Source: Oikopleura dioica | Lineage: Eukaryota > Animalia > Chordata | DNA: 64,000 nt | Reading direction: 5' to 3' | Assembly (NCBI GenBank): GCA_907165135.1 | Contig: OU015567.1 | Span: forward strand, 2,170,001-2,234,000 | In this document: piece by piece, positions 1 to 64,000 of the stretch | Numbering within the stretch: the stretch's first letter is position 1 | Layout of the letters: every line of letters begins with the position of its first letter | Notes under the pieces: generated by a model | The model's database searches: none | Seen by the model: the letters and a program-made list of their open reading frames with translations, nothing else | Told to the model about the DNA's origin: nothing | Position numbers and translations under genes: made by a program

Positions 1-560
1 AAATTATTTTCTTGAATAGCCATTCCAGAGCGCAGAGATGCAGGTAGACTTGGACAGTGATGATTGAGCTCATTTTAGCCCAATAAAACACCTAGATTGA
101 ATAAACAAGAGATTTTTAAGTTATGAATTGCCTTCTTGAAACCACATTGAGCGAAACAGTAGACTGCGGCGACAATGTCAACGACCAGGGAAATAATAAG
201 CAGTCCAAGAGGAACTCCAACTCCAATATCGTAATCAACTCGCGCATCAACTCGGTCGATCTCGGTCGGATTTGGTCGAGTCTATTCAGTTTTTCGACGA
301 ATAATTTCTCCCTCGATTTTCTTTTATCAAAACTGTGCCTGAATGAAAATCAGCGTTTGTTTCTTCAACATTCCAGCGGAGAATTTTATGTTGATGTCAT
401 AATCGGTCGTTAAATTTTTCGAATTGAGGACGTTCAAAAGCTCTTGGCTGAAATCTTCCTTCTTCGTCAAATTCTCCCCAGAGTACCAAAAGAACCCGAA
501 AGCTCCAAAGCATGTCATGATCGTTGCGATCCTAATAATGGCTTTTTCGCGCTCTAGAAT
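1..560 (-). CDS. Hypothetical membrane protein, multi-exon, boundaries uncertain
   Basis: Minus-strand frames give two hydrophobic segments: IATIMTCFGAFGFFWY (ORF 327-518) and VGVPLGLLIISLVVDIVAAVYCF (~150-230). No family recognised. Confidence 0.35.
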
Positions 561-816
561 GCTTATAACTTACGCTAGGGGGATGAAAACCCCTGTATTC
601 ACAATCATTATCTCTTTCTCTCTTCTTTTCAAAAACAATAATTCTGCCTCTCGCTTAAAATAAAAAATCGCCTCTGAGACTCAAAATCCGAATCAGAAGC
701 TAATGATCTTCATACTCCACTGGAGCAGTTAATGAATAACACCTCCAGAGAGCATTCCTGAAAGGAGTCATAAAAAAATTCCCAAATTGATGTTGAAGTT
801 GATGATTCAGTTTTTT

Positions 817-2840
817 TTATTCTTGTGGCAGTGGAATTCGTTTTTCTGATATTCTTTTGAAGAAGAGTTGTTTCGCGAAATCGTAGAACTCGACGTCCAA
901 GGCATTGTCGCTCTAGAAAAGAGACCATAATGATAGCATTTATGATTTTGTATAAGAATTTTATGATTGGGCTAAAAGTCGAAGGAATATTCATACATGA
1001 AAGCCGCACTCATGAAACCTTAATACCCGATTTTCTTAGACATAGAATCAATCGGCCCATTACCTTTATTCTTTCAATAATATCATCGGGTATCTCGACA
1101 TCATCTTTGAATCTCTCCGTCTTTGTCTTGTGGTACTCCCAGTCTTCCGAAAACTTCAGCCTGAAAGTTGCTTCGAAGAGTTGCTGCGATTCTTTTTGAT
1201 ATTCAAGCATGCTGAAGAAGTCGATATTTTCAAGGTTTCTTTTTGCAGACTCGAGTAAGTGCCGGCCGAGATTTTGGTCTGGAACTCGCATGTCGTAGTT
1301 TTTGAAGCCTTCGTAGCATCCGATCGACTTTAAAGATCATTAAAACATTTATTGAACTGCTATGGACATCAATTCATTTCTACTTCGTATTAAGAATGTT
1401 TAGTTATCAACAAAATTATCCTTGAAAAGTAAATAAAAGATAAGAAAAAGTAAAAGAAATCACTTTTGATTTCTGCTTTATTTTTTCTAGAAGAAAATTT
1501 ACCTCGAGATCAGCAATCATCCTCGTCTGCCGATTAAACGCCATGTTCGTCTCACAAGCCATAAAATCTTCGAGTTCTACTCCCAGCCACTTTTCAGTCT
1601 GATAGCACTGGGGAATCGTGTTTCTCCTGGAGTCGCAGAGAAGATGTTGTCTTTGTTTAGGGATCATACATTTTTTAATTACTAAAACTAGTTCAAGGCG
1701 GATTTTCGGTGATGAAATCAAGGAAGAGCGCTCTCGTTTGAATGAACCCTTTCTACTCCAAGTGGCCCCACGCTGAACATGACGCCACTCAGATAAAAAT
1801 CGATCTATTGGGTCTCTCAGCGTCTAGAAACACTTTCAGTCGCGACCGGCAAAAATGTACTTACAGTTACATGAAACAGCTTTCTTCCTTCATACGAGGG
1901 GCCATCTAAAGATCGTAGCTTTCTTCTTGCGCAGTCCTTAAATCGGTTTTTAGGGAAAACACCTTGAATTGAACCTTCAAAGCGGTCCAATCAGGGTGCA
2001 CTCCACAAGGCCATCCGACAGTGTATCTACTGTATAAAGCTCAATCTCAATTTGTTTACTTGTAAATGCAAGAGAATGCAAGCAAATTTGGCCCTGGTTA
2101 TTAAGGGTGTAACTTTCTTATTTCCTTTGGGAAAGCTTTTCCTAAAGAGCCAAGTCGAATTCTTTCCAGGATGCTTGCAGGAGCTATGGTGCCAATTTGA
2201 CCTTTTCTGCATCGATTCTGGGGGCAAACTACAGTGATTTCCTTCCAAGTCGCTTATCAATTTTCTGTTGAATGTCGTTCCTTTCAAAGGGTTCTCTCTT
2301 TTGAAGAAAGATAATTCGAAAAAAGGGGACAACCCGTCCCTCCAGTTTTCTGGACATGAAGAATGACGAGCACGTGGTTTTCGTTGTTGATATCAAACTT
2401 TTGGTTGTTCTCAGCATTTTTGCTTGTATTTTTGACTAATCAATTTTTTTCACTGTAACCCTAGAAATACTGCACCTTTTACGCGCCTGTAAGAACATGC
2501 CTTGGCCGACACCAAAACGAAGAAGAAACCAAAAATCATCATTCTTCAAGGGATTTTTAGACTCCTCTTTCTTTCTTTCTCTTTCTTTTTTCTCTTGTCA
2601 ATTTTTCTTTTTCAAAATTGAATTTTGATGATTTTATTTTATTTGATTAACGAGGAGGGATGTTGGCGAGCTGGGGCTGGCCCGAGCTTGTGCAAATAAA
2701 TACTGTTCATTCTCTTCAAAACTTTCGGATTTCGAAAGATTTCAAAAAATACTTGCGAGCCGGGGTTTATTTTCTTACGTGGAAAGGTAGATGCCAAAGA
2801 AGATGATGATTTGACGCGGCCGGGGGATTCTCAGTCTCAT
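817..2840 (-). CDS. HS6ST: Heparan-sulfate 6-O-sulfotransferase
   Basis: Family motifs in order across small exons: VILHVQKTGG (PAPS loop, ~2340-2380), GWPCGVHPDW (~2000), RFLSEWRHVQRGATW (~1760-1800), CYQTEKWLGVELEDFMAC..NRQTRMIAD (1510-1620), LLESAKRNLENIDFF (1010-1291), NALDVEFYDFAKQLF then TAA at 817-819. The start (MRLRIPGPRQIIIFFGIYL at 2840) is tentative. Confidence 0.9.
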
Positions 2841-3153
2841 TTTTTCGTGAGAACAATTTGAATGAGATATCGTTCTACAGTTTTTTCGCACAGTATCGCA
2901 AGCCTGTCAATTTTAAGTCTCGCAAACAAACGCCTTCGACTATGAATTAATTTTCGTTTTCTTCTCACACAGAAGAAATCTTCCAGCAGACGGGGTCCTC
3001 CGCCCTGCATGAAAAAGTGGAATACACTCACACGGTGTCGCTTATTCGGGCTTTGGTCAAGGGCACCCCCTACTTTTATCGGTAATTTCATTGTAGTTTC
3101 CTAGACGTTGAGTTACGGTCTTTAGGCGCTAGACACGTGTCTTGACATCCTCA

Positions 3154-3878
3154 GGACGAAATAAATCGTAATTAACGTGCTGGATAAAAATTTTTCAAAT
3201 AGAGTTAATTTTGCTTTTATCGGATTCAGCGTGTTCGAAAACCTAGAAAAAATAGTACTTTTTGACTTCTGGTGTGAAATAGCGATAAGCGCGGCACTTC
3301 AAAAGTGAAAAGTATGTCACTTTTGGAAATAGATTTCTAGCGATGCGTCAATGATATAAAAATTCTAATCGTACAGACGTTTAGATAATTGTCTATTCTT
3401 GTTGGCACTTTTTTAAAATCTTCAAAAAGTTAATGTTTACCCTACTTTTCGAGCGATTATGATCACCCAGCGCGCCCGCTCTCATTTTTCGTCCGCTGAA
3501 CTCACGCTGGGGAGTCCCGCTTGGGACCAGGCGGACGTTGATTACCACTCGATTTTCAGACGGTTCATCTTTGAGCGTTCGAAAAGTAGGGTAAACATTA
3601 ACTTTTTAAAGATTTCAAAAAAGTCCCAACTAGATTAGACAATTATCTAAAAGTCTGTTTGATTAGAATTTTTATATCATTGACGCATCGCTAGAAATCT
3701 ATTTCCAAAAGTGACATACTTTTCACTTTTGAAGTGCCGCGCTTATCGCTATTTCACACCCGAAGTCAAAAAGTACTATTTTTTCCTAGGTTTTCGAACA
3801 CGCTGAATCCGATAAAAGCAAAATTAACTCGAGTTGAAAAATTTTTATCGAGCACGTTAATTACGATTTATTTCGTCC
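3154..3878. mobile_element. Non-autonomous foldback/MITE with ~295-bp inverted arms and 3-bp TSD TCA
   Basis: The left arm GGACGAAATAAATCGTAATTAACGTGC... (3154 to ~3450) is the near-perfect reverse complement of ~3577-3878 (...GCACGTTAATTACGATTTATTTCGTCC). TCA flanks both ends (3151-3153, 3879-3881). Confidence 0.9.
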
Positions 3879-5081
3879 TCAGTTGGACAACAAGACGAGA
3901 AAAAAATTGTTCAAGAAGAAGCGTGAACTTTTTTTTCCAAATCTTAAATTGATTTTCAATTAGGATTGACTCTGGTCACCAAAGTTCAACCGAAGCTAAG
4001 ATGGATTTTCGTTGAAGATCATATTTTAGATCCATCATTCTTACCAAATAAAATTTCTGAAACATGCCACAAGCGTTTTGTTCAAGTTCTAAACAAAAAG
4101 AGTATGCGATTGATTATTTGAGCAATTTTCTAAAATCAAACAATTTCAATGTTCCGATCGGAATTCTCCACGGGGAGGCATCAATTTTTCAACCATCAAG
4201 CTCAAAATCACCAAGCGGCTTCCAAGGCGGATCATCCCACACGGATCAACACGAGGTTTTCGGTTTCAACGCGAAGAAAATAAAAAATCTTTTTACCTTG
4301 GCGAAAATTATTTAGCTGAATTTTGAGCTCGCTCTGCTCAGAAAAATAATTTATCTCGATATTTTGATTTTCTCTTTTGAGTTTAATTCTATCAAATCTT
4401 TTTCTAAATCCTTCAAAATGAGCTTAGAAAAGTGCTCGAATCGCCTTTAAAACTTGACTTAAAAAGTTCTTAATCATATCCATTTTCCTCAATCCACTTC
4501 TTTTCTGAACGTTGTCAAACGTGAGGAATAAAGTCCCCCGGCTCCTATTACTGCAAGCTTTTTTCTTGGCCTAAGTTTCCGGCTCATCCTTTTTTATCCC
4601 GACTTTTTTTGTTGCTATTTTGAAATTCTATGCTATTTTAGGCTGCTTTTGACCGTGAATCGAACCGGTCTAGAATTAGAATCTAGCGGTGTGCTGTGAC
4701 AATTATAGCATTCTAGTTCGACTAATTTAAGGTGACCTTGAAAATTGTTCCTAGTCTAGGAACTTCCTAGACCGCTTAAAACTAGCAGCATTCCTCTGTT
4801 TTCATCATTTTAGAAATAAAAATGGATTGTTACAGTAGCTTCCGATTTAAAGCCTGTTTTTGTATCACTGCTTCCACGTGGGAAAAAAACATTACGCGCA
4901 CATTATGCGCAAAATTGCCGTAGCGCCAACTTGCGGGAGCGCTGCGCCGCGCATTCCACGGTTTTTTTCTTATCGCTCCTTCTTATCGATTTTCATAATT
5001 ATAGTTTTGAGATAAACTATCAATACTTTAGTTTATTGTTTTTTATAAATATTTTGTATAAATTCATCGAGAGAAAGAGAA

Positions 5082-8000
5082 ATGTGGATATTGCCGGTTC
5101 TTTTTGTCGGAAAAATAGCTGCAGAATCGGTATGCGATTGGAAGAAATGCCACAGAAATCGAGTCTGCGAGAGGGGACGATGTCGTCGACCGACTGCAAG
5201 GACAGTTTGCGATCTTGGCTACATCCCTAACGCTGCTGGGGATTGTGTGGTCAATCCATGCATCGGTCATGCTTGCCACAATAATGCAAATTGCAATGCT
5301 CTGCCGAAAGAAGATAATGAGAACGAATACGAAGCAGTTTGTCAGTGCAAAGATGGTTACATTGGAGACGGAACAGTGAGTTACACATAATCATTTTAAT
5401 TTTTTGGTTATTTTTGGCAGTTTTGAGCCAGTTGGGCCATTAAAATTTTCTTAAGGAAAATGAGATATTTTGTCGGGATTTTTTTGTTGGTTCCCGATAC
5501 GGTATCGGCGATACCTACAGATTTTTTCTTCATACTGAGTTTTAACGGACGTCCATTATTAATGATTTTTCTATAAAAATAGTCCGAATTTGAATTATCA
5601 AAGACGGTGATTTTTAGAATATCTATATGAGCTATTATTCTATCAATCAAATGATCTTTCCTCTCGATGATTTTTTGAAGATCATTAATTGTTTTTTGAC
5701 TCTCACGAATTTCATTAAGGATTTTTGAGTCAAATCCTTGATTGTTGATTTCACCGAAATTTCGAGATAAAAAGACAAGGAAAAATGACAAGACAACAGT
5801 GACAACTTCAGGCGATTTCAGTAATTTAAAAAACGAACGAGCAATATTTTTTCCTTCTTTCAGCAGAAGCCACAAGTTTTTCAGCCATTTCTTTATAAAA
5901 TTCGAAGTTTTCCTTTTCGTATTTTACTCTGAGCGCTTCGTATTCTGCAGTTTTCTTGCTCATCTCTCTATGCGTCATTTCAATTATTCTTTGCATTTCT
6001 CTGTGGTTCAATTCCATATTTTCGACTCGGTGTTCAAGCCAACCAACTCGTTTATGGAGATCTTCATTCTCTTCTCTGATTTGTTTTATCTTCGCTTCGG
6101 CATTCATTAGGTTGTCAGAAAGCAAGCTCGATTTGTAAGCATGGTCCTTTATTTTCCCCTCGAAGATCTTTTCTATTTCTTCATTTGATGGACCTTTACG
6201 AAAAAATCCGTTGCTCGCGTCATCAGTATAAAAGCAATAACTTTCGCTTACTGAACTTCCTTGAGACATTTTTTCACATGCTCCTAAGAATTCGGAAAAA
6301 GAAATTTTTTTCGTAAATAGAACTTCGATCCGAATCAAACAAAGTTACCCTGTTTTGAAATTTCAAATCGAGCAAATAAAAATTTTTAAGGACAAACGAC
6401 TCATCTGAAAAAAATCTCAAATTCTTGCCATAAAACATCTCCTGATGAAAAAACGTGTTCTTCACGTCAGACACTTGATAATTTCTTAATATAGATGAGC
6501 TGTACATCTGACTTCTGCGGGCTTGGGCGACACAAGTGCGGTGCCTTCGCCGAGTGCAAAACACTTGACGCTTTGTACGATTACGACTACGAGTGCTATT
6601 GTATCGACGGTTACGTTGGCTTTGGCTCTAGACATCGAGACACTGGCGGAAGCGGTTTCAGAAGAGACTGCATGCCTTTTCCTTGTGACGCCAAAAATAC
6701 GCCTCCTACAGATCCAGGAAAGGTTAATTTTATTCACCATCATATGATACTTGTTTTTCAACAATTTTTTTAATCAATTACAAAATTTGATAACTGAAAA
6801 AATAAATTCATGAAAATAAATAACAAAATATAGTACTTTCATTTCTAATTTTCCAAAAACAAAACACCATAATTGTATTCTTCGAGTGACTAAAATCAAC
6901 TTTCTTATTTCACTCTTTATTGACTAAATCTATAAACTCCAAAAACCGCATGGGTAAAAAGTTCCGTCATAAAAGTGTAAATATAAAAAGAAGATCTCAA
7001 ACCTCTTTAAGACTATGAAATCTACCTACCAACAAATCTGAACGACGGCTTCAATTGGTATTCCGCCCAGCAGATGTGCCAAGAAAAAGGAATCGGCTGG
7101 GACCTGGCCGTGATCGAAACAGAAGCCGAGTACGAAAAAATCATGAATCTCATGAACTGCGATACGACTGGTGTTTGGTTGGGGTACAAAGAGAAGTTTC
7201 GAAGTCTTCTGACGACTTTGAAGATGTCTTTGGCGACCGACCAGTGGTCATCAACGATAAGGTAAAAAGAAATCTGAAGTGCGATAATCCAAAATGAAGA
7301 AAATAGGAGGTAGAATTCGCTCTGATCCAGCAGGGATATCGAACACGTTCGAGTAGATTTAAGGATTACCACACCTGCATTACTTTTTCATGAATTTTGA
7401 TAAGTCTAAATTTTAATTGGAATTTTGAATTTTTATGAAAATTCAGTGGGCGACGGGCGAACCAAATTTGACTGAAGAAAAAGCTGCTTGTGTCCGAATG
7501 AGAGTCGGTCAATTCAGGAAATGTTCGATTTTTTTTACCAGGAAGGACAAAAGCCGCCCCTTTTAGAGTCATTTATGAACAGTTAAAAAGCGATGGCAAC
7601 TGCCGCGCTTCCCGCTACGGCTCCAAGCATACGATCGCTTCGATGGGCTACGTTTGCGAGCGGCATGCTGCCAAGCCAGCTCCTGGAATCCGCTGCGAAA
7701 CGAAAAACGACAACGATCGAGTTGAACCGTTCGAGACCAAGGCCGGATGTCCGGCGCCGTCTTGTTTCGGCGGTAGCGGCTTTCAAATCGTCGATGCGTG
7801 GAGAAAACGGGACCAGGGAACTTATGCTTTCAACTATGGATTCACAGGTTTTAAATTAAAGAAAAAAACTATTAGGTCAATATGCTAATGAAAATCATGT
7901 TCGTGATGTTTTTTTTTCTAAAAAGTTTTTGAAAATTCTTGATCTTTTTTTCCGAAAAACTTCGTGAATATTAAAATCCAGGCTTTTAGAGAGCTCGTTG

Positions 8001-9415
8001 ACGCAAGAGTTGGACTACTTTATTTTTGAATAAATTGCAAAAAGTACCGTCGAGTCCAAAATTAGTGAACTTGAGTCCGTGTTTTGAAGTTATTTTTAGA
8101 GGCCATGTTATACCACCATAATTCGTATTTCATTTAACAGCATTTAGCGCTCGCCTTTGACATAGATTTCTATTTACACAATCTTGCTTTCTTTTTTAGA
8201 GGCGGTTTATGCTAATTGTCATTATTGCTTTATTTGACCAATTGTCAATTCAAATTTCTAGCGGCTTTTTTTCTCGGGACGGATGCGCATGACGCTGATG
8301 GTGCTTCGATTATGATGCGGTTCGCAAGAGGGAATAGGCAACACAATATTCAGACGTGGAACTTGAAGTTCTGGGGATTCTACAATGAGAACAGGGATGT
8401 TCTCTTTCATACAAAGGAAAAGGGTTGATATTTCTCGAAAAAAAACCTACAACAATGTCAACAGATAAGACGCTCTTCCATCGAAAATCTGATATGCCAA
8501 AGATCATACATTTGATTTTTGACCAATGAAAATCGTAAATGGTTCTAAAATTTTCTCCAATAATATTTATTGATGGCAAAAATTTTCAGAAGGCTGATTT
8601 ATCATTTTTTCTGATTTTTCTCCGCCAATAAATATCGATTTTCTTGAGAAAAACCTTTTTTTCATTCAAATTAAAAGTGACAAAATCATCAACCATTAAC
8701 AACAGTACTGGTCAACAGATCGTCTCGATCGTCGATCAGTAATCGTCACAGTCGAAAATCTCAACACTCCCGATTATCCCGAAGTCTTTTTCTGGAAAAA
8801 CCGCATCACTCGTCATCGCTGCTTCATGCCCGAATTCGCCCGTTCCAGGCCTCAGGTAATTTTTTAAAATCTTGAGAGTTCATAAGAAAGGAAGCTTTCG
8901 AGCAGCATGACATTTTACATTTGTAATTCGGGAGTAGCGTTAACTCGGGGGAAATCGAGATGAATCACTGACAGGGGATTTATGAGAACTGATTGACTGT
9001 GATTTTTCGATTGTAATGAGGTTAAATTGTCGGACGAAACTTGTTATGAAGCCTTAACTCGTAAATGTCGGCAAATGTCTTCGAATGTCGCAAAATGTCT
9101 CCGAAGGTCGCAAAATGTCGCCAAATGTCTCCGAATGTCGCCAAATGTTGGCAAACATCGCCTAGTGCCGATAAAACTGGCAACAATTGGCTACATTCGG
9201 CGACATTTAGCGACATTCGCCGACTTTTAGCGACATTCGGCGAGACTCCGCAACAAAATCAAAGCGCGTCGACTCTTCTATAGAAAGATTCGTTATCCTA
9301 TTATTTCTAGTCGCTTGAAAACATCGCCCGCCACCTCAAACCCGAGCTGGAAGATTTGGAAGAAATCCGCCAAGTCAGTTTCCGAAACGGCCGTTTCCGA
9401 AAAATCAAGACCTAA
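5082..9415 (+). CDS. Secreted EGF-EGF-C-type lectin multidomain protein
   Basis: Signal-like MWILPVLFVGKIAA; EGF1 CIGHACHNNANC..CQCKDGYIGDG; phase-0 GT-AG intron ~5377-6494; EGF2 CGLGRHKCGAFAEC..CYCIDGYVG; CTL motifs FNWYSAQQMCQEK..LAVIETEAE..GVWLGYK (~7020-7193) and MGYVCE; further exons at ~7585-7850, 8270-8415, 8700-8850 and 9310-9415 (stop TAA). Confidence 0.8.
5408..6269 (-). CDS. Nested coiled-coil/TM/coiled-coil protein inside intron 1 of the EGF-CTL gene
   Basis: Two long overlapping ORFs (5826-6338 and 5408-5875) with heptad-like sequence (EAKIKQIREENEDLHKRVGWLEHRVENME) and a hydrophobic VVTVVLSFFLVFLS segment. They can be joined by a short GA-AG intron near 5810-5860. Confidence 0.6.
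9062..9245. repeat. Intronic ~10-bp minisatellite (AAATGTCGCC-like) followed by inverted copies (GGCGACATTT-like)
   Basis: Direct units aatgtcggc/aaatgtcttc/gaatgtcgc/aaatgtctcc at 9062-9160; reverse-complement units cggcgacattt/agcgacattc at 9198-9245. Confidence 0.8.
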
Positions 9416-9759
9416 AGAAAGTCCAAATCTTCTTTCATTTTGCTCCTTCCTCTTTTTCATCCCCTTTTTCACGAAAAGAACAAGACTGTTTCACTTTTGC
9501 CAAGCGAAAAATACTTCCGGCCCAGAGTAGAATTTGTAAATATTATTTAAATTTAATCCTGCCTTGCTGTAAATAAAAACATCGTCACTTATGTTTAGTG
9601 TTTTTTGCAAACGGGATGGCAATTTGTCATCTCATGAATTTTATAAGTGCACTTTAGTTCTAACGTGAGGGCGAGAACACGTGGTAGTTGGGATGAGCGC
9701 TGGAAATCGAATAAGTCTATTGAGAATTTTGAGAAGTTTATTGGGTTCTTGATTGAGCG

Positions 9760-10146
9760 CTAGAAGAAAAGCCAGCCGAAGAAGAAATCGTAGTTGAAGA
9801 GCATTATTCCAACGACGCTAGAAATTTCAGTGAATCATGGAACTTAACTAGGGGAAGATTAAGGGTATCACATTTTTCGACCAATCAGAAGGAAAGCAGC
9901 GGAATGCAAAGAAAGGGAAACTTTGACCAATCAGGGGTCTGAATTCATTGACTATTCGAAAGTCCCCATAAACCTTTCTGATTGGTCAGATCGCCCCCTT
10001 TTTTGAGATGAAGTCCTTCTACTCTCTCACTCTGGACTTGATTCTTACCTGAGGCAGAGAAGGATGAAGATAGAAATGAGATGATTTTGAATAATCTCCG
10101 TTTGCCGAACATTTCTTCTCCCTTCTCTATATTCTGCGTCTGGCAT
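9760..10146 (-). CDS. Putative 51-aa single-TM micropeptide, two exons
   Basis: ATG at 10146; exon 10049-10146; canonical GTAAG..TTCTAG intron 9818-10048; exon 9760-9817 with stop TAG. Total 156 nt: MPDAEYREGRRNVRQTEIIQNHLISIFILLCLSVVGIMLFNYDFFFGWLFF. Confidence 0.5.
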
Positions 10147-10421
10147 GGCGAAGCACTGCGCTAGAATCTGCGAACTGATCAAAGACGAGAACAAAATCGA
10201 TATCGATGAGAAATGGTCTAGCTTCAACTCGTTGCAATTTATTATTTATTGACTGCGATTCAGTTGCTAGACCTGCCACAGACTTTCTCCCCCTTTCTTT
10301 TTTATTATTTTTTTATTATCAAGTCATTTTTGCGTTTCAAAACTTAATTTGGTTAAATTTTGTTTATTATTGATCAGGAGAAACAAAAATTGCAGGAATT
10401 TCAGAATAAAGTTTTCTCTTT

Positions 10422-11072
10422 TTATAAACCAACTCCACTTCCTTCTTCCTCGATATAATGTCGGAAGGCAATGCATTCGGTTTTGTTTCTCGTCTCGTAG
10501 TAGACACCTGTTTTGTGCATGTAAAATCCACTCTCTCCCTTTCCGTGTAGTTTTGCAGCAACCATGATGTTGAATCTTCAATATCATATTGAAAATATGC
10601 ATATTTTCAAATAACAAACCCGTCATAAGAGTTGTGCGCAATAATCATGCAGTCCTTGACACAGGTCGCAAATTCCTCCTCATTGGCGCAGCGGGACTCG
10701 CAAGATTCGCACTAAAATAAGGTTGGTTAAAGAATTGTCATTCTTCAACCTAACCTTGACAGCAAAAGACGAAAAGTCAATCGTCTTCGTTGATTTCGGC
10801 CCGCAAACTGCCCGAAGAGAACCTGCTCTTGGCTGTGCTGTGTGTCGCCCTTCTGCGTCAGCAATGCCATTAGCAATAATACAGTTGTAATGCTGGCTGT
10901 AGTTTCGTTCAAGATTCTTGCTCATTTTCACTGCGCATTCGGTCATTCCAGATTCGGAATTTGCGCAAAGCCGGAGTGTGTTGAGCATGATATCTTCAGC
11001 AGTATCGGCTCGCTCATCGAAAAATCGGCCAAAAGCGGAAGAAAAAGCGAAAAGTCCGACGAAAATTTTCAT
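10422..11072 (-). CDS. Orphan secreted cysteine-containing protein
   Basis: Signal peptide MKIFVGLFAFSSAFG; Cys-containing exon 1; after an intron, CESCESRCANEEEFATCVKDC (~10645-10708); last exon ..GFYMHKTGVYYETRNKTECIAF..GVGL stop at 10422-10424. Confidence 0.6.
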
Positions 11073-11447
11073 GGTGACAAAATTGAATTGACTAGAAGCA
11101 GAAAATTTTGGGGATTATATTGGTTGAACAGCTTGTTAGATCCCAAGGCAGGGATGGAAAGAGGCCAGAAATGACGATTGCGGGTAATTTTTTTGGCAAA
11201 GATAAGAATTTTTAAAGCCAAAATATACAGAATTTTTTTGCTTGTTCAGCGACATCCTCGATATTTCGGAAATCTAGAAACTTCAACAGCTCAATCCAAA
11301 TCAGTGTGATTTTGCTGACTCAAATAAATTGGGTGCACTTCGTGTCATCGCCGCGGTCCTAATGGACATTTTTTGATAGTGCTAAACCCTGTCTTCATCT
11401 GCTGATCTGCGAATTCGGAACACAATTGCTTTCAGAGTTGGTCAAAG

Positions 11448-12831
11448 ATGAGCCTTTACAGGGCAAAAGATTATATTTTGGTGAAACTCCATGAGCTACA
11501 GGAGACATTTGAACAGCGACAGGTACAGAAAAAGTCTAAACAACATGATTTTCCTCATAAAATAGGAATTCTACGAGTTCGAAGAAGAAAAATCGCCAGT
11601 AAACCTGACCGTAAATCTTCTCCAAGAAGATTTTCCAGTCACAGAAGGTTCTAAGAAGCACAAGAAACGTTTTTTATAGAACAATATTCTGAGAATTTGG
11701 AAAGAAAAAAACACATGAAAGGCACGACTCAGCTCCCTGGAAGGCAGTTCTGATCAATTATCGATGCATGTTCTGCTTGTAAACAAACATTTTATGACGC
11801 AAATGAAAGAGACCGAAGTCGAAATTGCCGGACATGCCCGACTTTTATGCGTCGCTGGGAAGGTCAATATGTGTTTCATCGACGAATTTGTCATACGAGT
11901 AAGTCTTGATGACTATTCATTAACTACTTGAAGCGCTAGAAACAATACAGAGCACAAGGATTAGGAAAGCATCTGTGGAAATCGCTGGAAGAATTTCTCA
12001 AGCTCGAAATCGACCAGGACTTCTGTGGAACTGCAACTAAAGATGAGGTTTTTATCGCCTAAAATCAGGTTTCTTACCTTTTCATCAGACTGCTAGATCA
12101 TTTTTTCATCACATGGGAATGAACAAACTCGAAAAAGGAGAGAAACTCGCCTACATTGACATCCACGAAGGAGAATTGCTCAACAAGCTCAGCGATTTTT
12201 TCTCAGGAATGATCGTAAAAATGCTTTTTCGATCTTGATTCAAGGACATTTTCGACCTTTTTTAAGTTGCAAAAGAAGCAATGGCTCGAAAGAAAGATGC
12301 TGAAATGCTCTTCTTGACGAAAGATCTAATTCATTTCGATCTCTGTGGAACGGATGGATACAAAGAGAGAATTCAGCTGATAAAAGAAGCGCAGGAGAAG
12401 CTCGAAGCGGAAATTATGGAGAAAGCTGTTGGCTCAAATTACAAGGTACCTTCTCTAATTGACAAAAAGCCGGGGAAGAGGTAGGATTCTTTATTACCTT
12501 GAAATTTTGTGGACTACCCATTTTGATTTGCTGAGATAACAGATACAGGCCTCTTATTGGCTGAGGGCATCAAAAAACTAACCAAAATGAACCTCAGTAT
12601 TAATATCATTAGAAAATGAGTGCTGATACATCAACTCATGCTGGAATCGAAAAAATGGCTGAAAAATTTGGCGGCGCTTCAAGACGAGCCTCTTCTGTTT
12701 CAAATTTGAGCGATGCCGAGCTTGAACGAGAAGCTCTTCTCGCTCTCACCAGCAAAGACACTCTTGGAAGAAGAATGTCAGTCAAAAGTCACAGAAGAGA
12801 GTCTCTCATGAAAGAATCCATCGATGAATGA
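11448..12831 (+). CDS. GNAT-family N-acetyltransferase, paralog 1
   Basis: Splicing GTCATACGA|gtaagt..ag|AAACAATAC gives EIAGHARLL..CFIDEFVIRKQYRAQGLGKHLWKSLEE, the GNAT acetyl-CoA motif A (R-x-x-G-x-G). About seven exons from MSLYRAKDY to ..KESIDE stop. Confidence 0.8.
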
Positions 12832-13112
12832 CCATTTTTATTCCCTGCTTTTGCTGTCAAAAAACACGAATCGTTAAAAAAACCTTAAAAATCTTATTCT
12901 TTTTATTCTTACAGGCTCGTCAAATTAAGTTCATTTCTGGGGTCTTCATTTGAAGACGAGATCCATATCATGGCGCTACCAGAGCTTGGCTTAACCGCTA
13001 TAATTTATACGAAAACTCTTATCATGCCGTAACAGCACCTAAATCAACTGAGATAACTCTCGAAAATATCCCCACTCAAACCAGTCCTTTATAACTCAGC
13101 TTTGAGAAAGCA

Positions 13113-14372
13113 ATGAACGTCTATAAACCAAAAGATTATATTTTAATAAAGCTGCATGAGCTCCAAGAGACATTTGTTCGACGCCAGGTAGATCTATTGA
13201 TAAGAAACTGTTAACTTATTCATAAAATTGGAATTCTACGAGTTCGAGGAAGAGAAATCGCCAATAAATCTTACTTTTAATTTTCTCCAAGAAGACTTTC
13301 CAGTGACAATTGACTCGAAAAAGCACCAGGAATGGATTTTATTTTCCTTTTTTTATGAAAACTAGTCAATCTGCCCGGAAAATCACATGACAGGCACGAC
13401 TCAGCTCTCTTGAAGGAAGCTCTGATCAATTATCGATGCATGTTGTCCTAGTAAACAAACATTTCATGACTCAAATGAAGGAGACCGAGGTGGAAATTGC
13501 AGGACATGCTCGGCTATTATGCGTTGCTGGGAAAGTCAACATGTGTTTTATCGACGAATTCGTCATCAGAGTAAGCGAAGAAAATCTTTCATCGATCATC
13601 TGGATCTCTAGAAACAATACAGAGCCCACGGATTCGGGCGACATTTGTGGAAATCGCTTGAAGAGTTTCTCAAGCTTGAAATTGATCAGGACGCTTGTGG
13701 AACTGCAACTAAAGATGAGGTTCAGTCACACTTCTCTTGATTGGAACTGATTTCAATTTCAGAATGCGAGGTCATTTTTTCACCACATGGGAATGAAAAA
13801 ACTTGAAAAGGGCGAGAAACTCGCGTACATCAATATCCACGAAGGAGAATTATTGGCCAAGCTTAGCGACTTTTTCTCAGGAATGATTGAAAAAGCAGTT
13901 AGTTCTCCGTTTATTCAAACTCATTTTGATCCATAAAAAGTCGCGAGGGAAGCGATGAACAGAAAAAGGGACAGTGAGCTGCAATTCCTGACAAAAGATC
14001 TCATCCATTTCGATCTCTGCGGCACTGATGGATACAAGGAGAGAATTCTGGCGATCAAGGATGCTCAGGAAAAACTGGAATTGGAGATTATGGAAAAGGC
14101 TGTGGGCTCAAATTATAAGGTTCGCTTATGAACAGTTAGAGTAAAATTATTTTCAGAAAACTTCTGCGAAAACATCGACCCATGCTGGAATCGAAGTCGT
14201 TGCAGAAAAATTTGGCGGAGCTTCTAGAAGAGCTTCGACGGTATCAAATATGAGTGAGGCCGAACTAGAACGAGAAGCTCTTCTGGCTTTGACGAGCAAA
14301 GACACTCTTGGAAGAAGAATGTCGATGAAAGCTCATCGAAGGGAATCTATTCAACAATCGATCATTGAATAA
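13113..14372 (+). CDS. GNAT-family N-acetyltransferase, paralog 2
   Basis: Exon-by-exon paralog of 11448-12831: MNVYKPKDYILIKLHE, FIDEFVIR|KQYRAHGFGRHLWKSLEE, HFDLCGTDGYKER, ..QQSIIE stop at 14370-14372. Confidence 0.8.
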
Positions 14373-14545
14373 TATTTTGCTGGAAATATATTATTGTTTC
14401 TCAGAAAAAAAAAGATGAGAAATCACGTGATCATCTAAATGTCATTCCGTTGTTTTCATAATTGTTTGACCGCCGAGCCGCGACCACATCCGTTCTCAAC
14501 CTTTAAAAGCTCAATTGTCTGTTCTTTTCTTCAGTTCAATTCACA

Positions 14546-15066
14546 ATGAAGTTTTCAATTATTTTTCTCTCTTCGATCTTGAATCTATCAAGAGCGAGTG
14601 TTGTGCAAGATAAAGTGGACATTCTGCTTGGTCATTTTGATGTAAGTATTTTTAAAGTTGACTTTACGAATAATATTTTTAAAAGTGGTTTGCTGAAAAC
14701 TTGCCACTTCAACCAGGAGACAAAAAAGACGATAGATACGTAAGTAAAATACAACAGTATGCATCACAAATTGTTGCTGCGAATGGCGGCAGGGGCGAAG
14801 TTTGTAATTTGAGAAATCGAGATTCACTGCTAGCTGATGTTGATGCGCAGTGCTCTTGGACTAATGGAATGACTCCATGCCAACGACATGAAAATGTCAT
14901 AACCTGCTTGTTTGCTCTTGCTGACGCTTATGCTTGTGACGGACGAGGAAATCTTGCAGCTCGGATTCAGAGAAGATGGAAAAGACGAAAGATTAATTTG
15001 ATTATTCCTCGGCACTGTCCATTCTCGACTGTCCTTTGCCCACTTGGCCTTTGTGCCAGTGGTTAA
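14546..15066 (+). CDS. Orphan secreted cysteine-rich protein
   Basis: Signal peptide MKFSIIFLSSILNLSRA; short GT-AG intron ~14642-14685; exon 2 contains eight Cys, a basic RRWKRRK stretch and a terminal CPFSTVLCPLGLCASG. Confidence 0.65.
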
Positions 15067-15143
15067 AGTAAAATAGCAACACCAAGAAAATAAAATTTCA
15101 ACAATCATTTCTTATAAAATAAGCTCAATTTTATTCTAAAAAA

Positions 15144-16348
15144 TCAACCGACAGTATTTTGTCTTTTGAACAAAGCTCTCGACATTCTTCTTCCAAGGCC
15201 TCCAACACTACTAACGACCGCCGCAGACGCCCTTCTTGCCCCAGCGAACCGACTAGCGATAGCGCTAACTCCTGCATGAGTCTTCGTATCCGCAGTTGTT
15301 TTCTTCAAGAAATGATATTACGATAACTTTATATTCTGCGACCTTAAAATTTGTGCCAGCGGTTCTTCGTTCAACCTCTGATCGGATTCGTTCATTCGCT
15401 TCCATGATCGCTTCTAGTCTTGCTTTGTATCCATCAGTGCCGCAAAGATTGAAATGAAAGAGATCCTTGGTCATAAAAAGCCGATTTTCATCCTTTTTTC
15501 GGTCCATCGCATCCTTAGCGACTTTATTTTTGATCAAAAATGGCCATTATTTGATGGAAAGATGGTCTTTTGAATCCTCCCTGAGAAGAATTTGTTCAGT
15601 TTATTGAGCAATTGTCCTTCTTGAACGTCAATGTAAGGTATTTTCTGGCCATCGTCAAGCTTGTTCATTCCCATGTGGCGGAAAAATGAGCGATCAATCT
15701 TCGTTGTTTCCATTATTTCGTGGTAAAAGAAAACGTACCTCAGTTTTTGAAGCAATTCCAAAAGAGTCCTGGTCGAGTTCAAGCTTGAGAAATTCTTCCA
15801 AAGATTTGAACAAATATCGCCCAAAACCTTGGGCTCTGTATTGTTTCTAGAACTTGAAATAACTCAAGAATCGTCTTACGAACTTACTCTGATGACAAAA
15901 TCATCGATGAAAGTCATGTTCGACTTCCCAGCCACACACAAAAGTCGACAATGTCCAACAATTTCAATTTCAGTTTCTTTCATTTGCGTCATAAAATTCT
16001 TATTGACGAGGACAACATGCATTGGTAGAGCATCGCAGCTGTTTTTCAGAGAACTGACTCTTTGCTTTCTCATGATTTTATCAATGGATTACTGAAAGAG
16101 AGACTGTTTTATCGAATAAATCATTTCCTGGTACTTTTTTGAGCCATCTTTCACGGGAAAATCCTCTTCTAGAAGCTCAAGGGTGAGATTTACCGGCGAT
16201 TTTTGATCATCAAATTCATATATCTCCTATTTTTGATCAGATGAGCCCCTTTTCTTGTCAAATTTGTACATACCTGCAGCTTAATAAATTTCTCTTGGCA
16301 CTCATGAAGCTTCAATAAAATGTAATCTTTCTGTCTATAAACGCTCAT
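15144..16348 (-). CDS. GNAT-family N-acetyltransferase, paralog 3 (inverted)
   Basis: MSVYRQKDYILLKLHE at 16348; EIVGHCRLLCVAGKSNMTFIDDFVIR|KQYRAQGFGRYLFKSLEE; HFNLCGTDGYKAR; tail RRASAAV..GRRMS..TVG stop at 15144-15146. Confidence 0.8.
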
Positions 16349-16899
16349 CTTCTGATCCTCTCTTCAAAGTTCGATAAAAGCCTTCAGAGCAAAAAAGAAG
16401 ACAGGATGCCCATCAAAGCAGTTTCTATCTTGAGTTTTAGCACTATAAAATACTGCATACGCAACGCTTCAATCAATAAACAAGGTGACAACAAGCCGTA
16501 GGTCAATGTTACTCATGTTCAAAGAACGGCAGTTGGCAAAGAATTCTTACTGATTATCCCATAAAGAATGAGCTCTATCTTTTACGTCGAAGACCGTTGC
16601 ACTATCCTCAGCATTTTTCATTCCTAATTGAATGCTGCCGAAAAATTATCCAAGGAGCGTCACGACCAAGGTTTCATTAGAAGATCAATGTTTTCCGGAG
16701 ATATTTCGACAGCTCAGGATCAGAAGCTACCTTATTTTTCGACCGCTAATTATGGCTAATTAGTAATTATGAAAAGTCGCGAAAGGGGTTTTTTGTTATC
16801 TACATTTTTTATTACAGCTCTGAGCACCAGTACAGAAAAAAAAACAGAAAGATTGAAGAAAACAGGATATTTACAAATTAATTCTAGTTGTTCCATCGT

Positions 16900-18880
16900 T
16901 TATCCTCTTGAAGAAACAGTGTGTCTGACCATTTGCAACTGCTTATTTAAATTAGTTTCCTTGCTGCTAGCAAAGTGTTGGGCCATTCCAGTGATCATTT
17001 TGATGTCCTTGTCATGAGCGATTTCACGGAAGATTCCAGTGAACATCACATCCTCGAGGATGAACCCAGAGAGGCTTTTAATTGGTCAAAAATAAAACAA
17101 AGGTACAATTTTAACAAGCTATTTCGACCGTTTCTATGAGTCCTCGCAATTTCAAAAATGTCCTCTGAAGCTTTTTTCGTGAAAGAAGCAGCGGGTCCAT
17201 TGCAAAAAGCAGGAAAAATGTAGCCCATTGGGAAGTTGTGAGCATTGACGCCATATTTGCCCGTACGGATAGGGGGACCAGGGTTGATGTTGGAAAAAAT
17301 ACAGCGGAATTTGGCAGTGTCCGGCGATTCTCTTTTGAAGACATTGTTGATCAACTAAAAAGTGTAAATGATGGAAAAAGGGGGTTGAAAAGGCACCTTG
17401 TCATAAACGACTGCAGAATCATCATCGTGGAAGATTGTCCATTGAACATTACAGCTGTCGAAATAATCGGAGTTCAGGAAGTTATGAGCAGCAAAAGTCT
17501 TAAAATACATGAGCGACTAAAAAAATTATTTTTTTTTACCTTGAGCGGCAGATTATTGTAAATATCGTTGAAATCAGCAATGATCAAGTCGTCAAACTCC
17601 TCGAGCTCCTTGTAGAGAAGATCCATTCCAGCGTCCTTTTTCCCGAAAACAAAGTAGAGCTTGAGTTTCCAATCGGGAATCAGTTTCTGGTACTCGTTGC
17701 GGATCTGGCGATTGAAGGATCGAAGTTTTTTGTTGTTGATCGCGCTTTTGATGAAGATCGGCAGCTCGTTCATTTCGCAAGTTTTTCTCGGATGCGCTAG
17801 AATTGCTGGAGGTACGTTGTAATCCTTCTCTTCCAATTTGTAAAAATTCGGCGGTGGTTTCATTATTTTATAACTCTGCGGCAAAATTCTTTCGGCGGAA
17901 ATGAAATCGACTGGTTTTGAGCGAGTGATGGCTGGAGAAAGCAGAGTGCCCGTAATAGTGTTGTTCAAAAAACGAGATTTTGAAAGGAGAAAAGGCCCCT
18001 GGCGAGAAGTTGAGCGGCATGGACCGAGATTTTCGCCGCGGAAGGTGAACTTGACGAAGTCATTTGGGTTCTTAGAGGGATAGATTTCGCGGATGCGATT
18101 TTTAATATTTATTAAGAAAAATCAATCCCTTTCCTGATCAGCCTTCTTCTGCTTGATCCTATAATCATCCTTGATGCACACAATACCCTCCTTTGGATCT
18201 GGCTTCTTCGCAACCAATTCCGGCAAGAGAAGAATATCTGCTTCAGTTTTGAAGACTACTGTTTCAGACTCCACTTTGGGCAAGATTTCCTCAATCATCA
18301 GCGAATCGTTGCCTTCTTCTTTCTTCACAAAAATGAACTCAAACTTGACTGGGCAGGATTGGAAATTCGTTAAACTCAAGAATTCTTGATTCAAGAGCTT
18401 CATTTCTTCACTAATGTAAGAAATAACTATCGTCCATTTTTGCTGTTCAGGCTGGTTTTCTTCGGGTTTTTTGGTGGCTTTAAGGGGTTTTTCAGGTAAT
18501 GATATGGTTTCTTTTGGATTTGGGGTTTTCGGAGCTGAGTTTTCGATATTTTTAGGGTCTAAATTTTCGGCTGGCTTTGGAAAAACGGAAATTTTCTCTT
18601 TGCTTTTGGAACTGTCAATTTCATCCGGGTCGAAATTCACTCCTGGTGGAGGATAGTAGCGCTCATCTGCTCTCATTTTCGGTGATGTCGGCGGAATAAA
18701 CACTTGAATATAACTCGGCACAATTATCGTGAAATTACTGTACGGGAGATACAGTGCACCGAAGAGGATGATAATGATGAAAACGAGGACAATTTTTCCG
18801 CGAGTATGGGCATTATTGCTGATTTTTCGCTGTTCTGGTGTTTCTCTTTGATTTGGAAGCAGTGGAATTTCGTCTGACAT
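16900..18880 (-). CDS. GT31 (beta-1,3-galactosyltransferase-like) type II membrane glycosyltransferase with an extra N-terminal domain
   Basis: Type II TM IVLVFIIIILFGALYL; GT31 motifs IFIKSA..N..LR..IR, YFVFG, ELEEFDDLIIADFNDIYNNLPLK, FHDDD (DxD), FPAFCNGPA, LEDVMFTG. A phase-0 GA-AG intron (18071-18133) joins the 271-aa ORF to the catalytic part. Confidence 0.85.
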
Positions 18881-19860
18881 CGCTTTATTGTTTCGTCTTA
18901 AAAAGGTCATTTTATTAGTGAAACGTAACAATTTCAATAGAGCTCTTCAAATATAATTATCATTCTCATTATTCTATCGGCTTTTTTATCGAAACATTAT
19001 TCGACATGTTTCGTTGGACAAGCCGATAATCAAAGACCGAAGCAAAAACCATCGTTGTCAGTGTTCTTTATTATAAGAAAAAAAAGAGACACTTGTAATT
19101 CGAAAATTTCGCGAGGCTTGAAATGAGTGCCGTCATCTTGTCAGATTTTCATGTCAGATTAAAGCAGGGTCGGATGTACAATCAAAGTGCCTTGAAAGCC
19201 CCAAATCCCGGACCGCTGACATTGTAAAACCGGCAAATTACTGTTATCGAAGCGTAACGGGGTCAGATTTCCCGACAAACAGCTGATATTTTTATCGATA
19301 GAGTACCAAAAAACTGAATTTTGTTTTGCTTCTTTCTAATCATTTTTTAGAAAAAAAGAACAAGCAAAAAATAAGACTTACTTTGATTCTTTTTTTTTCT
19401 ATTTATTTTCTCTCAACGGCGAATCTCAACTTTAAGTTGAAAGTTTCAACTCTTCTTTTCGCTCTTCGTTGAAGCGTTTTCCACTTGAAAAATCTCTTGA
19501 ATCTTCGTCATTAAAAAATCACGCACTTTCTTTTTTCACCGAGCGCGTTAAAGGTTTGTTTTGAGAAAATGAAAGGCGAAAGACAATTGAGGAGGATCAG
19601 TTGGACGCCCACAAATTTCTCTCTTTTTCTCTCTCACGCGCCACCTCTCACGGTCACTCTTTTCTCGCCGCCCGGGATGAGCTCAGACTTGTCTTGAAAT
19701 TCGGAGCATTTTGAAAAAAAACGGGCGGAGAGGATTTGATTTTTTTGTGTTTTCGGTTGATTCATCCCTTTTTTGATGGATCGATTTTTTGGTGAAAACG
19801 ACTGGCGCGCCGTTCGATCAATTTTTCTTTTTGCAAAAATTGTAGAATCAAATTTATTTA

Positions 19861-21263
19861 TTAAAAAACATAGGGAATGAGGGCAGCACGAGAATTGGGA
19901 TAGTTTGGAAACTGATTGAGCAAGTTTGCATGCTTCTTTTGCGCCCAAATGGACAGTTGAAAAAATTTCAGTACAGTCAGAATAAGCACTACGCCGCAAT
20001 TTGTCATGATGATGAAGCTGATCCATGTCAGGAGCTCGTATGTGTAGTTTGGGCAGGAAACTCTGAAAAATAATTTAAAAAAATGAAGAAAAGAAAAATT
20101 TACCTGGAGTAGAGCCAAGTGAAAGGATTCCAGCTTGGGTTCTGAATCGTTCTGTTTTTGAAGTTACTTTTGAGCTGATAGTGAATCGATAAAGACCCCA
20201 ACTCAGCCAGGAGAAAAATAACAGAGGCAAAGAGGACTTGGAGATTTCTAGGAGGATGGTACTGCGGGTGGTTGATGATGTAAGCCATCCAGGCGGTCAT
20301 GATCCCGTTGAAAATGCAGATCTGAAATAAGTCGCTACTTGTACAGAGAAATAATCGGGCTTACTTTTGGGATATTTCGAACAGCAAAAGTGCTCCCGCT
20401 GAATTTGTGCAAAAAGCAAACTTCAAGAATTCTCTGAAAATAAATAGTTTTTAAATATCCTCATTTCTTATTTTTAATACCCTTAAATAATGAAAAGTGT
20501 GAGCAATCATTGCCGCCAAACATGCGAAATCATCTGCTGATTTGACAAAGATCTCTTCATTTTCCCCTTCATCTCCTTCTGTTTCGTCTTGATCATCATC
20601 ATCATTCTCACTGTTGTAACTGTCTCCTCGGATGTATCGGAGAAGGAAGAAGATGGAATAGACAAGGATCATGCAGCTTTTTCGAGTCAAAATAGTGCTT
20701 AAAAATGTGAAGGGCAAATTCTCTGACTTCTTTCCTGAATTCGCAAAGAAAGACAGTCTTCCAGTTGCTCTGCGGGCCCAGGTCTTTGAAGTACAATACG
20801 CACTCGTTTGTAAGTCCATGGGATGATAGGCAGTCCTTATTCGGAAGCGCTACAGAAAGATGGTTTTTAAGAAAAACTGGGAAAGGGGTTACCTTTTGAT
20901 TTTTTGTCGAGATGAAAAGACTGCCTCTCAACATAAATGGTCGGGAATTCCCGTTCAAAAAGCTTCTTCAGCTCTCTAGAAAAACATAATTTTCTTCCTT
21001 GATTTCAGTAGCTGATTCTACCTGGTGGTCGTTGTTGTTGGGACGCGGTTGAGGACGCATAGCGTTTTCTCAGTATTGATATCCTTGACCTCGACCTCGA
21101 CGAGTGCAAATCGAGCTGGCTGCTCTTGGCCTTTTTTGTGGCTCGGGGCGTTGGCACTTCCGGAACTCTGTTTTGGGCTGCTGTCGATGCTCGAATCTAG
21201 ATTTTTTTTGCAAGTTTACGATAATTATCATAATCGAAAACTTACATAAACCGAAACCGGCAT
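19861..21263 (-). CDS. TECR: Very-long-chain trans-2,3-enoyl-CoA reductase (TECR/TECRL-like)
   Basis: VEVEVKDINTEKTLCVL (ubiquitin-like N-terminus), LYFKDLGPQ..WKTVFLCE, HTFHYLR, LEVCFLHKFS, TAWMAYIINHPQYHPP, ELGSLSIH, SCPNYTYELLTWISF, WAQKKH..FPNYP..RAALIPYVF. Confidence 0.88.
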
Positions 21264-21472
21264 AATTTATTAAAATAATTAAAGATTAACAAGAATTTTT
21301 ATCATTTTTGGGAACCATAAAGTGATACATTTTCAAAACTTGAAGAAAATTAAAGATTTGTTAGAATTGACGAATTATTGATATTGTTCTTTGTCTTAAA
21401 ATCTTCTTGAATTTTATTGTTACAACATTCTATAAACTTCAATTATAAAATTCTAAAAAATGGCCCAGTCCT

Positions 21473-22873
21473 GATCATTTGGTGCAGAACTCACTCTTCT
21501 CAAATTCTCTGAAACAGCGAAAAGCGACATTTTCGCTGTTTAAAAATGATGATTTGGAAAAGAGTGAGTTGACTCGAGCACTATTAAAAATTCGATAGTG
21601 GGAAGATATTATCACCTGGGAAGAGGCACAGAGGTGATCTCATTAACATAACTCTATTTTTTCCTCTTTTGTTTTTGCAATTTTTTGATTTTTTTATATC
21701 CTCGCAATTATCAGCTTATTTTTGACCGAGAAGGGCAAGTTAAGAGTGGCAGTTTTTCGCATCAAATTGTCATGCTAACAGCCTCATTAATTTATGCTTA
21801 TTTGATTCAAACTCCAATAGATCAGTCGAGAAAAAGAATTTCTCAAAGTGAAGAAAAAAAAGATATAACCACAACTTAGTTTTGGCTTTGGCGAAAGAAA
21901 AATTGCGATGTTTTTGCATGAAAGCTGGTATTTTAAATATTTTCAAGGTAATCGTGTTAAATGGGCTACCTAAGGGGGTAGCTCAGCACTAAACTACACT
22001 AAAATGCCCCATGTTTTTAAACGCGGCTCTGAATTGACAAGTTTGCTTCATCGTCAGTTATTGAAGTAAAATCTTTAGCATTCATTTGAGTCTTGCAAGT
22101 ATTGATCGTAATAAGAGCAATGGAATCGGTTAGCAAAAATGCATTCTTATTCGAAAAGTAAAAAGAGGAAAAATGGACTATAAAAAATTCTGGACAGGTG
22201 AGTTTCAAAATAAATGCCAAAGATATACCTCTTTTCAATGATATTGACGGTAGACCCTCTCGTTTTCGGCGGTTTTCGACTAGTTGTTGAACAACTTCAT
22301 ACACTTTTTATGGATTGAACAATTTTTTTGATCAAAAAAGCATAAACTTTTGTCGAAAACGTCGATTATTGTCAATAATTTACTGACTAAAATTTCCGAA
22401 CAAGAATATGATACATATTTCCGCCTAAAAAATAAGGGTGTCAAAATTATAATGAGACCAATTGAAATCCATTCCCGAAGCAGATCTTTCTCTGTTCTTA
22501 ACCTTTGATACCATTTATATACAAATCAATTATTCGCTTTATTTTTTCAATGAAGTTTGACTCAAACCTTTTTCTTGGTTGGCATCTCCGTTCGTCAAGT
22601 CTTTAATCAGCAACAGATGCAAAAAAGATAATCTGGTCAAGCAGTTATCAGTTTCTCTAATGAGCCTCTGTTCAAGCTTTTTTGCATTGTCGAAAGTTTC
22701 CAAGTCAGATCTGCGCTGAAATGAGGAACGTCAATCATTTTTAATGATCCAGCGCAAGTTGTTTTCGCCAGATAAGCGATTTCTCCTTCCGTTGGGGACT
22801 CTGGACAGGTCTTTTTGCACCTTGTTAAAGTTGAAATGAAAAAAAATTTATGGCCGAACTGAAATGCTCTCAA
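21473..22873 (-). CDS. Possible multi-exon hypothetical gene
   Basis: Protein-like open frames (22017-22304, 22560-22800, 21473-21600), but no recognised motif and unresolved exon structure. Confidence 0.25.
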
Positions 22874-22895
22874 TTGGGTTCATTGAGGTTCATTC

Positions 22896-22944
22896 TAACC
22901 CAAACCCAAACCCAAACCCAAACCCTGACTCAGGTTTTCTACAC
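22896..22944. repeat. (AAACCC)n tract joined to a CCTGACTCAGGTTTTCTACAC arm; dispersed short-element family
   Basis: taacccaaacccaaacccaaacccaaaccctgactcaggttttctacac; the same arm occurs at 28612-28692 and, partly, at 48838-48858. Confidence 0.7.
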
Positions 22945-24166
22945 AGGTTGCCAAGCCCACTTGACTTTCAAAAGAAAAATAAAGTGCTAGAGCCCTAATT
23001 AACCCTCCCAGTTTCCCGCCCATTTATCATCTTACATGAACTTGAGGAGAAAGATTATTAAATGGCAACTTGTTTTTAATCGAATGCTTCCTTCTTTTTA
23101 AAACAATTGAAAAAGGCGACAGTCGTCGAGATGATCGTTCCTCGTAAACCGCAACTGCTGCTTACTATTGATTTGCGTGTTACAAAAGTCTTACCAAACA
23201 ATGCAACGAGCAGACGTATTTTTTTAATAATTACTGCCGGGATCTTCTGTCAAAAAGAGAGAAGAAGAAGAAGGAGAATATTAAAAAGGAGAAAAAAAGG
23301 GAAAGCAAGAAAAAGTGCGACAAATAATGAAAATCTCAATCTATCAATTTATCAATCAGCTACTTATTGTATTCATATCATAATGAAAATAATGTTAAAT
23401 TGATCTAAAATTACGCTCTTTGTGCGTAAATATATATTATTAATCTGTGGATTGACGTATTTTGCGCGTACTTAAAACCACTGCCGGCTCATAATTTTCT
23501 CGTTTTAAGATTTTTTATGAAATTTTCTGTTTATCAATTTTACGAGATTTCAGAAATTCCAGCCTTGAGAAAGATATCTGTCTTAGGTAAAATAGTCCCA
23601 GGACCTTTTAAAACTCTTTTATACGAGATGTCAGAATTACATAAAAATAACATTGTTTAAAAAGGTTATTACATAAAAGGTTTTATTCTTCGCGCAGAAG
23701 GATCTTTTTTATATGTTTTTATGGTAATTATGCGCAGTAGTTCATTTCCAATAAAACAATTTAGCTGGATACATAATGCCGAGGTATAAATGCGCTCTAG
23801 AACGCGTGTTCTATAGTAAGACAATACTCAGACTTCAGAAAGAGTCGTTCATTGTTGTTCACTTTGACAAAAGGCGGATGCGGGGTGATCAGTTTAATCT
23901 GAGAAATGAATTCGCCGTTCGGCAATAAAGAACTAAACTGGCTCAGAAAGTGCCCTGGTCAGTCTTCCACTTCGATTTTTCTCAATTCCAAAAAGTACGG
24001 ATCAATTCTTTTACGCCTGGAAACAGACACGAATTATTCATATCGACACTGAGAAAGAAAAAGGGAGATTCTGTATTGGAAGATTTGACAAGAGAGACCA
24101 GTTGACAACAAAAAAAAAAGAGGATCACAATAAAAAAAAGAGACTAGAGAGAGAGACCTTACAGTA

Positions 24167-27100
24167 ATGGACAATGTTACTGTTAGCATGCAGAATATAC
24201 ACAGTAAGTGCAAGCAATAATCTCCCCTTGAGTTCGTTATTTTTCATGAGTTTTCTGACTGAACTCATATGATTCTGTCACTCCCGGACACATTCATATG
24301 AACCACACGACTTCATCAATAATGCTCTTAATTGCAAAAGCAAGGATAAAAGCCCAACAACTTCTCCCCCTTTTTCAGAACTTCCAAGATGATCTCAGAA
24401 CAAGGGCTCTTGCCCCTTATCATGTCAAATAACACAAGAAATTTTTTTATGGAAAAGTTTTTTAAATCGGCCTTCGAGCCAAGCCGCCAGGTTCTCCGAC
24501 ATATACTGTACGGAAAACTAAACGAACTCCGCTGGCTCTTGAAAAATTACATCGCCAAAAGCTACTTTTGTAAGTTTCGGTTTTCGGAGTTTTTTTATTA
24601 TTCAGATAATGACGTAATCGGAAGTACTTTTCTGAGCCTTTGTTTTGGGCTCCTGGTTGTCGTTTTTTTAACGAGCACTGAAAAAAAAATGGAAAAAATA
24701 ATGAAAAATTAGACTTTTTTTTCAAAAAAAAAAATTTAAAAAAAGAGAAAATGAAATGACGAGCTCAGTTTTGTTCTTGACATAACGTTTTATTCAATTC
24801 AAGGATTTTCATATTTAAAATTGATATCGTCGATACAGTACAAAAAAGTACCTGTATCGTTCCTCGATATCCTCAAAAATTACTTTTGTAAATATGTGGG
24901 TAAAGTTGAATTGATTCTTACGATGGAAAAAAAATCTATAAAGCAAGAACAAATCTCAGAATTATGGTTTTCAAGAGCGATAAATTCTTCCCTTTCTCAA
25001 AATCGTGACTTCATCCCTAAAAAAGCTTTCTAGTTAATTATTTTTAGCGAGCACATGCGAGGACCCGCCGACGAAGCCAAATCCAGTTTATATCGCGAAA
25101 GCATCGATAGCCTTTTTGTTCGTTGTCCTGTCGCTTCCGATGAATATCCTGACAATCTGCGCGCTTTGGAAAAATTTTCGCAAATCTCCAAGGCAGAGAG
25201 TTACGATTCTCTCGAAGGACCACCCTAGTAGAGTGGGCGTCTCCTAGCCCACCTGCACCTTTAGCTGCAACCTTAACTCTTCTCAAAGCTACGCGTTCAT
25301 CATCAACCTCTGCCTCTCAAATATCTTCTTCGCTCTTTTTGTAAACAACCTCGATGCAGTTTGGAACCTCACAGTCCAGTGGTATGCAGGAAACATCGCC
25401 TGTAAAATCTGCCAATTTTTCAAGCAGTTTTCGCTGACCTGGAGCTCCACTGCAGTGACTTGCATTTCGCTGGACAGATGTCTTACCCTGCTTTTTCCGC
25501 TTCTTGCTGGATCAAAGTAAGGACCAAGAAAACTTGAAAAAGAATTTATTGGTTCAGTAGAAGTACGAAAAGAGCAGCTTTGATAATCATTCCGTCGCTG
25601 ATCGCGAATTTCCTGACCTGTGCTCCTGCTTTTGGTGAGTCAAAATAGACTTGAGAGGCTAAGATTAACTTCAGCTTTGTATAAACTCCACGACGGAAAA
25701 GTGTGCAACATCGAGCGATACCGTCAATGCGTCGACTTCATGGGCAATTACACGATCGAGCAGCGCAATCGATATTATTCAGCTCTGATGACACTTCAAT
25801 TCATCATTCCAGGCGCGTACTCGCTCTGATACCATCACTTTCGCTAAATTACTTTTGACGAGTCTGTCGATCAGCCGTTGTTAATACCATTTGCTCGGGA
25901 TTGTTGATATACGAAGTGGCGAAAATGATTCGCACGGAAAAAGGTACTTGTTGAAAATTTAACCTGTCGGCGCGAAAGGGCACAAAATGTGTCAGCGAAA
26001 TAATGAACAGTCTTTTGATGATAAAATTCAAATGTGTTTAACATTTTTTGAAGCAAGAACATCCATTCCAACTCGTAAGTATTCTTCCAGCTCATTTTTA
26101 ACCCTCTCTCACCCAAGCTCTCGGAATCGGAATGCGGCAAAGGTCTCTCAATGCGCTCAAACGCGCCAGGCTCAGAATGTTCTTCAGACCTCGTGCTAGC
26201 AATCTCAGTTAGTTCAGGCTCTAGATCTGTTCATACCACAAACTGAGGGGTTAAAAATTAACCCGTCTATCTCATGAGTCCCTTTTTCATCAACTAACCT
26301 CGCCATTGAATCTTGATTATTTCTCATCCTGTTTCTCAAACGAAAAAATATTTTTCGAATTTGAGAATTCCATTTTCTAACCCGTTGAAGTTAGTAGGAA
26401 ACAAACATGACCACCATTCGGTCATGAGTTAAACTTTTTTACAGGTATGATTGGACAGTCGAGAAAATCAGTTACATCAGTGGCGAAAGCGAAAAGAAAG
26501 CTAGAGAGATTAGCTGTTGTTCTCATCTTTGCTTTCTGGTATGCGATGTTAGATTTCGTTCTTTACTGTCACTATCTTCAGCTTCTGTTACGGACCATAT
26601 TATGGGCACGCGCTATTAACTGGTTGGGGCGATCCATCTACAATTTCTTCCAGCAAAGCTCTTCTAAGTAGCTTTTCCCTAAACTAACGTCCTTTCTATT
26701 ATTAATTTTAGTCTGGGTCCAGTCCTGTCTTTACCTGGTCCCATTACTGTACTCTCTCGTTTTCTGCTCAATGCTTTCCGACGTCAGAGAGGTAAAAAAA
26801 AACATCGTATCTAAATGGACTGAGTGATTTTTAGTACGCGCGAAATTTGTTCGATTTCAGTGGCAAAATAGAAGCCAGGGCGACCATGAGTAACGTAAGT
26901 TATCCTTTCTAGAGCGATTCTCTAGAACTTCGAAATTCAGACTTTTTTACTAAAAAGCTTCGATCCAGAGGTAAAACTAGAATTCGCATTTTCGCAAATT
27001 TAGATCTTTCATCTTCATTTTTTAGTATCAAACATCTCCAACAATGATCACCAGGCACTGTTCATACTCACTCTCGATTCTTGACTCTAGAACTCTAACT

Positions 27101-27441
27101 GACAATCTAAATCCTCGTTTATCAATCCCCATTATTAGAAAATCCTTGAAATTCTGCGCCTTTCAAAGCTTGAACAAAACACCAGATTCTCCAATCGCCC
27201 GAGTCCAATGCCCAGTGCTTCTGGCACTCCAAAACTACCTCTTCGCGATCTTCCATTCTCAAAGCAAGAAAGCTCCAATCTTTTGTCCACCAGCCCCTCA
27301 ATGGATTCAGAAAAGCTGATCATTCCAAAACGCGAGAATGGAAATGTCTTCACGACTCTCCAGCTAGACGAGCACGGCGACGCATTGGTGGATCAAAGTC
27401 GGCCTCGATCGCCGCGAAATTTTATCGTTGATAAATTATAA
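24167..27441 (+). CDS. Class A GPCR, GnRH-receptor-like
   Basis: TM1 IAFLFVVLSLPMNILTI; TM2-ECL1-TM3 FIINLCLSNIFFALF..DAVWNLTVQWYAGNIACKICQFFKQFSL..ISLDRC (GnRH/AKH/vasopressin receptor signature); ECL2 RQCV; TM5 LQFIIP; TM6 KAKRKLERLAVVLIFAFCYGPYY; TM7 LVPLLYS; Ser-rich tail ending at 27441. The start MDNVT at 24167 is tentative. Confidence 0.85.
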
Positions 27442-28136
27442 GATTTGTAAAGTTTACTTTCTGTGTTAATAAAAATATTTATTTCTGTACATTTTCGTTG
27501 ATTTTCCTGCGAAAAAGCTAGTGCAAATGCGAAATCGAAAGGTTTCCTGCAAAGAAAATGAGACAAGACATATTTTGTGAGAGAAATTGATTTTATTCAG
27601 GACAATGAATGAGGCGAAGGCTTAACTTTTTGAACACGGGCAGTTTCACTTTTCAGAAGTTATCTCTCTCTTCAGTAGTGGACACCATCTGAACCGCCCG
27701 CTAGAAGAACCATTCGCCCATTCTTGACATTCCCGTTTGCTAGAAATTTTTGGATTAGACTTCATTCTGCAATAATTCACCTGAATTTACCTTTTTTTAC
27801 TGCTTCTCGGACCGGAAAAATCCGTAGACTGAGAGATTCATTTGTTGAGCCCTGACAACAACAATTTATCTAGAGACTTTTTCTTGAAAATACTGAAAAC
27901 ATTGGCGCTCTCTAGAGAATTTTTTGCTATCACGCGGTTAGTGTGAAGAAGTTTCACGAATTATGGAAACTGAAATCAAACATTGATTATTATTTTGATT
28001 CAAGCAGTCTCGATTTTAGCCCGATCGGTCGGAAAATACCCAGTTCTTCCAGCAGCGTCGCGGATCTTCCAGTAGCAGAGGAGTTTTCTGATTTTCCCAC
28101 GCGCTTTTTCCTCCCTGCCAGGCGCAATAAAAAATA

Positions 28137-28560
28137 ATGAAAAAATTAGACAAGTTCATTTTTGCCCATATTTACCGGCGATATGAGGACGAAAGCGTAG
28201 AGAATCAATCGCGAATTTTATGCTTTTCCAGTTTAGCGGAAGAAATTCGAAGAGATAAACAATCGAGAGGGCTTATTTTGAAGAATTTCGACGATATTCT
28301 CGGGAAAAATACTTATTTAGTGGGAGAAAGTGTTAATTTATGCGATATTGCTCTTTTCTCCGCGTTATGAAAGGTTCAAACTGTCGATTTACCGTTATTT
28401 TTGCCCGGAAAGGGGCTTTCCAAAGCGGATTCTGGTGATTTTCGCGCTTTGAATCTTTAAAAGTCAAGGATCAAAGCCTGTTTTCTCAATATTCCAATAT
28501 TGTTCGATACATGAACAACCTTTCAACCTCTTTCTCGACCGTTTTCTGTGAAAATGAGGG
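28137..28560 (+). CDS. GST-like domain exons, probably an N-terminal extension of GlyRS (alternatively a separate AIMP3-like gene ending at 28564)
   Basis: LKNFDDILGKNTYLVGESVNLCDIALFSAL matches the GST C-terminal helix motif, followed by YSNIVRYMNNL. An in-frame TGA (28368-28370) requires a non-canonical intron ~28369-28463. Confidence 0.65.
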
Positions 28561-28611
28561 GTAAAAAGTGTGGCTTACAAGATTTCTTATCCGACTAACA
28601 CAAATGCTCTT

Positions 28612-28692
28612 GTGTAGAAAACCTGAGTCAGGTCCTATAAAGCGATTTTGCAAAACCTAATCATTTTAAACCCTCTCTCAGGTTTTCTACAC
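28612..28692. mobile_element. Tiny inverted-repeat element in the GST-GlyRS intron/spacer
   Basis: GTGTAGAAAACCTGAG (28612-28627) ... CTCAGGTTTTCTACAC (28677-28692), perfect 16-bp inverted repeat. Confidence 0.6.
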
Positions 28693-28759
28693 GGGTTGCC
28701 CTCTTCACTTTGTTTCTGTTTCCATTTTTAAATTTCAAGATTTGATGGTTCGTTTCAGA

Positions 28760-31700
28760 ATGGAAGATATTGACTCGATCCTCGAGCCTCTCCGCCTTTC
28801 GGTAAAAGAACAAGGTGATATCGTCCGAGAACTGAAGGCGCAAAAAGCTCCTGAGCTCGACATCAAAACTGCCGTCGCCGAACTCAAGAAGCGAAAGAAG
28901 GCGCTGCAAGACAAGGAAAATGAACTGGTCGCCGCAGAAGCTCCTTTCGATCGAGTACAATTCGAAGCATGTTTGAAGAAGCGATTTTTCTTCGGCCAAG
29001 CGTTCGAGATCTACGGCGGCGTGGCGGGCTTGTTCGACTACGGACCGGTCGGATGCATGCTGAAAAACAACGTGATCGATCTTTGGAGAAGACATTTCAT
29101 CACGAACGATGACATGTTAGAAGTAGAGTGCACGATGATGACTCCATCAAAAGTGCTGGAAGCGTCGGGACATGCGCAGAGATTTGCAGATTTGATGGTC
29201 AAAGATTTGACGAATGGAGATTGCTTCAGGAACGGATGAATTCTGATTATCACAAACAACTGTAAATGTGAGTTATGGTCATGAAATGCTTTAATAAAAG
29301 CTGCGTAGTGGCAGTCCTAGCCTAGGAATCAAGCCGCTAAAGTTGAGCGGCTAAACGGCTTTACCTAAGTCACCATCTCAGTCTTTCTATCCTTCGAAAA
29401 GAGCTGACCACCTCCTGGAAGCCGCGATCGAAAAAGCCTTGACAGACAAAACAACTTCGGAAGAACTAAAAGCCGACATGCGGGCCACTTCTCCCCTCAT
29501 CGAAGGTTTTTCAAAAGAAGAACTGGGCGCCAAACTGAGCCAGTACAAAGTAAAGTCTCCTTCCAGTGGCGGCGACATTTCCGAACCGATGGAATTCAAC
29601 TTGATGTTTCGCAGCGAAATCGGCCCGACCGGGGCGCAACCAGCTTTTCTTCGCCCAGAAACGGCGCAAGGCATCTTTTTGAATTTCAAACGCTTACTGG
29701 ATTTCAACAACGGAAAGTTGCCTTTTGCTGGAGCGCAGATTGGGCATTCTTTCAGAAACGAAATCGCTCCTCGAGCAGGTAAATAAAATGAATACGCAGA
29801 ATAAATTAGCTGCTTTCAGGTCTGATCCGCTGCCGAGAATTCCAAATGGCCGAGATCGAGCACTTCTACGACCCAGCAGATGCTTCTCACTCCAGCCTCG
29901 AAAGCGTCAAAGAACTAATCCTTCCTTTCTTCACGAAAGATGCGCAAATGGGTGGTGGAAAATTGACCAAATGTTCGATCGGCGAAGCGCTGAAGAATGG
30001 AGTTCTTTGCAACGAAACTTTGGCTTATTTTATCGGTAGAATTTTCTTGTTTGCGAAGGCAATCGGCATTGATCCTGCTAGAATGCGATTCAGGCAGGGT
30101 CATGAAAAATTGGTGGAAGCGTGGTGGATTAGCGCTTCTCGCACCTCGCGCTCCACTGCGCCTCGGGGGAGTGAAAGTAAATTCCACCGCGGGCCGGTGG
30201 AAAATCTTCTACCATCCACCGGTGGATCTACCAAGGCCGGTGGATTTTGAAAATTTTTATTTTTTTTTATAAATTTATCGTCCCGAGGATACTTTTTCGG
30301 GGACTAAGAATGATTTATATTATTCTCAAAGGATTATTCTTAGGTATTATATCGGAAATTGCATGAGTACTCACTCTGTATGAAGTAAACCGTATACTTA
30401 GAGTTTTTTCGGGAACAGCGAAGTTTCCTAATTAAAATAAAATTTTATTCATAAAATAATTTTTCCAGCCGATTCCAACGATACCAAAATCTTTTTGATA
30501 GCATGATTTTATGGAAGGCAGGCTTAAGAATTCACATAAAGTGAAGTGATTTTTCACCCAAGTGTTCAAGGGCACCTGCTAATTCTCTTCTCGAAATAAC
30601 TCAACATGAACCTACTACTTCCGGGAACCTTTTCGTGTTAATCACCCGGTGTTATTTGCATCTGATTCTGAGTACAGGGTCACAGTAAGCACCCACCGAG
30701 ATTATGGCGCGCGCTAATGCTTTTGGGCTCCCGCGCGGCGCGTAAAGCACTTCCACTCTCTTATCTGACGACTGTGTGCGACAGGAAGAACCAGGAAAAT
30801 TTTTGGGGGCAGTAAGAAAAGTATCTGATAAACAACATATCGAAAAATTAATGACATGCAAGACGTGCTCTATATGATTTGCCTCTTTGAAAAATAAATT
30901 TTGAGTTTTCATTAATTATTGAACATTTTCTGCCTAATCTTTTTCAATATTTGGAATCCCGGTGTTATTTTTGATAGATTCCCTACGGTGATATGCGGTC
31001 AATAGGAGATTTATCTCCCAGTTCGTATTTTGGCGAAATAGGAGATTTATCTCCCAGTTCGAACTTTTGTGAAATAGGAGATTATTTTCTCCCAGTTCAA
31101 TTTTGACAAAAACTGCGGTAAATGGGAGATTTTTTGAACAATTTTTTAGTGATTAATAGTTTATTATAATCCTGTTAATTCAATAAATTCATGAATAAGC
31201 ACCTTGCAGGATAAGATTAAATTGGAACTTGGAGAAAAAGAAGAAGACAACAGTCACGGAATGTCACGAATGTCACAAATGTCACGGAAACAGAGGTAAA
31301 TGATTAAGATTTGAGATTGGTCGAAAGTAAAATTTGAATAATTCGATCAAAAGAAACATCTTTTGACCCTCTAAAACGAAACTGACTAATAATAAGCATT
31401 GTATCTTCATGGCGTTGCAAGGATGCTTTGGAAACTTTTCTTGCTTTCGATTTAAAATTATTTTGAAAATCAAATTGCTGATACCAGAATTCGTCCCGAA
31501 GGACAAAAATTCGGTCAATTGCGCGTGTTTTTCGACTCTCCTCAAGAGCAGTTTTAAATTTTTGATTTGCGCGCTCGATTGCGTTGGATGTTTTATCACA
31601 CCAGAGAGTCGTTGATTGAAGAACATTCCACCAGCAAAGGAAATTTGAATCTTTTTCGAAACGCGAAAGAAAAGTTTAAGTGTGGTGATCTAACGGTGGG

Positions 31701-33161
31701 TTCCTGCTAAGCGCAGGAATGAACTACCCGAGTTGAAAGTGACATTCTCCCACCAGGCCCGGTGGATTTTGCTTGCCTTCCACCATGGCGCAGTGGAGCG
31801 CGAGGCGCGAGAAGCGTTAATCCACCACGCTTCCACCAATTTTTCATGACCCTGGATTCAGGTATGCCTGTTGCAAAACGAACATATAAAAATGCGCTTC
31901 AGACAGCACATGGACAATGAAATGGCCCACTACGCAAAAGACTGCTGGGATCTCGAATGCCGAACCTCCTACGGCTGGGTAGAGTGCGTCGGTTGCGCCG
32001 ACCGCTCCTGCTTCGATCTCCAATGCCACGCCGAAGCTTCCAAAGTCAATTTGCAAGCAGAGCGCACTCTTCCTCAACCAATCGAAAAAGAAGTCTTTGA
32101 AGCGATTCCGGTAAAGAAGTTCATCGCCAAGCAGTTCAAAAAAGACACTCCCGCGGTGACAGAAGCGATTGTTTCAGCCGACGCCGCCGATTTAGAAAAA
32201 CAATTCGAAAACAGCGAAAAAATCACACTCGCTGGCTTCGAAATCAGCAAAGAAATGATCCAGTTGAAAAAGAGCGTCAAGAAATTCCACACAGAGTCGT
32301 TTACCCCGTTCGTGATTGAGCCCAGTTTCGGAATCGGAAGATTAATCTACGCCTGCTTGGAACATAACTACGATTGCAGAGAAAAAGATGCGGAGAGGAG
32401 GTTTTCACGATTCCACCGCTCGTTGCGCCCTACAAATGCTCCGTCTTGCCGCTTTCGAATAAACCCGAGTTTGATCCGTTCATCAACACTATTTCTTCCG
32501 GTCTAAAGGTTAGTTTAAACTACCCCAATTTTATCCCTGTTTGTCAACTAAGACCAAAAATAACGTTTTGATTTAGTTTCATTTTAGTCCAATTATTCTC
32601 TTTCAGCTACAAAAGAGCTCCTCTCCCCATTTCAGACCACTTGTACCTCTCCCTAATGTATCAGACAAAAGCTTTTCCTGATTTTCTTCATTTTAGAGCC
32701 TGTCAGTAGCCCACAAAGTCGACAAATCATCTGGATCAATTGGAAAACGATACGCTAGAACAGATGAAATCGCAGTTCCATTCGGGTAAGTTCCGTTACT
32801 TCGCTGACTTTTCAGAAAACTCCTGGACTAGAATGTTCCATGTTCGAATCATGCTTTTTGCAGACAAAAGTGTATTTTGCAAGAGAAGCAAAAGCTACTT
32901 ACTCGTGAAAAGCGCATGATAAAAGCATGGAAAATAAAGTAACAAATTTTTTTCAGCGTCACCGTCGATTTCCACACCGTGAAAATTACGCCAGCTACGG
33001 TGACCCTTCGAGATCGAGACACGCTCGATCAAATTCGAGTGCCAGTTCAAGACACAGCGAATTTGATCAATGAGATGGCCAGCCAGCGGCAGTCCTGGGC
33101 ACAAGTTGCGGCAAGATACCCTTCCCAAGACGACTGGCTCAAGGAAAATCCTCTAGAATAA
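28760..33161 (+). CDS. GARS: Glycyl-tRNA synthetase (WHEP + class II core + anticodon-binding domain), interrupted by a hAT element and carrying a 1-nt frameshift at ~32400
   Basis: [26 protein letters not shown]; GLFDYGPVG; CFR|ADHLL; [22 protein letters not shown]; FRNEIAPR; MAEIEHF; RFRQHM..EMAHYA.DCWD; [11 protein letters not shown]; [11 protein letters not shown]; [11 protein letters not shown]; [13 protein letters not shown]; [13 protein letters not shown]. Confidence 0.95.
30095..31854. mobile_element. Non-autonomous hAT-type DNA transposon, 1760 bp
   Basis: About 68-bp near-perfect TIRs starting CAGGGTCATGAAAAATTGGTGGAAG; 8-bp TSD GATTCAGG at 30087-30094 and 31855-31862; CCACC/GGTGG subterminal repeats; no transposase ORF recognised. 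Confidence 0.93.
31001..31105. repeat. Three ~36-bp tandem repeats inside the hAT element
   Basis: AATAGGAGATTTATCTCCCAGTTCG.. three times, each with an internal GGAGAT/ATCTCC palindrome; a (GTCACGAAT)-like x4 tract is at ~31252-31290. Confidence 0.85.
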
Positions 33162-33399
33162 TCTCTTACTTGATTTGTCTTAGAAAAACTAGGTGCTTTT
33201 CCTTTCCCCTTTTAGGTTAAATTAAAATTTAGCAATATTTTCAACTGTTACAGTAGCAAATCCTGACTTTTCAAAGTTCAAACTACTATCTAAATAATAA
33301 CTTAAATACTGAAGTTAAAAATAAACAAAGAGAGCTTGTAAATTTGTTTATTTGTGTCATTTAGTGGGCTGAAGGGTTTATATCTTGCGAAAGAAAGAC

Positions 33400-34070
33400 G
33401 AACTTGTTAAATCTTCAATTGAAATCAATGTCATTCCAAGTCAGGGCCCGTTGTTCCAAGTTTTCTCGCACTGCGGCGCAGTAGTTCTTGAAATCATTTG
33501 TGACCCTCAGCTCTAAAATACGCAATTAGCCCCCTTCTTCGCGCCTTTCTTCATACCTTTTGGGTCTCTTTTCGCTCTGAGCCGCCAAACTATCGAGGGT
33601 AACGCCGCATTGAGTCCTTCCAGAAGATCTTCTCTTTCTCCAAGCTCTTTTTCTAGCTCCAACAATTCGAAATCCGAGAGGAAGGGGAGGACGCGCTCGA
33701 AAATTACATGTCCAGAATGGTGAGAGAGAATTTTCTGAAAAAGATTTTCGAGATTTTTTCGCATTTTTCTATCAGCCAATTTAGATGAGTGTTCCAAAAA
33801 TAGGAGTATAGGATGGACACGCCCACGGTCAATAAAGGTCATTTCTGGTGGAAGGTCAAGGCTTGATTTTGAGTTCAAAACGAGTGTTTCGAGTTATTTT
33901 CGAAAATATATATTCTGCAATTACCTCGATATTGTACAGCATCTTTCTCTTTTGAGTTACTTTTTGTTCTTCTCTTGAATCGACAAAAGATCGACTAACC
34001 TGTGCTACGAAGATTAAATTTTCGAAAGCTGGAATTGAGGCCCTAAGGCCACCACTCATGCTACGCATGG
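33400..34070 (-). CDS. Hypothetical protein, multi-exon
   Basis: ORFs 33513-33878 (IFERVLPFLSDFELLELEKE) and 33856-34089, plus a plausible last exon ELRVTNDFKNYCAAVRE..DFN stop. No firm family. Confidence 0.35.
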
Positions 34071-34354
34071 TAATCCGGTCATCAGACAATTTCGTCTACC
34101 AGAATGTGGTAGCTAAATTTTGGCTACTAGTGCATTTTGACCGCGGAGGAACTTTGTAACCGCCCTGTTTATTTTCCCCAGTAAGCAGATTTTCTTTCAA
34201 TTTATTATAAATACTAAGATTTTGTAAACGAAAATTTCTAGCGATTCTTTCTCTACTGTAATAAAAGAGACGAATGTCTTATAAGCCCTGTCTGATTCGA
34301 ATCTTGTTTGCAACCACAACTTCAAGCAATATGTTCATGATAATGTTTATTTGT

Positions 34355-35890
34355 TTATCTATTTTGTTCAAAACTTGAGTCCATTGAATTCTTGCCGTCT
34401 TCGCGAAGCTGGCGATAAATGATCTTTGAGTGTGTAGGCAGGAATATCGAGGTTGACGCTTGACCCTTTTGAAGACTTGCTTGTAATCGATGCTCTTCTA
34501 GAGGCGTAAAGTGAGTGGGCTGGAGAGGCAAGGCGGGAACAACGGAGGGAGGGGATCGAAGAACCGGCGGAGGAGCGCAGCTGGTTTTCAAATCGTTGAT
34601 GTACTGTAAAAAATTTATCTACAATTGAAGCAAAATTTTTAAAAATTCAAGCCCTCTCTCAAATTAAAAATTAAATCAACTATCGACGATAACTTATCGT
34701 CACTTACGGATTCAATGCAAGTCAGCATCTCACTGTAATTCTCTTTCTTGAAGCTTCTTTGGTACTCACTCTAAAATTCACCAAAAGATTTTTCTTTCTT
34801 GATTTGAGCATCAAATTATTACCGGCAACTTTCCCGCGATTTCTTTAATCCTTGCCTTCAAAATCGCCACATTCAATTTCTCTACATTTCCATCAAACAA
34901 AGCGCCACTATCACTCTTTTCTTCATTTCTCATCTCTCCAACGAAGCAGTTCCCCATCACCGGGATAATTAGCACTTCAACCGGCTGCGGACTCTCTTTT
35001 AATATTTGATCTGCTCCAGAGTCCAAAAAAATCAAATCAAATTTTGCAAAGGAATTCAATTTGGTGCTCAAAAGATAAACCGAGGTTCATGTTGAAAAAC
35101 GGCAGGACGCGAAGATTTTGTCGATAATCTCGTTAAAAATTCAGCATGACATTCATTCAAAACGAAAATCTTTTCCTCTTGACAAGAAGCTTCTATTAGC
35201 GACAAGTAAAATGCCGTCAAAAATGCAAATTATGATCACTAAAATCTTAGCATTATGGGAAGAAAGAATTAAAGTTCATGGATTTCGGCAAATCCACCTC
35301 TGTTTCTAGCGTCTTGAATGAGATAATGAACTGTCAACATTTTTCCTCGGAATTCAGACTCAGCAAAAAATGGCGCCGCATATGGTGGAACATGCATTTC
35401 GACAAGATAATAAATCGAGATTCGTTCCATTTATTTTCTTATCGTTTTATTTCCGTCCGAAACTGGATTATTCTTTTGTCTTGCAAATAATTTTTTTCTA
35501 TAAAAATCTGAATCGACCTCATGAAACTGGTAAGAGTGTGGAATTCTAGAGAAAAATACGAAGAAAAAATTTTAGGGGATATTGCTCGCCAGCGCCTCCA
35601 ATGGTCAAAGACTGATGGGAGGCTTTGAAGATGATTTTGCAGAAAAGGTGGCTTGGGACATTGAATCTGAGGAATCACGTGATACATGTTTTTATATTTC
35701 GCGAATTTTATTATTGCTAAGAACTTGATATAATTGACCAATCTGAAGATCGATGGAAATTTTCGTTATCCAAGGTATCAAATGTAGACTATTACGAAGC
35801 TGTATGTATCATTGTATGAGACTGAAACTCCAGATGGCGCATCTGATGTCCGTGACAAAGGATATCTTGACCCAGGGACGGTTTTAAACA
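34355..35890 (-). CDS. Hypothetical multi-exon protein
   Basis: Protein-like frames 34355-34591, 34811-35071 and MHVPPYAAPFFAESEFRGKMLTVHYLIQD (~35290-35395). Exon chain unresolved. Confidence 0.3.
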
Positions 35891-36094
35891 GTTATGCTCG
35901 GCAAAAGATTCTTATCTTCTGAACCACTTTGCTAACCCCTCTCGCATCTTTTTCCCCAAACTTGCGAAAAGGATCATGTCAAATAAAATCAACAAAAAGG
36001 GCACTGGTGCGATCAACAAGGAATCGACATCGATGGCAAAAACAAGTTCAACCTTGACTCGCTCAAATTTCGACACCAGCTTGAGTCCAACGAT

Positions 36095-38208
36095 ATGGAG
36101 CGCTCTTTCACCCATTTCACCACAACAGTTCAAAAGGACAGAATCATCGGAGGAGAGAACGCACAGAAAAACGCTTGGAAATGGATCGGTTATTTCTACG
36201 GCTGTGGATCTACCCTGATCGCGAATGATTGGGCCCTCACTGCTGCTCATTGCTGCACAATTCCAGCCTGGTACTTCAAAGGAAAGCAACTGTGCTTCGG
36301 AAGGGACGAGCGAGGAGTTCCAGCGCCGAATGAACAATGTGCCGAAATCGTCGATTTGATTCAGCATCCGCTGTATGATCGATCAGAAACTGTCCTCAAC
36401 GATATCTGCCTCATCAGGCTCGGGAGCAAAATTAAGTACACAGAAACTGTCGAGCCCTGTAAGAAATCGATCTGAAAGCTAATTTTTAAGAATTTCTAGC
36501 GTGCTTGCCGAGAATGGGCGCGTCATTATCCGAAAAAGATACGAAGGATGTCGAGTGCTTTGTCGCTGGATGGGGTTACAGACAAGAAGGAGTAGGTTCA
36601 TCTCTCCCATCGATTCTTCAAGGAACTGCGTTTTCTTTCACCATTTTTCAATTCCATTTTTATAGTTCCACTTTTTTTCTGAAACGCGCAAATAGATACT
36701 GATGCCAACATCTTATCAAATTCGACTTGTGACAAAGCCTACACGCAAGTCGACGAAAACGGCAGAATCATCAACTATTACCGTCGCGATGAAATGAGCT
36801 GTTTCGGCCACACCGATGGAACCCGTGACGCCTGCCAGGGAGACTCCGGAGGACCTCTTGTTTGCCTTGAAGATTCAGAAAACATTCCTGGAAGAAAGAA
36901 CCCGGTTTTGAGAGGTGTTGTTTCGTGGGGAGAAGGATGTGCCAGATTTGAGAAGCCAGGAGTATACGCCAGACTGTCAAACTACATCGATTGGATTCAC
37001 GAAACGATCATCGAGAAAGCCCAATCGCCAAGCCCGATTTGTTTGCTTCCAGAAAATGTGTTCGATATCAATACCAAAAATGCGCTGATCGACTGTGCTT
37101 GGGACAAATGCACTGTTCATTGCAAAAGTAAAAATCAAGATTAATTTTCTTGCCAATCTAAGTTTTAAGATCCCGACTGGACTCCAAGTCTGAAAACACT
37201 GACATGCAATACTCTCACCAAAAAGTACACAGAGGCAAAAATCACGACCCTCATTGATTGCGCACCAGATCCAGGTCCTGGAAACAAGCTATTCTCCGCG
37301 TGTGGCGCTCTCACGAGTCATTTTGATGTAGATCTAGAAAATTTAGACGTCAAGGTAATTCTTTCATCAAGAAAAATAAAGTAACGAGGAGTTTCTAGTG
37401 CAACGCGAAAGTCTGCAAAATCTACGCGAAGAACAAGAAGCTCTTTTCTCCAAGTGTGAATGTCATCAAATGCCAGCGTGGAAGATATGTTTTCAAGGGA
37501 GATTCAGTCAAAGCTCATCGTAAGTCTTCGCTTAAATGACCCATTCTTATCATTTTTGCAGCTGCTGGAACAACGACAAAAGCTTGTGGTGCATTCTTCG
37601 ACCGCTTCCCTGAAGTAGCCAATAGTGGAATCAAAGTCAGTTGCAAGCCAAATGCGTGCTTTTTGTCAGCCGATGGGGTCTTCCAAATTCAACCTTCGAA
37701 CAAAGTCATGTGCAAGAAGAGAGAATGGGTGATTAACAATAAAGTTATTGGATCATCAAAGATCGAGTTTTCATCGCAAACTTTCGATGAATTTGAGTAA
37801 GTTACTTTATGATTGAAAAAATTTGTAGTCGAATATTTCATGGTTAAAATTCATTGAATTTTAATCTTTTTTTTAATCCGATTTTGTATTTCAGTGATGA
37901 GCCACGATCGTTTAAAGCTGGAGTCGAGAATGGAATCTGCGGAAGAACTTCGGTCTGGGATTACGTCTTGCAGAAGACTAGGAAGGATTTGAGAGCACAG
38001 GGAGCAAAGGCTGTTTGTTCCCCAAGTTCTATGCCATCGAAGGTATGTGGTCTTGTTTTTCATCGTTTTCATCGATTTCAAGTGGACATGTCAAATTTAT
38101 TGCCCACCGAAAAACGGCGCATCTGCAAAGAAAACGGGCGTCCTTCTCTCCTGCAAGAAGAATTCCTGGCTTCCTGGAAACCTTCCCTCGGCGAAATTTC
38201 AATGCTAG
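36095..38208 (+). CDS. Trypsin-like S1 serine protease with four C-terminal Cys-rich modules (true start probably upstream)
   Basis: R|IIGG activation site, [24 protein letters not shown] (Asp in S1 pocket), [15 protein letters not shown]-terminal exons continue through GA|gtaagt (~37798) to ..SAKFQC stop at 38206-38208. Confidence 0.9.
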
Positions 38209-38489
38209 TCAACCTTTTCATAATATATAATATATTATATATTGTCTCTTTTCTAATGGCTAAATTTATAATAAAAGCGTTTTAATAAAAATCTTCCAAC
38301 TCAGAGAAAACGGTCAAATATCGTTTATTTACATCTGAAATAATACAGCTCACGAAAACGAAAGAAATGAATTTTGAAGAAACTTTTGAACTTGTGGAAG
38401 TGAAGCTAGATGAAGTGAGAAGTGAAATTATTGAGGAAGAACTTTTCGCCCAGCAGGTTTTCTTTTTACAGTCAGTCGGCTTAGTGAGT

Positions 38490-41400
38490 CTAAACCATGA
38501 GTTCCCTCCTGCTTGGTTGGCGATAAGAGTCTTCCTTCTCCATCTCCAGGTTCTAGCAAATAGTTAGAGGTGCGACTTAAGGGTGGTACTTACGTCTAAG
38601 TTGAGGAGAGCTCGTTTAATTTGGCTGATCCAGCTCATTTTCGTCTCCCTGTTGATAACAGAAACCATCAAATAGCGCCCTCCGGCGGACATTAGACTGA
38701 AGCGATTCATCTTTGTTTTTTCTTCATTGATTTTTAGACTTTCAAGGGGCAGTTCCAGTTTGAAGCTAAAATTGATGCTCTAGAAATTTTGGTGAGATTT
38801 TTCGGTACCTGTAGTTTCCATTTTCTTGTTTCTTACAGACAAGGAGACTTTCTTGATACAGGAACAAAAACCTCGTGATCGTCCTCATCGAAACCCGCAC
38901 CCTGCTCCGTTTCGTTTCAATCTCTACCTGTCCGAATTTTATCAACTTTCCGAGTTGGAAAACCGCGCCGGAATAACCGGTGATATTTTGGAGAGAATCA
39001 TTGACGGAACGGACGCATTTGAGCATTTTGGCAAGTGCGAGTTGGACGATTTCGGCCTCGTCCTCGGTTGTCGAGGTGCATTTGACCATTTGGTCGAGCA
39101 AAAGCTGGTATTTTGTGATGCGCTGATTCGGATAAAGATAAATTTAGCTTTAGCTTTCAATTAAGAAATACGTCTTTTTGTTGTCTAATACCGAGTTGCC
39201 TATGTTTGATTGAATGACCACACTTCTAGCGGAAGAAAAGACAAAATTCAAGAGATAAAAATCATTTTTGCGGTCTTCATTATTCCGAAAGAAATGACTC
39301 TTTGACAAAAATATCTCTAGAATAGTTTTAATTAGTTTCTAAATGAGCGACACGATGTCAAACATCGCCAAGCTGTCACTTCCGCTCGTTAGCTAGATAG
39401 ATTCCTGGCTCCTTCACCCTTTTGGAGGTGCTCAAATGAGCATGAGTCGTTAGGGCACCCCTAATGAGATTATCGCTGTCTATCCTCTCCTGAATGGGTT
39501 TCAACAAAAACGCAGTTATCGGCAGCGAATGTTTCAGCGAATTTTGACACTTTTTCAAAAACGCGTTGTCGACCCCGAGTTGTTGGCAAATCTGCTCGGC
39601 TTTCGCGGAGTTTTGGCAGTAAACAGAGTAAATGTCGAAATCGTCGATGAAATCAAGGAAGACTCGCGCCATTTTAGCCGGCGCGGGGAAAGCATCTTGC
39701 AGCTGAGGGAGGAAGGTTTGGGAGTGGAAGTTGAAAATGACGTCCAGGTTTCCAAGAAGCACGTGACTAAGAATAAAATTAATCGGAAGGTCTTTAAAGA
39801 TATCTTTTTACTGGATTTTGAAAAATTTTCTAGAGGTGTTATAAAATAAAGACTAAAAGTTTTATTAAAAATATATATTAGTAAAGTTTTTTAAATAAAA
39901 TTAATTTGAAATCACTAAAATTCAGTTTTTCTTGATTAGCCGAAAATCCTCAGTTTTTCAAAATGCTTATTCTCGTTAGAATTTACGATATTGAGCAAAA
40001 AATCTATTTTTTTTTCTATTTGAAAGCTACACCTATTATTGATTTGTTCGGGTAAAATTAGAACTCGAAAGAAATAAATCAAAGAAATCTTATAAATTGT
40101 GAGCTTCTATTTTTTAGATTTAGAAAATTGGCGTGTTAGAAAAGGGCCTTTGTGGTCAGCTGCGCGGTTTGAGAGAGTGAAGTCGGCCTCCGTGACATAA
40201 TCTCATACTTGCCACGCTCCTTGTCATTTCAATACAGATGATTGCACTTTGTTGAAAAAACCAACGCGAAGTGCGGCTGATGCTCTTGATTCTTAAATAT
40301 ACCTTTTTCCGCGGAGAATTTCAGGGCAGTCGAAGGATTCGGAATCGATCATCTCTCCATAACCTTGGAGAATTTCTTCGATTTCGCGAATGTAGATCTT
40401 TTCGGATTCTAGCAGCTCGCTCAGGACATTGTCGACCTTTTGAGGGCTTAAGAGGTCTTCGTCGGCGGATAAGGAGCTCTTGAAAATGGATTGAATTCGA
40501 TTCATTTGTTGAAAAACTTACGGCAGAGCTGGACATAACAACGGCAGAGAGAGAAGTGTTCAATCGCATCGAAGTGAGCTTGTCAGTCGATTTGTCTGTT
40601 CTCGGCGGTCTCGACTTTCTCCCTCAATCATTTTGCTTTTTGAGGGAGAAGAGCTTGATAAACTGCACTCTTCGGAACTTTCTTCGGTCGAAATATACTC
40701 CGATGATTCTGCCTGGCTCTGAAGAACAATTGTTAAAAAATAAGGGTGTCACTTCATTATATTTTCGAGAAAATTTTCCTTGGAAAGAAGGCCTTGTTTT
40801 CCCCTAAATTAGTTATTTTCTGATTATATGACGCAATTTGCGGTCAAATCAAACATCCCGTTAGCTGCTGCGAATTTTTTAATTGCTTTTGCGATCGCTG
40901 TTCGACCCGTAAGAAACCTGCTTTTACGTGGAATACGCTTGTCCCGAGATTTGTTTTTAAAATGATTATTGCATAAGTTCAAAATTCAAAAGAACGCGAA
41001 ATCAACTTTTGCGGGGTTTAAAATTTTTCAGAAAATTGGCTCAATCACGCAAACGCGGAAAGACACGTGACTGATTTTTCTAAGAGAAATTTGAAAAACC
41101 TAGTTTCGAAAATTCTCTTTAATTTTCCATTTAAAAAATCCTACCATAATGGATTTTTCTTTCAGTGAGTTTCTCTTTCAATAAAAAAAAATCAATAATT
41201 AATAATTATTAATTATCGTGAAGCTAAAAGAGATTGTCTTCATTCTGAAAAAGACCGATTTCGCTATCGTAGAACCGAAAATATTCTGACAAGCAAAAGT
41301 CGTTCTCCTGCCCAAAGACGACTTGAACAAAATGATAGCCAATTATCTTGTTGTTCTTTTTGACAGATGCAATGAAACGTTCCTATCGTTTTCTCGCCAG

Positions 41401-44400
41401 AAGATGTTACTTTCAAAATTGAATAATTGAAAGTAAGGTTCTTCCTCTGAAAGCCAAAGGGAGAAAACTTACATCGTCTCTAGAAATCTCCTGAAGTTTC
41501 GGATTTTTGACGACAATCCTTGGCTCCACCGGCGCAATCGGAACTGGCTTCTCTTCAATTCTCACCAATAAAATTTTCTTTTCGTACTGCTCGCACAGCT
41601 CGTTTACTTGCTCACTATTTTTCGCAAGTCTTTTTCGAAGTCAAAGGTAGAATATTATTTTAAAAGGTAAAATCTGCGCACTAAAGTGGCCATGTGTTTC
41701 GCTTGAGCTCTTTTTCCCAGACTCAATCAGGGTTATTCACAATTTTTGCGGGGCAACGACCTTAAATCACGATTTTCTTTATCAAAAATGATTTAATCTT
41801 TTTATAATTAAAATTTTTCTTGACTTCTTTCCTTGTTGAATACTGCAGCCTCACGAAAGCATCATAATCTTCATTTAAAATCTTCAATTTTCTTCCCTCT
41901 TCGAGCTAATTTAAAAAATAATTGTTTTTCTTTTCGTTTAGTCACTTGGCTTCTCACCTTCTGTTCCAAGAAAGAAGCTGAATACTGGACGGCGTCCGAC
42001 GCTGCTCGACAAAGAATCTATCAAGGGCTCTCTATTTGAGCTCCTGAGCTCATGCTGGGCCACGCTGACGTTTTTATGACGAAAAGGAGAAAAAGAGAGG
42101 GCGAAAAGCACAGAGTGGTTGAAAAGTGGTCGAGTACGCCCGGTTCTACTTCCGATCCTCTTCCCCTGAGAATATTTACCAAGGCAAACGTTTTATTGGC
42201 CTCCCCACCCTTATTTTATTGAAAAGTTTTTATGAATATTTTTGCGAAAATTTGAATTTTTTCTTTTAAATTTTTAGTCATTTTTTTTTTATAAAATATA
42301 AATTTTGAAGTGCTTATAATTGAATTTTGTGAACTCTAGAAATTACAGAACACGGTAGTTTCTAATAGACGTGACCAAATATGCGGTCGCCACACCAAAA
42401 GGCGTTAAACTTTGGTGAACGACACCAAAACTGGATTTTGCGGGCATCGGAAAAAAGAACAAACAAATTTCCATTTTCTGGAATTATTACGACTTTTTCT
42501 CAGAAGTGAGTCCTTTTCCTTTGATGCTGATTCCCACCAATCTAGGGCGGCTTCCATATCGCGATTGGCGGCCAAACCGAGTTCTAGTTTTGACCGACGG
42601 TCTTCGGAAGAGTCCTCGATTCGGGTGATTAGGTGCTAGAAAAACCAGTCATTTGAGAGCGCTGTAAACAAAACTTACCTTGACATCGTCGCATTTGGGA
42701 GCAACAGAGTCAGAAAGATAGATCGAAATCTCGTGGGCTTGGTCGAGCAGAATTTCCGCTTCTGATTTTTCGCGTTGAAAAAAGTAGCAAGTTAATATCT
42801 GCTCATTTTTATGTTTACAAGGCTGAGAAATTCGCCCCCTCCCAATTTTATAATTTTCATCGAGCAACCAAGCAAGTTGCTCATCACGTTAGTAACAGTT
42901 TTCAACGCTGGTCCTTTGATGGTGTCTTGACTTTCGACTCGGTATTGGCGGTGCAGACTGATGAGTTTTTCGATCCATTCTGTTCCGAGACCGTATTCGG
43001 TTGAGGAGAGTTTTTGCTCGTGTGCTTTTAATTTTACTAAAAAAGATGAGATTCAGAGATTCTAGATTCATTTTTTGAACATCACAAAAAAAAAATTTTT
43101 AGAGCAAATTTTTTATTTTTTCTTTTCGAAACAATTGATAAGACATTAAGAGCCTTACAACTGTATATGGAGTTGCCCCAATTTGTAATAAATGTACTTT
43201 TATATTATTTTCCTAATTGAAACCATAATTTCATCGTATCTTGTATTCGTGGTATGGGCTGATTCTTCGGCAAGGCCGAAGAATTGATGCTTTCAATAAC
43301 ACTGATTCTTCGGCTAATTGAGAATTGCCTTGAACCGAAGTATTAATAATAAAATTGACAGTGATTCTTCGGCAAATTTTCTAGAAGCCATTATCAAAAT
43401 TCTTTTGATAAATCTTTGATTGCAATCTATGAGTCATCACTTATGAAAAAAGGCATTTTCTAGAAAAAAACACATTTTAGCAATAAGTACTTTCTATGAT
43501 TTGAGGTTAGTGTTAGGGGGCACTGGGCAAAATGACAGAACTAACTCACCCGAGGGGGATAGGCTAGGGTTAGTTAGGGTTACCGAAGGTAACCCTAAGT
43601 AACCATAGACTAGACCCCGGCATTTTAGGACCTAAGGGGCGGAGCCCCGTGGTTAGGGGCACAGGAATCTGTGAATTAATTCATCTTAGCCGAAGAATCA
43701 GTGCATCTTTTATCACTCATTCTTCGGTTTATGCCGAAGAATCAGTGTTCTTACACGCATCAATCCTTCGGCCTCCAAGCCGAAGAATTAGGCCGTATCA
43801 CCCTTGTATTACGCTTAGAAAATGTTTTCCGATCAAACACGCCGAAATTAATTCAATTTGATTTTTAGAGGCTTACCAATGATTGTACGATAGGAGACCT
43901 CAAATTTGCGGAACGAGCAGGCAATGTCCATTCTACACTTGGTTCATCACTGCCAATTACAGTCAGATTAGAGCTTTTCCAAGAAGCGGAAAAAGTGAAA
44001 CATCAGCGGAAACGAAATGAAATGTGGTTTACAAGCCGCCTTGATCTTATTAGACACTGGTTAGCTGGTGACTTCAAATTTGCAAATATTTAGCCAAATG
44101 CTTGAAATCGCTCCAGAAACTTTCAAAACTAAACTTTTTTTTTATCTCTTTTTTGAGGTTAAAAAGTGATGAACCATTTTCCTTTGAGAATGCGAGCTCC
44201 AAACAGCACTTAGATTTGAATTCAAGTGCTTCAGTTTTAGCAGCAAATTCTCCAGTTCCGCGACATATTTCGCGCTGCAAATTTCTCTCACCGAATCGCT
44301 CAACTGATCTCCTTCGTTGATCGAGTCCAAGAGCTCGTCCATCATCACTGAAGAAAAATTTTGAAGATAATGACGCGTATTGAATAATTTAATGCGCCGA

Positions 44401-45950
44401 ACCAAGGTGTCTTTCGTTCGTCAATCATTTACAAATACGTATATGTGACGGACTTAATTAAGCTTATTCCATTAATTTCCAAATTGAGGAAAAATGTATT
44501 CGAGTCGACAAAAAATTGCAACAAAAATTTTTAACGACATTTTTCTGAAACCTGATTGTCCAATCTATTGAATCAGAGAATTTGATTGGTCTAAAATTTG
44601 ATAAAAATTTTGTGAAATTTGTCGCATATTTGTCGATTCGTTCGAAATTATGAGTAAAAAATTGATTCTTATCAACCAAAAAAAAAGCGATAATGGTTAT
44701 TTCCTTTGCCTTCCCTTAACTCCCCCCACACTTATAATTCACGGCTTACCGAGAAACTGATGATTCTGAGCTTCTTTTTGCACCACACACTGATGCTCAT
44801 CATTTGGCATTTCTACTTGGTTGATTTTTTTGACGAAAATGTTGACTTTGTCGAGAAAATTCGCAACTTTAATCCTGAAATCGCAGAATCGCTCCGAACA
44901 TTTCAGCTGGAATTCGACTGTGCAGTGATTTTTCCCTCCAATATCCTAAAAAATTTTTATCGAAAAAGAATAGCAAAAAAAAACATGTATTTTTGCATAT
45001 TTTTTGACAAGAAAAAAGCACGTGTTCTCGGATAACAAGGTTCAAATTATAATTTTCAAAGGTGTCACGTTTTGAAGAACTTTGTTTTTTTACCGTTGAG
45101 ATAAATTCAGGATCGATGTGTGGTAGAACCTGCTCGAAGTTTTTCAAAAATTTGATGTTCGTTCGTTCTGGAAAGCCCAGATCAACAAAACGAATTGTTG
45201 CTTCGGAGAATATTCGCTGCAGGCCACCGGGACGAAGAACGAGAATCGAAGACAGCTCAATTTTCGAGCCTTGTAGTGTTGCTAAAATTTCCTTCACATT
45301 TGACCAGTTTGAAGATCTCCTATCAATCAGGACTGCGTACGGGGCTTGCGAGCTGAAAAATAAAATAAAATCAAAGTCCGAAAAATAACAAGATGAGTAA
45401 GCAGTAAACGGACGAAGATGCACGTGAGTAACGAGGTTAGCTCTTTCTTCCCACTAGAAAAACTAGCAGGTGGCGAGAGAAGTTTTAAAATTGGACTGGA
45501 GCCGAAATATCTCGGGATTATAATTTTTTTTTTCTTTTCTTTCAATTGAGTTACTTTTTTCTGGTTAAATTTTTGAATAAGAAAGACAAGATATTTTCTA
45601 GATTTTATACAAATTAACTGAACACCAGAACTTTCTTTTAATTCTTTTTATATAAATATTTTCGGAATCAATAATCGTCGAAATGATAAAACAAAGATAT
45701 CTCAACATTAATTACTGCTGGTTGCATAAATTTACTGCTCATATTTCAAACCGTATTGCTTACCTCCTCGTAGCGTAGTCAATAATCTCAGTCCAATTCT
45801 TCGAGTCAATATTCTCCAAATTGGAATGCGCGTTGGGGAGTGCTAGCAATGATCTCCCGCTGCGATCACGGCCCGAGATAAAATGAACATATCCTGCTGC
45901 CAATTTTTGAAGTTCACTTTCAGTCTTTTCGTGGCGCTCAAAAACTGGAA
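38490..45950 (-). CDS. Dbl-family RhoGEF (CRAL-TRIO/SEC14-like, spectrin repeats, DH-PH), MCF2L/Dbs-like
   Basis: ISGRDRSGRSLLALP (~45830-45890); VLIDRRSSNWSNVK..ILVLRP (SEC14-like); spectrin-like exons at 41000-44400; DH VLSELLESEKIYIREIEEI, LLGNLDVIFNFHS, YCQN, LLKPIQRITKYQLLL; PH RFLFLYQESLLVCKK..SWISQIK. Ends approximate. Confidence 0.88.
43250..43802. mobile_element. Degenerate inverted-repeat element with TTCTTCGGC/GCCGAAGAA repeats and internal TTAGGG-like tract, intronic
   Basis: Arm GATTCTTCGGC..GGCCGAAGAATTGATGC..AACACTGATTCTTCGGC at 43260-43315 is mirrored at 43690-43795; TAGGGTTAGTTAGGGTTACC at ~43565. Confidence 0.55.
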
Positions 45951-48837
45951 AATCATGTGATCATTCTCCCTTTATTCGGGTTTATGTAGAATCATCAGAA
46001 GAATCAAGATCTTCTGAGAAAAAGAAACGTTGAAAAAAAGGGTTCAGTGGGGTTAAGAATGTTGAGAGTTTGAAGACGTGCAGTTTGGGGACATGGAATG
46101 TCGGCAGTGTATCTTTCGTTTTGTTTTGCGAGTTCCAACACATGACCTGCTCATTATCGCATATTAGGCGACTAGTAAGACATCTACTCGAAATTTTTCT
46201 TCAAAATTTTTCATGAAAACGAAGAGTTTTCTCATTGGTCGAACAAAAAAACCTAAAATATGGCTCTTTATTAAAAACAAGTTAGAATTAATTCCGGGTT
46301 AGGCTTGGCTTAGCCAATCAGAAGCTTCTATAACTGATATCAGCCAATGAGAAGCGTGTATTCTTTAACACTTCCACTCAAAGGCCCTTACAAACGAAAG
46401 ACAACGAAAAAAGCACCTTCATTATTCAGAAATAATCCAATTCTAGAGGAGCTTTTCGCGTTCGCCAATCAGCGAAAACGCAACGAAAAAATGCACTCAA
46501 GAATTTGGTTGAATATGATTGAGGTTTGTCGCTGACATCATCAAGAATTCTGAATTTTAATTCAGCGGAATTAGCGATTGAAAATAGTCTTGGCAGCTGT
46601 GAGCACGTTTAATGCTGCTCCTTCCACGTGACCTTGGGAAGAAGAATTGGACGCATTAAAATTGGTTAAGCCATTCTTGAATTCTTGAGCGCCATTCCTT
46701 GATAGTTCCATCCACATAGCTTGAGAGTTGAATTAGGCAGGCTTGGAAATCAGAAGTTGCTTCTTCTGTGAATTTTGTCCATCCTCGCATTCTGAAAAGA
46801 AGAATTAAAAATTTTTACGATTAAAAAATAACTAAAATCTTCCTAATTATAATCCTGAATTTCGGAAAAGCAAACTCTGATTATTTATTCATCCCACGTG
46901 GGGTCCGTAAATCTTCCTGGCCTGAAAATAAACGAAGAGTTCTGGAGAAGCCTACTAGCTTTTTCAACCCCTGTAATTTTCGCAAAATAAATTCTTACGA
47001 AAATCTTTATACTTTGCACTAGGGACTCAACTCTTTTTCAGACATTCTCTGATCTTCAGAATGACTGCTGAGCCCTTTTACCAAGGCTTTTATATCATTT
47101 TCTTCTTTTTGAAGGTTAATAAAAAATAAAAATATGCCTCCGATTCAGAATTCTCTCCCAAGAGAAAGAAAAAAAGAGAGGAAAATCGACTCTTGCCGTT
47201 GTGTTTCGATTCATTGTCACGGTGCCTCCCTGTCTTTAATATTGATCCATTCTGAGAAAATAGTCATAAATACAGTCATTTTTCAGACTTTATTGAAGAA
47301 ATGAAAAGAGTTAAAAATACACTCCTGTTCTCTTTTATAATTCAAATCCGATTTTAAAGACATTGCGATTTTGACCAATCAAAATCCTTAGAAAATCTTT
47401 CCAGCCAATCAAAATTCTCAAATTGGCATATAAGCAGTCTTATTATCAAACTTGCCGAATTCGGAATTTTCTCGAAACCTTCTCTTTTTTGTAAATTTTC
47501 AAACTGTTATTCTAATTTTAAAGTTAGTTACAGTCGTTCTTATGTAGGATTGTTATTGAGAAAAAATCTTATCAAGAGAGCAAGTGTGAAAATCGAGATA
47601 CAAAGACCTGATTATCTAAAGCAAGTTATGCAGACTGAAAAACTCGTTTGCCGTCTACGCATTTATAATTTTTAAGTAATGATATTTTTAAAATATTGGA
47701 GAGAATTGAATTTTCCCGCAATGTTTTGATTGCGTGATATAATCGCGTTTTCCGCGATATTTCCGGAAGCGCGAAGCTGTTGACAAAACTCTTACCGATT
47801 TGCTCTTTTCTTATCATTTCGCTTTTTTCGGGGTTGCGAAAACAGACTTCTTCTATTTGATAATTAATGGTAAATATTCTTTTAAATAATTTTCTTTCAA
47901 AAATATAATTCTTTGAAGAAAATATTTAATCTTCAAAACAATCTCATTTTCAACAGCATCAACGATTGATAAGGAAAAAGTTCATCAGGCTTTTTATTGG
48001 CCAATCAAAGAAATTCCGGTTTTCACGATTGGCCAATAAGAAGGACGGATGACAGTTTTCGTTATCAATCGTTCTCCTTGAAGAAAATGTTTAAGCTCTA
48101 GAATTCTCAACCCTTGCAAATGCCGAAAAACTCTCCCGAATTTGTTCCTTCTCGATTTTATCTCGATCATCCTTTTTTCTTTCTCTGTCAATTTTTCATA
48201 AAAAAATTTATTTCTACAATTCGCCAATTCGATAATTTTTCTAAATGCAAATCTCTTCCATTACAAGTCGGGGTAAAAATAAACCTCTTTTTCCTTCAAC
48301 TTTATTTTTAGCCTCAATTCAACAAACGCGCTTTTTGGTACTTATTCAAAGCGGTTTATTTTTCCATTTCCATTTCCAAGGTCAGGTTTTTTAGAAAACT
48401 GCCGGTTATCAAAACCAAGATCCGGAACACATCAGCCCTGAAACTAAATACGACCCAAAGTTGGACTCCGAAACTGCGGTTTTCCCTCAATTTGAGGCCT
48501 TGAATGACTGTATATTCAATACTCACGTGGCATATTTGAACCGATTCTAGCGACAATCAATTGAAAATCAAAACCAACAATTTTCACATTCACGAAATTC
48601 GACTTTTCCAATTTGAAAATCATGTTGTTATGTGCTCTTATCTTGAGATTTTTGAACCACCCTCTTATCCAAAAATTTCGCTCTCTAGAATTTTCGAGCG
48701 TTCTATACAGATATCGCGGGGGAGATGCTTATCAGGGAAATTTTATTTGGGCGGGCAGGGATTATGACAATATCTGATGAAGATTATGTAACAAGAAGAA
48801 GAAGAGTACAGATAAGTTCAGTCTGGGTTCGGTTACC

Positions 48838-48936
48838 TGTCTAAAAACCTGAGTCAGGATTTCTTATAGAAAAAGAGCCAAATAAAAATACTAACCCTAA
48901 CCCTCACCCTTACCCTAACTCTAACCCTAACCCTAA
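48838..48936. repeat. AAAACCTGAGTCAGG arm plus degenerate (TAACCC)n tract
   Basis: ctaaaaacctgagtcagg ... taaccctaaccctcacccttaccctaactctaaccctaaccctaa; related to 22896 and 28612. Confidence 0.7.
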
Positions 48937-51936
48937 ATCCATTGATGCAAAATTAACTCCGAAAAGGAAAAAAACAAGGCAAGCGAGTCACATTTCTAAT
49001 ATGGCGATTGTCGGATGGCATCTGTCACAGCTCAATTTTAAAGAAGAAAAGGAAAAATAATTGAGGAAGCAACTCCTCAAATCAATTCTAAGCCAATTAG
49101 CTCCGTACAACGACTAATCGCCTCTTTAGTAGGCCACGAAGTGTCTTAATTTGCCTTTACTGGCTTCTCAATTATTGATTTTTCTTATTTTTTTCATTAA
49201 ATTAACCCTTTATTTAACCCTTTCTCGCGAGAATAATGTAAATTTCGCGCGCGATGGGTCCAAAATCAAAATAATCAAACAATAATCTACCCGCCTTGCC
49301 GTGAAGAATAGACATTATAAATAGCCACTATCTATATTTAAAAATAGAACAAAATGTTTAACAAATTTAATATAGAGCTCGTTGTTCGAGGTAAATATCG
49401 TAAAACAAGCCTTTCGTTGGGAGAAAAAGTCTGAATAAAAAATAATTTTTACGATCTTGACCGCTCAAAATTCAAATTCTTCAAAGCAGGAATAAATGAA
49501 AGATTCATAATTTTCGAAATTTCAATTAGCGCCGTCGAAATTCTCACGCCTTGTTCTGCTCTTGAAAGTTTATTACCGGCCCCCTCCTATTGCTTTGTTC
49601 ATGGAAAAATATCGATAAGGCAAGAGGAGCTCTAGGAAAAATCGAAAATTTCTCGAGTGCCGCTTAGATAAGATTTCAATACAGCCTGCTGGAATTATTC
49701 AGTAGGCTGTCACCTGCACAGCGGGCTTTTTTTTCGCTTTCACTTTCTTTTTATTTTGATAAAATTAATTTTCCTCTAAGAAAATTTTCGAATAAACAAT
49801 CAAGAAATAACTATTCAAAAAATTCTTTTTAGAAAAGTTCGAAATTGGCAAAAGAGAAACTTTCTCTTTACTCAAGAGGTTAATACTTTTAGCCTTCAAA
49901 ATGAACTCTCAAACTGATCCCAGCTCATCTTTCGAGGCTTTAGCCTTTTAGCCGAATATGATAGAATTTATTGATTAGAGACGAGATGAAATCTTTATTC
50001 AGTGTTCTCCTCACTGACAGCTTCTTGTCAAAAGAAAGTTTGTTCTGCAAATCCACTGGGGATCCTCCTCGTAATAAAACTGTAATTAAACTTGGATACG
50101 GTTACCAGCAGTTCATCACGGAGCAGAAAATAAGGGGAGGAGGCATGAATCGACAAAAATATTATATCATTCTGACAAAAATTCTAGTCAATCTGTAAAC
50201 CAATCAGAAAGCCCAATTCGGCTGGTAAGCAAATCAGATTTCAGAAAAAATTTTCGGAAAAAATTCTAATTTTTAGTTTTTTTCGACTCAAAGCATCTAC
50301 CCGAAATTTTCGGGCCGAAAATGATGATTGAAATTTGAAAAATCTGCTCATTTGTAAAAGTTGTCCGAATCATAAGAACATGAATCAGAAACGCTCTAAA
50401 TTCGGCGAGATTCGGCCACGTCTAATTTGCCATTTTCCCGTTGCATCTCGTCTAAGGTCAATCGGACGCCACCAAGCCAGATCAACCCTTTTTCTTTTTC
50501 CAAAAGAAGCTTTTCCAAAAATCCCAAATCATCAATTCGTTCAAATTCTCAATTAAAGCTCTTTCCCCCTCTTCTTGAATTGGAAAAAGACACACTTTGA
50601 TTTGAAGAGCTTTTCAATCACTTTTTGATTTGTTCAATCGAACACTCTGTTACAGCTCATTTCACTTGACGGAAGTTTCCGACCTGAAATTCTTGCTTGT
50701 AAAAAGCATTGGCATTGGCGAAATCGCCCCTCCCTTTTTAGAAATCGAAGAAAAAGGGGGAGAAATAATGCAAATGTAAATTTCCGGCTGGATGAGCAGG
50801 CAAACTTGCCCGAATCACCGGCCTGGATCCAAGATTAGCGATATTAATGCGCTGCAAATGCGAAAAGAAAACCGGATTTTTGAATGATAACGAAGATACC
50901 CCTTAAAAATCGCTCAAAAAGGTTAATTTGCCGATTTTTGAGATCTAAAAGAGTCTTTTGTAATAAAAAAGCTTCAAATTTCGGTTTTTAAACCACTTTT
51001 AGGGCCTTTCATTCAGTCGATAAATAAGGGTGTCACAATGAAAGAGGATGAGTTTTTACCTGTCAAATTTTCTTAAATTTTTCTTCTTCTTCTCAGAAAA
51101 ACCTCTACTTTTTCAAGTCATAATCTCTTTATTATAAAAAGTATCTTTATATCCAACTGTTTATTTTTAGTTCAGGATAAAAGTGTCAACAAAGTCTATA
51201 AAAAGTTAAATAGCTATTTTAGGAGCAAAAAAGAAGCGCTTGCGGTGTGAAACAACGCGCGCGTTGCTAGCGCAATCTCTCTTGCTCCACCCAGCGGAGC
51301 GCGCACCAAGCGCTTTTTTTTCTCGGCGCTACCACCGCGCGCTTTTTTTTTGGGAGAATATATCGGAGAACGCCGATTCTGGCGATGATAAGTTAGGGTA
51401 AAATGGATGGAAAACTGTTGATAGAACGTTGCTAGGGAAAGCGAAAGTACAGAAACAAATTAATTTGAGTATTCAAAAATAACTAGGATTTTTTTATTTC
51501 TAATAGTTCCATAAGAATTCAAATTTATGGTTTTTCAAACTGGCAAAATTTTTAAAAGCCCTTTTTCATGATAAATTATCGTTGATAATAGAAATTTATT
51601 CAACTGGATCGGCCTTTTTATCGTCAAGAAATTTCTAAAATATGAAATAATTACATATGTACGAGAAGATTCAATTTCAATGAAAGCATTTAGTGATCGG
51701 CATGTAACGTGAATCTACCCGAAATTTGTCCGTTTTTAGCGTTTTGAGGTCGCGAAATAAAGTTTCAAGTTTTCGACAAAGTGAAGAAATTTGTCCGTCC
51801 ACGTTGGCCCAGCGAGCTCAATCAACCTTTTTCGGCGGAAATAGATTATGCTGTGGTTTAATCGAATGCTCCAGAGGATTTTTGCGATTCGATGACATTT
51901 CAGGGCTTTTTTAGAAAGATACGGTTGTTTTTCGTA

Positions 51937-52097
51937 CAGTGGGTTGCGCAGGTAGTTGCCCCCTAAAGAGCGGGCGAAGGGTCAACCAATCCTGCAATCA
52001 CTTTGAGCAAGTCTAGAAAGAAACAATAGAAAAAGCGCGGGCGAAGGGGCAACCAAAGCGGCAATCGCAAAGGGGCAACTACCTGCGCAACCCACTG
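51937..52097. mobile_element. Tc1/mariner-type MITE, 161 bp
   Basis: Perfect TIRs CAGTGGGTTGCGCAGGTAGTTGCCCC / GGGGCAACTACCTGCGCAACCCACTG; TA on both sides (51935-51936, 52098-52099). Confidence 0.9.
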
Positions 52098-53470
52098 TAT
52101 CTTAAATAATATAAAATATAAAATAAAAAAATATAATAAAAAATGAAAAAAAAATTCGACTCAAAAATTTTCCACCCTAGAAAATCCATTTTTCTAGTCA
52201 TAAAGCTTAAAATTTGACTTGTTGCTTTTTGAAAAAAGGTCAACCCAGATAACTCATTAATTAAGCCTCCCTGACGTCTTGAAATCTAATTAGAATGATT
52301 TTGATTAGCACCTCGTGACTCGACAAAAATATTATTACGCGTAGGACTAATGATATCAGTGGGTGAGTTTGAAACATAATTATCGATGTTATCTTTCTCC
52401 CGGACGGAGGACTTATTTTTTCATTAGGTTCACGTTTTTCTGCCGACTTTCAAATTGGTTCTTTTTTGAACATATCCTGAAAAGAAAAAAAAGAGGGGAA
52501 AAGAAGCAACCATTTCCAAAAATATTAATCCCGTCCTAAACACGCCATTATGAGTTGTTATTTGCGCTCAAAACTTCCATTTCCCAAAGGCCACCTTTTT
52601 TTTCCAAGGCCGAAAATAGATCTCAATAATTTAAAGAGCAGGATTTATTGAGATTTAATATTTTTTATAAATCTTAAACCGCAGCGCCATATGGAGGGGC
52701 TCGATCAATTAATCCCTTTTTTAACCCCCCGAGATCCCAACGGACGTCACTTATTTTTCCCTTGACAAACCTGTTTATGAGCTTATTAGCGAAGAAAAAC
52801 GATCGTTACTGAAAGTCTTGTCTTCAAGGAAATGAAAGAAGCGATTGATGATCTTCGCCGAAATTTACAGTAAACTGAACAGTTACGAAAACGCGGTAGT
52901 GATGGTGTCAACCAGGCGCGAAACTTTATTCGTTGAGTGTCAACCCAAATGAGTTGTTGTGAATACCCCACACGTTTTCATTAAATATCTTCAGTTGCAG
53001 CAGATTCTAGCGCAAATACGGTCCACGCAGCGACGATAATATTAAATATCAAATATCGTGTAAATCAAATTTTTCTAATGATCGTTTTCACCCTTTTTTC
53101 CGAGGGGAAATTTCGAATTTGCGCCGTGGAAAAAAACCGCCAAAAGACGGCTTCAGATTAGTCTCGGACATGTAATGAAGTTTCGCTAGACCTCGGTTAG
53201 AGATACTAGGAAACCGAGTCAAAAGTGACTGAGATTTTTTCTTTCAATTAGCTAATCAGCAATAAGAAATTCTTTCCTGATTTCTCGGCGCTAGAATTTG
53301 CTTGAAAACAGACTGAAAGTCAGCTGGTTTTGCGGCTGTCGGCGGTCAATTTGAAATTTAGTTAGATACACAAATTAGCGAAAAAACACGCATCTTGGAC
53401 ATTTCTCTAGAATCAAATCAGTAAGGTGAAGTTTACCAACAACTTACGTCAGTGAAAATTTTCTAAAAAG

Positions 53471-54181
53471 ATGGAGGTCGACAATGAAAGCTCCAACTCT
53501 TCCTCGCCCGCCCAGGAAAATCAAGAAGTTCAAGAAGTGAACCCTCCATCAAATGAAGCAGAAAGTACTGATGTTGAACCAATGGAGCAAGGAGAGGTAA
53601 ATTTATATTTTTAAATAATTCATAAACTGATGAAAACAAAGGAAGCGGAAGAATTCGAAGGCCCGCAGTATCTTCCTGATGAAGAACAACCTCCGGCGAT
53701 TCTACCTTCGTCAACTGGCGTGATCGGAGATGGACAACCAGAGCCCGGTACTGTTCCTGAGGATATGGTAAGATAGAATAGGGGGACAAAAGGGTTGAAG
53801 TATTTGTTTTAGTATCCAAGTTCAAGCGATGAAGAAGAAGACCAGCAGAGAAAAGAAGAATGGGAAAGAGCCGGAGTGAAGGTAACAGGGGGAGAAAGGT
53901 TGTTTTGATGACAATTTCAGAATTCGCTGCGAAAATACAGAATCGATGACAAAAAGGCCCTAGAAGTTCTGAACAAGCACATAACCCGAATGGGGACGAT
54001 GTACATGTGGGGCAAAACACCACGCGGAATCGAACGACGATGGCACGATTACTGGCCACAACCTGACCGAGAATGCAGATCTGAACTCTGCCCCTGCAGA
54101 AATGTCGAACTGAGTTCGAAGAAATGCAAATGCAGAAAGTGCGAACGGCTCAGAATCGATCCAATTTCAAGAGACTGGTGA
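53471..54181 (+). CDS. Orphan acidic protein with C-terminal six-Cys cluster, four exons
   Basis: ATG at 53471; three canonical phase-0 GT-AG introns keep the frame; very E/P-rich N-terminus; C-terminus CRSELCPCRNVELSSKKCKCRKCERL..RDW stop. Confidence 0.7.
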
Positions 54182-54295
54182 ATTTTTTCTCTTGCCCTTT
54201 TCTGTTATTTTTAACATTAATAAACACTTAAAAATTTTAAACTTGACCAAATCAAATTAAATACGCATTCAAGGCAAAAAAGATGTCTTTGTTAA

Positions 54296-54889
54296 CCCCT
54301 GCCCGCATATCGACCTACGCGTAGGTAAATTGACTTTTAAACGCGATTATCTCGCGATTGGTAAATATTTTCTATAAAGCTGACCCCCACATATCGGGCT
54401 ACTTTTTAATGGAGAATCAGGATCTGAGGTCAAAATAAAATTTATTTAAAGATTTAAGATTTTAGCAATTGAGCGAAATTTTGATCTCGGGTCAACATGA
54501 CAAAACCCAACTTTGATTCAACTGTTCTCGGCAAGATCTATTTGATCAAATTAATACTCAGTAGATAATAAAAGTTCGGAATTCTAATTCTATTCTATTT
54601 TACTGTATTTATGACTGCATGAAAATATTTGAGTTTATTTTGGACGAGATTTGGAGCGCTGACGACTTATTCTTTTATCAAAAATGAGTACTTTTGAAAA
54701 GATGACATTTGTTGACATTTGACATCTGACATTTGACATTTGATCATGTCCAGGAGAAAGCTCAGCCTTTAATCTTTCCATCTATGTCCTTTGGAAAATT
54801 TTATTCCGACTAAAAGACCCCAAAAAGGCCCGACCTACGCGTAGGTCGATATGCGGGCAGGGGTGACAAATTTTTCATGCGGGCAGGGG
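54296..54889. mobile_element. piggyBac-type MITE, 594 bp
   Basis: TTAA|CCCCTGCCCGCAT ... ATGCGGGCAGGGG|TTAA; an internal copy of the longer inverted repeat (ACCTACGCGTAGGTCGATATGCGGGCAGGGG) lies just inside the right end. Confidence 0.88.
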
Positions 54890-54970
54890 TTAACCTTTTT
54901 CGTTCGATTATCAAAAGAAAAATTTTATTTGTGTTGCAAAAATAGAGAAAAGGTAAAAAGACACGGGTAT

Positions 54971-56150
54971 CTACAGTAAATTCTGCTCGAGCTTTTGAAG
55001 TGCAGCTGCGACTTGAGACATTGTCGAAGAATCATCAGATAGATCATCCTCATCTGAGAAGGATTGTTCATTTCGAGGACTAGAACTTTGACCAGCAGAT
55101 GGAGTTGGAGTTTGAAGGTATTTCTTGAGGATTTTTTGGCGTTTCTTCAATTTTTTGCTGAAGAAAAAATCAGAATTTTAAGAAAGTAAGAGTTTTTGAA
55201 AACGTACCATTCTGCCTCTTTCTCTGGCGATTTGAGTTCCTTCGATTTGAGCATGATTTCGATCCTTTCCAACAAAATCTGTCCAAGCTGATTTTGCGCG
55301 TCAACTTTCTTATCTTGTTGAAGCTTTGTTATTGTGTGTTCCAATTCTGCTTTGTAGCTCTCTGCCATCATTTTGTATTTAGCGACTTCTTTCTTCAATG
55401 CCTCAATTTGGTGTTTCGCGACTTCAAGGTTTCTACCGACGTTGTTTTGGAGCGCTAAGTTTTGCTTTAGCGACTTGTTTTCTTCCTTGATTGCAGTTGA
55501 ATCTGAACGGAGCTGGTTGATTTCTTTTTGGCAGCTTCGCATGTCTTTTTCGCTTTCACTCTTAAATTTCTAATAAGCGACAAATGATGCCTTGAAATGG
55601 TACCTTTACAAAAGAAATAGATTCAGCCAGCCGACCGGCTCGGATTTGCTCTGTTTCAAGCTTTTTCTGCAGATCGTTCTTTTCTTCTACGGCCTTTTCC
55701 AGCCTTGAGGAGAGATCAACATTTTCGTTTGTCAGATTATCTACTGTCTTATCAAGCTGACTGTTTTCTCGTTTCAGCGATTCGACTTTAGAGATGCTCT
55801 CTGTCGCGATTTTTGCCGACTTTTTGCAGCTTTTTTCCAAGTTTTCAATGTTCTACTTTGAGTTCATCATTATTTTCAATTTTTAACTGTATCGTTTATT
55901 CGAAATGTGAACTGCCTAACTGAGCATCCGAGAAGTTCTTATCGTATTGCTCCATTTGTTTGATGACGCTCATTGCCAGTGGAATATTTCGCTTTTCAAT
56001 GGCGAAACGAAGGTTTTGAAGAAGCTGGGAGCATGGATTTGGAGTTGGGTGATTCGTTTGTTCTTCGATAAAGGAAGGCGGGGGGAGAGCAGGGAGGACT
56101 AGGAGCGGGAGTGGAGGAAATAACGCGGCACTCGATCCGTTTCATCCCCT
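54971..56150 (-). CDS. Long coiled-coil protein, start uncertain
   Basis: Heptad-rich ORFs 55562-55840 and 55147-55542 separated by short introns; last exon ..VAAALQKLEQNLL stop at 54971-54973. Confidence 0.65.
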
Positions 56151-56391
56151 ATAAAGATCGGTTTCGTAAAAATGAGACCTAGATTTTCGAAATTTTAATT
56201 GAATTATAGTTTGTAACAGGTAGTAATACAGAATTCGAGAGCATATAAAACCTCATCAAAATCGTCACTTCTGCTAGAAAAGACTTTAAGAACAGAATTC
56301 TTGAATATGAATTGAAAGAGAAATGAATGAGAAAAGTTATCACAATAAGTAAAAATGTATTTGCTGTTACAGAAAAGAAAGAAAAGATGAA

Positions 56392-57531
56392 TTAGTTGGA
56401 AAACTGGATCCGAACAATTTCATTGACCCGGATTCTTGAATCTATTCGATCGCCGGCTTTTCGAAAGAAGACGACGGAATCGATTGCGCATTCGAACGTA
56501 TCATGTGGCTGAAAAGTGATGAAAAGGGGAAGGCTGATAGCTTCATTTACCTGTGGAACTATTGAATCAAAAAACCCTTCGGAGTTTCGAGGAAAAAAGC
56601 TGATTTCGACTTTCGGTTCTTTTCCAAAAATGGCTTTGATTCCGCCGATGAGCTGGTTTCGTGTATGATTGAAGGATGCAGAAGCAGTTTCGCTTCGTTT
56701 GAGCTTGGAAAGCTTGCCAGGACCCGCCTTAAAATCGCCAGTAAGAACTCGACCGCCTTCGAGATGAATCTCATCCCAGGTTCCGCATTCTCCGATTGAT
56801 TCTAAAAAGATGTTGACCAAAATGGGCAAACGACTGAAAGTCGTGAAGGGATTGTACCTTTTATTCGAGCGGTTGTTTTTTCATCAAAGCCAGTCCAAGA
56901 CTTTGGCAAGACCAACTCCGAAAACACCCTCATCGGAGATGGCGTTTGACGATGAACCCAGTTCATAAACTCTTTTGCCGAGAGAACTTCTGGCTGGATT
57001 CCGATGGCGTAGGTGATCTTCAGGTTCTCTTTGGGAAAAATGACGAAACAGGAGATCTTGTCTTTGGGAATAGAGAGTTTTTCGCGAAAGAGGCACATTT
57101 TATGACGCGTTTTTTCGAGGACGTTTGCGTGGATTAATTCTGGCGGCGTCGAGTTTTTCTAAAATAAAAAAGTCAAGGGGAAGAAGGAGGGTGACCCTTA
57201 CGTTTCTGATCTGCTTCCATTCTCCAGTCGGCGTCAATTCAAGAGTTCCCGTCCAGTTCTTCACTTCGAACAGCGTTATTTTATTCCTCTGCTCGAGAAC
57301 CAGATCAATTTCGAACCTCCCTTCTGTTCCAGGAATTCGCACTGCTTGTCTGACTTTGCCCAGCTTCTGCAATTCCCTCAACACCATTTCTTCGCCCTTC
57401 CTTCCCGCCTCGACATGGCCCATCTCGAAGCTCTGTTTTGGGTTCGCAGCGACTTTGACCTTTTCCATTCGTCCTTGAACGCGTTCCAGCGCGTTTCCGG
57501 ACTCGTTGTTTTCACCACTTCCAAAACACAT
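56392..57531 (-). CDS. NERD (PD-(D/E)xK nuclease-related) domain protein, three exons
   Basis: AGRKGEEMVLRELQ..RIP..GRFEIDLVL..ITLFEVKNWTG matches the NERD pattern (G..GE, EIDlv, EvKnw.G). A canonical intron (gtaagg..ttttag, ~57157-57200) gives HANVLEKTRHK..SCFVIFP; the C-terminal domain starts TWDEIHLEGGRVLTGDFK. Confidence 0.8.
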
Positions 57532-58240
57532 TTCGGAGATGTTTGATAAAGAAGGGATTTCAGGGAGAGCAACTTTTGGAATCTCTGGGCTCTATAATGG
57601 AAGCTCTTTTTAAGTGAGAAAATGGACTAATTTCAACTGTTATTGAGGCCAAAGGCCGAGAAAGGACGAAGCCCGAAAAAGGTGTCGTCTTCCTCGCCTT
57701 TTTTTTAAAGAGGGGGCTTCCCTCTTCCTCGGCCTATGGGCCATAGTCTCAAGCTTATTTTCTTACCGGAATTCGACTTGACGCGTAGCTGGAAACTGCT
57801 GAAGCTGTATCACTGAAAGATAGTGTTAGGTACCATATTTTGATGGCTTAAGAATATTTATCAAAGAAATGCAACTGTAGAAAGACCTTATTGTCTGATA
57901 GAATTGCTCGTAATAGGATGCGGGAGGGCTCTCGCTCTCAAGCTCTGGGGGTAGGTTTGCTCTATTGTTTTCACTTTGCGTCATTTTTTATCCACTTATG
58001 ATCATTCTAAATTGGCGATTATCAAGATTGATCTTTTGGCAATACAATAAGTCAGATTCTGTCTCTTTTTATCTGCGTTAAATGCTCCTGATTGAACAAA
58101 ATATGGATTATTTAAAATTTCTGTTTTTGCCAGACAAAAATAACCGTGATGCGAGCCAGACATGAAAACAATCATGTGACCATACAATTTTGTCCTTATA
58201 CCTGGATAAATATATTTTCTGCTTTAATTTCTGATATAAG

Positions 58241-58530
58241 TAGGGTTTCCGGTAGAAAAAATGCTTACTTTTGATCCTCAAGGGTTTTTTTTTTACATTT
58301 TTATGGGCTATATGGATAGCTTAGATAATTTCAAGCAAGAATATGAAATAAAAAAGTAGTTGTATAATTTCGAAAGTTGGTCAAAAATGCCAAAATGTTA
58401 AAAAGTACGAATATTCAATCCCCTTTTTGACCAACATTCTTCCTCAGTATCTTCTAAGCTATCGATAGAGCCCATAAAAATGCAAAAAACCCCTTGAGGA
58501 TCGAAAGATAATTTTTGTCCGGAGACCCTA
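58241..58530. mobile_element. Degenerate hAT-like MITE, 290 bp
   Basis: TAGGGTTTCCGG..TTTGATCCTCAAGGG..TTTTATGGGCT..GATAGCTTAG is mirrored by CTAAGCTATC..AGCCCATAAAA..CCCTTGAGGATC..CCGGAGACCCTA. Confidence 0.7.
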
Positions 58531-58535
58531 GATAG

Positions 58536-58794
58536 TATTGAAGGGATCCTAGCTTCTGCTGAATCTCCCACTTCTAGCGTAGTTTGCCTGCTCTCTATAT
58601 CTGGACGAGTGAAGAAAACGAGTAAAGTATCTTTGACGTCTGTATTTCGAGCTGGAGTAAAATAGAGGTTAATTCACGAACTGCGTGAATTACCGAATGG
58701 AGAGAAATACACGGCGGCGACCGAGCAAAGCTCGATCTAGATAAGCAAGTGACCTTAGGGGACGAGGGAGTCTAACGAATCTAAGATCCCAATA
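58536..58794 (-). repeat. Putative 3' LTR of the gypsy element, 259 bp, termini TATTG...CAATA
   Basis: On the minus strand it follows a G6 polypurine tract (58795-58800), starts TATTGGGATC and ends GATCCCTTCAATA (terminal inverted repeat). The 5' LTR is outside the window. Confidence 0.65.
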
Positions 58795-59103
58795 CCCCCC
58801 ATGAGACTGAAACGTCCTCTAAGGCCAAAGTGTGTGATTTTTGCAGGAGTATAAGCGTAAGATGAGTAACATGGCAGGTTCGAAACGTCGAGGCAGTCTG
58901 ATTCGCGTTAAAAAACCCTTTTTTGGGAAAAAGCTTGAATCAGATGCGAAGTTTTCGTGATGTCCGAGCGGTGATGACATGAAGGAGTAGCTGCACATGT
59001 AGAAGAACTCAAAATACGTCGGCGACGGTAAACTGTGATAATTTCCGTACCTTTTCAGGCCCCGGTCGATGAATAGGGGACCTGAGTGGGGCAGTACTTG
59101 CGC

Positions 59104-62100
59104 TTAGTCGTATGACTGACCCGAGTTTGTGCCGATGTTTAGAGGTTCGACGGGCCTCGTTTCACGGTGTGCTCGTTTTGTATGTTTCGGGAGATGAGCT
59201 GCTCCAACTTCGGTTAAAGTCGCATTCGGATCGGCGCCGGCTGAGTATTGACGATCTGGTGAAGACTTTGGACGGGTTCTTTTCTTGCTGTTTTCAGTTG
59301 CTGAGCCCTCAACTACTGTTGAATTTTGTTTATCGACTGACATATGGCTATTGTCGGGCGCAGCAACCTCCGAAATCACTGTAGCATCAGCTGACATGTC
59401 CTCGGCAGTTTCATAAAGAGTACCACCAGAGTACCAGCGATCTGACGGCTCGGCTGGAGCTACCGACGAGTCCAAAATAGATGTAGCGGTTGTATCTCCC
59501 AGATTTTCCATGTCCAATCGGCGTCTACTTTCCAAAATAGGTGATAGAGATGATCTTGGCGGTTTTTCCATAGCAACCATCGGAGTCGACGCGACCTGAG
59601 AAGATTTCCTCCCCCCATGCGACTTCGACCCGGACTTTTCCATCGGTTTGGAAGTAGGAACAGGCGATTTTTGTGGGACTTTCGACTTAACGATTTCGGT
59701 TAAATGTGGGAATACGTACTCGGCCTCGTAGTAATCAATCCAGCGTAAGTCGTGATTTCGTTCTGCGGCGTGAACCACGTGTTCTCGATGGATGAAATCA
59801 CGTTGTCCTTTTTTATCTTCGACCATGACGACCCAGTCGTTGCTCGAAACGGCTTTCAGGGGACCTACCCAGCGTTCCTTCTTGCTTTTAGCGTCGGTCA
59901 GGTTTTCTCGCTTAATGTACACGACAGCGCCAGCGGGGATTGGTCTCGGCTTAGGCTCGTTTTTCAGCCTGTGCTCCATGGCTCGGTCAGCAGCTTCCAT
60001 CGCAGTTTTCACAATGGCTTCCGCCGATTTCGCTAAAGCTCCAACATTGAGACCAAACACCTGAGGTGTTTCCGCTGTCATTTCTGCGCCAGTAGAGTGG
60101 GTGAAAGTACTTTTTCGGCCAAACCAAACTTCTCGCGGTGAAATTTTCGTGCTTTTGTTTTTCACACTATTGAGCGCGCGCATCACGTGGGGAACGCAGT
60201 CGGCCCAAGTTTTTCGACCGGAAGATGAGTTGACCATGCAGAATAGACTGTTTTTGATAGTCCGATTCGCTCTTTCTGCGAAAGCGTTTGATTGAGGGTG
60301 AAATGCGGTACTTATTGTATGTTTTATCTGGTTAAGCTTACACATTTCGTCAATCACGCTTGCGCAGAAGTGGGTACCTCTGTCACTGTGTAGATGTTTC
60401 GGCAAGAAATCCATGGGAAGGAAGACCTTGTAGATGAGCGCTTTTGCAGCGCAGATAGCAGTGTCGGACCGCGTCGGAATGCACCAAGTGTAGCGAGAGA
60501 AAGTGTCCGCCACCACCAAATAATACTTGAATCCGCCAGCGGGAGGCATACAAGCGAAATCGATCTGAATCGATTCGCCAGCTGTTTTTCCACGACGAAG
60601 GGTTCCAAGTGGCGGTTTGGTACGAGTTCCAGCAGATCCTTTTCTGCGTAGGCAAGGGACGCAGCTGTGGACGTAGTTAGAAACATCGTCTTGAAATGAA
60701 GGCCACCAAACGTCCTCTAATCGCTCTAAAGTCCGCGGCTCGCCCAGATGACCGGACAAGTCGTGAGCTAGAAAGAGAAAGTGACTTTTTACCGCTTCCG
60801 GTACCACCGCCCGCGCGCCAGATTTGAATTGACACATCAAGCACCCGGTAGTGTTATCCAGGAACAGAGCTTTTTCCATCTTGAGTAGAGACGATTGTCG
60901 GTGGTCGGAGTCCTTCACCAGCGATTTTATGTCCAGTGGCTCCTTACCAGATTCCAGAAAAGTGATGATTGCACTCAGAGCAGAGTCCTCCCTTTGATAG
61001 TCCAGAATGTTATTATAATTCGCTGACACCAACGGAATCTCCATTGGCGCCGCGATAGCCTTGACGTTTACCTTATGTATCTTCACCTCTGATAAAGTGA
61101 TTTTCTCCGGAAACTGATTTTCGTTCCAGAAAGGGACGAAGACACGTACTGGTGAATTCTTGTCGATTTCGTACTCGCGACCAACGGGAAACTCAGAGTC
61201 GTATCCAAGTGATTTGTCGTCCTCGCCAGGTCTGCGGCTCATAAAATCGGCGAATTGATTTTCTGATCCCTTGATGTAGACAATGTGAAAATCGAATTCT
61301 TCCAATCGGCTTTGCCATCGGCTTATTTTAGAATTCTTGAACTTCTTTTTGTGTAGGAAGATCAAAGATCTGTGGTCTGTGTGAATCTGAAAGAATCTAC
61401 CTTTCAGGAGCTTTTCCAGTCGCTCGCAGCACCAGACAATGCTAAACATTTCCTTTTCTGAAGTGTTCCATTTTCTTTCAGCTTTGTTGAAGGTGTGGGA
61501 AATCGCGCTTACTAGGTGCACTCTCCCGCCATACTCTTGTAGCAGAACACCACCCGCTGCGTACAGGCTCGCGTCTGTGTAGAGGTGAAAAGACTCGTCA
61601 AAGTTAGGAAAGCTTATGACAGGAGTCTCGGAGAGTCGTCGTTGAATTTCCTTGAGCGCCAAATCCGCTTCTTTGGTCCACTTGAAACAATTTGTTTCGT
61701 TCGCCGAATTTCGAACATCGTTTATGGGTTTCATTCTGCTCGAGAAGCAACCGGATGAAATAGCTTCGCCCATTTTTGTTTCTAGAAAACCTCGGATCCA
61801 ATTCAATGACCCGATTAATGAAGCTAACTCCTTTTGGGAGCGTGGGGGTTTCATCTGACGAAGGGCGGAGACTTGCGCAGGGTCCGGTTTGATTCCTTCT
61901 TCGTTGATGATTCGGCCCAAAAAGTGAGCTTCTGATTGTAGGAAAGAGCACTTTTCGCCCTTGAGTTTAGCGTTAAACTTGCGGAGCGCGATGAATAGGT
62001 TTCGGAGAGTGTTGTAATAGCAGCTGAAAGACTTCCCAAAACATACTATGTCATCGATATAAGAAAGCATCTTCTTCCTGGTGGGGCTTGAGTCGAGAAT

Positions 62101-64000
62101 CGTGTTTACGACGCGCGAGAATATATTCCCCGAGCATCGATAACCGAAAGGTAATCTGCAGAAGGCGTAAGATTTCCCACCCCACTGGAAGGAAGTCTTA
62201 TACCTATCGCTTTTCTTAATAGGGCACTGCCAATATCCGCTCCGCAAATCAACTGTGGCGAAATACTTGTTGCCCGGTCCAATGTTCGCGATCGTATCCT
62301 CCATGCTCGGAAGATGATATGGGTCGGATTTGTCGGAGAGGCATTTGTTCAAGCTGTTCTTGTAGTTGATGCAGAAGCGCATTTCCCCAGATTTCTTAGG
62401 GATTGGCAGAACGGGGCTATTAAACCCTTTCTGGTCCTTGATCTCTTCTATTATTTTCGTATCGAGCAGTTCGGAGATGTGATCAGTGACCTGGCCATGA
62501 AAAGCTTGCGGAATAGGGTGTTGACTGATGTTTCGACTCGTACCATCAGTCGGGATTTCGATCTCGAATGGGAATTCACCCATTTTTTGACCGTCGCAGC
62601 CGAATCTGTCGTCGAAATCCAAACACAGCTCGGCGACCACCTTCTTTTGCCCCGGGTCGGCGTTTGCTGGTAGGGTAATTCCGAGTTTTTGCTTCGCTAG
62701 CTGAATGGGGCACCTGGCTGCGTTCTTGTTAGGTGCGTCCAGCTTTGGGACTTTTGGTGGCGGTTGAGTGCGGGATCGATCGCTATCCTTGACCGCTGAT
62801 CTAGTAGTCAAGTATTTCTTGATTTTGGTCCGCTTCACTCCGTCCAGCTTCACCACTTGAGTCTCAGTTTGTGTGAAGGCTTCGTTGTAGCAAAATGAGA
62901 GAGTACGATTCTTATTGTCGACTGTGAAGCTGTCCGTCATCGCATTCTCTAGTATATCGCGGCCCAGTAGACTTGGGTATTTACTGCCTGGCATAATGGT
63001 GAGATTCAGGGAGAATGCAGGGCCACCATTGAATGATAAGCGGCAGGGAAGGATACCCATCGGCTGCTCGGCGGGAATATTTGGGCTGAAACCGGTGACC
63101 TTGAAGGGACAGGGCTTCAGCATCTGGAGAAATTCGTCGGGAACGTAAGCAGCGGACAGACAGGAGGACTCGGCTCCGCTGTCGACTTCCATCGATACGT
63201 CAAAACTTTTAGAGCCCGTAATGATGGTAGCCGAAGCGAAATAAGCCTTTCCTGGTCGCTTCTTCTTCACTGTGTAAAAGTGAACGTCGAATGGTTGGAA
63301 ATCTTCAACGTTCTTAGTCGTATTTATCTTCTTGGATTCTGGTTGTTTATCGTCTTTCCCATCCTTAGAATCGTTGCTGGCGCGCTTAGCATTCTTCTTC
63401 TTTTTGTTCTTATTTCTGTTGAAGTGCTGGGAGACGGTCGCGCTGTCAACTCGATTCTGTCTTGTGGATTGGGCGAGACGGCAGAGTTCGTTGATATCGT
63501 AAACTTTTGATAGGCTTGGAAGGATTGCGTTGAAAACGTCTGGTTCTTCTTTCCTAAGATTCAAGTACAGCATCATCGTCGAGAATATGTCAAATATTTC
63601 ATCGACCCCGGCGTCGGCTGACTTCTCTTGTCGGTAAGAGTTCAAAGTCGCTTGCTTCGCCTCGTTCATCTTTTGCAAGACGTTGGCGGTGTAGTGTGCA
63701 AACGGCTTCGAATGGTCGTATTCGACGTCGAAAACTTCGCTTAGCTTCAGTAAGTAGTGACTCTTCGCGGCGAATGATTTCTCTAGCAGCGCCTTGGCCG
63801 ATTTCCAGTCTTGACAATTCAGAAATTCGGTTCCAAGTGAGCGTTCGATGTTCAAGTCGAAGTGGCTGTACACTGCTGCGATGAAAGGCTGTTCACGTGA
63901 AGGTCTGTCGCGGACGTAGGCGCGGTGATAAATGTCGGCTCTGCCCAAGAAGGTGTTGAAAGATGTGTTGCATGCGGCGTCCAGCTTCGGCAAGTCTTGG
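59104..64000 (-). CDS. Ty3/gypsy gag-pol polyprotein, single uninterrupted ORF, 5' end beyond window
   Basis: Gag-like helical region; protease VDSGA; RT RFCINYK, DLRSGYWQ, LPFG, YIDD; RNase H YTDAS, EKE, TDH; integrase HDLSGH..CVPC, QIDF, SDRG, ERANRTIK; GPY/F-like WVGPL; order PR-RT-RH-IN. Confidence 0.97.
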   Translation of the reverse strand, partial: QDLPKLDAACNTSFNTFLGRADIYHRAYVRDRPSREQPFIAAVYSHFDLNIERSLGTEFLNCQDWKSAKALLEKSFAAKSHYLLKLSEVFDVEYDHSKPFAHYTANVLQKMNEAKQATLNSYRQEKSADAGVDEIFDIFSTMMLYLNLRKEEPDVFNAILPSLSKVYDINELCRLAQSTRQNRVDSATVSQHFNRNKNKKKKNAKRASNDSKDGKDDKQPESKKINTTKNVEDFQPFDVHFYTVKKKRPGKAYFASATIITGSKSFDVSMEVDSGAESSCLSAAYVPDEFLQMLKPCPFKVTGFSPNIPAEQPMGILPCRLSFNGGPAFSLNLTIMPGSKYPSLLGRDILENAMTDSFTVDNKNRTLSFCYNEAFTQTETQVVKLDGVKRTKIKKYLTTRSAVKDSDRSRTQPPPKVPKLDAPNKNAARCPIQLAKQKLGITLPANADPGQKKVVAELCLDFDDRFGCDGQKMGEFPFEIEIPTDGTSRNISQHPIPQAFHGQVTDHISELLDTKIIEEIKDQKGFNSPVLPIPKKSGEMRFCINYKNSLNKCLSDKSDPYHLPSMEDTIANIGPGNKYFATVDLRSGYWQCPIKKSDRYKTSFQWGGKSYAFCRLPFGYRCSGNIFSRVVNTILDSSPTRKKMLSYIDDIVCFGKSFSCYYNTLRNLFIALRKFNAKLKGEKCSFLQSEAHFLGRIINEEGIKPDPAQVSALRQMKPPRSQKELASLIGSLNWIRGFLETKMGEAISSGCFSSRMKPINDVRNSANETNCFKWTKEADLALKEIQRRLSETPVISFPNFDESFHLYTDASLYAAGGVLLQEYGGRVHLVSAISHTFNKAERKWNTSEKEMFSIVWCCERLEKLLKGRFFQIHTDHRSLIFLHKKKFKNSKISRWQSRLEEFDFHIVYIKGSENQFADFMSRRPGEDDKSLGYDSEFPVGREYEIDKNSPVRVFVPFWNENQFPEKITLSEVKIHKVNVKAIAAPMEIPLVSANYNNILDYQREDSALSAIITFLESGKEPLDIKSLVKDSDHRQSSLLKMEKALFLDNTTGCLMCQFKSGARAVVPEAVKSHFLFLAHDLSGHLGEPRTLERLEDVWWPSFQDDVSNYVHSCVPCLRRKGSAGTRTKPPLGTLRRGKTAGESIQIDFACMPPAGGFKYYLVVADTFSRYTWCIPTRSDTAICAAKALIYKVFLPMDFLPKHLHSDRGTHFCASVIDEMCKLNQIKHTISTAFHPQSNAFAERANRTIKNSLFCMVNSSSGRKTWADCVPHVMRALNSVKNKSTKISPREVWFGRKSTFTHSTGAEMTAETPQVFGLNVGALAKSAEAIVKTAMEAADRAMEHRLKNEPKPRPIPAGAVVYIKRENLTDAKSKKERWVGPLKAVSSNDWVVMVEDKKGQRDFIHREHVVHAAERNHDLRWIDYYEAEYVFPHLTEIVKSKVPQKSPVPTSKPMEKSGSKSHGGRKSSQVASTPMVAMEKPPRSSLSPILESRRRLDMENLGDTTATSILDSSVAPAEPSDRWYSGGTLYETAEDMSADATVISEVAAPDNSHMSVDKQNSTVVEGSATENSKKRTRPKSSPDRQYSAGADPNATLTEVGAAHLPKHTKRAHRETRPVEPLNIGTNSGQSYD

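Follow-up and report, generated by a model that had tools for sequence, protein, structure and literature searches.

GST-like domains hold together the animal multisynthetase complex and the ValRS-eEF1 complex. GST-C-type helical modules stand N-terminal to the synthetase in MetRS, GluProRS (EPRS), ValRS and CysRS and recur in AIMP2 and AIMP3 (eEF1E1); in EPRS and MetRS, the module lies beside a WHEP domain. Short, all-helical GST-C-like domains without the thioredoxin-like GST-N half form the N-termini of eEF1B-beta/delta and Arc1p, where they serve purely protein-protein assembly. To our knowledge, GlyRS has always been classed as a free synthetase, and we know of no GST appendage on it. Yeast GRS1 and human GARS1 each provide cytosolic and mitochondrial GlyRS from alternative 5' ends, the extension being a mitochondrial presequence gained by alternative initiation. 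In Oikopleura dioica, ~39% of genes undergo trans-splicing and operons are common (PMC7986045), with housekeeping and translation genes as typical members (Ganot 2004 and Denoeud 2010, summarised in PMC7986045 and PMC11067885). Operon prediction has used a cut-off of 60 bp, the Denoeud definition, and in one RNA-seq survey the intercistronic distances had a median of 31 bp (PMC7986045); Plessy et al. define operons by 500 bp or less, and operon neighbourhoods are reported to be little conserved even among cryptic species of O. dioica (PMC11067885). The 40-nt Oikopleura spliced leader (SL) contains ACTCATCCCATTTTTGAGTCCGATTTCGATTGTCTAACAG and ends in ...AACAG (PMC6883708), and GA-AG introns are frequent in O. 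dioica (PMC7072748).

The window analysed here, a 64,000-nt stretch of O. dioica contig OU015567.1, contains a GST-C-like module directly upstream of a GlyRS gene. As in the GST-bearing synthetases above, the putatively helical module would be N-terminal to a synthetase and, as in EPRS and MetRS, beside a WHEP domain. Unlike MetRS, EPRS, AIMP2 and AIMP3, the larvacean module (110-122 aa in total) lacks the GST-N half, and unlike the fixed fusions of known GST-bearing synthetases, its attachment to GlyRS would hinge on an optional splice. The eEF1B-beta/delta and Arc1p N-terminal domains resemble it in being short, all-helical and GST-C-like, but their host proteins differ and the sequence match is not significant. 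One GlyRS gene with long and short N-terminal forms, as proposed below, would parallel GRS1 and GARS1, whereas the larvacean extension is GST-like, acidic at its N-terminus and, by prediction, joined by splicing. With O. dioica SL operons (PMC7986045, PMC11067885), the locus shares same-strand neighbours and an AG acceptor immediately ahead of the downstream ATG; it departs from them in three ways: its spacers measure 119-962 nt against 60 nt or less, the module ORF ends in an in-phase 5' splice site that is conserved, and module and GlyRS have stayed adjacent far beyond reported operon conservation. The relatives compared are marine-metagenome contigs of lineages L008, L011/12 and L042 and of clade B (L001-5, L006/7 and L009).

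All module and GlyRS features lie on the forward strand. The GlyRS gene (28759-33161) comprises about seven coding segments by homology, with its stop codon at 33159-33161, and encodes WHEP-TRS, catalytic core and anticodon-binding domains; tblastn with the full-length GlyRS proteins P0088 and P0100 covered residues 5-688 over 28781-33125. The first coding exon (28759-29229), 96% identical to P0001 and 79-83% to P0002-P0005, consists of a single A, the ATG at 28760, the WHEP domain (Pfam E 1e-12), which the first-pass annotation had recognised, and the start of the class II catalytic core. Intron 1 (29230-29401), located by comparison with the homologous clade-B sequence ...CFRADHLLE, which has no interruption, is a non-canonical GA-AG intron in phase 2 (TTCAG/GAACGG ... 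AAAAG/A).

Sequence reading bears out the boundaries that the annotation had assigned to the module: an ATG at 28137, the end ...GAA AAT GAG GG/GTAAAA at 28560/28561, a TAA at 28562-28564 that ends the module if the stretch stays unspliced, and the acceptor tttcag/A at 28758/28759. Its single GST-like exon spanning 28137-28560 is replaced by two exons. The ORF from 28137 runs to an in-frame TGA (28368-28370), with the final 32 codons in a different frame. The TGA is taken out by a non-canonical GA-AG intron (28369-28463; TTAT/GAAAGGTTCA ... AAAAG/TC), which connects exon 1 (28137-28368; 77 codons and the first base of a split codon) with exon 2 (28464-28560; ending ...GAG GG at a phase-2 boundary), yielding a 110-aa module, compared with 122 aa in clade B. 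Despite differing lengths, the intron preserves the reading frame in three lineages, with F, Y and Y as the junction codon; its donor motif is kept in L008, L011 and L042, and GlyRS intron 1 in the window is of the same GA-AG type. Orthologues of exon 1 are present in L008 and L011, and the exon 2 protein is kept with both and, over the FxNIxxW/Y helix, with clade B (L001, L006, L009). A model of TGA read-through followed by splicing from a canonical AAAG/GTTCAA donor was rejected because the frame fails in L011, the T/GA...AG model working in three lineages. Acidic N-termini led us to reject a reading of the module as a mitochondrial presequence.

On weak but consistent matches, we provisionally assign the module to the GST-C-like helical domains of the eEF1E1/AIMP3 or eEF1B type. 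Window exon 1 scores 20.8 bits against a Pfam GST_C cut-off of 20.7, a borderline value. The Pfam matches to GST_C, GST_C_2, GST_C_3 and Arc1p_N_like in L001, L006, L008 and L011 are all sub-threshold, as are those to Arc1p_N_like in the window and L008. A PDB profile search listed almost only GSTs, AIMP2 and EF1-gamma, weakly (E 0.1-1.5), and atlas feature matches to GST_C and eEF1E1 clusters (0.85-0.87) serve as leads only; the weak matches of the module are to AIMP2, EF1-gamma and eEF1E1-type clusters. The signature YLVGxxxxLCDIxLF...NIxRY/W fits the alpha4-alpha6 region of GST_C. The thioredoxin-like GST-N half of a complete GST fold is absent, in clade B because the gap between the stop of the upstream sulfatase and the module ATG (90-170 nt) is too small; that ATG stands right behind an acceptor-like AG. 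Fold prediction took the 77-aa exon 1 piece rather than the whole domain, which an intron interrupts in every lineage; the resulting AF2 model has a pLDDT of 58 and gave no Foldseek match.

A comparison with other larvaceans, which the annotation had proposed, located the module directly ahead of GlyRS, in the same orientation, in six other lineages and, with the window, in 7/7 whose contigs reach far enough upstream. Three further lineages, represented by short contigs, show no end of a GST-like ORF within the 328-497 nt available ahead of the called GlyRS ORF. Neighbouring genes change between clades: the clade-B sulfatase is missing from the window, where no PSD or CDP-alcohol phosphatidyltransferase neighbour was found either. 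Synonymous sites are saturated between lineages (dS 1 or more), the module ORF is open in six lineages, and module dN/dS is 0.08-0.24 in both clades. The module is shown by this substitution pattern to be real coding sequence under purifying selection, with a dN about ten times that of GlyRS.

The module ends in ...GG/GT in every lineage that has both module and GlyRS intact (5/5: window, L008 and clade B). The donor reads GTAAAA in the window, where the candidate GT-AG intron, alternatively an intercistronic spacer, spans 198 nt (28561-28758); in the relatives, spacers of 358, 119, 962 and 849 nt start with GTATTT, GTGAGC, GTGAGA and GTGAGT, respectively (119 nt in L001, 849-962 nt in L006 and L009), so that three donors carry the consensus GTGAG. 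The phase is constant in all five, GG and A followed by ATG, and in the window the predicted junction reads GGA ATG GAA GAT, as the annotation had proposed. The window alone does not place this match beyond chance, a phase match being a 1-in-3 event; the relatives do, because GG/GT is kept in 5/5 despite saturated synonymous sites. The third-base G of the final module Gly codon is the same in all five, although GGG accounts for 8% of Gly codons in GlyRS, and only 1 of 40 fourfold-degenerate conserved GlyRS exon 1 codons has the same third base (any base) across these lineages, which amount to about four effectively independent ones.

A consensus GTRAG donor in phase 2 always creates an in-frame TRA stop. 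L008 has the GT without a stop at the module end (GGG TAT...), and therefore the GT is conserved, not the stop. Loss of the donor is confined to lineages in which one of the partners is decayed. In L042, the module ATG has become ATA, a deletion has occurred and the donor is gone, and GlyRS is intact. In L011/12, the module ORF is intact but has another tail and lacks the donor; GlyRS of L011-13 carries an in-frame stop, frameshifts and an SGH to SGY change, with defects that differ between 98%-identical contigs. These GlyRS lesions are the reason for setting L011-13 aside as a counter-example to donor conservation. Of the GST-WHEP-GlyRS splice claimed by the annotation, the possible in-frame GT-AG join thus stands, with donor and phase conserved in five lineages, and the single-exon structure does not. 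Splicing of the module in frame onto WHEP-GlyRS, giving a fused enzyme, is plausible on these sequences.

The GlyRS acceptor also resembles a spliced-leader acceptor. The AG/A ATG arrangement with the GlyRS Met is present in 8/8 lineages examined, and the clade-B module ATG has the same arrangement (AG/N ATG). Window-wide, AG-N-ATG was not seen to be enriched before long ORFs, a count that is uninformative in an intron-rich genome. From the Met conserved directly behind the acceptor, and from L042, it follows that GlyRS can do without the module. The annotation itself had offered an alternative, in which an AIMP3-like cistron stands apart and GARS is trans-spliced at 28759; it is probably partly true too, since AG/A ATG and Met recur in eight lineages and GlyRS is intact behind a decayed module. 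With an SL ending in ...AACAG and a one-base spacer, the trans-spliced mRNA would therefore have A at position -3. The window contains no SL gene.

We favour, at about an even chance, a single transcription unit that yields both a cis-spliced GST-WHEP-GlyRS mRNA and a trans-spliced GlyRS-only mRNA. A non-coding block upstream of the module, ATCTTCCAGTAGCAGAGGAG (28064-28083, forward strand), is a candidate promoter or 5' element of this shared unit; the aligned block TCTTCCAG(C/T)AGC(G/A)GAGGA is common to the window, L011/L012 and L042 at saturated neutral sites, and L042 retains it despite its dead GST-like ORF. In a pre-mRNA starting upstream of the module, the donor would be cis-spliced to the GlyRS acceptor, giving GST-like-WHEP-GlyRS with the junction ...CENEG-MEDIDS.... 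An acceptor unpaired with the module donor would receive the spliced leader and give GlyRS alone from Met1, and unspliced or early-terminated RNA would give free module, stopping at the TAA one codon past the donor. If it acts like the GST-like domains of MetRS, EPRS, AIMP2, AIMP3, ValRS and eEF1B, the module would bind some of the GlyRS to a second protein with a GST domain, within a synthetase complex or eEF1. That the choice between cis- and trans-splicing at one acceptor decides between free GlyRS and GlyRS tethered to a GST partner (multisynthetase complex or eEF1) has, in our view, slightly less than an even chance of being right. If true, GST-GlyRS would be a new and unprecedented synthetase architecture, synthetase complex membership would have been gained in a fast-evolving chordate lineage, and a single 3' splice site serving cis- and SL trans-splicing would switch protein domain composition. 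Even without fusion, a gene pair kept together across otherwise scrambled genomes, and the conserved splice-donor-like end of its upstream ORF, need explanation.

A serious rival, which we consider possible at a good deal below even probability, is a two-gene operon or tandem pair: a standalone GST-like protein (AIMP3/eEF1E1-like, ending in G-stop) polyadenylated in the spacer and a GlyRS solely SL-trans-spliced at 28759; the GT that overlaps the stop codon would never be used, or would give rise to functionless trace read-through chimeras. The acceptor and Met1 of eight lineages, repeated at the clade-B module start, fit such a pair, as do the intact GlyRS without a module in L042, the intact L011/12 module ORF with another tail and no donor, and the very different rates of evolution of module and GlyRS. 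The frequency of trans-splicing and operons in O. dioica (PMC7986045) also speaks for it, and the 198-nt gap falls within the 500-bp definition (PMC11067885), but it is longer than the 60-bp cut-off (PMC7986045), which the spacers of 119-962 nt all exceed. Canonical poly(A) signals are missing as well: neither AATAAA nor ATTAAA occurs in 28561-28758 (only TATAAA, variant signals being possible) or in the 119-nt L001 spacer. A two-gene arrangement further leaves unexplained that 5/5 intact lineages share the third base of their final Gly codon and the T after it at saturated neutral sites, that L008 has the GT without a stop and clade B the full GTGAG consensus, and that precisely those two lineages in which a partner has decayed have lost the donor. 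In nematodes, an acceptor is diverted to cis-splicing when a functional 5' splice site precedes it on its pre-mRNA, a rule that would also work against exclusive trans-splicing here.

Conservation of GG/GT constrains the site and not its partner, and the donor might instead be functional with an unrecognised alternative 3' exon in the spacer or as a 5'-splice-site-like operon-resolution signal. C. elegans intercistronic Ur elements, which contain 5'-splice-site-like sequences, are a precedent, and the L006 and L009 spacers are roomy enough for more exons; the L001 spacer is merely 119 nt, no conserved ORF or acceptor is visible within the spacers, their content, which includes MITE insertions, is unalignable between clades, and the phase match to GlyRS would be a coincidence retained in five lineages. 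We regard this as improbable. An obligate single gene, with GST-like-WHEP-GlyRS as sole product and ATG 28760 as an internal methionine, would accommodate all the donor, phase and adjacency evidence and is nevertheless improbable too: an internal codon would not need an invariant Met one base behind the acceptor in eight lineages, GlyRS in L042 is intact behind a dead module that has lost ATG and donor, and no GST-like ORF end precedes GlyRS on the three short contigs. The borderline Pfam score, the in-frame TGA unless a non-canonical intron is assumed, and the decay in L042 could suggest a decaying relic or chance ORF in the GlyRS 5' region with no protein function; the dN/dS values at saturated dS in both clades, the ORF open in six lineages and the frame-keeping intron in three make this very unlikely. 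The reading that we continue to favour is one unit with both splicing outcomes.

Protein searches showed no GST-GlyRS among 150 GlyRS cluster representatives. Other GlyRS representatives do have N-terminal extensions ahead of WHEP; in nine of them, the extension gave no GST match, one being an SGT1 fusion and the rest presequence-like. Queried with GlyRS exon 1, the protein collections returned solely genomic ORFs starting at Met1, and the protein representatives no full-length larvacean GlyRS; the GST exon retrieved only P0040, also genomic, and the clade-B alignment gave no match. A transcript-derived or annotated module protein, fused or standalone, was not found in these searches, of which the word-based one is blind to a ~800-aa fusion through its length window. 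In four O. dioica-labelled RNA runs (three oligo-dT, one single-cell), mapped over 27000-32000 at a likeness of at least 90%, zero reads fell on GlyRS or the module and reads landed solely on a repeat at 30691-30724; the runs evidently come from a diverged cryptic lineage. Among indexed RNA runs, none contained this stretch.

The spacer in the window carries a MITE-like hairpin insertion (28612-28692, unstranded) with 16-nt perfect inverted arms at 28612-28627 (+) and 28677-28692 (-). The arm sequence recurs at 22929-22944 as a third copy, with 0.05 matches expected by chance.

The GST-C-like coding stretch (the module, 28137–28560, + strand) lies directly upstream of the glycyl-tRNA synthetase (GlyRS) gene (28759–33161, + strand). 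Reading 27600–29400 directly, with all frames translated, bore out every coordinate of the first-pass annotation, which had proposed that a GST-like exon can splice in frame onto WHEP-GlyRS: the module ATG at 28137, the 3′ boundary ...TGT GAA AAT GAG GG/GTAAAA at 28560/28561, a TAA stop just past it (28562–28564), the acceptor tttcag/A at 28758/28759, and the GlyRS ATG at 28760, all on the + strand. The downstream exon encodes GlyRS, with a WHEP-TRS domain (Pfam, E 1e-12), and the gene comprises approximately seven coding segments aligned to full-length GlyRS proteins, ending in a stop codon at 33159–33161. The third GlyRS intron, from 30087, begins with GC.

The upstream stretch is coding, as proposed, but consists of two exons rather than one. 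The ORF opened at 28137 closes at a TGA (28368–28370) and the final 32 codons lie in a different frame; a non-canonical GA-AG intron at 28369–28463 (+ strand; TTAT/GAAAGGTTCA...AAAAG/TC) joins the two pieces into a module of 110 aa. Its donor motif is kept in three relatives. The three lineages whose module is open all preserve the reading frame across the join, with differing intron lengths and Phe, Tyr and Tyr as junction codons. Read-through of the TGA combined with a canonical AAAG/GT donor fails in the related lineage L011. Introns of the GA-AG type are common in Oikopleura dioica (PMC7072748). One more is GlyRS intron 1 (29230–29401, + strand, TTCAG/GAACGG...AAAAG/A, placed by homology), present in the window, L008, L011 and L042, with the exon unbroken there in clade B, the more distant larvacean group.

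The module is probably GST-C-like. It matches Pfam GST_C at 20.8 bits, just over the 20.7 cut-off, and sub-threshold matches to GST_C, GST_C_2, GST_C_3 and Arc1p_N_like occur in four other lineages. Profile matches among PDB sequences are almost exclusively to GSTs, the AIMP2 GST domain and EF1-gamma (E 0.1–1.5), nearly all aligned on one region, YLxGxxxxLxDIxLF. Language-model features, taken as leads only, indicate GST_C and eEF1E1 (AIMP3) clusters (0.85–0.87). The thioredoxin-like half is absent. AF2 modeled the 77-aa exon piece alone poorly (pLDDT 58), and no structure matched the result.

Searching other larvaceans for GlyRS exon 1 and the GST exon recovered the same locus in marine-metagenome contigs, assigned to clade A, the window's own group (L008, L011/L012/L013, L042, L046; GlyRS protein identity 91–96%), and clade B (L001–L005, L006/L007, L009/L010; 79–83%), with three further lineages (L082, L084, L085) represented by short contigs only. 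Synonymous differences are saturated in almost all lineage pairs (pS 0.55–0.9), so the lineages are near-independent at neutral sites. In the window, L008, L011/L012, L042, L001, L006 and L009, the module directly precedes GlyRS in the same orientation. It is real coding sequence, with a dN/dS of 0.08–0.24 within each clade versus 0.01–0.08 for GlyRS. The clade B product measures 122 aa, and its internal intron is GT-AG and differently positioned from that of the window. Outer neighbors differ between the clades: in clade B (L001:1987–3658, L006:3216–4503) a sulfatase gene missing from the window ends 90–170 nt 5′ of the module ATG on the same strand, and this ATG stands one base past an acceptor-like AG, which suggests a three-gene sulfatase/GST-like/GlyRS operon-like array. 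Among O. dioica cryptic species, even operon neighborhoods are reportedly poorly preserved, while exons of one gene rarely part (PMC11067885).

The 3′ end of the module is conserved as a candidate splice donor. It reads ...GG/GT in all five lineages in which module and GlyRS are both intact: GAGGG/GTAAAA in the window, AAAGG/GTATTT in L008, TATGG/GTGAGC in L001, GGAGG/GTGAGA in L006 and TCTGG/GTGAGT in L009. Three of the five match the full consensus, and these three are stronger than the internal module donors of those genomes (GTTAAA, GTTTTT). In phase 2, any GTRAG donor doubles as an in-frame TRA stop; an internal exon end of this type would therefore look like an ORF ending in G-stop. L008 separates the two: its GTAT donor carries no stop and the unspliced frame continues for 20 codons, so that the GT, not the stop, is conserved there. 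The last Gly codon of the module has G as its third base in 5/5 intact lineages; by comparison, only 1 of 40 fourfold-degenerate codons of GlyRS exon 1 conserved in five lineages keeps a single third base, and GGG makes up 8% of GlyRS Gly codons. Because GlyRS starts with AG/A ATG in all eight lineages examined, GG plus A gives Gly and then Met every time. The spacers, 198, 358, 119, 962 and 849 nt long (window, L008, L001, L006, L009), are not multiples of three, cannot be aligned between clades and contain insertions.

Donor loss is confined to lineages in which one partner has decayed. In L042 (380–860; JGI Ga0115008_10030179), the module has lost its ATG (now ATA), an internal segment and the donor, with GlyRS intact over four exons and the upstream conserved block intact. 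The donor is also absent from L011, L012 and L013; the two contigs reaching into GlyRS (L011:1895–3702 and L013:104–2032, ENA and JGI marine metagenomes) carry an in-frame stop (TGA in place of a conserved Gly), frameshifts, a 5-nt deletion in WHEP and an SGH-to-SGY change in a conserved motif. These defects are unlike between the two contigs despite 98% identity, and the gene therefore looks like a young pseudogene copy. Upstream of this copy, the GST-like ORF has stayed open and acquired a new C-terminal tail. GlyRS exon 1 of L042 has gained an additional intron after ...RFFYGQ.

Other features point to GlyRS also being made alone. Met follows the acceptor invariantly after a one-base spacer, an arrangement not required at a purely internal exon junction, and the clade B module start has the same AG/N ATG layout. 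The O. dioica spliced leader (SL) ends in ...AACAG (PMC6883708), and we infer that a single spacer base after it would make A the −3 base relative to the start codon. Trans-splicing affects about 39% of O. dioica genes (PMC7986045). The module is dispensable to GlyRS, as L042 shows.

Two main readings compete. Judged from sequence, the chances are about even that the locus is a dual-output transcription unit, yielding both cis-spliced GST-like-WHEP-GlyRS and SL trans-spliced GlyRS. Transcription would start 5′ of the module and give a pre-mRNA with two possible fates: cis-splicing of the phase-2 donor (28560/28561) to 28759, with the junction ...CENEG-MEDIDS..., or, on RNAs with the donor unused or absent, addition of the SL at 28759 for translation of GlyRS from Met1. 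Unspliced RNA would supply the free 110-aa module. A non-coding block, ATCTTCCAGTAGCAGAGGAG (28064–28083, ~55–75 nt 5′ of the module ATG), is kept in the window, L011/L012 and L042, the lineage with the dead module, despite saturated neutral sites; this candidate promoter or 5′ element would fit a promoter serving GlyRS too.

The main rival, a less likely but serious contender, is a plain operon of two genes in which the upstream ORF ends in GGG-stop by chance. It accounts for the GlyRS acceptor and for L042, yet leaves unexplained the GG/GT of all five intact lineages, including stop-less L008, the invariant third-base G, the loss of the donor only alongside a decayed partner, the long spacers, and the lack of a canonical poly(A) signal in the shortest two. 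Judged as an operon, the locus fits the looser 500-bp definition but exceeds the 60-bp limit, and no canonical poly(A) signal precedes the GlyRS acceptor. The first-pass reading is supported in part: the in-frame splice it predicted is conserved as a potential in sequence and apparently selected, and would probably occur alongside trans-splicing.

Three oligo-dT RNA-seq runs and one single-cell run under the same species label gave 0 reads on GlyRS or the module at 90% likeness; across 27000–32000, reads fall only on a 34-nt repeat (30691–30724) inside a hAT-bearing intron. Because GlyRS is a housekeeping gene, these runs must derive from a lineage strongly diverged from the window's. Several cryptic species go under the name O. 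dioica (PMC11067885); between the window and the closest relative recovered, ~70% of synonymous sites differ. No indexed RNA run contains the stretch. A search for transcript-derived or annotated proteins, fused or standalone, found none, which weighs little because this word-based search could not return an ~800-aa protein for such short queries.

GST-C-only assembly domains are present in eEF1B-beta/delta and Arc1p, the latter also by Pfam family name. Well-established GST-like appendages are those of MetRS, EPRS, ValRS, CysRS, AIMP2 and AIMP3 (for the human complex, PMC7470956). The locus resembles a synthetase with such an appendage and is a candidate member of the group: the fold signature is borderline, the covalent link is a conserved possibility, and the larvacean module lacks the GST-N half. 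By analogy with MetRS, EPRS, AIMP2, AIMP3 and ValRS-eEF1B, it may have a tethering function. Among the GlyRS representatives examined, none with an N-terminal extension had a recognizable GST domain, and a literature search found no GST-GlyRS. If the dual-output reading holds, an appended domain of a known kind would have a new host, GlyRS, to which it is optionally attached.

The window as a whole holds 29 AGNATGG sites (18 of them AGAATGG), a total not above chance, and AG-N-ATG sites show no enrichment at long ORFs. Within the window's spacer (28561–28758), a MITE-like hairpin at 28612–28692 has inverted arms of 16 nt that match perfectly, GTGTAGAAAACCTGAG. The arm sequence recurs a third time 5.7 kb upstream (22929–22944), so the element is probably a MITE family member. 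Minus the hairpin, the spacer measures ~117 nt, near the 119 nt of L001.

Follow-up and report, generated by a model that had tools for sequence, protein, structure and literature searches.

An intron-bearing NERD domain gene of Oikopleura dioica belongs to a two-domain family shared by bacteria, streptophytes, and animals and was probably inherited vertically

Introduction

How did a tunicate come to carry an intron-bearing gene for a NERD nuclease? The NERD family (Pfam PF08378) is a family of PD-(D/E)xK nucleases (Grynberg and Godzik 2004). The domain has been listed as bacterial in a review (PMC3424549) and described as a bacterial domain with few exceptions in plants or archaea (PMC12702573, PMC3424549); in our search of the literature, no paper dealt with a NERD family of animals. 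The gene considered here lies in a 64,000-nucleotide stretch of the Oikopleura dioica contig OU015567.1 (assembly GCA_907165135.1, positions 2,170,001 to 2,234,000), hereafter the window, and a preliminary description of it raised the prospect of a nuclease that was either horizontally acquired or patchily retained. Here we document the structure of the gene, its family membership, the conservation of its residues, the purifying selection acting on it, and its distribution. We consider it likely that it is a functional six-exon gene coding for a two-domain NERD nuclease of ~400 aa, which belongs to an old family and has been inherited vertically within animals. The Oikopleura gene and its NERD label are already public, the Bergen orthologue (E4XUT4_OIKDI/CBY13481.1) being named "NERD domain-containing protein" in UniProt. 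What is new is a corrected gene model, a two-domain subfamily extending across bacteria, streptophytes, and animals, and the loss of catalytic residues in sharks.

Gene structure and neighboring annotations

The NERD gene occupies 57984-56392 on the minus strand of the window and comprises six coding exons and five introns, with a product of ~400 aa (Table 1). The public model Oidioi.mRNA.OKI2018_I69.chr2.g4476.t1 (651 aa; P0039) has exons 100% identical to the window, and its residues 1-389 match exactly in six pieces (57984-57887, 57812-57767, 57591-57202, 57158-56858, 56801-56551, and 56508-56428), which identifies the window as part of chromosome 2 of the Okinawa O. dioica reference. A transcript-derived orthologue of 389 aa (P0001; 83-85% identical), recovered from transcript-sized contigs, is colinear with the coding blocks recognized in the preliminary description. 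It has 59 more N-terminal residues than the model proposed there and is free of 14 residues that this model had read through intron 5. The contig that encodes P0001 (L034) comes from another O. dioica lineage and, set against the Bergen genome locus (L035), is a spliced sequence; the exons of the window are colinear with it. Analyses at full length drew on two database proteins, P0039 for this gene and P0001 for the orthologue.

These comparisons revise the gene as initially delimited at 56392-57531. Its stop codon (56394-56392) stands, but its start does not, since 57531 is the internal Met69 and the true ATG lies at 57984. The exact match to P0039 and the colinearity of P0001 reveal that the first two exons (57984-57887 and 57812-57767) and 60 bases of the third (up to 57591) had been missed. 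Within the exon initially taken as the last, a 42-nt intron (56550-56509) had been translated as 14 residues. The claim of spliceosomal introns is borne out by the five short GT-AG introns of the revised model.

Table 1. Features of the NERD gene and its downstream neighbor in the window
Feature	Position	Strand	Evidence and remarks
Coding exon 1, residues 1-32 plus two bases of codon 33	57887..57984	-	ATG at 57984; exact match to P0039 residues 1-32; same N terminus in orthologous transcript P0001/L034
Intron 1, 74 nt, GT..AG	57813..57886	-	Between exact P0039 matches; GT donor at 57886-57885 read in the sequence
Coding exon 2, residues 33-48	57767..57812	-	Exact P0039 match; aligns with cDNA L034 positions 95-132
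Intron 2, 175 nt, GT..AG	57592..57766	-	Splice sites in the sequence; boundaries of P0039 matches
Coding exon 3, residues 49-178	57202..57591	-	First two thirds of NERD (from ~57405) with GE, EID, and EVK; exact P0039 match
Intron 3, 43 nt, GT..AG	57159..57201	-	Splice sites and P0039; homology of metagenomic fragment P0002 ends after KQIR, one residue before the junction
Coding exon 4, residues 179-278 plus one base	56858..57158	-	End of NERD (to ~57033) and helical linker; exact P0039 match
Intron 4, 56 nt, GT..AG, phase 1	56802..56857	-	Splice sites and boundaries of P0039 matches
Coding exon 5, residues 279-362	56551..56801	-	C-terminal barrel domain begins here (TWDEIHLEGGRVLTGDF, from ~56781); exact P0039 match
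Intron 5, 42 nt, in frame, no stop, GTAAAT..TTTCAG	56509..56550	-	Not present in P0039, in P0001/P0041/P0043, or in any relative
Coding exon 6, residues 363-400 plus stop	56392..56508	-	TAA at 56394-56392; end of C-terminal domain; P0039 departs at 56428
Downstream coiled-coil gene, outside the NERD feature	54974..55852	-	P0039 residues 390-651 map here; a separate 328-aa gene in Bergen

At the 3' end the public Okinawa model g4476 jumps from 56428 to 55852, into a coiled-coil protein, and thereby drops the last 11 NERD codons and the stop. The true product would then be a 651-aa fusion of the downstream coiled-coil protein to a NERD protein shorn of its last 11 residues, which is the structure of a public model that matches the window exactly. 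However, the reading frame continues through those 11 codons to the TAA at 56392, and the resulting C terminus (..VNEIVRIQFSN) agrees with the end of P0001 and has close variants in two further transcript-derived orthologues (P0041 and P0043). Moreover, the C-terminal domain would lose its last strand in the fusion, and the downstream part is annotated as a gene of its own in Bergen. We therefore consider the fusion very unlikely, regard the 651-aa model as probably chimeric, and read the NERD protein as 400 aa, with the coiled-coil gene probably separate. In the Bergen annotation, the NERD protein (354 aa) seems to be truncated directly after ..IVPQ, where intron 5 is situated.

A minus-strand ORF of 1629 aa (window 59104-63993) directly upstream of the NERD gene displays motifs of the Ty3/gypsy type (protease, reverse transcriptase, RNase H, and integrase-like). 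We rejected the NERD gene as a part of this element, as the pol ORF reaches no further than 59104 and the orthologue in Bergen is preceded by P450 genes instead.

The NERD domain and its catalytic residues

Searched against the Pfam NERD profile (PF08378), the 57531-57202 part of exon 3 alone was recovered with an E value of 3.3e-10 and 40.9 bits, above the gathering cut-off of 22.1, over profile positions 1-71 of 111, in agreement with the initial assignment. The orthologue P0001 scores 53.4 bits over positions 2-111, in a match that spans the junction of exons 3 and 4, and an NCBIfam search with the NERD-bearing block returned weak echoes of YraN-type PD-(D/E)xK domains. The GE, EID, and EVK residues, reported as intact from the outset, are present in the window protein, which further carries the NWxG and WxQ motifs of the NERD family. 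Across the aligned family, 53 of 56 rows retain the catalytic E, D, E, and K, the window protein among them; the rows with an incomplete set are two sharks (P0092 and P0127) and a relative (P0093). In the shark orthologues, which are ~270 aa in length, the NERD motifs carry other residues (EIS/D.R) in place of the catalytic D, E, and K and the TWD..GD domain (see below) is kept, a sequence pattern suggesting that they may be pseudo-nucleases.

An AF2 model of P0001 computed from the 56-row family alignment attained a pLDDT of 87.7 and a pTM of 0.77, with residues 1-10 and 33-49, at the ends of the N-terminal tail, below a pLDDT of 50. Its residues 93-248 match PD-(D/E)xK nucleases, namely, Can2 (7bdv; Z 8.7, rmsd 3.0 over 118 residues), VC1899 (Z 8.3), and AF1548 (Z 8.1), in alignments covering 112-118 residues, with further fold matches to McrC, NucS, and Hjc; Foldseek on the model of the NERD protein agrees weakly with the nuclease assignment. 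On the model of this orthologue, the domain is thus predicted to adopt the restriction-endonuclease-like α/β fold.

A putative C-terminal barrel domain shared across the family

The region C terminal to the NERD domain constitutes a domain of ~115 aa common to the family, distinguished by a TWD-x5-GG[RK]-x3-GD motif and a terminal F[RH]xAG strand. Across the 56 family members, the W, D, G, and D of this motif vary little or not at all. The preliminary description had attributed this domain (TWDEIHLEGG..GDF) to plant/protist-type NERD proteins as well, and we indeed found it in the plant-lineage NERD proteins of Selaginella, Diphasiastrum, and Coleochaete. It has no Pfam model and no match by sequence in the PDB. 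The last exon block, a 135-aa query, had no match in Pfam, NCBIfam, the PDB, a word search, or the Atlas, the word search being unable to see full-length relatives of such a piece.

Folded alone, the domain attained a pLDDT of 90.3. Its best structural matches are Sm/Hfq/SH3-like and WYL barrels, all of them weak and none significant (Z ≤ 4.9); those to Hfq reach Z 4.0-4.2 over ~50 residues, and the Foldseek E-values are ≥ 0.12. These matches suggest that the domain is built around a small Sm/SH3-like β-barrel, and nucleic acid binding by this barrel is a guess from the common fold. Separately, a structure search of the ESM Atlas returned a stand-alone bacterial family of 138-aa proteins (145 members, most commonly from Thermodesulfobacteriota) with a TM score of 0.54 to the domain. 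The like predicted fold of this family suggests that the domain also exists on its own.

Phyletic distribution

With the NERD exon as the query, an exhaustive HMMER search recovered only 24 proteins at an E value of 0.001 or better, the best being P0001. Among animals, the family is represented in ascidians (Ciona intestinalis, Phallusia mammillata, Styela clava, and Clavelina lepadiformis), sharks (Chiloscyllium, Cetorhinus, and Mustelus), echinoderms (the sea urchins Strongylocentrotus and Lytechinus and the starfish Asterias), the hemichordate Saccoglossus, and corals (four species of Acropora), and these orthologues are full-length and possess the same two-domain architecture as the Oikopleura protein. 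Streptophyte members come from Selaginella, Diphasiastrum, and Coleochaete, and an ESM Atlas structure search retrieved a 62-member cluster of NERD proteins from streptophytes (TM 0.71); there are also GC-rich algal-like sequences. The bacterial members derive from Vibrio, Thiomicrorhabdus, Acidithiobacillus, Planctomycetota, Hydrogenedentota, Omnitrophota, and others.

Gene structures differ among the animal orthologues. That of Clavelina is a single exon (L001 6001-6993) on a 24.6-Mb chromosome, flanked by genes for malonyl-CoA decarboxylase and L7Ae; that of Saccoglossus (L040 5001-7487) has three introns; and that of Oikopleura has five introns at other positions. Intron positions appear not to be common to the three.

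Phylogeny and origin of the animal genes

In an unrooted IQ-TREE phylogeny of 63 rows, from which two very long bacterial rows were left out and in which the bacterial sampling was pattern and word based, bacteria and eukaryotes are split with a support of 100/100. Animals group together at 88/72, and animals minus the appendicularians at 100/98. Within the latter, a coral-containing group (96/92) and a deuterostome group (95/90) are recovered; echinoderms, ascidians, and sharks each form a clade, with the sharks paired with the ascidians. The four appendicularian rows are united with a support of 100/100 and branch at the base of the animals, apart from the ascidians, on a branch of length 1.1. 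Forcing them together with the ascidians costs 17.5 log-likelihood units (AU p 0.085), such that tunicate monophyly is not rejected, though not far from it. We attribute the basal placement to the long branch.

These results bear directly on the lead offered by the preliminary description, namely, a recent horizontal transfer, from bacteria or algae to Oikopleura or the larvaceans, of a NERD gene that later gained introns. It is in keeping with the treatment of NERD as essentially bacterial in the literature (PMC3424549; PMC12702573) and with the long appendicularian branch, which lies apart from the ascidians in the free tree. However, corals, echinoderms, a hemichordate, ascidians, and sharks all possess two-domain orthologues, and four further animal phyla or subphyla are represented among the orthologues. 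All of the animals fall on the eukaryotic side of the 100/100 split, far from bacteria, tunicate monophyly stands as an acceptable alternative, and the Clavelina copy resides in its 24.6-Mb chromosome amid ordinary animal genes. The animal orthologues broadly follow the species tree, the very pattern that the preliminary description had itself taken as speaking against acquisition. We consider a recent transfer extremely improbable. The tree, the distribution of orthologues, and the differing gene structures together fit vertical descent within animals, which would have been accompanied by fast evolution and intron turnover in Oikopleura. A patchily retained gene, the other prospect raised initially, is possible.

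A deeper question is how eukaryotes acquired the family. The eukaryotic members might stem from one or a few very old bacterial transfers, for example, into an early animal and the green lineage, instead of from the last eukaryotic common ancestor. In support of such transfers, few eukaryotic groups occur among the named matches (animals, streptophytes, and the GC-rich algal-like sequences), the Clavelina copy is a single exon, and the mobile-element and defense contexts of bacterial members (see below) favor transfer. Against this, a 100/100 branch of the unrooted tree sets the eukaryotes apart from the bacteria, such that a single origin suffices, although eukaryote monophyly could break with denser bacterial sampling. 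Such old transfers are a reasonable possibility, albeit not the one that we expect. Both an old-transfer and an ancestral-eukaryote history entail vertical inheritance of the Oikopleura gene within animals.

Selection and expression

Compared codon by codon and exon by exon with the L034 lineage, the window gene has a pN of 0.10 and a pS of 0.77, the latter being saturated. This disparity indicates that the coding sequence has been under strong purifying selection between two deeply split O. dioica lineages. In four RNA runs labeled as O. dioica, 4-10 reads per run fit the gene partly (window 57480-57573 and 57950-58043), with a likeness of 90-95%, and the overhangs of these reads match the Bergen-type cDNA L034 with one mismatch in 30 letters and none in 11. 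Given this level of likeness and the matching overhangs, the reads show that the orthologue is expressed in another, deeply diverged lineage and do not represent the allele of the window. An apparent joint from 57564 to 57958 in these reads was discarded as a splice junction for the lineage of the window. Splicing and expression of the window gene are predicted from the public model and the orthologues.

Gene neighborhoods of the bacterial homologues

In Vibrio sp. WXL210 (L003 4800-11760) and Vibrio breoganii (L036 1-7957), the homologue is located in or beside a CRISPR-Cas locus with genes for Cas_NE0113, Cas1, Cas2, Cas_VVA1548, RAMP, and Cmr5/Cmr proteins, a type III-like complement. A general CRISPR association was rejected, as cas genes occur in 2 of the 34 bacterial loci searched. 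At two other loci (L038 1494-8711 and L039 152-7984), the homologue is embedded in a mobile-element-like block together with genes for tyrosine integrase, RecD2-like helicase, DnaG-type primase, ERCC4, DUF669, and AAA_24, and at one locus it lies among housekeeping genes. PADLOC assigned no system; it returned weak matches to PglW and MkoA, in the N-terminal parts of these proteins that resemble NERD. NERD domains have been linked generally with defense islands (bioRxiv 10.64898/2026.09.30.754977), a link with which these neighborhoods agree while defining no system.

Predicted function and comparison with known systems

For catalysis, substrate, and biological role, we infer the following from the above observations. 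The protein has three parts, namely, a poorly conserved N-terminal tail, a NERD PD-(D/E)xK domain with a complete catalytic set, and the C-terminal barrel domain. The NERD domain is predicted to be a divalent-metal-dependent endonuclease that employs the E of GE, the D of EID, and the E and K of EVK. The barrel might bind or position single-stranded nucleic acid, be it DNA or RNA, or might bind a ligand or regulate the active site. The role of the enzyme could lie in defense against foreign or mobile nucleic acid or in nucleic acid processing. The Oikopleura lineage would have gained its own introns and evolved fast.

A more specific proposal is that the NERD-plus-barrel protein is a bacterial defense-type nuclease that animals and streptophytes have kept as a genome-defense or antiviral effector, with sharks keeping a catalytically dead version. 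We consider this unlikely as it stands. If true, such an effector would have been overlooked because there is no named match from a standard model animal.

At the level of the locus, the outcome is a corrected gene model and the removal of the grounds for horizontal transfer. More broadly, a NERD nuclease with its partner domain, common to bacteria, streptophytes, and animals from corals to sharks, is older and wider than the NERD literature implies. The family is a tractable uncharacterized candidate among the nucleases common to bacterial defense loci and eukaryotes, for which Ciona and sea urchins offer experimental systems.

Three known systems provide points of comparison. The best structural matches of the nuclease domain are the type III CRISPR ancillary nucleases Can2, Card1, and Can1 (7bdv, 6wxw, and 6sce; Z 6.7-8.7), and two Vibrio homologues adjoin type III-like cas genes. 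However, the Oikopleura protein has no sequence similarity to them and lacks their CARF sensor (Pfam and PADLOC searches for a CARF domain found none beyond the nuclease part), and its small barrel follows the nuclease instead of preceding it. It is hence not one of the CARF-nuclease CRISPR effectors, in which a CARF or SAVED domain is fused to a nuclease.

The second system is TbLrRP2 of Trypanosoma brucei, a eukaryotic NERD protein that acts on RNA and depends on charged catalytic residues (PMC12702573). As it shows that a eukaryotic NERD protein can work on RNA, we leave the substrate of the Oikopleura protein as DNA or RNA. By analogy, this protein might be an RNA endonuclease for RNA processing and not a DNase or defense nuclease. 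The NERD domain of TbLrRP2 is required for rRNA fragmentation (PMC12702573), and the C-terminal barrel of the Oikopleura protein is most like the Hfq/Sm RNA binders. Against this, the fold matches of the barrel are weak, the bacterial neighborhoods point to defense or mobile elements, and the Oikopleura protein has no transmembrane segment of the TbLrRP2 kind. TbLrRP2 further differs in being kinetoplastid specific and finding only bacterial relatives, besides possessing that C-terminal transmembrane segment (PMC12702573). It is not among the family matches recovered here and, judged by its published description, lacks the TWD..GD domain (PMC12702573). We hold the RNA-processing alternative as possible but somewhat doubtful.

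The third comparison is with the NERD family (PF08378) at large, with which the Oikopleura protein shares the HMM match, the E/D/ExK catalytic residues, the NWxG and WxQ motifs, and the predicted restriction-endonuclease-like fold. It differs in that the Oikopleura subfamily adds the ~115-aa C-terminal barrel and is widespread in animals and streptophytes.
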